Numbered from the stretch's first letter, positions 1 to 64,000 are shown. The stretch: 64,000 nt of DNA from a virus (IMGVR_UViG_3300028025_004617:1-64000), one strand, 5' to 3'. Notes: generated by a model from the letters alone, not told the origin. A program made the numbers and translations.

Positions 1-14
1 GTATATATTTTAGT

Positions 15-167
15 ATGGCATGTAAAAATTGTAAGAATAAGGACGACTTTAAGAAAGAAATGTACGATTCCACCAAATTGGTTGATAACTGGGTTATTTG
101 GTTTGCAATTATTTGGTCCGGATTGGCAATTTATGGTTTTTATTCGTTAATCACCAAATTTTTATGA
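15..167 (+). CDS. Small membrane protein (50 aa) with N-terminal CxxC; not in ORF track
   Basis: Hand translation MACKNCKNKDDFKKEMYDSTKLVDNWVIWFAIIWSGLAIYGFYSLITKFL; its TGA overlaps the next ATG (ATGA at 164-167). Confidence 0.7.
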   Translation: MACKNCKNKDDFKKEMYDSTKLVDNWVIWFAIIWSGLAIYGFYSLITKFL

Positions 168-802
168 AAAATGGGAAATATTTTATAGTACTTTTTTCAA
201 ACAAAAAGAAAATTAAAATACTCTATAAGTGTATGCAAAAAACCACAGTATATGAGTATTGGAGGGAATTTAAAACCCAAAGAAAACCACCATTCGTTAA
301 GGTTCAAGGGGGTAAGAGAAATCAGGATGTTATATTTGAATTGGCTTTAATATTTCCAAATAATAGATGGGTAACTCAAGTATGGGTCAAAGATAGTTTA
401 GGTAGGAATGAACCAGCAATTATTGAGGATAATAAATTTCGTATTAAAGAAATTGTCCCATATTGGCAAGAAGAGTTGATTTATGATTTTCAGACCAAGA
501 AAAGAATAAGGTATCACGAAATGATGGAATACATCACATCGGTTAAAGACATTGCACAAATTTTTACGTTAAATAAGAACTTGTTCGTACAAATTGAGAA
601 TGATGTGAGAATGTTTGGTAATAAAAATAAATTTGATTCCGAAAGATTGTTTGATATCGTAAGAGAAGACTTACTAAAAAGAAAACGTGGAAATTTTATT
701 TTTGTTAAGGATATTAATACTCATCAAAGAACTCTATTATATAATTTACTTGAGAGTAAGGGGTTTAAAAGAACTGAACTTTTTAGACATTATTCGTATT
801 AA
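164..802 (+). CDS. Hypothetical phage protein
   Basis: ORF 98..802; ATG at 164 preferred because of ATGA coupling with the upstream ORF. Confidence 0.7.
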   Translation: MKNGKYFIVLFSNKKKIKILYKCMQKTTVYEYWREFKTQRKPPFVKVQGGKRNQDVIFELALIFPNNRWVTQVWVKDSLGRNEPAIIEDNKFRIKEIVPYWQEELIYDFQTKKRIRYHEMMEYITSVKDIAQIFTLNKNLFVQIENDVRMFGNKNKFDSERLFDIVREDLLKRKRGNFIFVKDINTHQRTLLYNLLESKGFKRTELFRHYSY

Positions 803-1016
803 AAATAATATCTACCAAACCGATTGTTATATTAAATGAGTCTTTTGGTTTTTCCATTTTCATTCCATATTTTTTCTGTATTGTATCGAACGCCTTTAGA
901 AATTCTTGATTTGATAGTTCTAATACGATTGTTGTTGACTTTGTATCGGCATTAATTTTTTCTAATAAGTCACTTATTATTGCCAATTGATTTAATATGT
1001 CACCTTTTCTTTCCAT
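783..1016 (-). CDS. Hypothetical protein
   Basis: 77 aa ORF in a tightly packed minus-strand run. Confidence 0.6.
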   Translation of the reverse strand: MERKGDILNQLAIISDLLEKINADTKSTTIVLELSNQEFLKAFDTIQKKYGMKMEKPKDSFNITIGLVDIIFNTNNV

Positions 1017-1197
1017 AACCTAATATCTTTAATATTTTATCTATTATAGATACTTTCTTTTCCGGTTTAAATAAGTCCGTTTTATTTAATTTTTTAATTT
1101 CTTCAATCATCTGAATCTTCTGTATCTCTATCTCCTTCTTGTCCTTCTCTATCTCCTTCTTCAACCAATCCGATGCCTGTTGTAATCTCTTGTCCAT
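1000..1197 (-). CDS. Hypothetical coiled-coil protein
   Basis: 65 aa Lys/Glu-rich ORF. Confidence 0.6.
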   Translation of the reverse strand: MDKRLQQASDWLKKEIEKDKKEIEIQKIQMIEEIKKLNKTDLFKPEKKVSIIDKILKILGYGKKR

Positions 1198-1558
1198 AGT
1201 CGTTTAATAGATTTATGTCTTTAAGTTTGTCTAACGATTCTTTCTTAAATAATTCTTGTAGTTCTTTTACTTTCTGTTGGAATAACTTTTGTTTTTCCTC
1301 TTCGTCTCTATTGATTTGCAAAATCTCCAATGCACATGCAAATACAACATCGTAACCATCTTGCGTTCCGTTTGATATCAAAGATAATAATGTAAACTTT
1401 TCATTCTTATCTTGTATTTTAATTTTAATGGACCGATATGGTTTTACAATATCTTCATATCTCCAAGTCAATGGTAATTTTATATCCAAACTCACATTCC
1501 CTTCGATCTCTCTTAAAGAATGAAAATGAGGTCTTAATGATTTTATATTTTCAAACAC
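1103..1558 (-). CDS. Hypothetical protein
   Basis: 151 aa ORF (GTG start) with acidic tail overlapping the next gene. Confidence 0.65.
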   Translation of the reverse strand: MFENIKSLRPHFHSLREIEGNVSLDIKLPLTWRYEDIVKPYRSIKIKIQDKNEKFTLLSLISNGTQDGYDVVFACALEILQINRDEEEKQKLFQQKVKELQELFKKESLDKLKDINLLNDYGQEITTGIGLVEEGDREGQEGDRDTEDSDD

Positions 1559-1562
1559 GTTG

Positions 1563-1739
1563 TTAAATTAATATATAGGTTATGATATATGATATCGATA
1601 GTAATAGTGAAATATTTTCCACCTTACCTAACGTCATAGGTTGCGGATTGTCTTGAGTAAGTTTCATCACAAACTCTAAAATTACTCTTAACGAGTAAAG
1701 TATACTCAACACAAATAAAAATAATTTAATTTGCTCCAT
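1563..1739 (-). CDS. Small two-helix membrane protein (58 aa); not in ORF track
   Basis: Hand translation MEQIKLFLFVLSILYSLRVILEFVMKLTQDNPQPMTLGKVENISLLLSISYIITYILI; fills the gap between neighbours. Confidence 0.65.
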   Translation of the reverse strand: MEQIKLFLFVLSILYSLRVILEFVMKLTQDNPQPMTLGKVENISLLLSISYIITYILI

Positions 1740-1914
1740 CATGTTTTTTCATTTCATCTAGTATGTCCTTACGATACACCGCAATAAGGAGTTTTATTTC
1801 TTGTGCATATTTTCTCGCTCTAATTGATGCACTTCGATTTCCTTTATCGTATACTTTTTGAGTATCGACTGACATTTTCTCAACTAGATCTTTAATTTTA
1901 GTTAAAGTCTGCAT
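1726..1914 (-). CDS. Histone H1-like (Hc1-type) small basic DNA-binding protein
   Basis: KGNRSASIRARKYAQEIKLLIAVYRK resembles the GNKAAGTRARK motif of Bacteroidota histone H1-like proteins; ATG at 1914. Confidence 0.7.
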   Translation of the reverse strand: MQTLTKIKDLVEKMSVDTQKVYDKGNRSASIRARKYAQEIKLLIAVYRKDILDEMKKHDGAN

Positions 1915-1953
1915 AATAATTTCAGTTTTTAATATCAATATACGGGAAAAAAT

Positions 1954-2409
1954 CTACTTTTTCAAGTTTTGTTCAAATAATTTATAAATTTCGGTTAACA
2001 TATCTAATTCAGATCTGGTCTTCCTATATTTGAAGTTGAATAACTTATCAAAATACTCGTAAATTCTAATGGGGTGGTCATCTAATTTATTAAAATAATA
2101 TGCTTCGAGGAAGAAATTCCAGAAATATTCATAATAATTACCCCTCTCTTTGAAGTATATTTTCTCCTTATTGAAGTTATCTATTGTTCTATCCCAACAC
2201 CAAGTAAAGTGGTTTCTTTGGTCTTCTTCTAATTCGGTAACGTCAGCTCCCATGAATGTTTGGTCAACTAACACATATAAAGATACAAGAAAGTCGTGAA
2301 AAAGTTCTGTTTTCTCACGACTTATATTGTAGGCTCGATGCCAAATATCTATTTGATGTTTATAACTCTCGGATGAGACAAACTCTAAATAACCCTCTCT
2401 ATTCTCCAT
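1954..2409 (-). CDS. Hypothetical protein
   Basis: 151 aa aromatic-rich ORF. Confidence 0.65.
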   Translation of the reverse strand: MENREGYLEFVSSESYKHQIDIWHRAYNISREKTELFHDFLVSLYVLVDQTFMGADVTELEEDQRNHFTWCWDRTIDNFNKEKIYFKERGNYYEYFWNFFLEAYYFNKLDDHPIRIYEYFDKLFNFKYRKTRSELDMLTEIYKLFEQNLKK

Positions 2410-2458
2410 AATCCTAACTTATTAAAATATAAGGATAAAAGAAAATAAAACGAAGATA

Positions 2459-3607
2459 TTATTGAGTTTTTTCGTTATAATTTGTAAGTTTTTTAATTTT
2501 TTCCATTTCTTCTAAAAGAACTGAATTGGTACTTACTTTAGACTCATTAACCGATTTAATTGGTAATGGTTCTTTTTTATACAACGGCTCTGATTTTTTA
2601 TCTTCAGATTTTCTTTTAACTTCCTTTTCTAATTTTTTTGGTAAATCTGTTTTAACGACATTTGCAACATCATCACTACCATTACCCATTAATCTATCAC
2701 CATCAATCGCCATTTTCAATCTTTTCTTAAATTGTTCAGATGGTTCATTGTCATATTCTAAATTCTCTAATCCACGTCCTCTTTGGTCTGCAACAAATTC
2801 GTCTTCTTCTTCTGTGTTGTTTACCTTAACACTATCACCTTCTTTGTTTTGTTCAGGGAATTTGTTGTTATTATTACCTGGAATTGATAAGTAATCTTTC
2901 ATTTTCTTATCGACACCTGATAAATATGAGTTATTTTCTACTCCACTTTCTTTATGTGATTTTTTAGCTGCATCTAAACCTGGAACCGATTCGTTAACCA
3001 TCTTAGTGATTAAGTTGATTAATTCAGATTCAGTTAAACGTAATGTTTTCTTTTTAGATTCATACATTCCACCACCACATTCACATATCTCTTTACCACA
3101 TTCTTCGCATGTTCCTTCGTTAACATCTTCCATAGTTGGTCCACCACATTCATCACATTGTTCTTCTTCTCTTAATTCTTCTTCTTCCATTTGATTCCAA
3201 CATTCCTCAACGTCATGTTCTTTTCCGTCAACAGTGAATGATTTTTCACCTTTTTCTTTGGCGTCCAACATTGCTTTAACGAATGCGTTACCTTCCATTG
3301 GTTCTTGATTTTCCATATTTGTATTTTCTTTTTCTTCTAATTCTTGTCCCATTTGGTCTAATTTTTCAATCATGTCCGCATGAGATTCGTATACTTTTTT
3401 ATCGATTAATAATTCTTTTTTTGAATGCTTATTATCTTGTATATATCTTTCAGCCTCTTCCTGTGTATTAAAAGTATCAACAGGTTCTCCTTCGTGTGTT
3501 ACGTGATAAACCTCTTTTTTACCTCCTAATGATTCCTTAATGATGGTTTTTCTTACCTCTTGGGAAACCACACTTTCAATAATTTGTGTTAGTTCGCTTA
3601 TTCTCAT
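2459..3607 (-). CDS. Acidic putative internal head / prohead core protein
   Basis: Glu-rich; IKE/VNE/LTE motifs, LRLTESELINLITKMVNE segment, Cys cluster; TATTTAT motif upstream. Confidence 0.5.
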   Translation of the reverse strand: MRISELTQIIESVVSQEVRKTIIKESLGGKKEVYHVTHEGEPVDTFNTQEEAERYIQDNKHSKKELLIDKKVYESHADMIEKLDQMGQELEEKENTNMENQEPMEGNAFVKAMLDAKEKGEKSFTVDGKEHDVEECWNQMEEEELREEEQCDECGGPTMEDVNEGTCEECGKEICECGGGMYESKKKTLRLTESELINLITKMVNESVPGLDAAKKSHKESGVENNSYLSGVDKKMKDYLSIPGNNNNKFPEQNKEGDSVKVNNTEEEDEFVADQRGRGLENLEYDNEPSEQFKKRLKMAIDGDRLMGNGSDDVANVVKTDLPKKLEKEVKRKSEDKKSEPLYKKEPLPIKSVNESKVSTNSVLLEEMEKIKKLTNYNEKTQ

Positions 3608-3608
3608 A

Positions 3609-4958
3609 CTAAATAAATATCTTAGTTATCTCATTTAATACAATTTTTTCCATTTCCTTATATGGAATACCGAATTTTTTTGATGTTTCGGTAATTGCAT
3701 CCTTTATTTCTTGGTCTTCTTTGATGAAATCCAATGCTCCGGTGTTCCCTTGATTACAATATGGGAACTTTTTACACTTATCTTTAACCTTTACAAATAC
3801 ACTATCGGGACCTCCCCACTTAGGGAAATTTTTATCTTTTACCGCTCTACCCTTGTAGATACTATCGGGACCATCAATTTTTAATGGGTTTTTACGTCCA
3901 CCCTTGGTTGTTTTACCAAAAGCCGGTACATCATATGATCCAGATGAACTTGCGTCGGTAGCCTCTTTAAATTCAATCTCCTGTTCTTCAGTTAATTTAG
4001 CATTATTAATTTTATGTATTTCTCTCTTAATCATTGGACCGAAAGCATTTCCTTCATATGAACCAGATGACGATGCGTCCGTTTGCTCTTTCGTTTCCTT
4101 TTTCGGTTCAATACCTTTTTTCTTCATATTGATTGCTATAGCCGCTTGTTGAGCGGGACTTGAAGCTTCGTTTGTTTTTGTCTTCTTCACACAATTTGGA
4201 TATCTTTTACCAAACATTGTTTTCATTCCCTTTTGTGTGTAACCCTTCCAACACTTTTCATTAAGGTCGGTTTTTATATTATTAATAACTTCTTCCTCAA
4301 TATTGGATTTTTTCAATTTTGTATAATAACTTGGGTTTTCCCATAAATGGTCCATAGCTATCTCTTTTGCTTTATCTTTATCGTCAGTATGTTCCATTTC
4401 AATTTTAATACCCATTTCCAACTCTTTCTTTAAGGATTGGACCATATTATCTATATGATAATAGTTCTTTGCGTCGTGTTTCTTTGCTATTTGAATCAAA
4501 GATTTATTATCGGCATTACCTCCCTTTAATAATTCAGATTCGTTCATATCCTCACCAATCTCACCTATAAAAACTTTGGGGTTAACACCCATCGCCGCTG
4601 CGGTACATAATCTTGTGTTTCCCGCAATAAGAATATATCTATCGCCCATTTTTAAAATTAGGGGTCTTTCATATTCATTATTTTCAATATCTTTTTTTAA
4701 TTCTTTAGGGTTTCTTTTTTTATATTTTTTCGCAATCTTCATTACTGAAACCCAATCATCCTTTTCAATTGTATTAGACTCTGTGTTTTCCAATTTAAGC
4801 CAAACATCTTCTATAAGTGTTTGTTCCTTCAATCCATCAAAAGAGCGCACGAGTTCCTCCACGGAAATGTCTATTTTCTCCTTTCTTCTTAAATCTTGCG
4901 ATGTTCTTTGAAACTCCTCTATTTCACCCTCAATATCCGGCTTAAAAATTTTTTCCAT
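3609..4958 (-). CDS. Modular protein: ParB-like N-domain + DUF5661-like domain + short motifs
   Basis: RPLIL..YILIAGNTRL (ParB/Srx-like); ELEMGIKIEMEHT..AKEIAMDHLWENPSYYTKL (DUF5661-like); CWKGY..PNCVK; duplicated TDASSSGSY. Confidence 0.55.
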   Translation of the reverse strand: MEKIFKPDIEGEIEEFQRTSQDLRRKEKIDISVEELVRSFDGLKEQTLIEDVWLKLENTESNTIEKDDWVSVMKIAKKYKKRNPKELKKDIENNEYERPLILKMGDRYILIAGNTRLCTAAAMGVNPKVFIGEIGEDMNESELLKGGNADNKSLIQIAKKHDAKNYYHIDNMVQSLKKELEMGIKIEMEHTDDKDKAKEIAMDHLWENPSYYTKLKKSNIEEEVINNIKTDLNEKCWKGYTQKGMKTMFGKRYPNCVKKTKTNEASSPAQQAAIAINMKKKGIEPKKETKEQTDASSSGSYEGNAFGPMIKREIHKINNAKLTEEQEIEFKEATDASSSGSYDVPAFGKTTKGGRKNPLKIDGPDSIYKGRAVKDKNFPKWGGPDSVFVKVKDKCKKFPYCNQGNTGALDFIKEDQEIKDAITETSKKFGIPYKEMEKIVLNEITKIFI

Positions 4959-5197
4959 TATCTAACGTTCTTTAATGATGTTTCCCAAAATGACTTTCTT
5001 TGCCACAATGTTTTAAATAATTCAACAACAACTTTAGTAGAAAGGTCAATTATTTTATCATCAATCTTTTTTGTACCTAACTCATCTTGAATAGTTTTTA
5101 CTACCATTTTGTGAACTTGAGTACTATTCATGAAATCTCTAATCTCCTTTTGGGTGATTTTTTCTATCTGTTTCTTATCTTGTTCACTAAGTGCCAT
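4958..5197 (-). CDS. Hypothetical protein
   Basis: 79 aa ORF with 1-nt stop/start overlaps on both sides. Confidence 0.65.
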   Translation of the reverse strand: MALSEQDKKQIEKITQKEIRDFMNSTQVHKMVVKTIQDELGTKKIDDKIIDLSTKVVVELFKTLWQRKSFWETSLKNVR

Positions 5198-5703
5198 TAT
5201 ATATTATTATCTCTTTGTGTTATCATTGGTTCCATGGTAGTTTTGTAAGTTTCTTCAAACTTTACTAATTTTTCCATAACGACCAAAGTCTCAGCTTCGA
5301 TTTTTAACATTTCGGCGTTTACATAAACACCACTCTCTTCACCCGCAATAAACACAAAACTCACATCTTCGTCAGTTAGTTTACCATCCAATCTAATTTG
5401 TCTTTCACTTATTGTCATCCCCGGCTCGAATTCAACGATTTGAGAAACTTGTTGTCTAAAATTATCAATTAAACCGGATATTGCAGTCTTTTGTTCATCC
5501 TGTAATCCCATATCAGACTCGTCAGTTGATAACATTTTAACGTCAACATCGTTGATTACGATAACGTCATTATTAATTTCACGTTCTTGTTCGGGTGTTT
5601 GTGGTTCTGCCTGCTCTCTTAGAGTTCTACTTGATGTCTTAGCTTCACTAATATTTCTAAGAGTGTTTAACATCTTCTTGGTAAAATCGTAATCATTTCT
5701 CAT
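5197..5703 (-). CDS. Hypothetical acidic protein
   Basis: 168 aa ORF coupled to neighbours. Confidence 0.65.
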   Translation of the reverse strand: MRNDYDFTKKMLNTLRNISEAKTSSRTLREQAEPQTPEQEREINNDVIVINDVDVKMLSTDESDMGLQDEQKTAISGLIDNFRQQVSQIVEFEPGMTISERQIRLDGKLTDEDVSFVFIAGEESGVYVNAEMLKIEAETLVVMEKLVKFEETYKTTMEPMITQRDNNI

Positions 5704-6307
5704 TTTCGTGTGTATTGTTAAAAAAGACCCTAAAATTAAATGAAGGGTTTATATCTGTATAAATACTTGAAAAGTTGGATTTACATATAATTCCCTTGAA
5801 ATTTGATATATTTTCCAAGTATCCTTGTGATGGTACTGTTTGTTTGAATATTCCATGTTCGTCACATAATTTTTCACATAATTTTGCAACAGATTTCATC
5901 TGGTCTTCTCCGTATCTATCCCAAAAATAGTAGTTTCTCCAATTACGAATATATGGTTCGGACCTATATGGGTCACCAATCCAATTATTAAGGATACCAG
6001 TGATGGTATTTTTAGAAAGCCAACCCAAGTTCTCGATTGCTATTTTAATCATCTTATTGTCAATCTTTGGGTTCCCAAAAGTTTTGGATGATTGGTTGGT
6101 GTCGAATAGTTGATAAACATCTCCTAGCTTAGAAACAACAAAATGGGGTATATCTTCATACATCCCATTTTTACGATATTTTATCATGTTAATAAAATCG
6201 TCAACTCTTCTTTGTGTATCGTATAGTAATATCTGTGTTTTCTTAGATTTTCTTCGACTGACATTTAAATTTTTATTATCAATAGTTTCAATTTCATATA
6301 TTGACAT
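5693..6307 (-). CDS. N-acetylmuramoyl-L-alanine amidase-like protein (Amidase_2 fold), catalytic site appears degenerate
   Basis: PHFVVSKLGDVYQLF, IKIAIENLG, YGEDQMKSVAKLCEKL and TDINP fit the amidase layout; the HHT position reads YDT. Confidence 0.6.
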   Translation of the reverse strand: MSIYEIETIDNKNLNVSRRKSKKTQILLYDTQRRVDDFINMIKYRKNGMYEDIPHFVVSKLGDVYQLFDTNQSSKTFGNPKIDNKMIKIAIENLGWLSKNTITGILNNWIGDPYRSEPYIRNWRNYYFWDRYGEDQMKSVAKLCEKLCDEHGIFKQTVPSQGYLENISNFKGIICKSNFSSIYTDINPSFNFRVFFNNTHENEK

Positions 6308-6317
6308 TGTTCCACAT

Positions 6318-6572
6318 TTAATTAGTGTTATTGTTTACCTCATCATCTGAATTTGGTATAATAACTTTATTATTTTCCAAATCATAAATTACTTGATTTG
6401 GGTTTATCTCATCCTTTTCCAAATATAACTCTTCGTCGTATTGTTTAGATTTTTTTCCTTTATTTGGTCCGTGTCCATAATAATAAGGAATATGTGTACC
6501 TATATTTGAAAACCTGAGGTTACTCGATAATTGGGTTGAATTTAATTCCTGTGTTTGGGGTTCTGTTTCTAC
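6318..6572 (-). other. -1 frame extension (84 codons) of the 6569..8023 gene, reachable through slippery A AAA AAG
   Basis: Stop-free, ATG-less frame VETEPQTQELNS...DDEVNNNTN* begins at the A10 run and ends 10 nt before the next gene. Confidence 0.6.
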
Positions 6573-8023
6573 TTTTTTTTTTCATCATCATTTGATGAAT
6601 TTTGGTCAATCGCTTCGTTAACTACTTTTAACATTTCGTCAATCTCTTTAATTTCTGATTGATAAACAGGTTCGTCAGTTAACTCTTCGGGTGTCGCAAA
6701 TGGTTTAGGTACTTGTTCTTCCCAATATCGTTTTTCCATTTCCTCATCCCAACCATCGTCTTCCATTGATTGTTGATTAAATTCCAAAATGGCTTCCGTT
6801 AAATAATTCTCATCTTGGAGAATTTTTTCCGTTTCAGGGGTTATAGTGGAAAAATTTTCATTTTCTTCTTCAATTGTTGGTTCTTCTTGGAAAATTTTCT
6901 GCATCTCCTCCTCAGTAAAGAATGGTGGTTCGTCTTCTAATCCATCCATTAATGTTCCATCCCAATCGGAGACCTCATCATCTAAATCGTATCTCTCACC
7001 GAATGGTGCAACTGATTCCATTTCTTTCTTAAATGCATCTTCAGCCTCTTTAATTAATTCGTTATCGAATGGTTCATCATATAGTCCTAACTCTTGGTCA
7101 TTCTTCATAATTTCGGCTAACAACTCTCCTCGTTTTTTATATTCTTCTGCTGCAGATTTTAATTTTTCGTTTGGTTCGGTTTGTTTTAATAACGCTTCTT
7201 CTAATATTTTTAAATCATTTTCCGATAAATGTACTCTTGTAGTTTCATCAACAAAGTTTTTTAAATCTTCGGGTGTTGATTCATCATCTTTACCTTTCAT
7301 TACTAATTGGTTGAAGGCGATAATCAAAGCGATAGCCAATGGGTCAAATACAATTACAATTAGAATGATAAAAAATTTAACGACAGTGTTTAATTCAACA
7401 CCAAACGCCTCTGCTACAAATCTAAAACCCCCAACTTCCTTTTCAAGTCCCAAGTTATCGGTCTTAATTTTATTTATCTCGTCATTTTCTTTTGCGTTTT
7501 CTTCTTGTAATAAAGATATCTTGTCGTTAAGTTTTGCAATTTGCTTATCTCTATTATCTATAGAACGAAGTAAACGTGAGTTAACTTTACCACCATCGAT
7601 AATTTTACCTTGGTTAGAATTGAACTCGGTAATTTGTGTCGATAATTGTTTTATTTGAGCTTCGTTCTGTTGAATCTTTGTTGTGTGAATCAATACTTCT
7701 CTATCGACTTGTTGTAATGCAAGATTTTGTTGTTGAAACGCATTTGATAGGTATCCAAAAATGCCTGCTGATGTGATTAACATTAAAATTCCCACAGCAA
7801 ATGATAGATACCATTTATTGAATCCTTTTATCTCATTCCATCTTTGTTTCAAATAAGTCGCAGAAACAAGTTTAGCCAATTCTAAAGAACTTGCCATGAC
7901 CATAACCGCAACCGCAGCACCACTAAATAGTACTCCCAATCCAGTTACTGAAAAATATGCAGCACTACCCGCAATTAAAATTGCCGATAATGCCACTAAG
8001 TATTTTAACCAATTTTTTTCCAT
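6569..8023 (-). CDS. Multi-pass membrane protein with coiled coil and acidic C-terminal tail
   Basis: Three N-terminal hydrophobic helices, a coiled coil, a fourth helix FIILIVIVFDPLAIALIIA, then an acidic tail ending EKKK-TAG. Confidence 0.75.
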   Translation of the reverse strand: MEKNWLKYLVALSAILIAGSAAYFSVTGLGVLFSGAAVAVMVMASSLELAKLVSATYLKQRWNEIKGFNKWYLSFAVGILMLITSAGIFGYLSNAFQQQNLALQQVDREVLIHTTKIQQNEAQIKQLSTQITEFNSNQGKIIDGGKVNSRLLRSIDNRDKQIAKLNDKISLLQEENAKENDEINKIKTDNLGLEKEVGGFRFVAEAFGVELNTVVKFFIILIVIVFDPLAIALIIAFNQLVMKGKDDESTPEDLKNFVDETTRVHLSENDLKILEEALLKQTEPNEKLKSAAEEYKKRGELLAEIMKNDQELGLYDEPFDNELIKEAEDAFKKEMESVAPFGERYDLDDEVSDWDGTLMDGLEDEPPFFTEEEMQKIFQEEPTIEEENENFSTITPETEKILQDENYLTEAILEFNQQSMEDDGWDEEMEKRYWEEQVPKPFATPEELTDEPVYQSEIKEIDEMLKVVNEAIDQNSSNDDEKKK

Positions 8024-8027
8024 AATA

Positions 8028-8837
8028 TTATAAATAATTTAAGAGACTAAAGCTCTCATTTCTTAATTTTTTAATTGCCTTGTCACGTAGTTGTCTAATA
8101 CGTTCTTTAGTACAACCAAACTCTTCACCCAAATCTTCCAAATTAGATTCAATTCCTGTTAGCCCATAATATCTTTCAATGATTACTTTCTCTCTATCAT
8201 CTAACACACTTAACATTGCTGCAACCTTTTTCTTAATCTCTTCCGGTGTGTTCATTAATTCTTCCGGATTCAAAGCGTCTTTGTTTGGGATTACATCAAT
8301 TAGTTGGTCACCTTCGTCATTAATTTGTTTATATAAACCAACACAATAAGGTAAGTTAGAAATTGGTTCGTCTCCTGTAGAAATGAAAAACTTATCTTCA
8401 TTTTTAATTCCTTCTTCCTTTCTTGCTTTTTGTGCCTCTTGGATTAAATTAGATGGAATACGAATTGTTCTTGAATTCTCATTAAGAGATGCCATGATGG
8501 ATTGTCTAATCCACCACACCGCATACGATATAAATCTCAACCCACTCGTTGGGTCAAATCGTTCAGCGGCTTTAATTAAACCAATATTACCTTCCGAAAT
8601 TAAATCAAGTAAATCCATACCTTGATTTTGGAACATCTTTGCTGACGAAATAACAAATCTTAAATTACTAACAACAAGTTCGTTATATAATTTTGTTTTC
8701 TCCTCCTTAGTAATTTTTTTATTCTTTAATAACTCAAAGATTTCATCTTGTCTTTCGTGTGTCATAACAGGAATCTTACGGATGTCCTTTATGTAGCTTT
8801 GGATTTCATCGGGATTTAGAATGATAGACTTCTTCAT
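8028..8837 (-). CDS. Phage-encoded sigma-70 factor, RpoD/SigA-like (Bacteroidota type, no region 1.1)
   Basis: NLRFVIS..DLISEGNIGLIKAAERFD..FISYAVWWIRQSI; region 4 HTH LEDLGEEFGCTKERIRQL. Confidence 0.92.
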   Translation of the reverse strand: MKKSIILNPDEIQSYIKDIRKIPVMTHERQDEIFELLKNKKITKEEKTKLYNELVVSNLRFVISSAKMFQNQGMDLLDLISEGNIGLIKAAERFDPTSGLRFISYAVWWIRQSIMASLNENSRTIRIPSNLIQEAQKARKEEGIKNEDKFFISTGDEPISNLPYCVGLYKQINDEGDQLIDVIPNKDALNPEELMNTPEEIKKKVAAMLSVLDDREKVIIERYYGLTGIESNLEDLGEEFGCTKERIRQLRDKAIKKLRNESFSLLNYL

Positions 8838-8887
8838 ACTTATTGGTTTTAAATGGTGATTTGTATGTTAAAGATAAGTAAAATATT

Positions 8888-9340
8888 CTATTTCTCAAAA
8901 TTATCTAAGAAATTTTTTTCTTCGGGGGTTAAACTATCGATTCCCATTTGTTCTATTTTTTCAAGTAAGTCGTCCAGATCCATTGATGGAGTCTCATTTC
9001 TCTTACGATCGTAATTAATTGTCATAATTCCACCCTCTTTGTCCATGGGTTTAAAAATAAATTCTTTCACTTCTTTTGGTAAGTGAGCAGTAACTAAACT
9101 ATCTCTATCAAATATAAAATAAAATTTGACTTGGTCTATGGTTAAAATTGAAAATAACTCGGTTGATATAGTCTTATAGTCACTATCTGAGTCAAATATA
9201 ACAATAATATTTTGTGAATTTTCAATAACGTATCTAACACTATTGATGATTGGATTATCACCCAAAACATCCGCACAAAAATATTCAACATCTTCATGAT
9301 CGTCGAACATACCAAAAACAAAAAGAATGTATGTTTTCAT
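8888..9340 (-). CDS. Hypothetical protein with C-terminal DUF6576-like motif
   Basis: LDDLLEKIEQMGIDSLTPEEKNFL. Confidence 0.55.
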   Translation of the reverse strand: MKTYILFVFGMFDDHEDVEYFCADVLGDNPIINSVRYVIENSQNIIVIFDSDSDYKTISTELFSILTIDQVKFYFIFDRDSLVTAHLPKEVKEFIFKPMDKEGGIMTINYDRKRNETPSMDLDDLLEKIEQMGIDSLTPEEKNFLDNFEK

Positions 9341-9362
9341 ATTGAATAAACTAATATATTGA

Positions 9363-10004
9363 TTATTTTTTTAATTTAAGTTTCCAATAAACCCCTCCAT
9401 CTACATATGGTGTAAATGTACCACTTGTTCCATCTAACACTCTATTTGCCACACCTACTCCAACATGAAATATCTTATCATCTTTTGTTTTAAAGAGAAT
9501 ACCTGTCCCAATATGTGACACTACGTTCTCTTTATTTAATCCACCATCAAACCCAAAAAATAATTGATTCTTCTTAGGTTCTTTAGTGTATATTGTATCT
9601 TTCACAATCATACGTTTTACATCAGCAATAAATTGTCTATTAACGATACTATTCTTTGATATGGTATCTATAAGTGTAACAGTTCCTTGATTGTTTGGTA
9701 ATGTTAAAACTTCTTTGTGTTGTACCTTAGCAAAATGTACTTTTAGTATTTCCATAGTGTCTATCGTTTGATAAACAGGAACCTCAACTCTTTTTTCAAC
9801 CTCGACTTCGACAGGTACTTCAATTTCCACCTCAACTTCTACTAACGAATCAACCGAAATGGTATCGTGAACAGCGTAAGGTATTGAATCCACCTTTAGT
9901 GTAGTTCTGTTCGGCATAATACCCTTTGGGTTAATAAATTCTACTACCGATATCACTATCAGTAATAGAATTATTGCATTAGGTATATTGATTAGTTTTT
10001 TCAT
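9363..10004 (-). CDS. Membrane-anchored envelope protein, possible lysis accessory
   Basis: N-terminal hydrophobic helix, VEV-rich stalk, C-terminal amphipathic beta strands ending GGVYWKLKLKK. Confidence 0.5.
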   Translation of the reverse strand: MKKLINIPNAIILLLIVISVVEFINPKGIMPNRTTLKVDSIPYAVHDTISVDSLVEVEVEIEVPVEVEVEKRVEVPVYQTIDTMEILKVHFAKVQHKEVLTLPNNQGTVTLIDTISKNSIVNRQFIADVKRMIVKDTIYTKEPKKNQLFFGFDGGLNKENVVSHIGTGILFKTKDDKIFHVGVGVANRVLDGTSGTFTPYVDGGVYWKLKLKK

Positions 10005-10421
10005 CTATTGTAATAAAAGTATCGATGTTGCTATCACACCAACAAATGAACCAATTTTATATAAAAAAGTTTTTCTTCTTTGTCCTTTTAATTCTTTTAA
10101 AAGGCTTTCAGACTTTTGTCTTTCTAAACCAAATTGTTCGTCTTTTTTGGATATGATTAATTCTAAGTTACCAATTTTTTGGTCTTTCAATGAATCTTTT
10201 TGTTTAAATAAACCGATTTGTTCATCTTTTAATGTGATTACTTTATTTAATTCAGTAATTTCAACTTGTGCACCATCTCCTTTGATTAAATCTTTTATAA
10301 CCAACTTAGCAACAGGTACCTTTAAAGCAACTAATGTATCTACGTTAGTCTTTGTAACGGTCTGAGAAAAACTTTTCAAGGTCACTAAAGTTATAATTGT
10401 TAACAGAATCAATTTTTTCAT
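10005..10421 (-). CDS. Signal-peptide coiled-coil protein with C-terminal helix, spanin-like
   Basis: MKKLILLTIITLVTLKSFSQ signal-like start, coiled coil, hydrophobic C-terminus. Confidence 0.45.
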   Translation of the reverse strand: MKKLILLTIITLVTLKSFSQTVTKTNVDTLVALKVPVAKLVIKDLIKGDGAQVEITELNKVITLKDEQIGLFKQKDSLKDQKIGNLELIISKKDEQFGLERQKSESLLKELKGQRRKTFLYKIGSFVGVIATSILLLQ

Positions 10422-10683
10422 GTGTTTGGTTTTTAATTATAGTTATGTTTTTTGTTACGTTATTGATATTGTGGTCAACTACGTCGATTTCTTTATCAAT
10501 TGTAACGATTTGTTCAGAGATTTTTTCGTTTTCAACCTGAACTGAATCTATCTCTTTTTGAATAGATTCGATTTTTGCATTATACCCAGCAACATCCGTT
10601 TTAATACCTTGATTTTGGAAAATGGTATAACCAGCAAGGATTGCGATGATGACAAGTAAGATAGTTTGTTTATTAATCTTCAT
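10345..10683 (-). CDS. N-terminal TM plus coiled-coil protein, i-spanin-like
   Basis: TILLVIIAILAGYTIF then heptad repeats; overlaps the downstream gene by 77 nt. Confidence 0.45.
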   Translation of the reverse strand: MKINKQTILLVIIAILAGYTIFQNQGIKTDVAGYNAKIESIQKEIDSVQVENEKISEQIVTIDKEIDVVDHNINNVTKNITIIKNQTHEKIDSVNNYNFSDLEKFFSDRYKD

Positions 10684-10707
10684 ATTACTTTTTATTATAA
10701 ATATGAA

Positions 10708-10731
10708 GAAAGGAGACTTTCGTCTCCTTTT
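10708..10731 (-). terminator. Intrinsic terminator after clpP
   Basis: AAAGGAGAC-GAAA-GTCTCCTTT hairpin followed by a T-rich tract. Confidence 0.7.
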
Positions 10732-10735
10732 AGTG

Positions 10736-11410
10736 TTATTTCTTCTTCTTCACGATTTCATCGATAATTCCGTAGGATAGTGCTTCATCCGCCCCTAACC
10801 ATAAGTCTCGGGATGCGTCAGATTTGACCTGTTCTGCGGACTTTCCACAATAACCACCCAATAACTCAAATAAGGTGTCGTTAACCTTTTCCCACTCTTG
10901 GAATGTGATACGAGCATCTTGGATATTTCCACCCGCACCTCCTGAAGATTGGTGTAACATGGTACGTGAGAACCTCAAGGAACCACGTTTACCCTTAGTA
11001 CCCGCCCCAAGTAGGACCGAACCCATAGACGCCGCCATACCCGTATTAATGGTACGAATGTCCGAGTTGATGTAATCCATAACGTCTACCATAGATAATC
11101 CCGACTTAACAGAACCACCTGGACTATCAATGTGCATGGTAATATCCAAGTTATCCAAACTATCCAAGAACATCAATTGAGCTTGTACAATCGTTGACAT
11201 GTGGTCATTAACCTCACCTGCAACCCAAATAATACGTTCCATCATCAAACGTGAGAACACGTCCATAATAGTTACGTTCATTTGTCTTTCTTCCAAAATA
11301 TATGGAGTTAAGCTGTTTTCAACTCGTTGATTGTAACGATGTAAGTCCAATGAACTTACCCCGTGGTCTTTAGCGTAAAGACCGAAACCTTTGTAATCAT
11401 TCGGTGTCAT
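10736..11410 (-). CDS. clpP: ATP-dependent Clp protease proteolytic subunit
   Basis: DVFSRLMMERII, IDSPGG, GMAASMGS (catalytic Ser), MLHQ (His), RD (Asp); LTPYILEERQMN N-terminus is Bacteroidota-like. Confidence 0.93.
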   Translation of the reverse strand: MTPNDYKGFGLYAKDHGVSSLDLHRYNQRVENSLTPYILEERQMNVTIMDVFSRLMMERIIWVAGEVNDHMSTIVQAQLMFLDSLDNLDITMHIDSPGGSVKSGLSMVDVMDYINSDIRTINTGMAASMGSVLLGAGTKGKRGSLRFSRTMLHQSSGGAGGNIQDARITFQEWEKVNDTLFELLGGYCGKSAEQVKSDASRDLWLGADEALSYGIIDEIVKKKK

Positions 11411-11433
11411 ATGTAATATATTTTGTTATGGTA

Positions 11434-11441
11434 CAAATATA
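11434..11441 (-). promoter_or_regulatory. Bacteroidota-type -7 promoter element (TAnnTTTG) for clpP
   Basis: TATATTTG 23 nt upstream of the ATG. Confidence 0.55.
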
Positions 11442-11490
11442 TGTAAAAATGTTTAAAATAAAAAACAAAAGATTAAAGATATTTATTAAC

Positions 11491-12294
11491 ATGATTAAAA
11501 TGACAAGTCTTATCAAAGAGGGTAATTTAGAAATACCTAGCACGAACCTACTTAGATGGTTCTTAAAACGTAAAGATTCTACGTTTGTTATGTTCGATAC
11601 TGAAACCACAGGGTTAAGTAAAAGTAGAACTGACCAAATAACTCAATTAGCTGCAATTGCAGCCAAATTCGATTTAAGACAATTGAAATTTGTTGAAGTT
11701 GATAGATTTCATGAAAAAATTAAACTTAATGATTATATTAAAGATATTGTTGATAAGTCTGGAGATGTTCCTGATGATAAGGATAGTCCTGAGTTTAAAT
11801 CACAACTACATGGTGATAACGTCAAGGCGGTTTTGAAATTTAATCATTATGACCTTGCTAACTCTGATGAGTTTGCGGATGAAAGAGAATCCTTAGAGAG
11901 ATTCGATTCATTTTTAGACAAACATAGTAACGTAGTTTTAATGGCACATAACGCACCATTTGATTTGAGTATGATTCAAGTTCATGAAATTTTTAAAACT
12001 AAAGACAGGGAAGTATTTGATACCATCAGTTTCTTCAATAAAGTATTCTTTCCAGCATTAGAATCACTATCAACCGAAAATGAACATTTTAGATCAATAA
12101 ATGATAAGTTTGCGTCGAGTGCAAGAACAGGGAAAAAATCAAGTGCAATGGGTAGTCTTATTAGTGGATTTTTTTCAGACCCAGCGGAGAAAGCTGCGTT
12201 GTTAGGTAAGTCTCACGATGCATTAGTTGATTGTGAAAACACATTAAATGTAATTGAACGTGGCCTGAAAGTTGTTTCAAGCCACATTCGTTAA
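11491..12294 (+). CDS. DEDDh 3'-5' exonuclease (DnaQ-like)
   Basis: FDTETTG, AHNAPFD, HDALVDC; ATG 11491 directly follows TATTTATT. Confidence 0.88.
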   Translation: MIKMTSLIKEGNLEIPSTNLLRWFLKRKDSTFVMFDTETTGLSKSRTDQITQLAAIAAKFDLRQLKFVEVDRFHEKIKLNDYIKDIVDKSGDVPDDKDSPEFKSQLHGDNVKAVLKFNHYDLANSDEFADERESLERFDSFLDKHSNVVLMAHNAPFDLSMIQVHEIFKTKDREVFDTISFFNKVFFPALESLSTENEHFRSINDKFASSARTGKKSSAMGSLISGFFSDPAEKAALLGKSHDALVDCENTLNVIERGLKVVSSHIR

Positions 12295-14633
12295 GATATT
12301 TTAGTTGTAATAAAATCTATGGAGGATACATTATCCTCCTTTTTTATCATAACAATATTATCCGACCAGTTACGGATTAAAGAATTATGTGATATTACTA
12401 ATATATGGTCAAAATAGTTTTTAATTTTCTTAAAAAATTCTCCCACCATTTCAAGGTTTTCATCTGCAATTTTACCAAAGACCTCATCCATTACAACGAT
12501 GTTAGGTTTTGGTAACGAGGATATTTTAGTTAATACACTACGTAACGCTAATGAGGATATCGTTCTTTCGTAACCAGAACCCGAATTAAGGGGTTTAACC
12601 ACTCGGGTCTCAGTATCTATCATAATAAATTCAACCTCATTCTTATCGTTTACATTCAACTCTAAAATGAAATGACAACTATCCACAAGTAACCTATACA
12701 ATTCTTGGTTAATCAATGGAATCATATTTTTCATGATTACTTTAGATATACCATTTTTACCATAGATTGTTAAGTAAATTTTAAATACGGCAAGTAAATC
12801 CTGTTCCGATTTAATCTTACTAATCAAATCATTATTAATACCAATCTTTTCTTTCGTGTTAGTGATGTTATTTTTGTGTTTTTCAATGTTTATACCTGTA
12901 ACACGAATATCGGCATTAGCGGTTTCAATTTGAGTTCTTAATCCGGTAACTAAAGAATCGATTTTTTGATTATCTTCTAACTTCTTTTTGTTATCGTCGT
13001 ATCTATCCAAACGTAATTGTTTAGCGTCTATCTCAACTTGTTTTTGTTCAACCTCTAATTCATATCTTTCTTTACGAAGTTTGTTTCTTTCGTATGTTTC
13101 AAACTCAGTCTTTAATTTGTCAAACGCTTCTGATTGTTCTTTTAACTTGTCAAACTCAATTTGATTTAATTCCAAGTCTTTAACAATATCTTCAATTTCT
13201 TTTTTAATCTTTTCGATTTCATCTGTATGATCAACTTCATCTAATGCACGATTACACGTTGGACAAACTGACCCCTCCTCAAATTTTTTGATTAACTTTT
13301 CTTTGTCAGCTTTTTCATATTTACCCGCAACTTCAATCCCTTGTAGGTCCGCCATTTGACCTCTGAGTTCTTTGTGTTCTTCCTCATGATAGTATTTTGA
13401 AGGTTCCACAACATTAATAGTATCGGCATTAGTTTGACTAGCATTTCTTTGGTTGGTTAAATCGTTAATTTCTCTTTGTAATAATGTTGGGTTAGTATTA
13501 ATTAGTTCTCTGTCAACATCATTGTTTCTTGAAGATAGTGCGTCGTCTCTCTCTCCTTCTAAACGTTTAAGTGTTTTTTCAAATCCAACTAAACTTTTTT
13601 CTAACTCTACGATTTGTTCTTCAGAATTTTTAATACTTTCCTGATATGTTTCATTATCAATTTCTAATTGTGTGATATTGTAAGTGTTAGAAACTAATTT
13701 TTTACTCCAATCATTAAAAATCTCTTTGGCAAATTCTTCCTTAAGTTTGAGACTTTCTAATCCCATAAACTTTGTTAAAATTTGTCCACGAGCTGTTGGT
13801 TTGGATTCGATTAACTCCTCGAGGTTATAACCAGTTGTTAGAATCGTAGATAGAAAATCCTCCTCCGTACCAATAGCCGAAGAAATGAATGCTTCAGTTT
13901 CTCTACGTTGTTCGCCAGATAAGTTTTCAATTGTCCCATCTTCTTTTTTCTTATAGAATTCTAATTCGTTTTTAACAGTATACTCTCCCGACTTACTCAT
14001 TTTACGAGAAGTCTTTCTTTCAATCACATAATCATCACCATCAATACTAATTTCACCACGAACAGTGACGTCATTTTTGTCTGTAAACCTATTAAAGATT
14101 TCGGCATTTGTTTTTGTCTTTGTTGTGGCATTGAAGAATAAGAACATTAAGAGGTCAACCGTAGATGTTGACTTACCCCCAAAGTTTTTAGGTGTTGATT
14201 CAATAACAGTAATACCATCAAGATTTGTAAAATCGATTACGTTATTATCACCAAACGATAAGAAGTTGGAGAACTCAACTTTTTTAATATACCATTTATT
14301 GTAACGAACTTTATTCTCATTTAACTTGTCAATTTGTGAATTTACTTTATTGTCAAGTCTATCCACTAATTCCCATTTAACATCAATCTTATTATCCTTA
14401 ATGAAATCTTTCATTAGATTTTTTTGATGTTGGTGGTCAAGTATATTATCACTAACCTCCAAAGATTCTAAACGTGTTTTATTTACGTTAGTTAAATTCT
14501 TAGTGATTACTGAAATATTTTTTGATTTGTATTTCTCCTGAAAATAAGATTTCACCCTTCTGATTTTCTCAGGGGTGAAATTCTCTGGTACGTCTTCCCA
14601 CGTAACCTTTATAAAAGGGTTGTTATAACTCAT
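12291..14633 (-). CDS. sbcC: SbcC/Rad50/gp46-like recombination ATPase with extra N-terminal domain
   Basis: VEFSNFLSF, GGKST Walker A, coiled coil with CPTC hook, GSGYE signature, VVMDE Walker B, ISH. Confidence 0.9.
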   Translation of the reverse strand: MSYNNPFIKVTWEDVPENFTPEKIRRVKSYFQEKYKSKNISVITKNLTNVNKTRLESLEVSDNILDHQHQKNLMKDFIKDNKIDVKWELVDRLDNKVNSQIDKLNENKVRYNKWYIKKVEFSNFLSFGDNNVIDFTNLDGITVIESTPKNFGGKSTSTVDLLMFLFFNATTKTKTNAEIFNRFTDKNDVTVRGEISIDGDDYVIERKTSRKMSKSGEYTVKNELEFYKKKEDGTIENLSGEQRRETEAFISSAIGTEEDFLSTILTTGYNLEELIESKPTARGQILTKFMGLESLKLKEEFAKEIFNDWSKKLVSNTYNITQLEIDNETYQESIKNSEEQIVELEKSLVGFEKTLKRLEGERDDALSSRNNDVDRELINTNPTLLQREINDLTNQRNASQTNADTINVVEPSKYYHEEEHKELRGQMADLQGIEVAGKYEKADKEKLIKKFEEGSVCPTCNRALDEVDHTDEIEKIKKEIEDIVKDLELNQIEFDKLKEQSEAFDKLKTEFETYERNKLRKERYELEVEQKQVEIDAKQLRLDRYDDNKKKLEDNQKIDSLVTGLRTQIETANADIRVTGINIEKHKNNITNTKEKIGINNDLISKIKSEQDLLAVFKIYLTIYGKNGISKVIMKNMIPLINQELYRLLVDSCHFILELNVNDKNEVEFIMIDTETRVVKPLNSGSGYERTISSLALRSVLTKISSLPKPNIVVMDEVFGKIADENLEMVGEFFKKIKNYFDHILVISHNSLIRNWSDNIVMIKKEDNVSSIDFITTKIS

Positions 14634-14636
14634 TAA

Positions 14637-15293
14637 TTATACTACGTTTGCTCTTAATTTTAATCTCAATTCATCGGTAATTGGGATTAAATTTTGTGGT
14701 TTATAAATGTACAACTCCCATTCTTTTGTTATGGGGTTTAAATTCCAAATCTCGACATATTCTAACGGTATTGCTGCCCATAATTCCACTTCTCCGGTTG
14801 TAATTTTTCTCGACTGCTTGTTTGAGTATAGGACTTTTTTTCTATCATTCATAACTTCAGGATAAGCAATCATTATTTGTGTGACATCTTCATTTGTCCT
14901 AAGAAATATATTTTTATCCGCGTCAGTTTCAGTATACCAAAATTCACCGGCATATTTTCCTCTAAAGTAATAATGGTCACCATTTATCCAATAGTGATGC
15001 TTTCTTGGTGGTCTATTAAGTGTTTTAACTTTAATTTGTGGGTCCCCATCTCTTAAGAAGTTACTGAACCTATAATCTTGTATATAATCTCCCTCACATT
15101 GACCATTTTCAATTTCAATTGCAGCATATTTTGGGTGATTTAAAATTTGTAAATCAATCATAAATTCATATGGATTTGATATTACGTCCCAATCCGGTTT
15201 AATTTTCTTTAACGCCGCAATTACTTTTTTTCTATGTGCTTCATCTTTAGGAGTCACCTTTGACCCATCTTTCATATTTCCGTATAGTGCCAT
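14637..15293 (-). CDS. Hypothetical protein, possible PD-(D/E)XK-like nuclease
   Basis: ORF 14637..15317; ATG 15293 follows the upstream stop; IDL..AIEIE motif is weak support. Confidence 0.4.
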   Translation of the reverse strand: MALYGNMKDGSKVTPKDEAHRKKVIAALKKIKPDWDVISNPYEFMIDLQILNHPKYAAIEIENGQCEGDYIQDYRFSNFLRDGDPQIKVKTLNRPPRKHHYWINGDHYYFRGKYAGEFWYTETDADKNIFLRTNEDVTQIMIAYPEVMNDRKKVLYSNKQSRKITTGEVELWAAIPLEYVEIWNLNPITKEWELYIYKPQNLIPITDELRLKLRANVV

Positions 15294-15294
15294 A

Positions 15295-15606
15295 TTATTT
15301 AATTCTACTTTCTTCAAAAAACTCGATTATGGCATTAATTGCCCAAACTACTCCTGCCGTAAACATCCCATCAAAAAATAGATAAGAAATCCACGGACCT
15401 TCAAAATAATGATTTGTTAAACCACCAAAAACAAGTGACATAAAAAATCCAACCCATGTTGATGTACAAAGTGTACAACTAATTAAGTCACCGAAAAATT
15501 TAGAATGTTTCTTTATCCAATCTCTTTGATTGTCGAAAATTTTACCCCATACAAGAATTGATGTCATTCCGTATGCTGCCAATGCCCAAAAAACTAATAA
15601 TGCCAT
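15295..15606 (-). CDS. DUF1360-like membrane protein
   Basis: GDLISCTLCTSTWVG motif between hydrophobic helices. Confidence 0.6.
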   Translation of the reverse strand: MALLVFWALAAYGMTSILVWGKIFDNQRDWIKKHSKFFGDLISCTLCTSTWVGFFMSLVFGGLTNHYFEGPWISYLFFDGMFTAGVVWAINAIIEFFEESRIK

Positions 15607-15656
15607 AATATTTTATTTATAGAAAAAATATAACAAAATAAATTGATAAAACAAAA

Positions 15657-16220
15657 TTATTCGTCATATAATGATTTATTTTCGGTATTCTTAATTTGTC
15701 TATTTTGATTTAAACTTTCTAGTGATATTGTTATTCTATTGAGTTCTTCTTTTAGTTTGTTGTTTTCAATAGTCAATCTATCAACTTCTTGTGTATTAAT
15801 GACCTCAACAATTTTTTCAACTTCAATTTCTTTAATGACTTCTTTTATAATCGGTATTTCCTTAATAACTTCATTAACAATAGTCTCACCTTGTAAGTGA
15901 ACTTCTTTAACAATTTCAACAGGAACCTCAACTCTCACCTCTTTAATTACTTCTCGTATAGTTTCGACCGGTACTTCTTTTATTACTTCATAAGGTACTC
16001 TTATTTCCCTATCCACAATCACTTCTCTATCTACCGGAACTTCTTTTATAACCTCCACAATTGTCGAAATACCTAAAGGTGTTTCACCATACTTCAACAA
16101 AGAAAACCCTCTATCGAAGGTTTCCTGAGCAGTTTTAGTAATGTCTTTTATGTTGTTTAATTCACAATAAAGAACAAATTCTTTATCCAAGGTTAAGGTG
16201 TGTCTCTTTTCCATCTTCAA
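15657..16220 (-). CDS. Hypothetical protein with EVIKEVPV repeats and coiled coil
   Basis: About 80 aa of VPV/EVIKE repeats. Confidence 0.65.
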   Translation of the reverse strand: MKMEKRHTLTLDKEFVLYCELNNIKDITKTAQETFDRGFSLLKYGETPLGISTIVEVIKEVPVDREVIVDREIRVPYEVIKEVPVETIREVIKEVRVEVPVEIVKEVHLQGETIVNEVIKEIPIIKEVIKEIEVEKIVEVINTQEVDRLTIENNKLKEELNRITISLESLNQNRQIKNTENKSLYDE

Positions 16221-17007
16221 TGTCTTTAATATCGTTTATTGAGAAATGAAGAAATGGTTGTTCATTTGGTAAATCATGAAATGTATATTCATCAGTTTGT
16301 ACATCATAAATTCCGTACCCATGATGTTTAACCGTTTCACCAAAGTTCTGTTGAATTAGACTACCAACCATAATTGCCTTACCTCCATTTGGTAATGTGA
16401 ATTGTTGTCTTTTGTGTATGTCTCCACATAACAATAAATCTAAATCGTTAAAGTTTAATCTATCGTACGCATCTTCAAATTCAAATCCCAAATCAGTTGA
16501 CAATCCCATAATAGGTCCGTGGAATAAACCAACAGTTAATAATCCTTCTTGTTTTGTAAATTCAGGTCTCACATTGTGTTGGTATAATGAATAAACAACC
16601 CATTGGATGTTACCATCGGTATCAAGATAATCTCCACTATCTTTTAGATACGTTATATTTGGGTTGTCTAACAATTCAACAACTGGTGTGATACTATCCA
16701 TACGTTGTGTGTTATTCTCTAAGAAATCGTGATTACCCGGTATGATTACAACCTTACCAAAACGAGTTAACTCTTTTAAAAGCCAACTTGTTAATAATAA
16801 TTGTTCATTTGAGATATTAATTTTTTGATGTGCGATATCGCCCGCAATAACAATTCTAATTTCGTTGTGCGATATATTCTCATCTGCCCATTCTAAAAAT
16901 TTAACACTTAATTCATCTAACAATTTTTGAAATTGTTCTTTATACAAATCATGCATTTGAATTGTACGAATATGTAAGTCAGCAATATGTATAATTTTTT
17001 TTACCAT
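16183..17007 (-). CDS. sbcD: SbcD/Mre11/gp47-like metallophosphoesterase nuclease
   Basis: HIADLH, AGDI, PGNHD, FHG, GDIH and GSLIQQNFGE motifs. Confidence 0.9.
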   Translation of the reverse strand: MVKKIIHIADLHIRTIQMHDLYKEQFQKLLDELSVKFLEWADENISHNEIRIVIAGDIAHQKINISNEQLLLTSWLLKELTRFGKVVIIPGNHDFLENNTQRMDSITPVVELLDNPNITYLKDSGDYLDTDGNIQWVVYSLYQHNVRPEFTKQEGLLTVGLFHGPIMGLSTDLGFEFEDAYDRLNFNDLDLLLCGDIHKRQQFTLPNGGKAIMVGSLIQQNFGETVKHHGYGIYDVQTDEYTFHDLPNEQPFLHFSINDIKDIEDGKETHLNLG

Positions 17008-17870
17008 CTTTTAATATATTTTGATAAGTCCATTGATAAAATTGTATTATTGATTTGTGGTGGAACTTTATATTCGTTAAAAGTACCATCTTCTTTTAAT
17101 AAAACAATAACATTTCCCAATAATTTTGTATCTTCAAACTTAGTTCCCTTTAACATTTTCAATAATAACCTACCATATAATGGAAGTTGTAAGTAATAAT
17201 GACCCAATGCGTTATCGTGGTAATTGTTAAATGGTGGATATAATTTACCCGTATAATGTTGAACTTCGAAGTTCTTTGGTTGGTTAGTTTTCCAATCTGT
17301 TGAAACGAATCCAAAACCATCTTTTTCTTTATTCATCATTAACCACACTTTATCTGGTTGACCAGTATATTGTTCTTCAGGATCACCCAATACAATTTCT
17401 GTATCCAACAAAACCGCACCACGTTCTAACATTAAATCAAGGAATTGTTTTCCCGCCATAATCATGTTATCACTTTTACGTTGTTGTTCATCATTAATTT
17501 CGAATATTGGTTTTCTTACTTCTTTGTAATTGTCAAATCGATTAATTAAATCACTCTCTAATTCAAAGTGTACCCTACTACCCATATTAGTTGATAGGTC
17601 ACCAGCTCGTTTCCATTCCGCAAGCAATTCTGCTTGCCCCTCAGGATCACCCTTAGACATTTTTAATGCCATACCTTCGGCATCAAATGGTTTATGAAAT
17701 TTCTTAATAATCTTAGATACTGACGGGAAATTTTTCTTCACCACTCCATCCACATCTTTCATAAAATAGATGTGTTCTTCCTCAATAAAAGTTAATTCAA
17801 TTTCTTTTCTTCTTTGTTCTAATAAATCCTTAATCTCTAATGAGATATCGTTTAAATTCATATTAATCAA
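17001..17870 (-). CDS. PD-(D/E)XK (RecB/Cas4-like) exonuclease
   Basis: PSVSKII, GSRVH, GQPD, DWKT and YYLQLPLY motifs. Confidence 0.8.
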   Translation of the reverse strand: MINMNLNDISLEIKDLLEQRRKEIELTFIEEEHIYFMKDVDGVVKKNFPSVSKIIKKFHKPFDAEGMALKMSKGDPEGQAELLAEWKRAGDLSTNMGSRVHFELESDLINRFDNYKEVRKPIFEINDEQQRKSDNMIMAGKQFLDLMLERGAVLLDTEIVLGDPEEQYTGQPDKVWLMMNKEKDGFGFVSTDWKTNQPKNFEVQHYTGKLYPPFNNYHDNALGHYYLQLPLYGRLLLKMLKGTKFEDTKLLGNVIVLLKEDGTFNEYKVPPQINNTILSMDLSKYIKRW

Positions 17871-18801
17871 GTTGTTTTAATTTATAATTGGTTAGGTCCC
17901 CCTGTAAATCGGCAATGTCTTTATCTCCTTCTAATTTCACAATCCAAACCTTTCCCATTAATTTACCACAATTAAGTTTGTGGTATAACTTTTCAGCATC
18001 CTCCCACGCATCGGGGTCCAACACTATTACTATTTTTTTTGCTTTCTCGTATAAAACGCTAAACAAATATTCACTCATAAACTTACCTAACATAGGTATT
18101 GAGTTTGGTATGAATATACTATCGAATGCACCCTCGACCAAATAAATTGTTTCATCCCAATTAACTAAGTATTCATTAAAGATGAGTATTTCTTTTTGTG
18201 CTTCGGGATTTTTATATTTCATTTTGGGTTTGTACAAGTATGAACGTGCGACAAAATAATTTATGTTATGATTTAAATCATATGATGGTATAACGATTCT
18301 ATTTTCATATTCACCACTATAACAAAATCCAATACTATACATTTGTAACATCACATCAGTAATGTTTCTTTTTTTAATGTATTGAAATGCTTGTTTATAT
18401 TGTGGTGTCATTTTAAGACCATTACTAGCATCTTTAAATGCCACAAATTCTTTAGGTAATTTTACAGGCTTATATACTCTTTTATTATCCTCATCATCTT
18501 CGGGTTTTAATAAAAGATAATTTTTTAATTGTTTCTTATTACCCCATTTTTTAATTAACTTGTATATCGATCCGTGTGTTTCATGTGTTTCCGCACATAC
18601 CCAACACTTATAAACACCATATTTGTAGTTAACTTCTAAATTACCTTTACCATCCCCATGTTCTAATCCTTTAATATCATGAGAACAAGTTGGGCAGTCA
18701 AATGATATTTGACCTTTATAGTCACTATGTGATTTGTAATCCCCTAAAATATCTTCGAGGATTTCAACAACAGCGGAATAATCTACTTCATTTTCGGTCA
18801 T
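17863..18801 (-). CDS. DNA primase (Zn finger + TOPRIM)
   Basis: CPTC..CWVC, YFVAR, KYKNP, VEGAFD, LDPD; ATG 18801 preferred. Confidence 0.88.
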   Translation of the reverse strand: MTENEVDYSAVVEILEDILGDYKSHSDYKGQISFDCPTCSHDIKGLEHGDGKGNLEVNYKYGVYKCWVCAETHETHGSIYKLIKKWGNKKQLKNYLLLKPEDDEDNKRVYKPVKLPKEFVAFKDASNGLKMTPQYKQAFQYIKKRNITDVMLQMYSIGFCYSGEYENRIVIPSYDLNHNINYFVARSYLYKPKMKYKNPEAQKEILIFNEYLVNWDETIYLVEGAFDSIFIPNSIPMLGKFMSEYLFSVLYEKAKKIVIVLDPDAWEDAEKLYHKLNCGKLMGKVWIVKLEGDKDIADLQGDLTNYKLKQLD

Positions 18802-18806
18802 ACTCA

Positions 18807-18814
18807 CAAATATA
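18807..18814 (-). promoter_or_regulatory. TAnnTTTG-type promoter element for primase
   Basis: TATATTTG 5 nt before the ATG. Confidence 0.55.
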
Positions 18815-18830
18815 AGTAAAATAACTGATA

Positions 18831-18900
18831 AAAAAAAATCCCCCGGAACACCACCTCCGAGGGAAACCAACCAAAAGTGTATTTCTACACTCCCCGTCTA
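18831..18900 (-). ncRNA. Candidate ~70 nt two-hairpin small RNA ending in an intrinsic terminator
   Basis: TATTTATA at 18905-18912, then GGGGAGTGTA-GAAA-TACACTTTT, then TCCCTCGGA-GGTGGTGT-TCCGGGGGA and a T run. Confidence 0.4.
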
Positions 18901-18940
18901 TCTTTATAAATATAACCTAAACTATCCGTAAATAAAAATT

Positions 18941-19558
18941 TTAGTTGCCGGATTTTTCTAATTTGTTCATATTAACATAACCAATCACACAACATGCCGC
19001 ATCGGCCATATCATAATTTTCTTTTTTAAGTGCACCATTTTTACCATACAACCAGTTAATGTCAGGACACACCGTATTAACGTGTTCCCAAATCACATGT
19101 TTCTTATCAATGTCTTTTGGGTATCCACCAAATAAAACATTACGACCTTTATCGTTTGGTCCCACTAAATCAGGGAATGCATATTTTCTTGAATTATATG
19201 TTGAAATAAATGTCGGTAATATTCCCAACACGTCGTAACAATTCTTTAAAATTAAAGTATTGTATCGTAACAAAGTTCCAATTGTGTAAATGTTATTTGA
19301 TTGTAATAATGGTTCCTCAATAATAACACGGGTAATCCCCATATTTTTATACCCTTCCAAATGTTTTTTGAAAGTATCCGCTTTTTTGATTAATTCCTCA
19401 ATCTTATCTTCTGGTTGTGGTTTAATTTTTGGTGAAAAGTGTGTTAACTCCAATAACTTAGAACCCGATATATCGAACAACGCAAACCCAATGGTTTTAG
19501 TTGAAATATCTAAACCAAGAATTTTAGGTTTGTTTTTAAATTTTACATCTATACTCAT
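18941..19558 (-). CDS. RuvC-like Holliday junction resolvase
   Basis: ILGLDIST, IIEE and DMADA acidic catalytic motifs. Confidence 0.8.
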   Translation of the reverse strand: MSIDVKFKNKPKILGLDISTKTIGFALFDISGSKLLELTHFSPKIKPQPEDKIEELIKKADTFKKHLEGYKNMGITRVIIEEPLLQSNNIYTIGTLLRYNTLILKNCYDVLGILPTFISTYNSRKYAFPDLVGPNDKGRNVLFGGYPKDIDKKHVIWEHVNTVCPDINWLYGKNGALKKENYDMADAACCVIGYVNMNKLEKSGN

Positions 19559-19594
19559 ATTAAAAGTTAATTTAAAAACGACAAAATGTAAAGC

Positions 19595-21184
19595 TTAGAA
19601 ATCTATTTTAACCGAAATAACTTGTGTACCCGTTCTTTCTAATGGTGTCACCAATTTACCGAAAACCAACGCTTCTTTATTAGAATTTAATAAAGCAACT
19701 TCAGTAATTCTTGGGTTACCTGTTTTAGTTGGGTTTTGTGATGTGGTAAACTTACCTGTTGGTAAATTGGCGTTGAATACCATTTCAGCTATGTCTGTTG
19801 ATCTTACCACACTTACATTACCAGGGAACGTTCTTTGATTACCAAAATATGGTGTAACACTATTCGATGTGTAATCGGTACCTGTAACATAATCTGATAA
19901 TAAGAATGTACTTGCCGCCGCGTAACTTGATTGGTCTATTGTGAAAGTGTATCCACCTGTTAAATTACTTAACGATGACCCACCCGCAGCAGTAGTAAAG
20001 TCCATTAATTTCCAAGATTCTGGATTTGGTTTACTACCATTATTTACTATTTGTGCTAAAATGTGAAATTTATTTGCAGTATATCCGTTATTTAAATTTG
20101 TAAAATCGTTACTATTAAATTTAACCGCAATACTATGTGGAGTCGTTTGTCCTGTAACTTTCATGAAGTAATTACATGGTAAACCATTTGAACTGTTTCC
20201 AGTTCCATTTGATACCATGTATGTCACCCATATTGTTTTACCCGTTGTCAAATCCGTTAACGGACTGTTAGTGACAATCGCACTTACTTTGGGTGCAGTT
20301 AATGTGTAACTTCTTTTTGAGTTAACGTCTAATGCTGCTACAATTTCTTCGTCATCAAAAACTATTGTTTTTTGGTTAAAGAATATTTTACCAACTCTAT
20401 TTGCAGTTGTTCCTGTACCATCAACTAAATCTCTATAATCAATTGTAAATCTTGAATGGTAATTTGAAACCATCTGTTTAGTTGTTCCACTCATATAGAA
20501 TGTTGCGCCTGCACTTGATGAATGATTTCTATGATACATTAATGTTGGTATTGTTACCTTAAAATAATCTTTGTCTGAAACCAAATTTGGTGAGGTATTT
20601 CCTGTATGTGTACTTATGTAGTCATCATATTTAAAAAATCTATATGGGTCTGAGGTTATACCACTTTGTGTATAGTGTAATAGTGCAATACATTTTTGTT
20701 CTTCAGGAGTGATTGTCACAATTTCGTTCATTGTATTAACAATAGTTGTTCCTGTATTTTGTGTTTGACCTAATGAAGAATTATAACCTAAGAACTCTTT
20801 AGTTCCCGTGTGTACATTACTAACATACCCCGTTAACGCTCTTGAATTTGTTGGTAATCCGATTGGTTTTTGATCCCATACAACATTTACCGTCCACCCA
20901 CTATCTGGATCCATTACATTTCTACATGATTGTAAGAATGACGATTGTACCGGAACACCATATAATGTTGACCCACTATTTGTGTACCATAGTGGATATT
21001 TTACATTAACATCCTTGTCAAATGGTGCAAATACACTTTGAGTTGTTACTCCACTATAATTGTATTCCGAATCACCTACCGCAAAGTAACTTATTACAAA
21101 ATTACCTTTTGAAATTGCGTCTCTACCTTTCTGTGTTAATCTTGCAGCTACTGTTGCCGAATATGTTGTATTTAAGAAGCTCAT
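19595..21184 (-). CDS. Tail/baseplate structural protein (tail-collar fibre-like termini)
   Basis: LTQKGR..FAVGD N-terminus and ITEVALLN..VFGKL..P C-terminus resemble P2 gpH N-domain/DUF3751; located in the tail module. Confidence 0.55.
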   Translation of the reverse strand: MSFLNTTYSATVAARLTQKGRDAISKGNFVISYFAVGDSEYNYSGVTTQSVFAPFDKDVNVKYPLWYTNSGSTLYGVPVQSSFLQSCRNVMDPDSGWTVNVVWDQKPIGLPTNSRALTGYVSNVHTGTKEFLGYNSSLGQTQNTGTTIVNTMNEIVTITPEEQKCIALLHYTQSGITSDPYRFFKYDDYISTHTGNTSPNLVSDKDYFKVTIPTLMYHRNHSSSAGATFYMSGTTKQMVSNYHSRFTIDYRDLVDGTGTTANRVGKIFFNQKTIVFDDEEIVAALDVNSKRSYTLTAPKVSAIVTNSPLTDLTTGKTIWVTYMVSNGTGNSSNGLPCNYFMKVTGQTTPHSIAVKFNSNDFTNLNNGYTANKFHILAQIVNNGSKPNPESWKLMDFTTAAGGSSLSNLTGGYTFTIDQSSYAAASTFLLSDYVTGTDYTSNSVTPYFGNQRTFPGNVSVVRSTDIAEMVFNANLPTGKFTTSQNPTKTGNPRITEVALLNSNKEALVFGKLVTPLERTGTQVISVKIDF

Positions 21185-21211
21185 ATTTTATAAATATTTT
21201 TTAATTTAATT

Positions 21212-24200
21212 TTAAGTACATGTACCATCTTCAGCACTTATTATTGGTGGTGAGGATTGATTAATAACTACACTAGTAAATGTCATGTTATTAGGTCCTG
21301 TGGTTGTATTTTGACAATATGTGACATTATTACTATCGGTAAATGTTATTTTTTGTCCGGCAATTCCCGCATAGTAATAAATGGTTACATCATATGTACC
21401 TATTTGATTAGTGTCAACTGTTGCACCATTTCCACTTGTGTTAGGGTCAATACCTGAAACATTGGTTACCGCAACATTATTTACAGTAATTGCAGATAAT
21501 GATACGGATATATCTAATGAGTTATTTGTTGCAATTTGAATCGTTACAACGGGAGGACTACAATCACATTGTGGATCTAGACAACCAACACCTTGAGATA
21601 CGAACCCACAATCATCACTTATCACCTCAGTAACACACTCAGTAAAACATAATCCAACATCTTCTGATGGTATATTTGTTGTTATGGTTGTTCCATTTTG
21701 ATTTTTGAATACAAAGGTACACCCACCATAAGGTGCAGATTGTAATATATAACATTCTGATAAAGGATTAGTTGGGGTCGGAGTCGGACTACTTGTAGGG
21801 GGAGGCGTTGCAGTAGGTGGTACTGTTGTTGCTGTTGGTATAGGTGTTGCAGTAGGTGGTACTGTTGTTGCTGTTGGTATAGGTGTTGCAGTAGGTGGTA
21901 CTGTTGTTGCTGTTGGTATAGGTGTTGCAGTAGGCGGTACTGTTGTTGCTGTTGGTGTAGGTGTACTAGTTGGTAAAGGAGTTGAGGTGGCTTCAACCAC
22001 ATCAGTCGATGTTGGTGTAGGTGTTGGCGTACTACTTGGTGTAGGTGTAGGTGTTGGCGTACTACTCTCTGTTGGTGTAGGTGTACTAGTTGGTATAGGA
22101 GTTGAGGTACTACTTGGTGTTGGTGTAGGCGTCGGTGTTGGAGTACTACTTGCCGTTGGTGTAGGAGTTGGCGTACTACTTGGTGTAGGTGTCGGGGTTG
22201 CAGTTGGAGTTGGGGTCGGGGTTGCGGTTGAAGTTGGGGTTGGTTCAATTGGAACACAATTATATAAATCACTACTATATGGTTCCGATATTTTTACACC
22301 ATATCTTGGATTCAAGTAAGCGTATTTCGAACGATTAAAAACATTATTACCTACTAAATTACCCCCTGTCCATAAAGTTGTTGCAGGTATAAATTGTTCA
22401 ATAACTTGTATCCAATATGGACTCATCTTATTGATAAATTCATTAACTGAAGCAAAATTGTATGGTATAAAATTTGTATTTGTTATATAATCATTAAAAA
22501 CTTTTTCTAATGGAAAATAGGATTTACTATATTTTGATATATGCGATTCGGTAATTAATTGATTTAATACGTCATCCAAATATTCCGCAAATGTTAATTC
22601 CGTTTGTGGTTGTAGTTGTCCACCAAAAGTTAATGACAAGTCTCTTGATTGTCTATAAACATCAAATTCAATACCTCGTGATGGAGATAAATAAACATTT
22701 ATATTTTTTCTATTTAATGTTAATTTTGATTCATCCTCATTTGAAACTACACTTCCTTTTAAGTTATCAATTCTATGTTCTAATTCGAAACCATAATCCA
22801 AACCATCTAATGTTCTAAAACTATCAAAATAATCTTCACCATAAGTGTAATCTTTTGGTTTGGTTTTAATTATTTTTGTTCTTCCATTTAAAACGGATAA
22901 TTCAGTATCGATAATATTTGAAGACCTATGGTCTAATGTTAAATCATACCAACCCGCTCCTTTTTGGAAATATATGTCAGAGTCTAAGTTTGTTACTTTT
23001 CTTGGTAGTCCATTTGAATCTATTGGGTATTCTTCTCGACTTAATGTCGTTGTGCCAGTCGTTATTCCCGTAAGATATGCACCACCTGTGTATCCTGTAA
23101 TTACAATATTTGTTTTAGTTCCTCTAATTACCTCATCAATGTCATCTTCAAAATCTTGTTGTGGTAAACCAGTTACGTCATAAACATATTCATCAATTTT
23201 AATTAATGGTTCAGGTGCACCTAAGAATTTCAAAAAGAATTGTATTGCAGAACGTGTTCCTTTTGATTTATATAAATGAGCTAAGTTTGTTAAGATTCTT
23301 CTATAAAATTCATATTCAGCTTCAACCAAAGTTTTACCCAAAGATAAACCAAGGTATTCCGCTTGTTGTCTTGAATATAACGTGTCTTGTAATGATTTCT
23401 CATCAAATAAATTAACCGTTGATAATCCTAGTGTTTGTGATAAATTCTTTAATAATAAATCAGGTACGTTGTTTATACTATCATAACTTACATTTCTCAT
23501 GTAAGCAATGTTATCAATATATTTTTTTACCTTATCAAAATTTTGACCATACAATTGAAATATTGACTCAGCTTTTTTATCTTCACTATCAAATTCAAAT
23601 AATTGTGGTGCAGTTAAAAACCTTACAATTAAATTTGATTTGTACCCATCTATTTCTTCACCTAAACCACTTAACTTTTCAATGTAATCATTAAAGTTTA
23701 CACCAACTATTTGTATGTTCCAATTGTCTTTTGAAACCGGCCAACTAATATCTACATTTACAATATTTGTAGATGTTTGGTCAAAACTATCTCTTGGTAC
23801 TTTAAATGTTGCAGTGTACTTTGGTGTAGTTTCTCTATTAACTAATGTATCCTCTAACTCATCTAAGTTAGTATAGAATTCTTCAGTAATTGCATCGTTT
23901 GGTCTAATTAGAAAACTTGTTGTGGTTCCCGTTGTACCACTAAAAATATTCCCCTCAACTCCAATCCTTACATTACCGTCTGAATTTGTTTCCGTGTAAC
24001 CAACAATATTATATGTGTTACCACTAAAATCAATTACATATTTTCTATAAGATGAATAAAAACTTCTAATAATATTATCCGTTGAAGGTGTGGTATTACT
24101 TTTTGGTTTTTCTATTAATATATCAAATGGATTAAAAAATATAGAAGATGGTGTGTAAAATTGTGTGGTATTTGTAATTGGATTATAAGTTGCTTGATAT

Positions 24201-24613
24201 GCAGTATAATCAGTAATATTATATAATGAATTTTCGTCAGCCAATATTGCTGCAGGGAATTTATTTATAATTTTAGAAACCGATACTGACAATCTATGTT
24301 TTAAAGAACCAAATAGTGATTTACTTGAATCGTCTAGATTCGCTTTAAATTTTATCTTCTCTTTCTTTGAATTACCACTTTGTGTTGTTGGTGCATCCTT
24401 TTCCTCTTTTAATGTATCTAAAGTGATGTATTCAGAAAATGGTGTCGTTTTAAAATCTTTACTATCCTTTTCGGGAATGACTTTATCGACGGCAAAGTTC
24501 GTATTAGTCAGTTGACTACTACCATCGGTAATTTGTCTACCAACTAAACTGTCACTAAACGTTTCCGCACCTGACGCAGCTTGACTCGGAACTTTGTATT
24601 TTGTTACTGCCAT
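21212..24613 (-). CDS. Baseplate wedge-like protein with PT-rich stalk and Cys-rich C-terminal domain
   Basis: [19 protein letters not shown] resembles the P2 gpI/T4 gp7-like motif; PT tract. Confidence 0.6.
21807..21960 (-). repeat. 39-bp near-perfect tandem repeat x4 ([13 protein letters not shown]) within the PT tract 21770-22245
   Basis: gtaggtggtactgttgttgctgttggtataggtgttgca repeated. Confidence 0.9.
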
Positions 24614-25533
24614 TATTCTGTAATATTATCTAAATTTAACGTTTCGTCAATACTTTCTCTTTCCTCACGAACCTCATATAATGTTTCATTAAATTCGTCC
24701 TTAACTTCGTATAGGTTGTATTGTTTATAGATATTTTTATTGTTATCGTAGATTGTGTAAATACCCGGAGTAATAGCCTTAGTTTGGTCACCATAAAGTG
24801 CGTGTGCCAATGTGGATGCATCATGTTCTACCATTTCAACCTCAACTGTTGTTGGGTTAAAAAATGTATTTGTTAATATAATTTTTTGTCCTGGGTCACC
24901 GATAAATGGAATAACGTTCGGTCTACTTGATGGTGCCGATGATGGTGTTAATGTTACAAATAAAAATGCAGTGGCTTGGTCCGTATATTGATATCTAACC
25001 GCCTTATCAGATGAATTTGTTAAATTTGATGTTACAGGTGTACAATAAAACGAAGATGTTACCATTCTATAAAAGTTAGGTATTTTTGTTCTATTGTCAG
25101 ATGCATTTATATATTCAACTCTATAACCAACTAATCCTTGTGGTGTAAATTTACCTCTATCTGCAGTAGGAACATTTGAAGTATTAATAACTAATCCTCT
25201 TACAGATGGTAATGAAGCTAACACACCACAATCGGCAATCGTTGTTCTAATTTGTTTTGGTCTAATGTGTAGAGTGTAAATTCCCAATTTTGAGAAGTCA
25301 CTTGCCTCAAGTTTTAAATTATACAAACCACCTAATATTTCGTTATTAGGTGCACTTGAATCATTTGTAGTATTTGCGTTATGAAAAACCGGTGTTAAAA
25401 CCTTTTCAGATACTAATTTTTTTAATTCGACCGGTGCGGTTGCTGTCCTACCCGATGTGAAATGATAGAAAATATCCACATCTGAAGGAGAAACGTCTGC
25501 CGGTCTAACTATACCATAACTTCCAACTGCCAT
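24613..25533 (-). CDS. Putative virion structural protein
   Basis: 306 aa, in tail module, TATTTATT upstream. Confidence 0.6.
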
Positions 25534-25558
25534 ATTATTTTATTAATAAATATAAATC

Positions 25559-26149
25559 TTATTGTTTTTTAACGTTAAAAAATCCATTTCCATAGACACT
25601 TAACTCACCCATGTTATCAATTTCACCTAATCTAAAGTTCATCTCCATTACTCCCTGTTTACCCCTCTCAACAAAAACGTCAGAATACACCCTTGGTTGT
25701 TCAATAAATCCAAGAAAATGTTCGTTTCTTGTTAAAACTTTATTAATCACATACTCCGTTGCAAAATTGGTTGCGTCTCCCGTTGTATATCCCGAAGGTA
25801 TTGTTGAGTAATAGTTTGCAGTTTGACCCGTGATTTGTGTAAATCCATTAGCCATGTCTCTATATGAAAGTCCATCTATCGTGTAACCCGTATATGTTAC
25901 CCCACTAATTGTTCCGTATTGTAAAGTTTGGGTATATCCTGTGGTACCATATTTTTTTAATTCGGATAATCTACTCGAACCTATTGCAATAAATGATAAA
26001 GATGGTGTGGAACCTGATGGTCGTGCTTTAACCCCCGATACGTATTCCAAATCATTCAAATACGATTGTCCTCCACCCGGTAAGGTATCAGACGAAATAT
26101 TCGTATAAGGTAAAGTGAATCCAGTTAAAGTTCCAAAGTAGGTTGCCAT
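25559..26149 (-). CDS. Putative virion structural protein
   Basis: 196 aa Thr/Gly-rich, in tail module. Confidence 0.6.
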   Translation of the reverse strand: MATYFGTLTGFTLPYTNISSDTLPGGGQSYLNDLEYVSGVKARPSGSTPSLSFIAIGSSRLSELKKYGTTGYTQTLQYGTISGVTYTGYTIDGLSYRDMANGFTQITGQTANYYSTIPSGYTTGDATNFATEYVINKVLTRNEHFLGFIEQPRVYSDVFVERGKQGVMEMNFRLGEIDNMGELSVYGNGFFNVKKQ

Positions 26150-26233
26150 ACACTAGTAAATATCTTTAGATATTTTTTACTAAAATATAACTAATAAAAT
26201 ATCACAAATAAAGGTTAAACAACCCAACTAAAA

Positions 26234-29200
26234 TTAGTTAATTTCTTCCAAATCACTACAGTTCATCATACCTAACGATGCACACGGTGAGTTGACTTCA
26301 CTACAAGGTCCACCTGGAGAATCTTTACACAAATAAGTAGTGGTACCACCACCTCCGCCACCGCCAGCTGGTGCTTCGTAAGGGTCTCCACCTCCACACC
26401 ATTCACTGTTATCACATTTACCACCGATTCCGATTACCATTCCAACATCTTCAACGAATTGGAATCCAGAAACACCATATCTAAACGCTACCGCTATAGT
26501 ACTACAAATATTAATTAATATACCTCCAGATGGACCAATAGATTGTGGGAAATCGCTATAAGGTCGACTAACGTATGCATTGTTAGTTTTTCTATATTCA
26601 ATATATAATTCTTGACCATTGTTTGTTAACATACTTGTTGGAATGAAAATATCGTAACAAGTACCTAAACAAGCTGTAGTGCTAGCCACTCCGCTATTTG
26701 TTACACAACCATTAGCGTCGGTAACTTCAAGACAGTATCCATATTCATCAATATTACTAACAGAAACAGATGGTGATCCTGAAGTTACATTTGTGTATGT
26801 TCCAACTAAAGTTCCTCCACAAGTATTATAAGGTGCTGACGTGTCAGCGTATAATCTATATGTTTTAGGGAATACTCCACCAGATGATGACAATGTAATC
26901 GCTCCGTCCGCACCACCATTACAAGTTGCTAATGTGTTAACCGTAATAGTTGCAGTTTGTTCAGTTGGTTGGGTAATTACTATTGTTGTAACAACATTTA
27001 CACAACCCACACCGTCTTGAACGTATATTGAATATGTTCCGATAGTTAAACTACTGAACGTACCACTTGATTGGTAATTTACCCCGTCTCTTGAATATGT
27101 ATATCCTGAACCACTTCCACCTGATGGATTTGATACGGTAATTGAACCGTTAGATCCACCATAACAACTTACATTATCATATGATACACTTGCAGTAGGT
27201 GCTGATTTAGTAATATTAACGTTTATTGTTGAAGATTCACAACCATTTGTATCTCTTGATTGTAAACTATATGTTGTTGAGGATAAGTCACTAAATGTAC
27301 CACTTGATTGCCAAGTACCTCCATTTATTCTAAATTGGTAATCTCCATTACCACCTCCAGCTGTTACGGTAATACTACCATCACCACCATTCCAACAAGT
27401 TGGTGCCGATGATGAAGATAATGAAATTGTAACTACAGCTGGTTGACTTATTGCGATAGAATATGTTCTTTCACAACCGGCACTATCTTTTACATATAAT
27501 GTATATGTTCCGGCAGTTAAACTTGAATAAGTTCTAGATGTTGTTAAAACTTGGTATGTACCACCTGCATTTATTTTTGTAGAATATGGTCCACCTTGAC
27601 CACCTGAAGGTGAACTAACAACTATATTACCATTATCACCACCATTACATGTAACATTTGTTTGTGTGTATGTTGCACCTACTTGAGTTCTATTTAATCC
27701 TGTAGTGTTTGTTCTAACACAACCACTTGAATCTTTTGTATATGTGGTGTATATTCCACTTGATAAATTACTAAATGTTGTTCCCGCTTGATAGTTTGTA
27801 CCATCAATTGAATATGTATAAGGTGAAACTCCTCCAGTAACACTCGATAATGTTATCGAACCGTCTGACCCACCATAACAAGTTGGGTTTGTTCCTGTTG
27901 CTGTAAATGAAATAATAGTAGGTTCGGTGACAGTTACAGGGGTACTTCCCACTTCGCCGTATGAGTCTTTAGCATATATTGTATATGACCCTGCTGTTAA
28001 ACTACCAAATATGTTACTAACTTGATAGTTTGTTCCATCTTTAGAATATGTGTAATTTGCCGTTCCGCCAACCACACTTGAAACAGTTATTGCTCCGTTA
28101 CTTCCTCCATGACATGTAACATTTGTAGTTGCAGATGCCGTTACTGATATTGTCACGTTGGTAATGCTAATTGTTATAGTTTTGTCAAATGTTAAACTTG
28201 AACCATCAGTTACTCGTACCCTAATTGAATATGATGACTTAGTTTCGTAGTTAAACACAACTGCACTTTTTAATACGCCAGATGTGATTGTGAAATTATT
28301 ATTATCTGTATAAGTTGCACTATCATGTAATGTAAATGTCATTGCACCACCTTCTTGGTCTGTGGCTGAGAATGTACCAATTGTTGTTCCTGTCGGAACA
28401 TTCTCAGATATTGATACTGAACTTAAGGCAATATCTGTTGGTGCTTCGTTTACGTTTGTTACATTTATTGTAAACGTAGTTTCGTAAGTTGAACCTCCAG
28501 CATCTGTTGTTCTAACTCTAATTGAATAAGATGATTTAGCTTCGTAATTGAATACCGACGAACTTCTTAATGATGAACCGCTAATGTTAAATGATGCATT
28601 ATCCGTATCACCAGAACCTGAAACTAATGTGTATGTGAATGTATCACCAGAGTCAACATCGGATGTACTGAACGTACCAATAGTTGTGTTAATTGATGAA
28701 TTTTCAGCAATTGATGTAGAGCTCAATGATAATGCGTATGGTGTTTCATTTACATTATTAACATTGATTGTAAAAATTTTTGTAAATGTTTGACCCGCAC
28801 TATCGGTAGTTCTAACTCTAATTGAATATGAAGTTTTCGACTCATAATTAGGTATTACCGCATTTTTTAATGCACCCCCACTTGTTAAAGTAAAGCTCGC
28901 ATTATCGGTATCACCTGACCCACTTACCAAACTAAATGTGTGTGTATCACTTTCGTCAAGCGTAACTGCACTAAATGTACCTATTGTTGTACCCGTTGCA
29001 GTATTTTCATTTATCGAATTATTACTTAATAAGATATCTGTTGGTGCAAAATTAGTTGTAGGACTCGGAGTAGGAGTTGGTGTAGGGGTTGCGGTTACAA
29101 TACTTAAATCAATATCGAAACTACAATCTCCTGTAGGTGTTGGCGTTGGTGTTGGTGTTGCAGTTACAATATCCAAATCAATATCGAATCTACAATCATT

Positions 29201-30058
29201 AGTAGGTGTAGGGGTTGGGCTCGGAGTAGGACTCGGAGTAGGACTCGGAGTTGGGGTTGGACTTGGTGTAGGGGTAGGACTTGGCGTAGGACTCGGAGTA
29301 GGAGTTGGTGTCGGTGTACTACTTGCTGTTGGGGTTGGTGTTGCTGTTACAATATTAGTATCTATCTCAAAATTACAATCACCAGTAGGTGTTGGTGTAG
29401 GTGTAGGAGTTGCGGTTACAACATCTAAATCCACACCAAAGTTACAATCTGGAGTAGGTGTAGGGGTAGGGGTCGGAGTTGCGGTTACAATATCCAAATC
29501 AATGTCGAATCTACAATCATTTGTAGGGGTTGGTGTCGGTGTAGGGGTTGCAGTTACAATGTCCAAATCAACATCAAAATTACAATCATTTGTAGGAGTT
29601 GGTGTAGGTGTAGGTGTTGCAGTAACCACATTCAAGTCCACATCGAAATTACAATCCGCTGTAGGTGTTGGTGTTGGTGTAGGAGTTGCGGTAATGAAAA
29701 TTAATTCAATATCGAAATCACAATTCGCCGTTGGTGTAGGTGTAGGGGTTGGTGTGCTTGTTGGTGTCGCGGTTGGTTCTGGAACTGCTTCTGATTTAAT
29801 TCTAATGTCATTTTCAATACCCACAGAACAAAACTTACCAGCGGCGTCATATAGATAAATTCTCTCCGCCGTATTTGGTATTTCAACTAAAACTCCATTT
29901 CCTGTTACTAATTGAGTATATGTTAATCCTGTTGCAACTAATGTACTACCTTGTGGATTAAATAATAATGCAAGATTTCCTGCAGGCGGTAACGTATAGT
30001 AGATACTATATATACTATTCGAAAATCCCACATCAATTCTTACATAAAAATATCTCAT
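26234..30058 (-). CDS. Adhesin-like tail fibre: Cys-strand/PT array + 3 cadherin-like domains + ~6 SprB-like repeats
   Basis: APTDI.LS..SI.EN..GT.IGTFS..YSIRVR x3 (~29050-28150); (V/P)TCxGGxxGxIT..GG..YTYS..L..G.Y..KD repeats (~28130-26700). Confidence 0.75.
29060..29780 (-). repeat. Coding array of 8 units (D/N)CxF(D/E/G)(I/V)DLx(I/V)[12 protein letters not shown]
   Basis: Visible in translation; basic unit 23 aa / 69 bp with diverged codons. Confidence 0.9.
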
Positions 30059-30070
30059 TTACTATACCTA

Positions 30071-30286
30071 TTAGGAATTTTGTTTTATCCAATCATAACA
30101 CTCGTTTATTGTGTGAAAAACATCACTATTATAACTATTTTCATCATCAAATAAACAAACCATGTAGTCCTCGGATTCTGCCGCTTTAAAAATACTATAC
30201 TCTTTATTATTGATATTTTGTATTTCAATATTATTTGCCACATCAATTGTGTTATATAATATATTAGTCATTTCTTTTATTTCCAT
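30071..30286 (-). CDS. Small hypothetical protein
   Basis: 71 aa ORF between fibre genes. Confidence 0.55.
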   Translation of the reverse strand: MEIKEMTNILYNTIDVANNIEIQNINNKEYSIFKAAESEDYMVCLFDDENSYNSDVFHTINECYDWIKQNS

Positions 30287-30287
30287 A

Positions 30288-33200
30288 TTATATTGAAGGT
30301 GTTGTTGTATCGCTATTATTAAATGTACCCGTATTTGTTGTTAAATTATAGGTTAAAGTTGCAACTCTTTCTGCACTATCATTTCTATTAGTGCTTGTTA
30401 TTACTTTAGATACTGAAGTAATATTGTATTTAGAAGTGAAAGTTGTGTTTGTGAATACAAAGTTAGATGGTCCAGTTATTGTTCCACCCTTATACAATGT
30501 TGCCGCTACATTTACAGGATTAGTTCCAACTGTACCATACCAATACGCCCTTAAATCTATTACAACACTAGTTTCATTTGGATAGTCTTGTCTAAATTTA
30601 ACTAAATTAACTAAAACGGATTCATAACCAGTTCCTTGATTATCACCACCCCATCTGATAATTGGTGTTCCTGACGTTGGCCATTGACTTGATCTACCAA
30701 AACCAACATACGATTGTGTGGTTGTTTGTCCAATATTAGGTAACGCAACTCTAGATTTTGTATCCAAATCTCGACCATTCGTAAATTGATAAGTTAATAC
30801 TATATAATCAGCATCAAATGTAAATGTATTTTGACCTGTTGTAACCGTGCCTGTTTTAGTACAATTATTTGCATCAGTTACCGTTACTGTATAAACAGTA
30901 TTAGCCGATAATCCCGTAATTGTGTTTGTTGGTGATGACACAGCTTGCGTACGAGACACCTCAGGTGTCTGAGTGGTTGACCAAACGTATGTGTATGGTG
31001 CGGTACCATTTGCAACAGTAACCGTTGCGGTTCCATTATTACCACTTGTTGGGTTCGTTGACGTGAACGCCAATGTTAAATTACATGTTTGTGTGACCGT
31101 ACATGTTGAACCTGTTCCGATAGTATATGTTATTTTATTTTTTGGATTTTCAGATGTTATAGAATCTAAAACTAAACTTGTAATTGGTTCATTAAAATTA
31201 ACCTGACTACCAAAAGGTATAAATGTTTTTGTTTCAGATGCGGATGATGTAACATTAAATGTTCCCGTTAATACATTACCTGTGGTATATGCTTTCACAA
31301 CCATACTTACAGGATTATGTAGTGCACTATCATTACCACCAGACTTACCAATAATATAAAAACCTCTTGTAGCACTTGAAGTTTGGTAACCACAAAATTC
31401 ACTAAGATTAATTGATATTGTTTCAGTTTTATGATAGTAAAATGCATCATTGTCTATCCAATCAATTAATGGTCGATACCAACCTGTTGCAGCCTCACTA
31501 TATGATGTTGTAGTGAATCCTGTATATAATTGAAAATCATCAAATGTTGTTGGTGTTTTTATAAATCCTTTTTTAAGTGACGTATTTGTGTATAGACTAT
31601 TTGGGTCAAATCCTTTTTGTGCTTCAATTGAGTTAGTAAATGTAAGTATTGAATTTTTATCAGTTCCTGACATATACCAATTACTTGAATAATCTGTATT
31701 TGTTGTTACAATTGGTTCATTTGTTGTGGTTGTTGTGCTGTTTGAATTAGACATAACATATATTCCATCAATCGTTCCATTTGTTGTGTGGTAAAATGTT
31801 CTATATGGTGTTGACCCTGAAACGGCGTAATAACCATTTAATACTTTTTGACATCCAAAATCATCATAATATAGTTTTTTACCAATAATTGCTCCACTTG
31901 TTCTGGAATCATAAAACACACTAACTCTTGTTGGATTTGTTTCTACTTTTAATTCATGTGTAAAATATGAATCTAAAACACCGATTTGGTATTCACTTAG
32001 TGGTGTACAATATTTTCCAGTATTTTGTGCATACGCAACTAATGAATTAAGTTTCTTTGTGGCCTTTGCGTTGGCGTCATTTTGACTTATACAACTAAAT
32101 TCAGTTCCAGATTGTACAGTTAATGTTGTTGACTGTCCAATTTCTAAATCACAACAACTATTATTAATTGTTTGTGTTAATGTTGTATCGTTATAATAAA
32201 TTGTTCCTGTCCCACAATATGGTATTGGTTTACCACTAGTATATGGTAAAACTGTTAGTTTATTAAAATGTGTAACTAACGTCGGGTCGTCTACTTTAAT
32301 TGAATATTGAAATTCAAATGTTAACGGGTCTTCCTCAACGACAGCGTTTGTAAATGACAACTCTTTTGATGTTATTTTTCCACCAACTTGTTGATAATAG
32401 TAAACCCCATCACAATAATATCCATTATTAATCGTAGTTAATTGTAAATCCCTATATAGAATGGTATCGTTACCTGAAGTACTAATTTCAATATATGGTT
32501 TGTTTGTGAAATGATGTAAAAATAATTTACAAGGTTCTCTAAATACAATTGTTCTGGTTGTGAAAATTAATTTTAAAATGCTATAGAGTAAAAATGCCGC
32601 AAAAATACCTCCAGCAACAAGATTTATACTTGCAATTAATGATTTGGTTAATTCAATTAATAACACCTTTCTAACAAATGGTCCAACAAGATAATCAAAA
32701 ACAAATTGTCCTGCCACTTGGCTAAGAGTTTGATACGTACCAGCGGCTGCACCATATGGAATTAACATACCAAGTCCAAAAATAGTACTTGCGGCTGCCC
32801 ATTCATTGAATTCCCATTCACTTTCATATCCATGAACCACACCCTCCAACATTTTTGACATCGCATGTGTTGACCCAACAATAGGATTTGCACTTTTTGT
32901 TAGAAAACTATAACTAGTAAAAACACTATCATTTGACATGGTTTTATTTGTGGCATCATACCCCATGTAATATCTATATTGTTGTGGTTGGGATAATGCA
33001 GAAGTTTCTAAAATTTGACTTATTTTACCCACCTCATCCATAAATGGGATGGTACACGCATCCGATGTTTGGTCATTTGGATAAAAAAAAGATTTAGGAC
33101 CTATTGTTTCTTTGGTTGTCTTAGCTTTACCAAATAATTTTTTTCTTACCGTTGTTTGTTTTTGTGTGCCATAAGCTCTATCAAATTCACCACCAACTTT

Positions 33201-33851
33201 ATATACTTTAGTTCCATAACCATAATAATATGGTAATGCGGGATTTTCAAAATAAGACCCAGACCATACTTTTGTATTAACTGACCAATTTTCAATTGGT
33301 GTCAACGAATATAATTTTGTTTTTAATTTTGATGTTGACGCAATCGCATCATATGGTGAATAAACATGTAGTCCTGTTTCGTAACTATAAATTTGTGTTG
33401 TACAATTATATGCTAGTGTTACACTTGCAGAACTTGGTGGTGTATTAAATTTACCCACCGCTATATTAATATTTAATACTGAACCTTTATTAGTTTGGTC
33501 ACCATTAACAATAACGTAGAATTTTTTTGTTCCACTTGTTTTATCGTTTAATATAATATTTTCTAATTTTATTTCATTTGTAGATATCTTATATAATGAA
33601 TTTAAATCTAACGATACTGAAATATATGCTTTGTTTGGGTCTTCGAAATTTATTGATATGTAATCTACCGACCCACTATAGCTAACCTCAAATTCTAAAT
33701 AACCATGATTTTTGTTTCCTAATTGTAAAGATTTTGTTTTGTTAGCAAACTTTAAATTTTTTGCATAAGTTCCTGTTTCGGAAAACGATGGTTTGTTCGA
33801 TGTGAAATCTGTCGCAGTAAAGTTTGTTGTTACTGTATTACTATATGGCAT
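30288..33851 (-). CDS. Large tail-associated protein with central hydrophobic segment and an SprB-like repeat
   Basis: Hydrophobic stretch ~32560-32800; SCISQNDANAKA (DUF5977-like); NGTATVTVANGTAPYTYVW..VTVTDANNC. Confidence 0.6.
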   Translation of the reverse strand: MPYSNTVTTNFTATDFTSNKPSFSETGTYAKNLKFANKTKSLQLGNKNHGYLEFEVSYSGSVDYISINFEDPNKAYISVSLDLNSLYKISTNEIKLENIILNDKTSGTKKFYVIVNGDQTNKGSVLNINIAVGKFNTPPSSASVTLAYNCTTQIYSYETGLHVYSPYDAIASTSKLKTKLYSLTPIENWSVNTKVWSGSYFENPALPYYYGYGTKVYKVGGEFDRAYGTQKQTTVRKKLFGKAKTTKETIGPKSFFYPNDQTSDACTIPFMDEVGKISQILETSALSQPQQYRYYMGYDATNKTMSNDSVFTSYSFLTKSANPIVGSTHAMSKMLEGVVHGYESEWEFNEWAAASTIFGLGMLIPYGAAAGTYQTLSQVAGQFVFDYLVGPFVRKVLLIELTKSLIASINLVAGGIFAAFLLYSILKLIFTTRTIVFREPCKLFLHHFTNKPYIEISTSGNDTILYRDLQLTTINNGYYCDGVYYYQQVGGKITSKELSFTNAVVEEDPLTFEFQYSIKVDDPTLVTHFNKLTVLPYTSGKPIPYCGTGTIYYNDTTLTQTINNSCCDLEIGQSTTLTVQSGTEFSCISQNDANAKATKKLNSLVAYAQNTGKYCTPLSEYQIGVLDSYFTHELKVETNPTRVSVFYDSRTSGAIIGKKLYYDDFGCQKVLNGYYAVSGSTPYRTFYHTTNGTIDGIYVMSNSNSTTTTTNEPIVTTNTDYSSNWYMSGTDKNSILTFTNSIEAQKGFDPNSLYTNTSLKKGFIKTPTTFDDFQLYTGFTTTSYSEAATGWYRPLIDWIDNDAFYYHKTETISINLSEFCGYQTSSATRGFYIIGKSGGNDSALHNPVSMVVKAYTTGNVLTGTFNVTSSASETKTFIPFGSQVNFNEPITSLVLDSITSENPKNKITYTIGTGSTCTVTQTCNLTLAFTSTNPTSGNNGTATVTVANGTAPYTYVWSTTQTPEVSRTQAVSSPTNTITGLSANTVYTVTVTDANNCTKTGTVTTGQNTFTFDADYIVLTYQFTNGRDLDTKSRVALPNIGQTTTQSYVGFGRSSQWPTSGTPIIRWGGDNQGTGYESVLVNLVKFRQDYPNETSVVIDLRAYWYGTVGTNPVNVAATLYKGGTITGPSNFVFTNTTFTSKYNITSVSKVITSTNRNDSAERVATLTYNLTTNTGTFNNSDTTTPSI

Positions 33852-33876
33852 CTATTATAAATATTATTTTCATTTT

Positions 33877-36030
33877 TTATGATTCACAATATATGAATCC
33901 AGCAGGTCCACATAAACCATATTTAGTTGGTGTTCCTGATGTTAATTCGTAAATTATTGGTGTAATTATATTACTATCGGATTCTTTATAGAATCCATTG
34001 TCCACAGGTATTGTTAGATTTTCATCTTGATACCATGTGATTGATTCAAATCCACTATTTTGATAATCTGTTGGGTTAAAGTATACTTTTCTTATTGATG
34101 TACAACTTAAACAAATATCATTTAAATCACTACTTGGTGCGTAATAGCAGAAGTCTTTACTAATTGGTGCCGCCTTTTTAATTATCGCATAGTATGTTGT
34201 TCTACCAATAGGTACATGTGTTAATACTGGGTTGGTTTGAATTAAACTACCCTCACCTTTAACATTACTCCATCCAATAAATGTAGTATCATTTGTTGTT
34301 ACTGCAGATATTGTTGTGGACCCATTAATTAATACTTGTTTAGTTAAGCTTTGAGAGCTTGTTGTTCCATCGGTAACATATCCTGTTGCGGTTGAATTAA
34401 TTTTATGTATTTCATATGTAACAATATTGTTAAATGGATCGTTTACCTCAGTTATTGTGAATGAATTTACACACTCAACTTCGGTAGGTGTTGGGGTTGG
34501 TGTAGGTGTACTAGTAGGTGTAGGGGTTGGTGTTGATGTACTAGTAGGTGTAGGTGTTGGGGTACTTGAAGCTGTTGGTGTTGGTGTTGCGGTTACAACA
34601 TTCGTATCCACCTCAAATTCACAACTACCTGTTTGAGTTGGGGTTGGGGTTGGTGTAGCTGTAACTACATTGAAATCCACCTCAAATCCACAATCAATTG
34701 TTGGTGTAGGAGTAGGTGTAGGAGTTGCGGTAACAACATTCAAGTCGACTTCGAATCTACAATCAATTGTTGGTGTAGGGGTTGGTGTTGGTGTCGCAGT
34801 GACTACATTCAAGTCAACTTCGAATCTACAATCAATTGTTGGTGTAGGGGTTGGTGTAGGGGTGGCGGTAACTACGTTTAAATCTACATCAAATCTACAA
34901 TCAATCGTTGGTGTTGGTGTAGGGGTTGGTGTTGCGGTTACGACATTCAAGTCTATATCAAATCGACAGTCTATTGTTGGAGTAGGAGTTGGTGTCGGTG
35001 TAGCTGTAACTACGTTTAAATCTACATCAAATCTACAATCAATCGTTGGTGTTGGTGTAGGGGTTGGTGTTGCAGTAACCACATTCAAATCTACTCCAAA
35101 ATTACAATCAGGAGTAGGAGTAGGTGTAGGGGTTGGAGTTGCGGTAACTACATTCAAGTCCACATCAAATGCACATTCCGGTGTAGGGGTTGGAGTTGGA
35201 GTTGGCGTCCTTGTTGGTGTAGGGGTAGGTGTACTACTTGGTGTAGGGGTTGGCGTTGCGGTAGGTGTAGGTGTTGGAGTCGAACTTTGAGTTGGACTTG
35301 GTGTTGGGGTTGGGCTAGTTGTAGGTGTAGGTGTGGCGGTAGGTGTAGGCGTTGGCGTACTTGAAGCTGTTGGTGTTGGTGTAGGTGTAGGGGTCCTTGT
35401 TGGAGTTGGTGTTGGTGTTACAAATGCAGGACAATTAACCGTTATAACTTTAGTTATTTGTTCATTTGTCCATGGTGACACTAATTTTACAATTACCGTT
35501 TTATCTCCATTACTTGTATATTGTTTTGTGGCTTGTCCGTTAACCGGTAAATTTGAAGATGTACCATCTCCCCAATAAACCGTAAATACTGCGGTTGCCA
35601 TCGGTTTTAACTTACCAACATTTGTTGTATTATATACAATTAAATCAAATGTACTTGGGTTACAGGTACCGCTATATGAGAAATTAGCACTAAACTTATC
35701 ATCATTGATGTTACCATCAAATTCAACCATTGGTCCATATTCATCAACCTTTGCATTTAAATAAAGTGGTAATTGATAATCACCATAGACTTTAGTTGGG
35801 TCCACAACATTCCATGTATTTGGTGTGGGTGTACCCCATTTATAATACCCAGAAGTAACCGTACTTCCCGTTATATTATAAATCGTTGTGCCTGTAGGTA
35901 TTGTTGTATTTGATAATGTATTCCAATAAATAATATTACCTTCATAGTCATACCATGCTTGGTCCGTTAATGAGACCAATTTTACTTGCAGTATACTCTC
36001 CCTTTGTATGGTATGTTTTATTCTTTTCAC
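33877..36030 (-). CDS. Tail-associated protein with PKD-like domain and Cys-strand/PT array
   Basis: VYWGDGT..KQY (PKD-like); 9 repeat units; GTG start after TATTTATA. Confidence 0.65.
34480..35420 (-). repeat. Coding array of 9 units DCRF(D/E)[17 protein letters not shown] flanked by pure PT tracts
   Basis: 69-bp periodic unit in DNA and translation. Confidence 0.9.
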
Positions 36031-36111
36031 CTACTATAAATAACGTAAATTAACTTTTCATCATTATATATGATTTTAAAATTTTAAAATAGTTAATAAA
36101 CCAAAATAAAC

Positions 36112-36138
36112 AAAAAACCCCTCATAATAAAGGGGTTT
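36112..36138 (-). terminator. Intrinsic terminator
   Basis: AAACCCCT-8 nt loop-AGGGGTTT with a T tail on the minus strand. Confidence 0.65.
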
Positions 36139-36163
36139 AATTGTATATGTTTTTTATAATTTA

Positions 36164-36769
36164 TTATTGAGCGTATGTCTGACAACCATCATTATAGGTG
36201 ACTGTAACTACGGTTCCTGATGAAGTTGTAAATGTACCACCATTTAATATAGTACCATATGTTAATAATGTAATTTGATTGGCCGGATTAATGTAAGTGA
36301 TACCTCCCCATCCTTGAACTTCTGCGTTGTGATTTACGTTAGTGATACCAGCCTCGATTAAAACCGGACTTTGTATTGTTGCAGTGTCTTCCGCCACCTG
36401 ACCACAACCCACAGTTGTATGACCATCAACATTTGCTATGGTTATTGTTATATCATCAACCAATTCTTCACTTAATGCAAAATAGTAATAACCGGCCTCA
36501 AACATATAACTTAATGTTGCCGTTGTTGGAACTGGTGGTGCTATAGTCCAACTTCTCGTTGTTGTACATGTTCCTGTACTAGCAATTGTACCACCTGTTA
36601 AAGTTTCGTAAGTTGTGTTTATTGAGTGTCCGGTGGATAATTGTGTTTTAGTGACCCCTGTAGCTAACCAATAGGTTGTTCCTGCACTCGTTGTTCCCGA
36701 AATGTTAAACGGGCCAGCAACATATGTTGCTCCTGTATATGCCGATTGTAATGTGAATGTTAATCTCAT
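36164..36769 (-). CDS. Putative virion structural protein
   Basis: 201 aa Thr/Gly-rich beta protein with its own TATTTATA and terminator. Confidence 0.6.
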   Translation of the reverse strand: MRLTFTLQSAYTGATYVAGPFNISGTTSAGTTYWLATGVTKTQLSTGHSINTTYETLTGGTIASTGTCTTTRSWTIAPPVPTTATLSYMFEAGYYYFALSEELVDDITITIANVDGHTTVGCGQVAEDTATIQSPVLIEAGITNVNHNAEVQGWGGITYINPANQITLLTYGTILNGGTFTTSSGTVVTVTYNDGCQTYAQ

Positions 36770-36810
36770 CGTTTGTTGTTTTTATATAAATATGTTATTT
36801 TTTTATTTAA

Positions 36811-39342
36811 TTACAAACCAAGTGTATAATTTATTAAAAGAATATTATTCACTTTAATTCTAATATTATCCCTCTCTAGTGTTCCGTCAATACAATCTCT
36901 TCGGTCTCTTTCATACATCGTATAAGTAAATGTACTCGCTCTTGGTGTCCATGTTGTATATGTTGAACCATTAACACTATATTCTACAGTCGTGTCTGGT
37001 GTCACAGGCCCACCCGATCCATTGAATGTAAATGTGACATCAACCGAATATGCATTATATGGAACATCGTTTTGACAATATTCATTTAAAGATGTGGTGT
37101 TTCCCATAGTTGTGGTTGTACCTGTAACATTACCTGTTGAACCAACGTTACCTCCTGAACCACCAGCGGTTGTACACGATTGACAATTTACAGTTGCGGT
37201 TCCACCGCTGAATACACCACTAACATAAACCGGTGCGGATTGGAAAAATCCTTTATATGGTTTAAATTTATGTCCCCATACCTCAGTCACTTTCCTACAA
37301 ACGTTATCGTTTAAACTTGTTGTTACCACGTCACCGACATTTAATTTTTGTTGTGACCATATTGGATAACCAACTAAATCGGTCAAATCGCCATCACATC
37401 TTACTGTCGTCAAGTTATAGTACAATTGACAATCGGTACAACCTGTAATATCCCCACCACCAATTGCGAATGGTCCAACAGGTTTAGTTTCATAAGTTAC
37501 TGGGTATGTTCCAATCATTGGGACTTGAACTGTTTTACCTGAATATGCTCCTGAGTATCCTGTTACTGTTACACAATAACCATCACTTGTTAAATTACCT
37601 AAATTGTCATATTCTATAACAGCATATGTTGTGTTTAATTGTAAACTAAATGTGTTACCCGAAACGTAAGGTGCTATTGAGAATACATATGTTTGTTGTG
37701 CTGGTGAAGTTCCACAAACAACACCAGTAAATGCATAGAATTGACTAAATCCTGTATATGGTGGTTGACAACTACGGCAGGCATTTGATCCAGTTACTTT
37801 TGTACCTAACGCTGACGATTCGATAAATGATGTCGGTACAAATCCTTCCGATAACTGTACAATTGAGTAACATCCATTATTATAATTGTACACATCTCCT
37901 TCCGTTAACTGAACGTTACTTCTCACATATCCAATCGTATATCCAGTAGTAAATCCACATGGGTCATTAAAATCATAATAATATGAAGTTAACGGGTTAA
38001 ATTCTGGTTCACTAAATATATTACAACCCGTTACTTTAATGTAACCGACACCAAATCCAACTGACGTTACACCAGTGTATGCATATTTTATTTGAGTACA
38101 ATCACCTAACGCGTAATAATAATATGTAGGTGTGACCCCTACACAATCATTACAATTTCCGGATTGTGTTGCACTTTGTGATGATGATTCGTGATATATT
38201 TGTCTATATTTTCCGTTATATGATATCCAAAAGGTTCCCGTACCCAATGATGTGAAGTAACTACTATTATATGTTGTGGCAGTACAAAAATCTGTACTGT
38301 TCATTACAATTTGAATATCTGTACCGGTATTACATGCTAAATTATCACTTGGTGCTGTTGTTCCGTGATATTTTCCAGTAATCGTTACTGACACCGGTGC
38401 CGACTGACCCGCAGTAGGGGTCGGTGTAGGGGTTGGTGTACTTGTTGGTGTAGGTGTAGGGGTTGATGTTGATGTCGGTGTAGGGGTTGGGGTTGATGTT
38501 GGGGTTGATGTTGGTAAAGGTATACCCTTTCTTTCATAGAATTTTATTGAATCGATACTCTCGCCGACCCTATCCCCCGTTGTTCCCGTATATCTAAAGT
38601 ATTGGTACGAATAATCAGTTCTATCAATAACAAGTTTATAATACATGTCATTCGCCTCATTTATTTCGACATTACTAAAAATTGGTCTATTAACAAAATC
38701 TATTATTGTACCATCATTTGCATTAAAAAATTTAGCGGTCATCCAAAATGTGTCACCACTTAAAACCGTTTCAGACAAAACACTCTCATCCTGAAACCAA
38801 AATAGGTACATGTTTTCTTTGTTTCTATAGTTTGAACCCATAAAAACAGGGAAGAAAATATCTTCATTTATATTATTACCTGTGTAGAAATATTTTTCAC
38901 CTAAAGGTAAAGATAAATTTTTTGCAAATGATAATTTTCTATTTACCCTTGTTGGTGGTTCATACGTTGTTCCTGAAATATGTGGTGTTTTATAAAACTC
39001 TAACCTAAAGAAACTTTGAGTAGCTTCTTTTAACATTTTAGCATTTTCATGGGTATCTATACCCATAACATTATAGTCTTGTGTATAAGATGTTCCACTA
39101 ACAAAATAAAAATTATACCATATATCTGTTTGACTAAATGTTAATCCACTAACCGTTGTGTTATATGGTTTGTGAATGTATCTAACCGTTTCATAATTCT
39201 CGATAGGATTAATAATTGTACTTAACACTTCATCCTCGAACTGAATCATATTTTCTTGCCAACCTAAATCATTTAGAAAATCCTGTTCCTTATTTATAAT
39301 AAGGTTTTGGTTTTCATCTTTTCTTAATATTTCCATTAGCAA
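36811..39342 (-). CDS. Tail-associated protein with PT linker and repeated Cys-rich modules
   Basis: PT tract ~38410-38525; modules ending CNDC, CRSC, CTDC, CQSC. Confidence 0.6.
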   Translation of the reverse strand: MLMEILRKDENQNLIINKEQDFLNDLGWQENMIQFEDEVLSTIINPIENYETVRYIHKPYNTTVSGLTFSQTDIWYNFYFVSGTSYTQDYNVMGIDTHENAKMLKEATQSFFRLEFYKTPHISGTTYEPPTRVNRKLSFAKNLSLPLGEKYFYTGNNINEDIFFPVFMGSNYRNKENMYLFWFQDESVLSETVLSGDTFWMTAKFFNANDGTIIDFVNRPIFSNVEINEANDMYYKLVIDRTDYSYQYFRYTGTTGDRVGESIDSIKFYERKGIPLPTSTPTSTPTPTPTSTSTPTPTPTSTPTPTPTPTAGQSAPVSVTITGKYHGTTAPSDNLACNTGTDIQIVMNSTDFCTATTYNSSYFTSLGTGTFWISYNGKYRQIYHESSSQSATQSGNCNDCVGVTPTYYYYALGDCTQIKYAYTGVTSVGFGVGYIKVTGCNIFSEPEFNPLTSYYYDFNDPCGFTTGYTIGYVRSNVQLTEGDVYNYNNGCYSIVQLSEGFVPTSFIESSALGTKVTGSNACRSCQPPYTGFSQFYAFTGVVCGTSPAQQTYVFSIAPYVSGNTFSLQLNTTYAVIEYDNLGNLTSDGYCVTVTGYSGAYSGKTVQVPMIGTYPVTYETKPVGPFAIGGGDITGCTDCQLYYNLTTVRCDGDLTDLVGYPIWSQQKLNVGDVVTTSLNDNVCRKVTEVWGHKFKPYKGFFQSAPVYVSGVFSGGTATVNCQSCTTAGGSGGNVGSTGNVTGTTTTMGNTTSLNEYCQNDVPYNAYSVDVTFTFNGSGGPVTPDTTVEYSVNGSTYTTWTPRASTFTYTMYERDRRDCIDGTLERDNIRIKVNNILLINYTLGL

Positions 39343-41123
39343 TCAAAATTAGGTGGTGTCAATCCAAGAGGTTTATTGTTATATTGTCTCTCATTTCTTA
39401 AATACAAGTTGATGTCGGTTCTAACATAATGTGTACCATTTGTAAATGGAAACTTAGTTCCATTACCATCCACATCTACGTATCCATGGTCATATAAATC
39501 TCTCCATCTCCAAACTTTTTCATTCGTATCAAACGTAACATTTTCAGGTAAATTATAGATATCGTTTGTTGCCGCACTTTCTAAATAAGGTGACAATTGT
39601 CTTAACTTAACTCTGTGGAATGGCTGATAATACAAACCGATTGGATTGTTTGCCGTTGCCCCTGAGTATAATGGTCCGTTTGGGTTACTATTATCTTGGT
39701 TGTGATTAAATCGTGTTATTGGTGTTGTGAATTTATGATACGACTCACTAATTATTCTTTCTTTAAATTCAACTGAATTATATTCAACAAACGCACCTGT
39801 AAGACCTGTTGTACCGATAGGTATAACATCTCCTGGTGTGAATCCAGAAACTCCGGACCTACTAGTAAATGTTGTTCCTGTTGGTATTTTAGTTTCTACT
39901 GATGTTGTTCCACTAAAATGTTCATCTATCCAACTATCATGGAAATTAAATTTATGACCTACTTTTGGTGGGTAATTAAAATATCCTTGTCCATTTCTAT
40001 AAATTGTGGTTACATAAACTTCTGTTGGTGTGTATCCTAAATTATTTGTTAAACCTGTTAATATAAAAGGTTCTTTGAAATCAAATAAAACGGATTCCAT
40101 CCTATTTCTCTCAACCAAAACATCGTTTTCTCCTGAAAAATTTTCAAAAATTAATTTCTTTTCATCTTCCCATATTGGTGTTTCAAATCCAACCTTATCT
40201 AAAATATATGAATTGGCATCTGTTAGTGTTTTATGTTTATGTACGTAATATGTTGATGTTGAACCATTTATGTTATTTCTGTCTAATACTCTTTTTCCCA
40301 CCATAACATTTGAAAAAGTGGTACCTGATTTTAATTGATTTTTTAAAATATTAATTACATAATTTTGTGAATTATGAAATTCATTTCCTACGGTATTAAT
40401 ATAAAATGTTCTACCTGTCACCGTACCCGTTAAAGTGGTTCCTGATAGTGTAACATATTCACCCGCTTTCATTCCGTGTTCAACAGGACTTGTCAATTCA
40501 TACATTGTGCCCCCACTATATGAAACCCTAAATGGAATTCCATCACCCGCTTTAAAATGAACAATATTTGTTCCTTCTGTTTTTGTTGCGCCCGATAATG
40601 TATATGTCATCGTGTAACCAGAATCACTACCATAAACATAACTTAAATATACATTCCAATTTTGGTATGGTGCGGTAATTGGTGTTATAATTGTATGTCC
40701 CGTTGGTCCTATTAATTTTAAAGGTGCTTGTGTGTACCCACTTAATGTTGTACCTGTTTGTGGTTCATTATATTCTCTAACAACATCTCTTCTTAATAAT
40801 GCAAATTCATCATAAGGTAAAAATCCTGTATAGTCAGTTGTCGTTCCATTACCAACCAAGTATAATCTGTCCTTTAAATAAGGATATTCCGTATTACCAC
40901 TATACATGTTACGGAAAACCATTTTCATTTTACCAAAAATTTTATATTTGTTACTTTCGTTTCTTTCCTTATCGTATAATTTATCAATATCTAAAATTAT
41001 ATCTCTATCACCGATTCTCATTAATGATTCCGTTGTTTCAAGATTTAATCTTAAATCTAATTCTTCTGTATCCGCCTTTTTGAATCTCTTACTTGGTAAG
41101 AGTATTTTTTTATTCTCTTCCAT
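39336..41123 (-). CDS. Putative baseplate/tail structural protein
   Basis: 595 aa, coupled to neighbours in the baseplate operon; TSPVEHGMKAGEYVTLSG beta-domain motif. Confidence 0.6.
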   Translation of the reverse strand: MEENKKILLPSKRFKKADTEELDLRLNLETTESLMRIGDRDIILDIDKLYDKERNESNKYKIFGKMKMVFRNMYSGNTEYPYLKDRLYLVGNGTTTDYTGFLPYDEFALLRRDVVREYNEPQTGTTLSGYTQAPLKLIGPTGHTIITPITAPYQNWNVYLSYVYGSDSGYTMTYTLSGATKTEGTNIVHFKAGDGIPFRVSYSGGTMYELTSPVEHGMKAGEYVTLSGTTLTGTVTGRTFYINTVGNEFHNSQNYVINILKNQLKSGTTFSNVMVGKRVLDRNNINGSTSTYYVHKHKTLTDANSYILDKVGFETPIWEDEKKLIFENFSGENDVLVERNRMESVLFDFKEPFILTGLTNNLGYTPTEVYVTTIYRNGQGYFNYPPKVGHKFNFHDSWIDEHFSGTTSVETKIPTGTTFTSRSGVSGFTPGDVIPIGTTGLTGAFVEYNSVEFKERIISESYHKFTTPITRFNHNQDNSNPNGPLYSGATANNPIGLYYQPFHRVKLRQLSPYLESAATNDIYNLPENVTFDTNEKVWRWRDLYDHGYVDVDGNGTKFPFTNGTHYVRTDINLYLRNERQYNNKPLGLTPPNFDC

Positions 41124-51578: not shown

Positions 51579-52952
51579 TTATTTATTTGCTAATTCTTGT
51601 CTTCTTTTAAATGCTTCTGCCGCTCGGTTAGCGTTGATTTGTGTTTTTTGTTCCTCGTGACCTAATAAGGTATTTTGTGATTCGGTATCAATTTCCAAAT
51701 ACTCGTTGTTAAACTTGCAATTTTGGAATACTACACCATCTTTACCAATACGAGATTTAAGTAATGTTAAGGTTGCTAAATTATGTTCTTTTTGTTCTAA
51801 TGTTTTACCAATAGATAAGATAACGTGAGCAATTTGAGCTTTCTTAATTGAACCTCCCATTTGGTCTCCTGTAACTACCTCACTAGCTATCGATTCTCTA
51901 TTACCTTGTGTGGCTGTCCAAATAGCCATATCAAATTCACCAGTCATTGATTCTAAACTTCTCATTACCGAACCTTCTCCTTTCCATTCATCACCATTGG
52001 TTGATTTGTCTGATGAGATACAATCCACGTAATCTAAAACTAACAAATCAATTTTAGTACCTTCTGAATTCATTTTTCTGATTTTATTTTTAATTTCAGA
52101 AACGGTAACATTATCACTTGCCAATTTTAATAATTTAATACTACCTTTTGAACGTTGTTGAGCTTCCTCAATTTTAGCCTTAACTTCCTCAACATTATCT
52201 GGTTGTGAATCAGGTGCAATACCTGTCCAAATCGTATAGTGTTTTCTTTTAATGTTACCCGGATTATCTTCAAAGAAAATCTGAACAACGTTGTAACCTA
52301 AGTTATAAGCTGTATTCGCAAACTTAGTAAGTAAGGTAGTCTTACCAGTACCTGTTGGTGCTAATACAATACCTAATTCTCCGATTCCCAATCCACCTTT
52401 AAGTAAGTTGTCAATTCCAACAATACCTGTCGGTAATGGGTGTCTAAAGTCTTTTTCTAACGCTTCGTCAATACCATGGAATACGTCGGTTGCATCATCA
52501 TTTGAAATACCTACTTGAAGTGCTCTTTGGATGATTTGTTCAATCTTATTATAAGATTCAAAATCTCCATTATCGATAATACTTTGTACTCCTTTTAATT
52601 CCTTTTTTAAGTTTTGTTGTTTACAAAAGTTAAGAGCCGTGTCCTTAACATAGTCAACTTGTTGTTCGTTGTTTTTAATTGCATCTAATGTATCCGCGTG
52701 TGATTTAGATGAGGTGTTATTACCACCTTCCGCCATAATTTTCTGTGCAATTGTATTGTAATCGGGTATTTTATTATAGTTTTTATATAACTCCTTCATA
52801 TTTTCCATAATGAATTTAAATGAGTTATTGTCAAAAAACTTACTCTCTAATACGTCGATGATTGTTTCTCCATATTTTTTATCTTCAATGATTGCCTTCA
52901 ATAAAGATTGTTGAAACGAAAATCCTAAATGCCCAAAATTTCTCTCTTCCAT
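51579..52952 (-). CDS. Replicative DnaB/gp41-like helicase
   Basis: APTGTGKT Walker [19 protein letters not shown]. Confidence 0.9.
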
Positions 52953-52979
52953 GTGTTTATTTTATAATGTGTGTTTAAA

Positions 52980-53436
52980 TTACAATTGATAATTCAAGTA
53001 TGTGGTTTCCAATTCTTCCGAAGACAAGATGTCAGTTAAGTCTGACAAAATACGCTTCAATTTTGGACGAATATCAACAGTATACCTAACCTTTGGATGG
53101 TAGTAATATGCTGGAAATATTCTTTGAATAAATACATCTTCATTCAACTTAATTTCCAATAAAAAATGTTCTCTGTCCTTCTCGGGGGGCATCTTCCACA
53201 TAGTCCGAAGATAGGAAATAATTTTGATTTTCACACAAATAATCGGAACTTTTTATTTTTAAATCTTCAGAAATATCCTCACAAATATTTTTTACGTAAT
53301 AATGAAGATCCATAGAACGTCTCGCGTCTTCCACATGATCCTTAACGTTAAAGAATCGTTGACAAATGATGTTTCCCTCTAATGTTAATAGGAATTCAAA
53401 TTTTGTGATGTCTTGTTGTTGTTGGTAGTTACTCAT
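52980..53436 (-). CDS. Single hypothetical gene (~151 aa) split by a +1 frameshift at a C6 run
   Basis: ORFs 53149..53436 and 52980..53234 join at GAT GCC CCC C GAG (53184-53189); the halves share a FLL..QR(F/I)F motif. Confidence 0.6.
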
Positions 53437-54451
53437 AACTTTTGATTTTAATTATTTTTTTTTTATTTTTTTCTTTTGTTGTTAATCGAAGGAATGGGTT
53501 TAAGAAATTAACGAATCCATCGTCTGATTTTGGTAATAGACTAAAAATTCCGTCGTCCCTCATCATTCTCATAGCATTTTTGTAAGACCTACCTTCTTGG
53601 TCCAAATTTTCATTTATTAGTAAATCTATGTTTTCTTTAGCCTCATCGGTTAAAAATGGTTCTTCCAAACTTACGATACGATTGTTTATATCAAAAAACT
53701 CCTCACCTAATACACCATATTTGGTAACACCTGTTAGTAAATTTGCAATAAGTTTGTTGTGTTTGTCTTGTTGAAAGATTTCCTCACATTTGTTCTTAAC
53801 TTGTTCAACAGAAATTTGTTCTGTTTTTAGTTCAGGGAAAACAGATAAGAATCTTTTTACTCCCATTCCTCTTATGCCAGCAATGTTGTCTGAAGAGTCA
53901 CCACACATCATCTTAACCAATTTAACATTTTCGATTAAGATTTCCTCGTGGTTATAAACAATTGTATCGTTTTGTTTGTAAAGTTTTCCGTGTGACGGAT
54001 TGTAAATTTGTGTATTTTTTGAAACGAGTTGTGTAAGGTCTCCGTCTGAAGAATAAACTATTTTGTTTTCTTTAGGGGAATTTTGAGTATAGTAAGCGAT
54101 GTTGTCATCTGTCTCACAATACTCATATTCTCCTTGTCTTACAAATAATTCCTCAAGATATTGTTTCACTCTATCTCTTTGGTAAGAGTAAGAACTAATC
54201 TCTTCTTCAGAACGGAGTCGTGATTTTCTGTTTTCTTTGTAAGGTGCGTAAATTTTTTTACGAGTTTGAGAACCTTCCAATCCATCCCAAAATACTACTA
54301 TCTTGTCTAAATTGTACGTCTCAAATGTTCTTCTAAGAGTATTAAGAAAATGATATATTCCTCCAATATGTTCTCCCTTATGAAAGGCGTTTTTAACGCC
54401 ATAGAAACCAATCGTAAGTAAATTGTCACCATCTACTAATAAAACAGACAT
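53429..54451 (-). CDS. 5'-3' exonuclease / flap endonuclease (T4 RNase H, PolI N-domain-like)
   Basis: LLVDG, YKENR, ETDD, DGDLTQL, GDSSDNIAGI. Confidence 0.9.
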   Translation of the reverse strand: MSVLLVDGDNLLTIGFYGVKNAFHKGEHIGGIYHFLNTLRRTFETYNLDKIVVFWDGLEGSQTRKKIYAPYKENRKSRLRSEEEISSYSYQRDRVKQYLEELFVRQGEYEYCETDDNIAYYTQNSPKENKIVYSSDGDLTQLVSKNTQIYNPSHGKLYKQNDTIVYNHEEILIENVKLVKMMCGDSSDNIAGIRGMGVKRFLSVFPELKTEQISVEQVKNKCEEIFQQDKHNKLIANLLTGVTKYGVLGEEFFDINNRIVSLEEPFLTDEAKENIDLLINENLDQEGRSYKNAMRMMRDDGIFSLLPKSDDGFVNFLNPFLRLTTKEKNKKKIIKIKSYE

Positions 54452-54463
54452 TAAATAAATTTA

Positions 54464-55444
54464 TTATAAATCACTTTCCTCTGTTACAACTTGTGTGTCC
54501 AAGATGTCTGTAACATTAACACCTAATTGTTTACCGATGTACTCTCCGTTATCACGTTTGTACTCTTCGATAGAACGTTTTTCTTCAGTATCGTCTTTAC
54601 CATGCATAAATCCTTGTGGAGTTACCAAGATACGACCATCCTCATATCCACCACCATTGATGTGGTTCTTACTGATTGAGATTTTGGTACGTGTTGCGAT
54701 TCTGATTTTTCTCTTATCTTTAGTGATAGAGATTTTGGTAGTTCCCGCACCTTTTTGGTTACCAAATAAGAACACTAATGATGAGTTTAACCAAATGGCT
54801 TCACCACCTTTAGCTTTAATTTTTGGTTGTCCAAAAGGATTGTCAGGTAATTCTACCCAAGGTTGGTTAACGATAACCAAACTGTTTGTGTAAGGTTTAT
54901 CTGTTCTTCTTGAACCTGAAATACGTTGATTGATACCCATTCCAATTTTATCTGCTAAAACAGATGCATTGTGTTGTTTACCACCTTTACCATCGTAAGT
55001 CATCTTACAAGGAACTGAACCAACTGAATCCCAAAGGAATAACATATCGTAAGGAATGTCTCCCTTTTCTTGAGCGTCCATTAATTCGTTAATGTAGTCT
55101 GTGATTTGTTCAATATATTCGAAATCACTATTGAAAAGATATTCACCATCTTTATCAAACCCCATTAATGTTGCGTGGTCCCAACTCCATTTTTGTTCTG
55201 TAATAATGAACACAGGAAGGATTCCTTTCTTTTGTGCGTCTACTGCTGTTTTTACTAAAGCCGTCGTTTTACCTGTATCACTATGTCCTAATAACATATT
55301 AATGTGACCCATTGCAGGACCTGGAATACCTGTGGCTTCCAAGAAGGCGTCTCCTAAATCGAAGAAACGGTCAGCTTTGTATTCGGCTTCTTTTGAGAAT
55401 TTCTTCTTGATTGCCGAAAAATCTGTTTTTTTAATTCCTGCCAT
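54464..55444 (-). CDS. RecA/UvsX-like recombinase
   Basis: GHSDTGKT, WDSVG, IVNQ, KGGEA. Confidence 0.88.
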   Translation of the reverse strand: MAGIKKTDFSAIKKKFSKEAEYKADRFFDLGDAFLEATGIPGPAMGHINMLLGHSDTGKTTALVKTAVDAQKKGILPVFIITEQKWSWDHATLMGFDKDGEYLFNSDFEYIEQITDYINELMDAQEKGDIPYDMLFLWDSVGSVPCKMTYDGKGGKQHNASVLADKIGMGINQRISGSRRTDKPYTNSLVIVNQPWVELPDNPFGQPKIKAKGGEAIWLNSSLVFLFGNQKGAGTTKISITKDKRKIRIATRTKISISKNHINGGGYEDGRILVTPQGFMHGKDDTEEKRSIEEYKRDNGEYIGKQLGVNVTDILDTQVVTEESDL

Positions 55445-55457
55445 TGTTTTGTGTTTA

Positions 55458-55484
55458 AAAATGGGGTGGATGTTTCACCACCCC
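55458..55484 (-). terminator. Hairpin (terminator or attenuator) between ssb and recA
   Basis: GGGGTGG-TGAAACAT-CCACCCC then ATTTTT. Confidence 0.6.
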
Positions 55485-55493
55485 GTGAAATAA

Positions 55494-56339
55494 TTAGAAT
55501 GGTAATTCTGAATCTACGTCGTCATCTTCTTGTGGGTCAACCACAGGTGTAGATGGTGTCTTTGGTGCTGAAATTACTTCTTCAGTTGTTAAATTAGAAA
55601 CCCATTTGCTGCTGTTAGAATCCCAACGTGGAACTTCACCCTTAGCAACCATTTCTAAATAATCCTCAGGTTTTTTAGAATAAACATCTGACCAAGTTAA
55701 TTCATTGTCTACCCATGTTTTTGCGACGTTTGCGTCTGTGTGTAACGGACCTGCGTCTTCAGGAATAACTGAATTAATAGTGGTGTACTCTTTACCTGTA
55801 CCCGCTTTAGTCAAAGCTAAAGACAAGATTAAATCACGACCATTTTCAAGATTGGTGATATCACCTTTGTTACGGAAAATTGGGAAGATTTTATCTAAAA
55901 TACCATCACCTTTGTGATTGTGTTTGAATCTCCAAAATTTAGGTCCGTCTTGTTCGTTATCACGATCAATAACTTTAACAATGTAGAACTTACGAGAACG
56001 ATAATTACGAGCCAATTCCTTATCAGAATCAACACCAGTCATCATCAAACCCTCATAAACTTCGTGTAATGGGGAACGTTTTCCCTCTTGTTTTGGGTCA
56101 TATAATTTAACCCATTTTCCATCGACTTGAACTTCGTGGAAGTAAACTTCAACAAATGGTGATGAACCATCTTTTGTTGGTAGAATACGAATACGTCTTT
56201 CTTCTCCCTTAGAACCCTTAGGTAATACTGTAGTGAAATAACGTTTTAATCTGTCCTCTGAGGACATTTTGTTTGCGGTGCCACTTGTGGCGTTTTTGCT
56301 TTTCTCGTACTGAGCGAGTACTGCATCAAATGTTGACAT
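55494..56339 (-). CDS. Single-stranded DNA-binding protein, gp32-like
   Basis: RIRILP..PF, GRDL, acidic tail DDDVDSELPF; position next to recA. Confidence 0.8.
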   Translation of the reverse strand: MSTFDAVLAQYEKSKNATSGTANKMSSEDRLKRYFTTVLPKGSKGEERRIRILPTKDGSSPFVEVYFHEVQVDGKWVKLYDPKQEGKRSPLHEVYEGLMMTGVDSDKELARNYRSRKFYIVKVIDRDNEQDGPKFWRFKHNHKGDGILDKIFPIFRNKGDITNLENGRDLILSLALTKAGTGKEYTTINSVIPEDAGPLHTDANVAKTWVDNELTWSDVYSKKPEDYLEMVAKGEVPRWDSNSSKWVSNLTTEEVISAPKTPSTPVVDPQEDDDVDSELPF

Positions 56340-56384
56340 GTTGTTAAAATTTAATTATTTAAATTGTTATACTAAAATATACAT

Positions 56385-56413
56385 AAAAAAACCCAGACTT
56401 GGAAATCTGGGTT
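56385..56413 (-). terminator. Intrinsic terminator
   Basis: AACCCAGA-8 nt loop-TCTGGGTT with a T tail on the minus strand. Confidence 0.7.
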
Positions 56414-56439
56414 AAAGTTTTTTAATATTTTTTTATTTG

Positions 56440-57360
56440 TTATACAAAAGGTGTGTCAGCACTCCATTCAGCACCATTGTTTTCTAAGTCATTGTATCCA
56501 GCAGCGTCGTAAACAGGGTTAGCAACTGAACCACCCAACAATAACAATTTAGTTGTTGCTGTTGTGGTTAATGGTTCGGTTGGAACCGTTAATGTTGAAC
56601 CTGTATAAATTGCTGAGTTATCCCAACGGAAGTTAGTTAAATAACCTGACCACCAGTTTGGAGAACCTGCTTCTGGATCATCAACACCCATATTTAAGTC
56701 AAATCCAGCGTTTACTGAATCAGTAATATTTCTATTATCATTTAATTTAGTTTCCGCTAAAGTTCCATCAATAAATAATTTAGTTGTTGTACCACTTCTA
56801 CAAATCGCAATGTGTGTCCAATCGGCTCCACTATTATATCCTGCTGGCATTGAACCATTTAATGCATTACCATATGGCCAAATATAACATGTTCCACCTT
56901 CAATTGAACATCCAATAGTTGCGGTTGTGTTGAATCCTAAAGAGAACACTCTTGGGAAGCTACTTCCACCAACACCTTTCTTCATGAACCATTCAATTGT
57001 GAAGTCACCTGTTCCTGGTAACCAGTTTACCACGTCAGCATTTAACGCTGTTACATATTGTGTACTACCATTAAATGTAATTGTACCTGAACCCTCAGCT
57101 GGTACTGTTGGGACTATAGGGTTAATACTACCCCAACTTATTACGTACTCATTTAAAGTACCCATAAATGGATTTCTAACGTTAACATTGTATCCATATG
57201 TTTCCATTAAATCATTTGCCATCGTGTCATTCATGTGTTGTCCACCAACAACTATTCTATATAAACCTTGTGCCGTAGCCCCAGAAACTAACTCACTAAT
57301 GTAAGAAAGTGAACCTGTTGTTGTATTTGAAGCGCTTAACGCAGCGGAACCTGATATCAT
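56440..57360 (-). CDS. LamG/ConA-like lectin domain virion protein
   Basis: GTGDFTIEWF, WTHIAICRSG..KLFIDG, GYLTNFR, TKLLL. Confidence 0.8.
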   Translation of the reverse strand: MISGSAALSASNTTTGSLSYISELVSGATAQGLYRIVVGGQHMNDTMANDLMETYGYNVNVRNPFMGTLNEYVISWGSINPIVPTVPAEGSGTITFNGSTQYVTALNADVVNWLPGTGDFTIEWFMKKGVGGSSFPRVFSLGFNTTATIGCSIEGGTCYIWPYGNALNGSMPAGYNSGADWTHIAICRSGTTTKLFIDGTLAETKLNDNRNITDSVNAGFDLNMGVDDPEAGSPNWWSGYLTNFRWDNSAIYTGSTLTVPTEPLTTTATTKLLLLGGSVANPVYDAAGYNDLENNGAEWSADTPFV

Positions 57361-57387
57361 CTTATTTTATATTTTTTTTAATTTATG

Positions 57388-57759
57388 TTATTCCATCGTA
57401 AATAGATACGCGTATTTGTTTACCAATCCTAAAAATTCATCTCTTAAGTTTAATAAATCCGTATCTGAAGGGTCAAGTTGTTCTGTAAATTGTACTAACG
57501 CCTCTCTAGTCGTATTAACTAAACCTTTAACATCTAACTCAGATAAATTTGATAATTCTATAGTTTTAGTTTCCTCATCCAAAACAAATCTACCATATTT
57601 ACCCATCGCCTGTTCAATATACTTGTCAATTAATGGAGTCAAATCGTCGTAGAAATTACCAAACGCCTCGTGTCTTGCAATACCTTTTGTTTGCCAATGA
57701 CATATTTTCATTTGATTTTGTAAACCTAAAAAAAAGTTTACATTAGAACTTATATTCAT
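57388..57759 (-). CDS. Ferritin/Dps-like protein (DUF5856-like)
   Basis: HWQT..ARHEAFG.FYD.L..LID..IE; LLNLRDE..YL. Confidence 0.75.
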   Translation of the reverse strand: MNISSNVNFFLGLQNQMKICHWQTKGIARHEAFGNFYDDLTPLIDKYIEQAMGKYGRFVLDEETKTIELSNLSELDVKGLVNTTREALVQFTEQLDPSDTDLLNLRDEFLGLVNKYAYLFTME

Positions 57760-58402
57760 CTTCTTCGTTTGAGTTAAATGATGTTTTTATATTTTCAACT
57801 GGATAATTTTCAACCTCATCTTTCGTTAAAACATACTCATTTTTACCACTTGCTCTCATTTCACCTTGTTTGTGTGCAAAGAACTCTTGTGGTTTTTCAT
57901 TAAATGGATATGAATCTAAAGAACGCATTTCAAGTTTTTCAACTTCAGTCTTTGGTTTGTTCGCCTCAACTGTTGCACCTAATTGGTCAATTTTAGACAT
58001 TACTTGGTCCATTTGTGCCAATTTTTGTTCTAAATCTGTTAATTTAGTGAACACATCGTCCATCTTAGTTATTACTTCGTTGTTTGAACCTGCACTATCT
58101 TCTTGGTCTTTTTTAACACTTTTAACCATGTTAACCAAATCAGTTATGTCAACTTCTTCCGTACTATCCATTTCAGGTGCAGGTGCGGCGTCCATTGGTG
58201 CAGCATCCATTGGTGCTCCGCCATCAGCAGTAGGTAATGCATTTGGGTCAGCGGCCGGATCCATAGGAGCGGCGGCAGGATCTAAAGCGGGGTCCAAAGC
58301 TGGATCTGCTGGAGGTGCATCTTGTTCCATTATCATCGTTTTACCATATTTGTTAATGGCTCTGTAACGATTTAATTCTTCTTGTAGTTTTTTCTCTAAC
58401 AT
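57743..58402 (-). CDS. Acidic Ala/Pro-rich putative head-associated protein
   Basis: LQEELNRY N-terminus, DPA repeats, coiled coil. Confidence 0.5.
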   Translation of the reverse strand: MLEKKLQEELNRYRAINKYGKTMIMEQDAPPADPALDPALDPAAAPMDPAADPNALPTADGGAPMDAAPMDAAPAPEMDSTEEVDITDLVNMVKSVKKDQEDSAGSNNEVITKMDDVFTKLTDLEQKLAQMDQVMSKIDQLGATVEANKPKTEVEKLEMRSLDSYPFNEKPQEFFAHKQGEMRASGKNEYVLTKDEVENYPVENIKTSFNSNEEDEYKF

Positions 58403-58405
58403 GGC

Positions 58406-58609
58406 TTAATCTTGTAATAATTGTCTACCGTCGTTGGTAATGTATTTTTTATTTATTCTTTCAACAATTCCGTCTTTTTCTCTAATTGTGTAACATTCTC
58501 CTGTTACCATATCACACTCTTCTCTTTCCATACCATCATTAGAAACTTTTCTAACTTGTTTTGGATTTAAAAAGTTATCCATTGTGTTATTTAATTTATT
58601 ATTTTCCAT
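58406..58609 (-). CDS. Small hypothetical protein
   Basis: 67 aa ORF with TATTTATA upstream. Confidence 0.6.
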   Translation of the reverse strand: MENNKLNNTMDNFLNPKQVRKVSNDGMEREECDMVTGECYTIREKDGIVERINKKYITNDGRQLLQD

Positions 58610-58653
58610 AATTTTCTGTTATATGTATAAATATCCCAAATTTGTTAATATTC

Positions 58654-61600
58654 TTAAATGATTTCAAAATATACAACATCACCATCTTGTACTTTTAAAT
58701 CTTTCATTAATTGTTTAGATAGAGCCAATCCGGATTTAACTCCTGTTGGTCCCGCATTAATTGGTCCTGTTATGTTATTAACGTTAATTTGTCCTGAACC
58801 AACTGGTGGTACGATTATTGGAGTTTTTATATCCTTTGGGTTATAAAACTTAGTCGTTCCTTTAATAATTAAATTTGGTTTAGCAACATCGAAATCAAAT
58901 TTTGTAGAATAGAAGTATCTTGTTGACCCCGATAAATCTTTCCAAGTAATTGGATTGGGTTCAATCGTATGTTCAGTTTGTCTCGAAATGATATTCATGG
59001 ATATTGTTTCTTTTATCTCATAATTTGGTCCACCCATGGTAATAACTTGGGCTCTTAAATAATTTTTTCCGTTGAAACTAACTTTTTGAATATACTTCTC
59101 TTCGTTGTATCCATTATATGGTACCCCATATTCTGTAACTCCTTGTTCTAATAATATTTTTTCACCATTTATGGCCTGTTTACTATCTCCCATATCAGAT
59201 AAGAATGTTTTACCATCACTTGTTGTGTATGTTTGTTCATTCTTTGTTGATCCAGTTGTTGTAGAATTTTCTTGTTCTTTAGTTTTAGCAATCGCAGTTC
59301 TTGTTATCTTGTCGAATAACACTCTATAACTCGATAGGAACGAATCCTTAGGATCAGGTAATGACGCATAAGGAATTCTCGTACCTTTAAATGTGGTTAC
59401 TATGTTATTATTTCTAATACTATGTGAAACTTCGGTTATCCAATATGAACCTCTAAACATAGGTACATTTTTTAAATAGAAATACATTGTTGGTTGAATC
59501 ATAACATTACCCATACATGTTACATCACAGGTATATGACGCTTGTCTGTATATGTCAAATAAACTTATGTCTATTTGATTTGCGGCCGCACCGCTTTCAG
59601 AACGACCCAAATTCTCAATAACATTAAACGATTCTGTAGTGTTTCTTATGGAAGTTTGGTCGAGTTGTACACTCTTAAAAATACCTTGATTTTGGTCACC
59701 AATACTTACCTCAAACGCAACTACCTTATTAGATTTAGCATAATCTCCTTGATTAAACACCTGTGGTGTTGTTATAACTAATGGACTACCTACTCCACTA
59801 AATAAGTTACCACTATCGTTTTTGAATTTATATTTTTCATTAATATCGGCCAACTCTAAATGTTTAGATGTTGGTCCTGTGTATTGAATAAGAATTTTAG
59901 GTGAAGAATCTTGGTAATCAACATCTAAGAATGTTCCAAATAAATTTTCAGCAATTTTCTTAGATGGTGTTATTCTAGATTTGGTCGATTCGTTTGTTCC
60001 GTAGAAATTAACATATGCCGGTAATCCCCTCATATCAAATCCCGTACCTTGTATTAACATTGATATTACACTATATAGATTCGCCTTACTATTTTTTGCG
60101 TCTTCTAATGGTAATAATTTTTCAAGTGAGAGATACGCTTGGTCTCCAATATCTTTATTTGCTTTATCTAAGAATAGAAATTCTTCCATTAAAGTCCTTT
60201 GTCCTAATGAATTACCTGCTACCCATTTATCGTTAAATGATTTAAAGTAATTATATAATTCTAATTTTAATGGAATGTCATTATATCCATTTACTATTGT
60301 AACCTCATTTTTACTATCTTTAACTGATAATGTGGATAATTTAGGTAATAGTTGTGTGAAATATTGTCCTAATCTTAATTCAGGTCCTCTCAGTATTTTT
60401 GTTTTTATGTAATCTTGAAAATCTCTTTTTGTTGGTGTGTATGAACCACCTTTACTTTTAACCCATCCTGCAAATATTAAAATCAATGGTCTAAATGTTA
60501 ATACATTTTCCTCACTTAATTCAATGTTATTAGTTACAAAGAAATTTTTATAACAATCTGTTGATGGTTCCCTACCTACATACAAATCAATATACATTTT
60601 ATTAGAACTATATTGTGATGAGTTGTACTCATTGTATTCAAATCTATTTACGTTATCTATTTCCGCAAAACCATTCCACACATTTGGTACTATTTCTTTT
60701 GGATTACCAATTGTTAGTTTTAATAAATTATCTGTTCCTAATATTTGTTGAGTTACTGATTCTAATTTTTTTAGTTGTTTTTCTTTTAGTGTTGTTACAA
60801 TTGCATTTACATCTGTATTATCGTTATTATCATCTTTATCTATGGTAACTAACGCCTTTAATAAATCTTGGAATTTATCATATTTTACAGAATGACTTTC
60901 AATTGTTTTTGTTTCACCACTAACAATTCCTGTTACGTTATAATCCGGAAATACTTTATATGGTATTTCCTCTTCCAATTTTTCCGTTGCAAAATCTAAA
61001 AAATACTCTTCAAATTTATCTAAAATTTGTGGACTAAATGTTGCAATTAAATCGTATATCTTTCTTTTTTCAGAAGTTACTAATGAATATTTGTCATCCT
61101 CGTCTTTATTTAAGTCGGTAAAGTAACTACCAGAATAATCGACCATATCAAAAAATAACGTTCCAAAATCATATGATTTGTTATATTCATCATAATCAAA
61201 GAATTTTTTACCATCATAATAATCCGTTACTGATTCATTATCATAACACCATAAAACTTTAAAATTTTTCTGTTCATTACCACTAGCAGTAAGTCCGTTA
61301 GTAAAACCATTCTTAGACCCACCTACTGAAGGTAACAATGTAAAATATTTGTCTGAAGATACTATTTTTGAGTTGTCTACAAAACTTGTGAAATATAAAC
61401 CATTATCACCAACAGGTTCTCTAACTACATTTATTGTTTTAGCGGTGTATGCATTATTAAATGACGCAGTACTACCAGTTGAAAATAGGAAATGTGAGTA
61501 CCCATTTACAATTTGATGGAATACGGAATCATATAATGGATGTAGACCGATTACATTTTGTAATGTGTAATTTACGTTCTCTCCAACATTAAATGTTAAA

Positions 61601-63999
61601 TTATTACCATCGTCAAAAAATGTTTTTCCACTAATTGATGTTGTGGTTGTTCCACTTAAAAATCCAGATAGTATATCTTTATTTTCTAATATTTTCTTTT
61701 TATATCTATGATAAATTGACCCCCATTTGATTATTAAATGATAAGGTACATAATGTGATGCACTTACCTCTCTGAATACTGTAGATAATTTTGTTTTACC
61801 ATAGAATTCATCTTGTAAATCTATAAATGGTAATGAGTTTAATAAAAGATACGCCGAACCAGCATACTTTCCGTATGATTGATTACCAAAATCGGATTCT
61901 AATTGTTTGTGAAAATATGGCGTATTTAAAATGCTTGCTGAACTATTCGTTCCAATTTTTATTTTTTCATCAAATAAGTTAGAATACTTACTCGGTGGAA
62001 CCCAATATGTTGGCGATGATGGTGCAGATATTAGTCCTTCTTTTGTATTAACTTCAAATAATTGTTTTAACTCTAAATCGGCTAAATTAAATGATGTTTG
62101 ATTCAAATAGTTCAAATAAGTGTCTGAATTAAATGGATAAATGTTTAACCTATAAGTTTCAGAATCGTATGTGTAATTCTTTAAATTTTCTTTTAGTTTA
62201 TTAAAAACACCATTATTGTCAAAATTCTTATTACCGCTGTAACTTGTTTCAATTGAAAATGATTTATTTTCGATTGTTTTTAGGTATGGTGTTGTTGGTA
62301 ACTTATCTTCAAAATATGGATATCTATCGAATGGTGAAAACGATAATAGATTTTCTGTTAATGTTGTAATGTTTGACATTGTTTTTAACAATCCAACAAC
62401 GTCAGGGTCTTCACTAAACATTTTTTGTATATTATCAAATTCTCTATCAGCCAATTCATTAATTGTATTTAATGAAAAATCCTCGGATAATGTTGCATAT
62501 CTACCTCTCTCATAAATTTCATATATGATTGAGGATATCGATTTATTAATATATGGGGTACCGATTGTTAACTGAAATAATGTGGCTATTTTGTGTAAAT
62601 CACCATCTGTATTTGAATTATCAAATATAAAATCAATTTTACTAGCGGAACCTTCGTTACCTGTTAATGAGTCTTGTCTTTTTGTACCTACCGCTTGATA
62701 GTTTTCTAAGAAGTCAATTTCAGGCCACAGAAACTTATCGTATGACCTTAATTTTTGTTGCAAATCAGGATCACCAGGATAAGCGATTACTTTTTGTTTG
62801 TTTGAGGTTTGTTTCTTTACTTCAGGCCAAGGATAAATTGAATCATTATTTTTTGACTCATCACTAAAACCTTTTAATATTTGTCTCCTTATTGTTGAAA
62901 CCTCAAATGATTTACTATGTACTTCTTTTAGTAATCTAATGTAAACCTCGGCATTTGCTAAAATAACCGCAAATATATTACGTATTGTTGGGTCAAACCC
63001 AATTCCCTTATCTTTATCTTTAACAATTTCATTCATCTTTCTTTCAACAAGGTCTTGTAATTTATTTCTTTGTTGAACGAATAATTGTTGCATATCATAG
63101 ATGTCTTTTAAAACACCTTGAATAGAAACCACATAACCACTTGCAATTAGTTTTACATAAGAATCAATTGGTTTTATTTTGTTTGAATAACTAAATGTTT
63201 CTTTCTTAAAATCATTCGCCGATTGTTTTAAAAACGTTTCGGTGAATATTTTAGTCTCTTTTAAATCTAAAGGATAATTTGTTATAATACTTTCTAATGT
63301 ACCATTAACTTTACTTCCTTTTATTTTAACATCTGTGATAGTTCTGTCCGCCATTCTATTATAAATGGCACCATCAACTTCTACTGTTTCCGCACTTAGG
63401 TTTCTTTTACTCCAATTTTGAACCGCGGATTCAAACTCTGTTAGTTTTTTTTCAAAATCTTTAACACCGACGAATAGTTTCATGTCAACCAATCCACCGA
63501 ATATTTCTTTTTCTAATATCTTATCTAAACTTCGAGCAATAACGATTAATTCTCTTAACGTTTTTGTTGGGAAGTTTTTATCGATTAAACCTTTTTGTTT
63601 ATATTCATCATAAACAGATTTTAACATTACGTAACCTTTTGAAGATTTTTTAATCTGTTTTTCTTTTGTTCCCTTTCTCTCGTTGAATTTTGCGGGTAAA
63701 TCATCTGATTCAACCATATACATATATGGTGCATTTAATATACCATCAAGTGGTATATCATTTAAAAACGCATAAGTTGATCCAACAAATGTTGTGGCAA
63801 TTTCAAAATTACCATTTGATTCATTATATTTTGAACTAAATTTAGTTAAATGTAGTCTGTATCTAATTGCCTTACCATAATATCCTTTTATTGTTAAATA
63901 AAAGATCGGCCAAGGTAAATGAAAGAACGCACCATATGGTGAATTTTGGGGTGATTCAAAGAGAGTCTTACCTCTAACATCAATAAAGTTAATGTTAAT
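58654..63999 (-). CDS. Very large baseplate hub-like tail protein, 5'-truncated by the window edge
   Basis: Frame stays open past 63723 to the window end (INFIDVRGKTLFE...); MGNVMIQPTMYFYL..GSYWITEVSHSI..TTFKG resembles gp27/gpD hub C-terminal strands. Confidence 0.6.
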   Translation of the reverse strand: MNINFIDVRGKTLFESPQNSPYGAFFHLPWPIFYLTIKGYYGKAIRYRLHLTKFSSKYNESNGNFEIATTFVGSTYAFLNDIPLDGILNAPYMYMVESDDLPAKFNERKGTKEKQIKKSSKGYVMLKSVYDEYKQKGLIDKNFPTKTLRELIVIARSLDKILEKEIFGGLVDMKLFVGVKDFEKKLTEFESAVQNWSKRNLSAETVEVDGAIYNRMADRTITDVKIKGSKVNGTLESIITNYPLDLKETKIFTETFLKQSANDFKKETFSYSNKIKPIDSYVKLIASGYVVSIQGVLKDIYDMQQLFVQQRNKLQDLVERKMNEIVKDKDKGIGFDPTIRNIFAVILANAEVYIRLLKEVHSKSFEVSTIRRQILKGFSDESKNNDSIYPWPEVKKQTSNKQKVIAYPGDPDLQQKLRSYDKFLWPEIDFLENYQAVGTKRQDSLTGNEGSASKIDFIFDNSNTDGDLHKIATLFQLTIGTPYINKSISSIIYEIYERGRYATLSEDFSLNTINELADREFDNIQKMFSEDPDVVGLLKTMSNITTLTENLLSFSPFDRYPYFEDKLPTTPYLKTIENKSFSIETSYSGNKNFDNNGVFNKLKENLKNYTYDSETYRLNIYPFNSDTYLNYLNQTSFNLADLELKQLFEVNTKEGLISAPSSPTYWVPPSKYSNLFDEKIKIGTNSSASILNTPYFHKQLESDFGNQSYGKYAGSAYLLLNSLPFIDLQDEFYGKTKLSTVFREVSASHYVPYHLIIKWGSIYHRYKKKILENKDILSGFLSGTTTTSISGKTFFDDGNNLTFNVGENVNYTLQNVIGLHPLYDSVFHQIVNGYSHFLFSTGSTASFNNAYTAKTINVVREPVGDNGLYFTSFVDNSKIVSSDKYFTLLPSVGGSKNGFTNGLTASGNEQKNFKVLWCYDNESVTDYYDGKKFFDYDEYNKSYDFGTLFFDMVDYSGSYFTDLNKDEDDKYSLVTSEKRKIYDLIATFSPQILDKFEEYFLDFATEKLEEEIPYKVFPDYNVTGIVSGETKTIESHSVKYDKFQDLLKALVTIDKDDNNDNTDVNAIVTTLKEKQLKKLESVTQQILGTDNLLKLTIGNPKEIVPNVWNGFAEIDNVNRFEYNEYNSSQYSSNKMYIDLYVGREPSTDCYKNFFVTNNIELSEENVLTFRPLILIFAGWVKSKGGSYTPTKRDFQDYIKTKILRGPELRLGQYFTQLLPKLSTLSVKDSKNEVTIVNGYNDIPLKLELYNYFKSFNDKWVAGNSLGQRTLMEEFLFLDKANKDIGDQAYLSLEKLLPLEDAKNSKANLYSVISMLIQGTGFDMRGLPAYVNFYGTNESTKSRITPSKKIAENLFGTFLDVDYQDSSPKILIQYTGPTSKHLELADINEKYKFKNDSGNLFSGVGSPLVITTPQVFNQGDYAKSNKVVAFEVSIGDQNQGIFKSVQLDQTSIRNTTESFNVIENLGRSESGAAANQIDISLFDIYRQASYTCDVTCMGNVMIQPTMYFYLKNVPMFRGSYWITEVSHSIRNNNIVTTFKGTRIPYASLPDPKDSFLSSYRVLFDKITRTAIAKTKEQENSTTTGSTKNEQTYTTSDGKTFLSDMGDSKQAINGEKILLEQGVTEYGVPYNGYNEEKYIQKVSFNGKNYLRAQVITMGGPNYEIKETISMNIISRQTEHTIEPNPITWKDLSGSTRYFYSTKFDFDVAKPNLIIKGTTKFYNPKDIKTPIIVPPVGSGQINVNNITGPINAGPTGVKSGLALSKQLMKDLKVQDGDVVYFEII

Positions 64000-64000
64000 T

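What the first reader, a model, noticed from the sequence alone, without database searches (positions are those of the whole stretch)
6318..6583. Candidate programmed -1 frameshift extending a membrane protein by 84 aa
Seen: the 484 aa gene ends GAA AAA AAA AAG TAG, so the A AAA AAG heptamer inside an A10 run sits directly before the stop. The -1 frame is open for 84 codons (VETEPQTQELNSTQ...YDEELYLEKDEINPNQVIYDLENNKVIIPNSDDEVNNNTN*), has no ATG, and fills the otherwise empty ~260 nt gap to the amidase-like gene. Established: A AAA AAG is the dnaX/IS3-family slippery sequence, and long A runs also allow transcriptional slippage. Inference: two isoforms made at a fixed ratio in a gene that is not a recognisable tail chaperone. 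No strong downstream stimulatory hairpin was seen.
Basis: partly seen in the sequence, partly recalled or inferred. Interest (0 to 1): 0.75.

Follow-up and report, generated by a model that had tools for sequence, protein, structure and literature searches.

The report
Conserved poly-A recoding site in phage gene
A run of ten A's at the end of a jumbo-phage membrane-protein gene is a real, widely conserved recoding signal: a shift into the -1 frame adds a conserved 84-residue tail, most likely because RNA polymerase slips on the run, so one gene makes a short and a long protein.

Summary
The minus-strand gene 6569-8023 ends GAA AAA AAA AAG TAG. The -1 frame is open for 84 codons up to 10 nt before the amidase gene.

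Comparison with about 200 related loci shows a conserved recoding site, not an error.
- About 48 related contigs carry the same tail, which ends in an NPNQVIYDLEN-type beta-hairpin motif. In all of them it lies in the -1 frame behind an A10 or A11 run.
- The frame overlap is only 13-28 nt and always contains the run.
- The tail is under purifying selection: pN/pS is 0.31 in its own frame and about 1 in the other two frames.
- It has no conserved start codon.
- It is fused in frame in sister lineages: P0033, P0121-P0135, L208 and L218.

The base after the run varies (G, C, T or A), so the run is the conserved element, not A AAA AAG.

Most relatives have an RNA hairpin that ends at the 5' edge of the run, with compensatory changes. 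In the window itself this hairpin is weak. No downstream structure is conserved. The two in-frame lineages with DNA available keep both hairpin and A10.

A second clade of the family evolved an A9G site in front of a different C-terminal domain.

Best reading: programmed slippage, mainly transcriptional and possibly helped by ribosomal -1 shifting, that yields two isoforms.

The parts
6569..8023 (-). Zero-frame ORF of 484 aa (P0001). It has three N-terminal TM segments, a ~115-aa coiled coil, a fourth TM, then an acidic low-complexity tail ending D-D-E-K-K-K, followed by stop TAG at 6571-6569.
   Evidence: The N-terminal 250 aa are conserved in thousands of phage proteins and in jumbo phages XacN1, RsoM2USA, Xoo-sp13, immuto and Mosig. 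There is a weak TacA1/DUF1778-like stretch at aa 255-296.
6573..6582 (-). A10 run (T10 on the + strand), the shift site. In the zero frame it reads G-AA AAA AAA AA-G.
   Evidence: An A10 or A11 run in the same codon phase occurs in all 30 distinct type-A recoded junctions. The two in-frame lineages with DNA available also keep it.
6582..6584 (-). TGA stop in the -1 frame immediately 5' of the run. Together with the zero-frame TAG it limits the possible shift window to 13 nt.
6585..6598 (-). Weak 5-bp hairpin (-4.2 kcal/mol) that ends 2 nt before the run. It is the degenerate local copy of a 5-8 bp hairpin that abuts the run in relatives.
   Evidence: for the window (z -0.88, against L087 at -7.8 kcal/mol, z -2.96). 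for the relatives.
6318..6572 (-). -1-frame extension of 84 codons plus a TAA stop. It is largely disordered.
   Evidence: Homologous -1-frame ORFs occur in 37 loci and 11 further contigs. Pooled pN/pS is 0.31 against 1.13 and 0.98 in the other frames. The AF2 model has mean pLDDT 63.
6339..6428 (-). Conserved C-terminal motif of the extension (residues 49-78). It includes a predicted beta hairpin at residues 62-64 and 69-71.
   Evidence: Alignments (E52, P58, Y63 and D64 are nearly invariant). AF2 pLDDT is about 89 over residues 61-70.
5693..6307 (-). Downstream Amidase_2 (endolysin-like) gene. The extension ORF ends 10 nt before its start.
   Evidence: The order sigma factor, membrane gene, extension, amidase is kept in 37 of 44 type-A loci. 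The extension ends 8-16 nt before the amidase start or overlaps it by 13-34 nt.
8028..8837 (-). Upstream phage sigma-70-family factor gene, 4 nt from the membrane gene.

Best explanation
The A10 run is a programmed recoding site. Most expression gives the 484-aa protein, which stops right after the run. A fraction of expression events move into the -1 frame within the run. They yield a 568-aa isoform that carries a disordered linker and a conserved beta-hairpin motif at its C-terminus. The most likely main mechanism is transcriptional slippage. While the 9-10 bp RNA-DNA hybrid is entirely rA:dT, the bacterial RNA polymerase (here probably directed by the phage sigma factor encoded next door) realigns the nascent RNA and adds one A (or drops two). 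Ordinary translation of those mRNAs then reads through into the extension. In most relatives a nascent-RNA hairpin forms exactly at the upstream edge of the hybrid. This is the geometry of an intrinsic terminator and of the one known hairpin-stimulated slippage site, and it probably tunes the slippage rate. Ribosomal -1 slippage on A AAA AAA/G next to the stop codon would give the identical protein and may contribute. What is shown: the site, its conservation, the coding nature of the -1 frame, its fusion in relatives, and the hairpin with covariation. What is inferred: that slippage occurs, at which level it occurs, the isoform ratio, and the function of the tail.
For: (1) The -1-frame tail is conserved behind A10/A11 in 37 loci plus 11 more contigs. 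About 115 of the 120 best protein clusters end E-K-K-K/N with a stop 0-1 residue later.
(2) The overlap window is 13-28 nt and always contains the run.
(3) pN/pS is 0.31 in the tail's frame and about 1 in the other frames. There is no conserved start codon.
(4) The tail is fused in frame in P0033 (96.9% identical to the -1-state P0035), in P0121-P0135 and in L208, L221 and L218.
(5) The 3' base after the run varies, but a run of 9 or more A's is invariant. That is longer than the 7 nt a ribosomal shift needs and matches the polymerase hybrid length. Other long homopolymers are depleted in the genome.
(6) A hairpin ends 0-1 nt 5' of the run in 24 of 29 distinct sites, each at an empirical percentile of 0.05 or lower against other windows of the same gene. 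On a fixed 7-bp register, 77% of cells pair against 68.6 +/- 1.6 in shuffles, with 17 double-sided changes against 6.1 +/- 1.9 (0 of 500 shuffles). Synonymous-codon resampling gives a combined p of 3e-10, but the sequences are phylogenetically related and not independent.
(7) In-frame lineages L208 and L218 keep both hairpin and A10.
(8) No conserved downstream structure was found and there is no Rfam match.
(9) Precedents exist. The C. rodentium tssM1 A11 run before a stop gives mRNAs with 10-15 A's and two length variants (PMC4256274). Thermus dnaX has an A9 site, and the Roseiflexus IS has a hairpin 5'-adjacent to its slippage motif (PMC5009743).
Against: No RNA or protein data exist, so slippage itself is not shown. 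The window's own hairpin is weak (5 bp, -4.2 kcal/mol, z -0.88, ending 2 nt before the run). The known hairpin-stimulated case produces a 1-nt deletion, whereas this site needs +1 or -2 nt. The window's site is also a perfect in-phase A AAA AAG followed directly by a stop codon, a classic ribosomal shift context. The hairpin arms are partly dictated by a recurrent T-S...D-D/E peptide, and only 11 of 30 sites reach p<=0.05 under synonymous resampling. The type-B A9G sites have no hairpin.
Confidence: 0.55

Rival explanations
1. Purely ribosomal programmed -1 frameshifting. Tandem tRNA-Lys slippage on A AAA AAA/G, or P-site slippage while the adjacent stop codon waits in the A site, moves a fixed fraction of ribosomes into the -1 frame.
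For: An in-phase A AAA AAA heptamer is present in every site. In the window it is A AAA AAG followed directly by TAG. A zero-frame stop follows the run within 0-3 codons in all 40 distinct junctions, which fits the 'shifty stop' context. The codon phase of the run is fixed in type A. The protein product would be identical to that of slippage.
Against: The Z base is not conserved (G, C, T or A). No conserved downstream structure or upstream SD-like element was found. The run is conserved at 9 or more A's although 7 would suffice. The conserved hairpin lies 0-1 nt 5' of the run, so it is inside the ribosome's mRNA channel and unfolded while the run is decoded. Upstream hairpins are known as attenuators of -1 shifting, not stimulators (my own recollection of the literature, not checked here). 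In-frame lineages keep the run and hairpin.
Confidence: 0.27
2. DNA-level phase variation. The tract changes length during phage replication, and only the rare in-frame genomes make the long protein.
For: Tract-length variants exist among near-identical sequences. L011 (A10, +1 state) stands against L009/L010 (A11). P0115 is 99.6-99.8% identical to P0112 and P0099. P0033 (in frame) is 96.9% identical to P0035. P0034 and P0036 end as an A12 tract would read.
Against: About 95% of clusters and loci sit in the same -1 state. Variants are rare, and they are as often in the useless +1 state as in frame. Strong purifying selection on the tail is hard to maintain if only 1-3% of genomes express it.
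Confidence: 0.06
3. The extension is a separate small gene, made by non-canonical initiation or by termination-reinitiation after the TAG, and is not fused to the membrane protein.
For: The extension ORF is compact and ends close to the amidase start in all loci.
Against: No ATG, GTG or TTG is conserved anywhere before the motif. The -1 frame is closed by a stop right at the run in most loci. Relatives encode the same region as one continuous protein.
Confidence: 0.04
4. Assembly or sequencing error at a homopolymer, or a recently broken pseudogene. The true gene would be one continuous ORF, or the tail would be decaying.
For: Homopolymers are error-prone. One close relative (P0033) is in frame.
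Against: The same -1 state appears in about 50 independent assemblies from JGI, ENA, NCBI and Logan sources. The identical 484-aa protein occurs on at least 13 contigs. Other genes with A7-A8 runs in the genome are intact. pN/pS of 0.31 rules out decay.
Confidence: 0.03

Closest known systems
Citrobacter rodentium / Yersinia pseudotuberculosis tssM transcriptional frameshifting (PMC4256274)
   Same: A poly-A run (A11) sits directly before a premature stop in a membrane-protein gene. The C-terminal domain lies in another frame. Slippage gives a short and a full-length variant, and both are needed at a set ratio. No ribosomal stimulators are present.
   Different: That case is a bacterial T6SS gene, not a phage gene. 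No 5' hairpin has been described for it. There it is a lineage-specific interruption of an otherwise in-frame gene, whereas here the out-of-frame state dominates a large, deeply diverged clade.
Thermus thermophilus dnaX (A9) and Shigella spa13/mxiE slippage sites (review PMC5009743)
   Same: Homopolymer runs of 9 or more act as programmed transcriptional slippage sites that yield two products. In spa13 the extension reaches the start of the next gene and affects its expression, which resembles the extension-amidase arrangement here.
   Different: The genes are different. In dnaX the shifted product is the shorter one. That reversed arrangement is seen here only in the in-frame lineages (L208, L218, L116).
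Roseiflexus IS630-family hairpin-stimulated slippage (Penno et al. 2015, as described in PMC5009743)
   Same: A nascent-RNA stem-loop lies immediately 5' of the slippage motif, in terminator-like geometry.
   Different: The motif there is heteropolymeric T5C5 and the event is a specific 1-nt deletion. Here the motif is A10 and the productive change is +1 or -2 nt. The stems here are also weaker (A/U-rich, 5-8 bp).
E. coli dnaX / IS3-family -1 programmed ribosomal frameshifting at A AAA AAG
   Same: The window has the same heptamer in the correct phase, and the shift is into the -1 frame.
   Different: No downstream hairpin or pseudoknot and no upstream SD-like stimulator are present. The G of the heptamer is not conserved among homologues.
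Phage tail assembly chaperone G/GT frameshift
   Same: A phage gene makes two C-terminally different products at a fixed ratio through a -1 shift.
   Different: The gene is not between tail tube and tape measure. Its product is a 4-TM membrane protein next to a sigma factor gene and an amidase gene.

Membership tests
Programmed transcriptional slippage at a homopolymer (dnaX-Thermus / tssM type) | A or T run of about 9 or more inside the coding sequence | tested here: met
   A10 in the window. A9-A11 in all 40 distinct recoded junctions.
Programmed transcriptional slippage at a homopolymer (dnaX-Thermus / tssM type) | Functional coding sequence continues in another frame directly behind the run and is conserved | tested here: met
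   The -1-frame tail is conserved, pN/pS is 0.31, and it is in frame in relatives.
Programmed transcriptional slippage at a homopolymer (dnaX-Thermus / tssM type) | mRNA population heterogeneous in run length while the DNA is uniform | not testable with these tools
   No reads or transcriptomes are available.
Hairpin-stimulated transcriptional slippage (Roseiflexus IS type) | Stable nascent-RNA stem-loop immediately 5' of the slippage motif | tested here: inconclusive
   Met in 24 of 29 relatives, with covariation. The window's own hairpin is weak and ends 2 nt before the run.
Hairpin-stimulated transcriptional slippage (Roseiflexus IS type) | Heteropolymeric motif with a unidirectional 1-nt deletion as the productive event | tested here: not met
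   The motif is homopolymeric A10. A 1-nt deletion gives only a 16-codon dead-end frame in the window. The productive change is +1 or -2 nt.
-1 programmed ribosomal frameshifting (dnaX / IS3 type) | In-phase X XXY YYZ slippery heptamer | tested here: met
   A AAA AAG in the window. A AAA AAA is in phase in all sites.
-1 programmed ribosomal frameshifting (dnaX / IS3 type) | Stimulatory element: a 3' hairpin or pseudoknot 5-9 nt downstream and/or a 5' SD-like sequence | tested here: not met
   Downstream 60-nt folds are not better than shuffles in most loci and share no structure. There is no Rfam frameshift element and no conserved SD-like motif upstream (alignment A2).
-1 programmed ribosomal frameshifting (dnaX / IS3 type) | Trans-frame junction peptide made from unaltered mRNA | not testable with these tools
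   This needs mass spectrometry plus RNA sequencing. The peptide is identical under both mechanisms.
Phase-variable contingency locus | Frequent tract-length polymorphism, with in-frame ON and out-of-frame OFF states both common | tested here: not met
   Roughly 95% of sequences are in the -1 state. A few are +1 and a few are in frame.
Phage tail assembly chaperone frameshift (G/GT) | Position between the tail tube and tape measure genes, with chaperone family domains | tested here: not met
   The neighbours are a sigma factor and Amidase_2. The protein has four TM segments.

The most novel reading that the evidence does not exclude
A hairpin-plus-A10 cassette acts as a tunable, polymerase-level isoform switch conserved across a large clade of uncultivated freshwater jumbo phages. 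It works from either genomic configuration. With the tail in the -1 frame, slippage makes the long form. With the tail in frame, slippage makes the short form that stops at once. The same event also delivers ribosomes to the start of the adjacent endolysin-like amidase gene, which would link the isoform ratio of a lysis-associated membrane protein to endolysin translation. This would be the first hairpin-assisted slippage on a homopolymer, and the first programmed transcriptional slippage described for a phage envelope or lysis function.
Probability: 0.25. Interest if true: 0.8.

Novelty: new variant of a known kind. Interest (0 to 1): 0.62.

Why it matters
Programmed slippage on homopolymers is known from a handful of bacterial genes and IS elements. 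In phages, recoding is mainly known from tail chaperones.

This case adds four things:
- The recoding site has been kept for a long evolutionary time in a phage-only membrane-protein family with thousands of members.
- It arose at least twice in that family, as A10/A11 in front of one tail module and A9G in front of another.
- It flips repeatedly between out-of-frame and in-frame layouts without losing the run.
- In one clade it carries a covarying 5' hairpin of the kind so far linked to slippage in only one IS element.

Natural sequence variation therefore offers a ready-made test set for how nascent-RNA structure affects polymerase slippage.

There is also a practical point. Gene callers truncate this protein in nearly every assembly and leave a 260-nt 'empty' gap. 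Annotation pipelines for large phages should join the two frames.

Tried and rejected
The tract lengths I give for those proteins (A11, A12) are inferred from their C-terminal residues only.
- A viral-contig scan with in-frame protein P0134 returned only N-terminal relatives.
- A degenerate DNA pattern for the tail motif did recover three in-frame loci.
- An exact DNA pattern for the window's junction found only the two already known contigs.
- Pfam and PHROGs give nothing for the extension. Rfam gives nothing. The terminator scan finds nothing at the site, and there are no tRNAs in the window.
- The AF2 model of the tail is mostly low confidence, so no fold search was run on it.
- The ESM Atlas and PDB sequence searches identify only phage hypothetical proteins and a weak DUF1778 stretch.
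- Cultured relatives (Flavobacterium phage immuto, Pelagibacter phage Mosig) lack the run and the tail, so no cultured model system was found.
- A second A10 in the genome (53455-53464) was checked and rejected as a recoding site, because a shift there only alters the last few residues.
- The careful maximum-likelihood tree did not finish. The quick tree was used, and mosaicism of the gene limits its value.

Full report
**The observation.** The window belongs to a 103,958-bp IMG/VR virus record estimated at 33% complete, so the phage is probably about 300 kb. Genes around the finding all lie on the minus strand. ORF 6569..8023(-) encodes a 484-aa protein that ends D-D-E-K-K-K, and the DNA reads GAA AAA AAA AAG TAG. 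The run is exactly A10.

The -1 frame reads K-K-K-V-E-T-E-P... for 84 further codons and stops at 6320-6318, 10 nt before the ATG of an Amidase_2 gene. That frame carries a TGA overlapping the first A of the run. The two frames therefore overlap by only 13 nt, essentially the run itself.

**What the protein is.** It has three N-terminal TM segments, a coiled coil of about 115 aa, a fourth TM segment and a long acidic tail.
- The first 250 residues are conserved in more than 6,000 database proteins, all of them phage hypothetical proteins.
- The same region is found in jumbo and large phages XacN1, RsoM2USA, Xoo-sp13, immuto and Mosig.
- A weak TacA1/DUF1778-like stretch follows TM4.

No function is known for the family. 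In the window the gene lies next to an amidase. In Pelagibacter phage Mosig the homologue lies next to a putative glucosaminidase. This hints at an envelope or lysis role but does not show one. An earlier scan note describes a spanin-like cassette at 9363-10683. I did not test that note.

**Comparative test of the frameshift.** I collected 84 IMG/VR loci, 80 metagenome loci and 18 more through a degenerate DNA pattern for the tail motif.
- In 37 loci, and in 11 further contigs, the homologue of the window's tail lies in the -1 frame behind an A10 run (most loci) or an A11 run.
- The zero-frame stop follows the run within 0-3 codons. The frame overlap is 13-28 nt and always holds the run.
- Of the 120 best protein clusters, about 115 end E-K-K-K/N with a stop 0-1 residue later. 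The identical 484-aa protein was called on at least 13 contigs from independent assemblies.
- The tail evolves as coding sequence. Pooled pN/pS over 19 pairs is 0.31 in its own frame and 1.13 and 0.98 in the other two.
- No start codon is conserved in the tail.
- The order sigma factor, membrane gene, tail, amidase is kept in 37 of 44 loci. The tail ORF always reaches the amidase start, ending 8-16 nt before it or overlapping it by 13-34 nt.

**The tail belongs to the same protein.**
- P0033 (609 aa) carries the tail in frame and is 96.9% identical to P0035, which stops at the run.
- Fifteen further in-frame fusions exist.
- Three in-frame loci could be read as DNA: L208, L221 and L218.

A second clade of the family has a different C-terminal module, with DxDGDG repeats and a W-I-N-D-Q-N-A motif.
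- About 100 members of that clade encode the module in frame without any run.
- Eleven loci encode it in the -1 frame behind TTA AAA AAA AAG.
- The in-frame locus L116 reads TTG AAA AAA AAA GTC at the same place. It is nearly identical to the recoded L036 and L043 in its N-terminal domain. The two layouts differ by a single base next to an A9 run that both keep.

A quick tree of the N-terminal domain interleaves in-frame and recoded sequences, and supported branches force at least four switches. The gene is mosaic and the careful tree did not finish, so this count is only indicative.

**What is conserved at the site.** The base after the run is G, C, T or A, so A AAA AAG is not the conserved element. 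A run of 9 or more A's is invariant. Long homopolymers are otherwise avoided in this genome: 5 runs of 9 or more against 17.7 +/- 3.6 expected. The only other A10 lies in the last 12 codons of a FEN-like gene, where a shift is harmless. No downstream structure is shared, and there is no Rfam element or terminator at the site.

A hairpin sits on the 5' side and ends 0-1 nt before the run.
- It occurs in 24 of 29 distinct type-A sites, each at an empirical percentile of 0.05 or lower against other windows of the same gene.
- The stems differ in sequence but keep pairing, for example CATCATC/GATGATG, CATCACC/GGTGATG, CATCTTCA/TGAAGATG and TTCAGG/CCTGAA.
- On a fixed 7-bp register, 77% of cells pair against 68.6 +/- 1.6 in shuffles. 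There are 17 double-sided changes against 6.1 +/- 1.9, with none of 500 shuffles reaching the observed values.
- Resampling synonymous codons shows that codon choice adds to what the peptide already imposes (11 of 30 sites at p<=0.05).

These tests do not correct for relatedness, and the structure was derived from the same sequences. The window's own copy is the weakest: a 6-nt deletion relative to L087 leaves a 5-bp stem of -4.2 kcal/mol that ends 2 nt before the run. The in-frame lineages L208 and L218 keep both the 7-bp hairpin and A10. In them a 1-nt deletion gives E-K-K-I and an immediate stop. The type-B A9G sites have no hairpin.

**Mechanism.** An inserted A in the mRNA and a -1 slip of the ribosome give the same protein, so sequence alone cannot decide between them. 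I favour transcriptional slippage as the main route for five reasons:
- The conserved feature is a run as long as the RNA-DNA hybrid, not a heptamer.
- Ribosomal stimulators are absent.
- The hairpin sits where it can act on the polymerase, at the upstream edge of an all-rA:dT hybrid. That position is inside the ribosome's mRNA channel while the run is decoded. This point rests on established knowledge of the two footprints, not on a test here.
- The run and hairpin persist in in-frame lineages.
- Close precedents exist. The tssM1 A11 run gives mRNAs with 10-15 A's and two required length variants (PMC4256274). Thermus dnaX has an A9 site, and the Roseiflexus IS has a hairpin 5'-adjacent to its slippage motif (PMC5009743).

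Three points count against this reading. The known hairpin case yields a 1-nt deletion, while this site needs +1 or -2 nt. The window's hairpin is weak. And A AAA AAG followed directly by a stop is a good ribosomal shift context.

The other alternatives are weaker.
- DNA-level phase variation does occur: L011 against L009, and P0115, P0033 and P0034/P0036. But variants are rare and are as often in the useless +1 state as in frame.
- Assembly error is contradicted by the number of independent assemblies that show the -1 state.
- Pseudogene decay is contradicted by the selection signal in the tail.
- A separate gene is contradicted by the missing start codon and by the in-frame fusions.

**The tail itself.** The AF2 model built on 27 sequences is disordered except for a confident beta hairpin at V-I-Y-D-L-E-N-N-K-V-I-I (pLDDT about 89). 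Many relatives add a basic R-rich end that overlaps the amidase start. The tail is most simply a short interaction motif on a flexible tether. Because the tail ORF always delivers ribosomes to the amidase start, an effect on amidase translation is also possible, as for Shigella spa13 and spa32 (PMC5009743). That idea is speculation.

**Verdict.** This is a real, conserved recoding site. It is a new variant of a known kind, namely homopolymer slippage that yields two length variants. The new features are the phage membrane-protein family, a covarying 5' hairpin, two independent origins, and repeated flips between the out-of-frame and in-frame layouts. I found no cultured phage that carries it and no prior description of it in the literature searched.

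Noticed in passing
window 53455-53464 (minus strand A10), gene 53429-54451(-): This is the only other 10-base homopolymer in the 104-kb genome. It lies in the last 12 codons of a 340-aa FEN/5'-3' exonuclease-like gene, about 20 nt before the next gene's overlapping ATG. A shift there only changes the last few residues, so it is not a recoding site.
   Followed up: yes
whole genome G000 (window = 1-64000): A/T homopolymers of 9 or more are strongly depleted: 5 observed against 17.7 +/- 3.6 expected from a first-order Markov model at 32.7% GC. This suggests selection against slippage-prone runs.
   Followed up: partly
window 7136-7261 (aa 255-296 of the 484-aa protein): The stretch just after the fourth TM segment matches Pfam TacA1/DUF1778, the antitoxin region that binds GNAT toxins. 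It scores above the gathering score in the window protein (22.1 bits) and in several relatives (up to 28 bits), and it matches PDB DUF1778 chains at E of about 2e-3. Whether a phage membrane protein mimics an antitoxin is untested.
   Followed up: partly
L036, L037, L041-L044, L052, L053, L099, L127, L142 (related loci): A second clade of the family has its own recoding site, TTA AAA AAA AAG, with no hairpin. It sits in front of a different C-terminal module with DxDGDG calcium-binding-like repeats. About 100 relatives encode that module in frame. L116 is the in-frame twin and keeps the A9 run.
   Followed up: yes
L224 (Pelagibacter phage Mosig, MT647606.1) and window 5693-6307: Family members sit next to peptidoglycan hydrolase genes in unrelated phages: Amidase_2 here and a putative glucosaminidase in Mosig. 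This hints at a lysis-associated role for the membrane protein family.
   Followed up: no
L027, L010, L005 versus L097, L093 (related loci): The N-terminal-domain tree places L027 with L010 and L005, yet its linker and tail are nearly identical to those of L097 and L093. The gene appears mosaic, with recombination between its N- and C-terminal halves.
   Followed up: no
L208, L218, P0121-P0135 (related sequences): In-frame lineages carry long Pro-Thr-rich linkers (TPTPTPEPT repeats) in the cytoplasmic or acidic tail that the window's lineage lacks.
   Followed up: no
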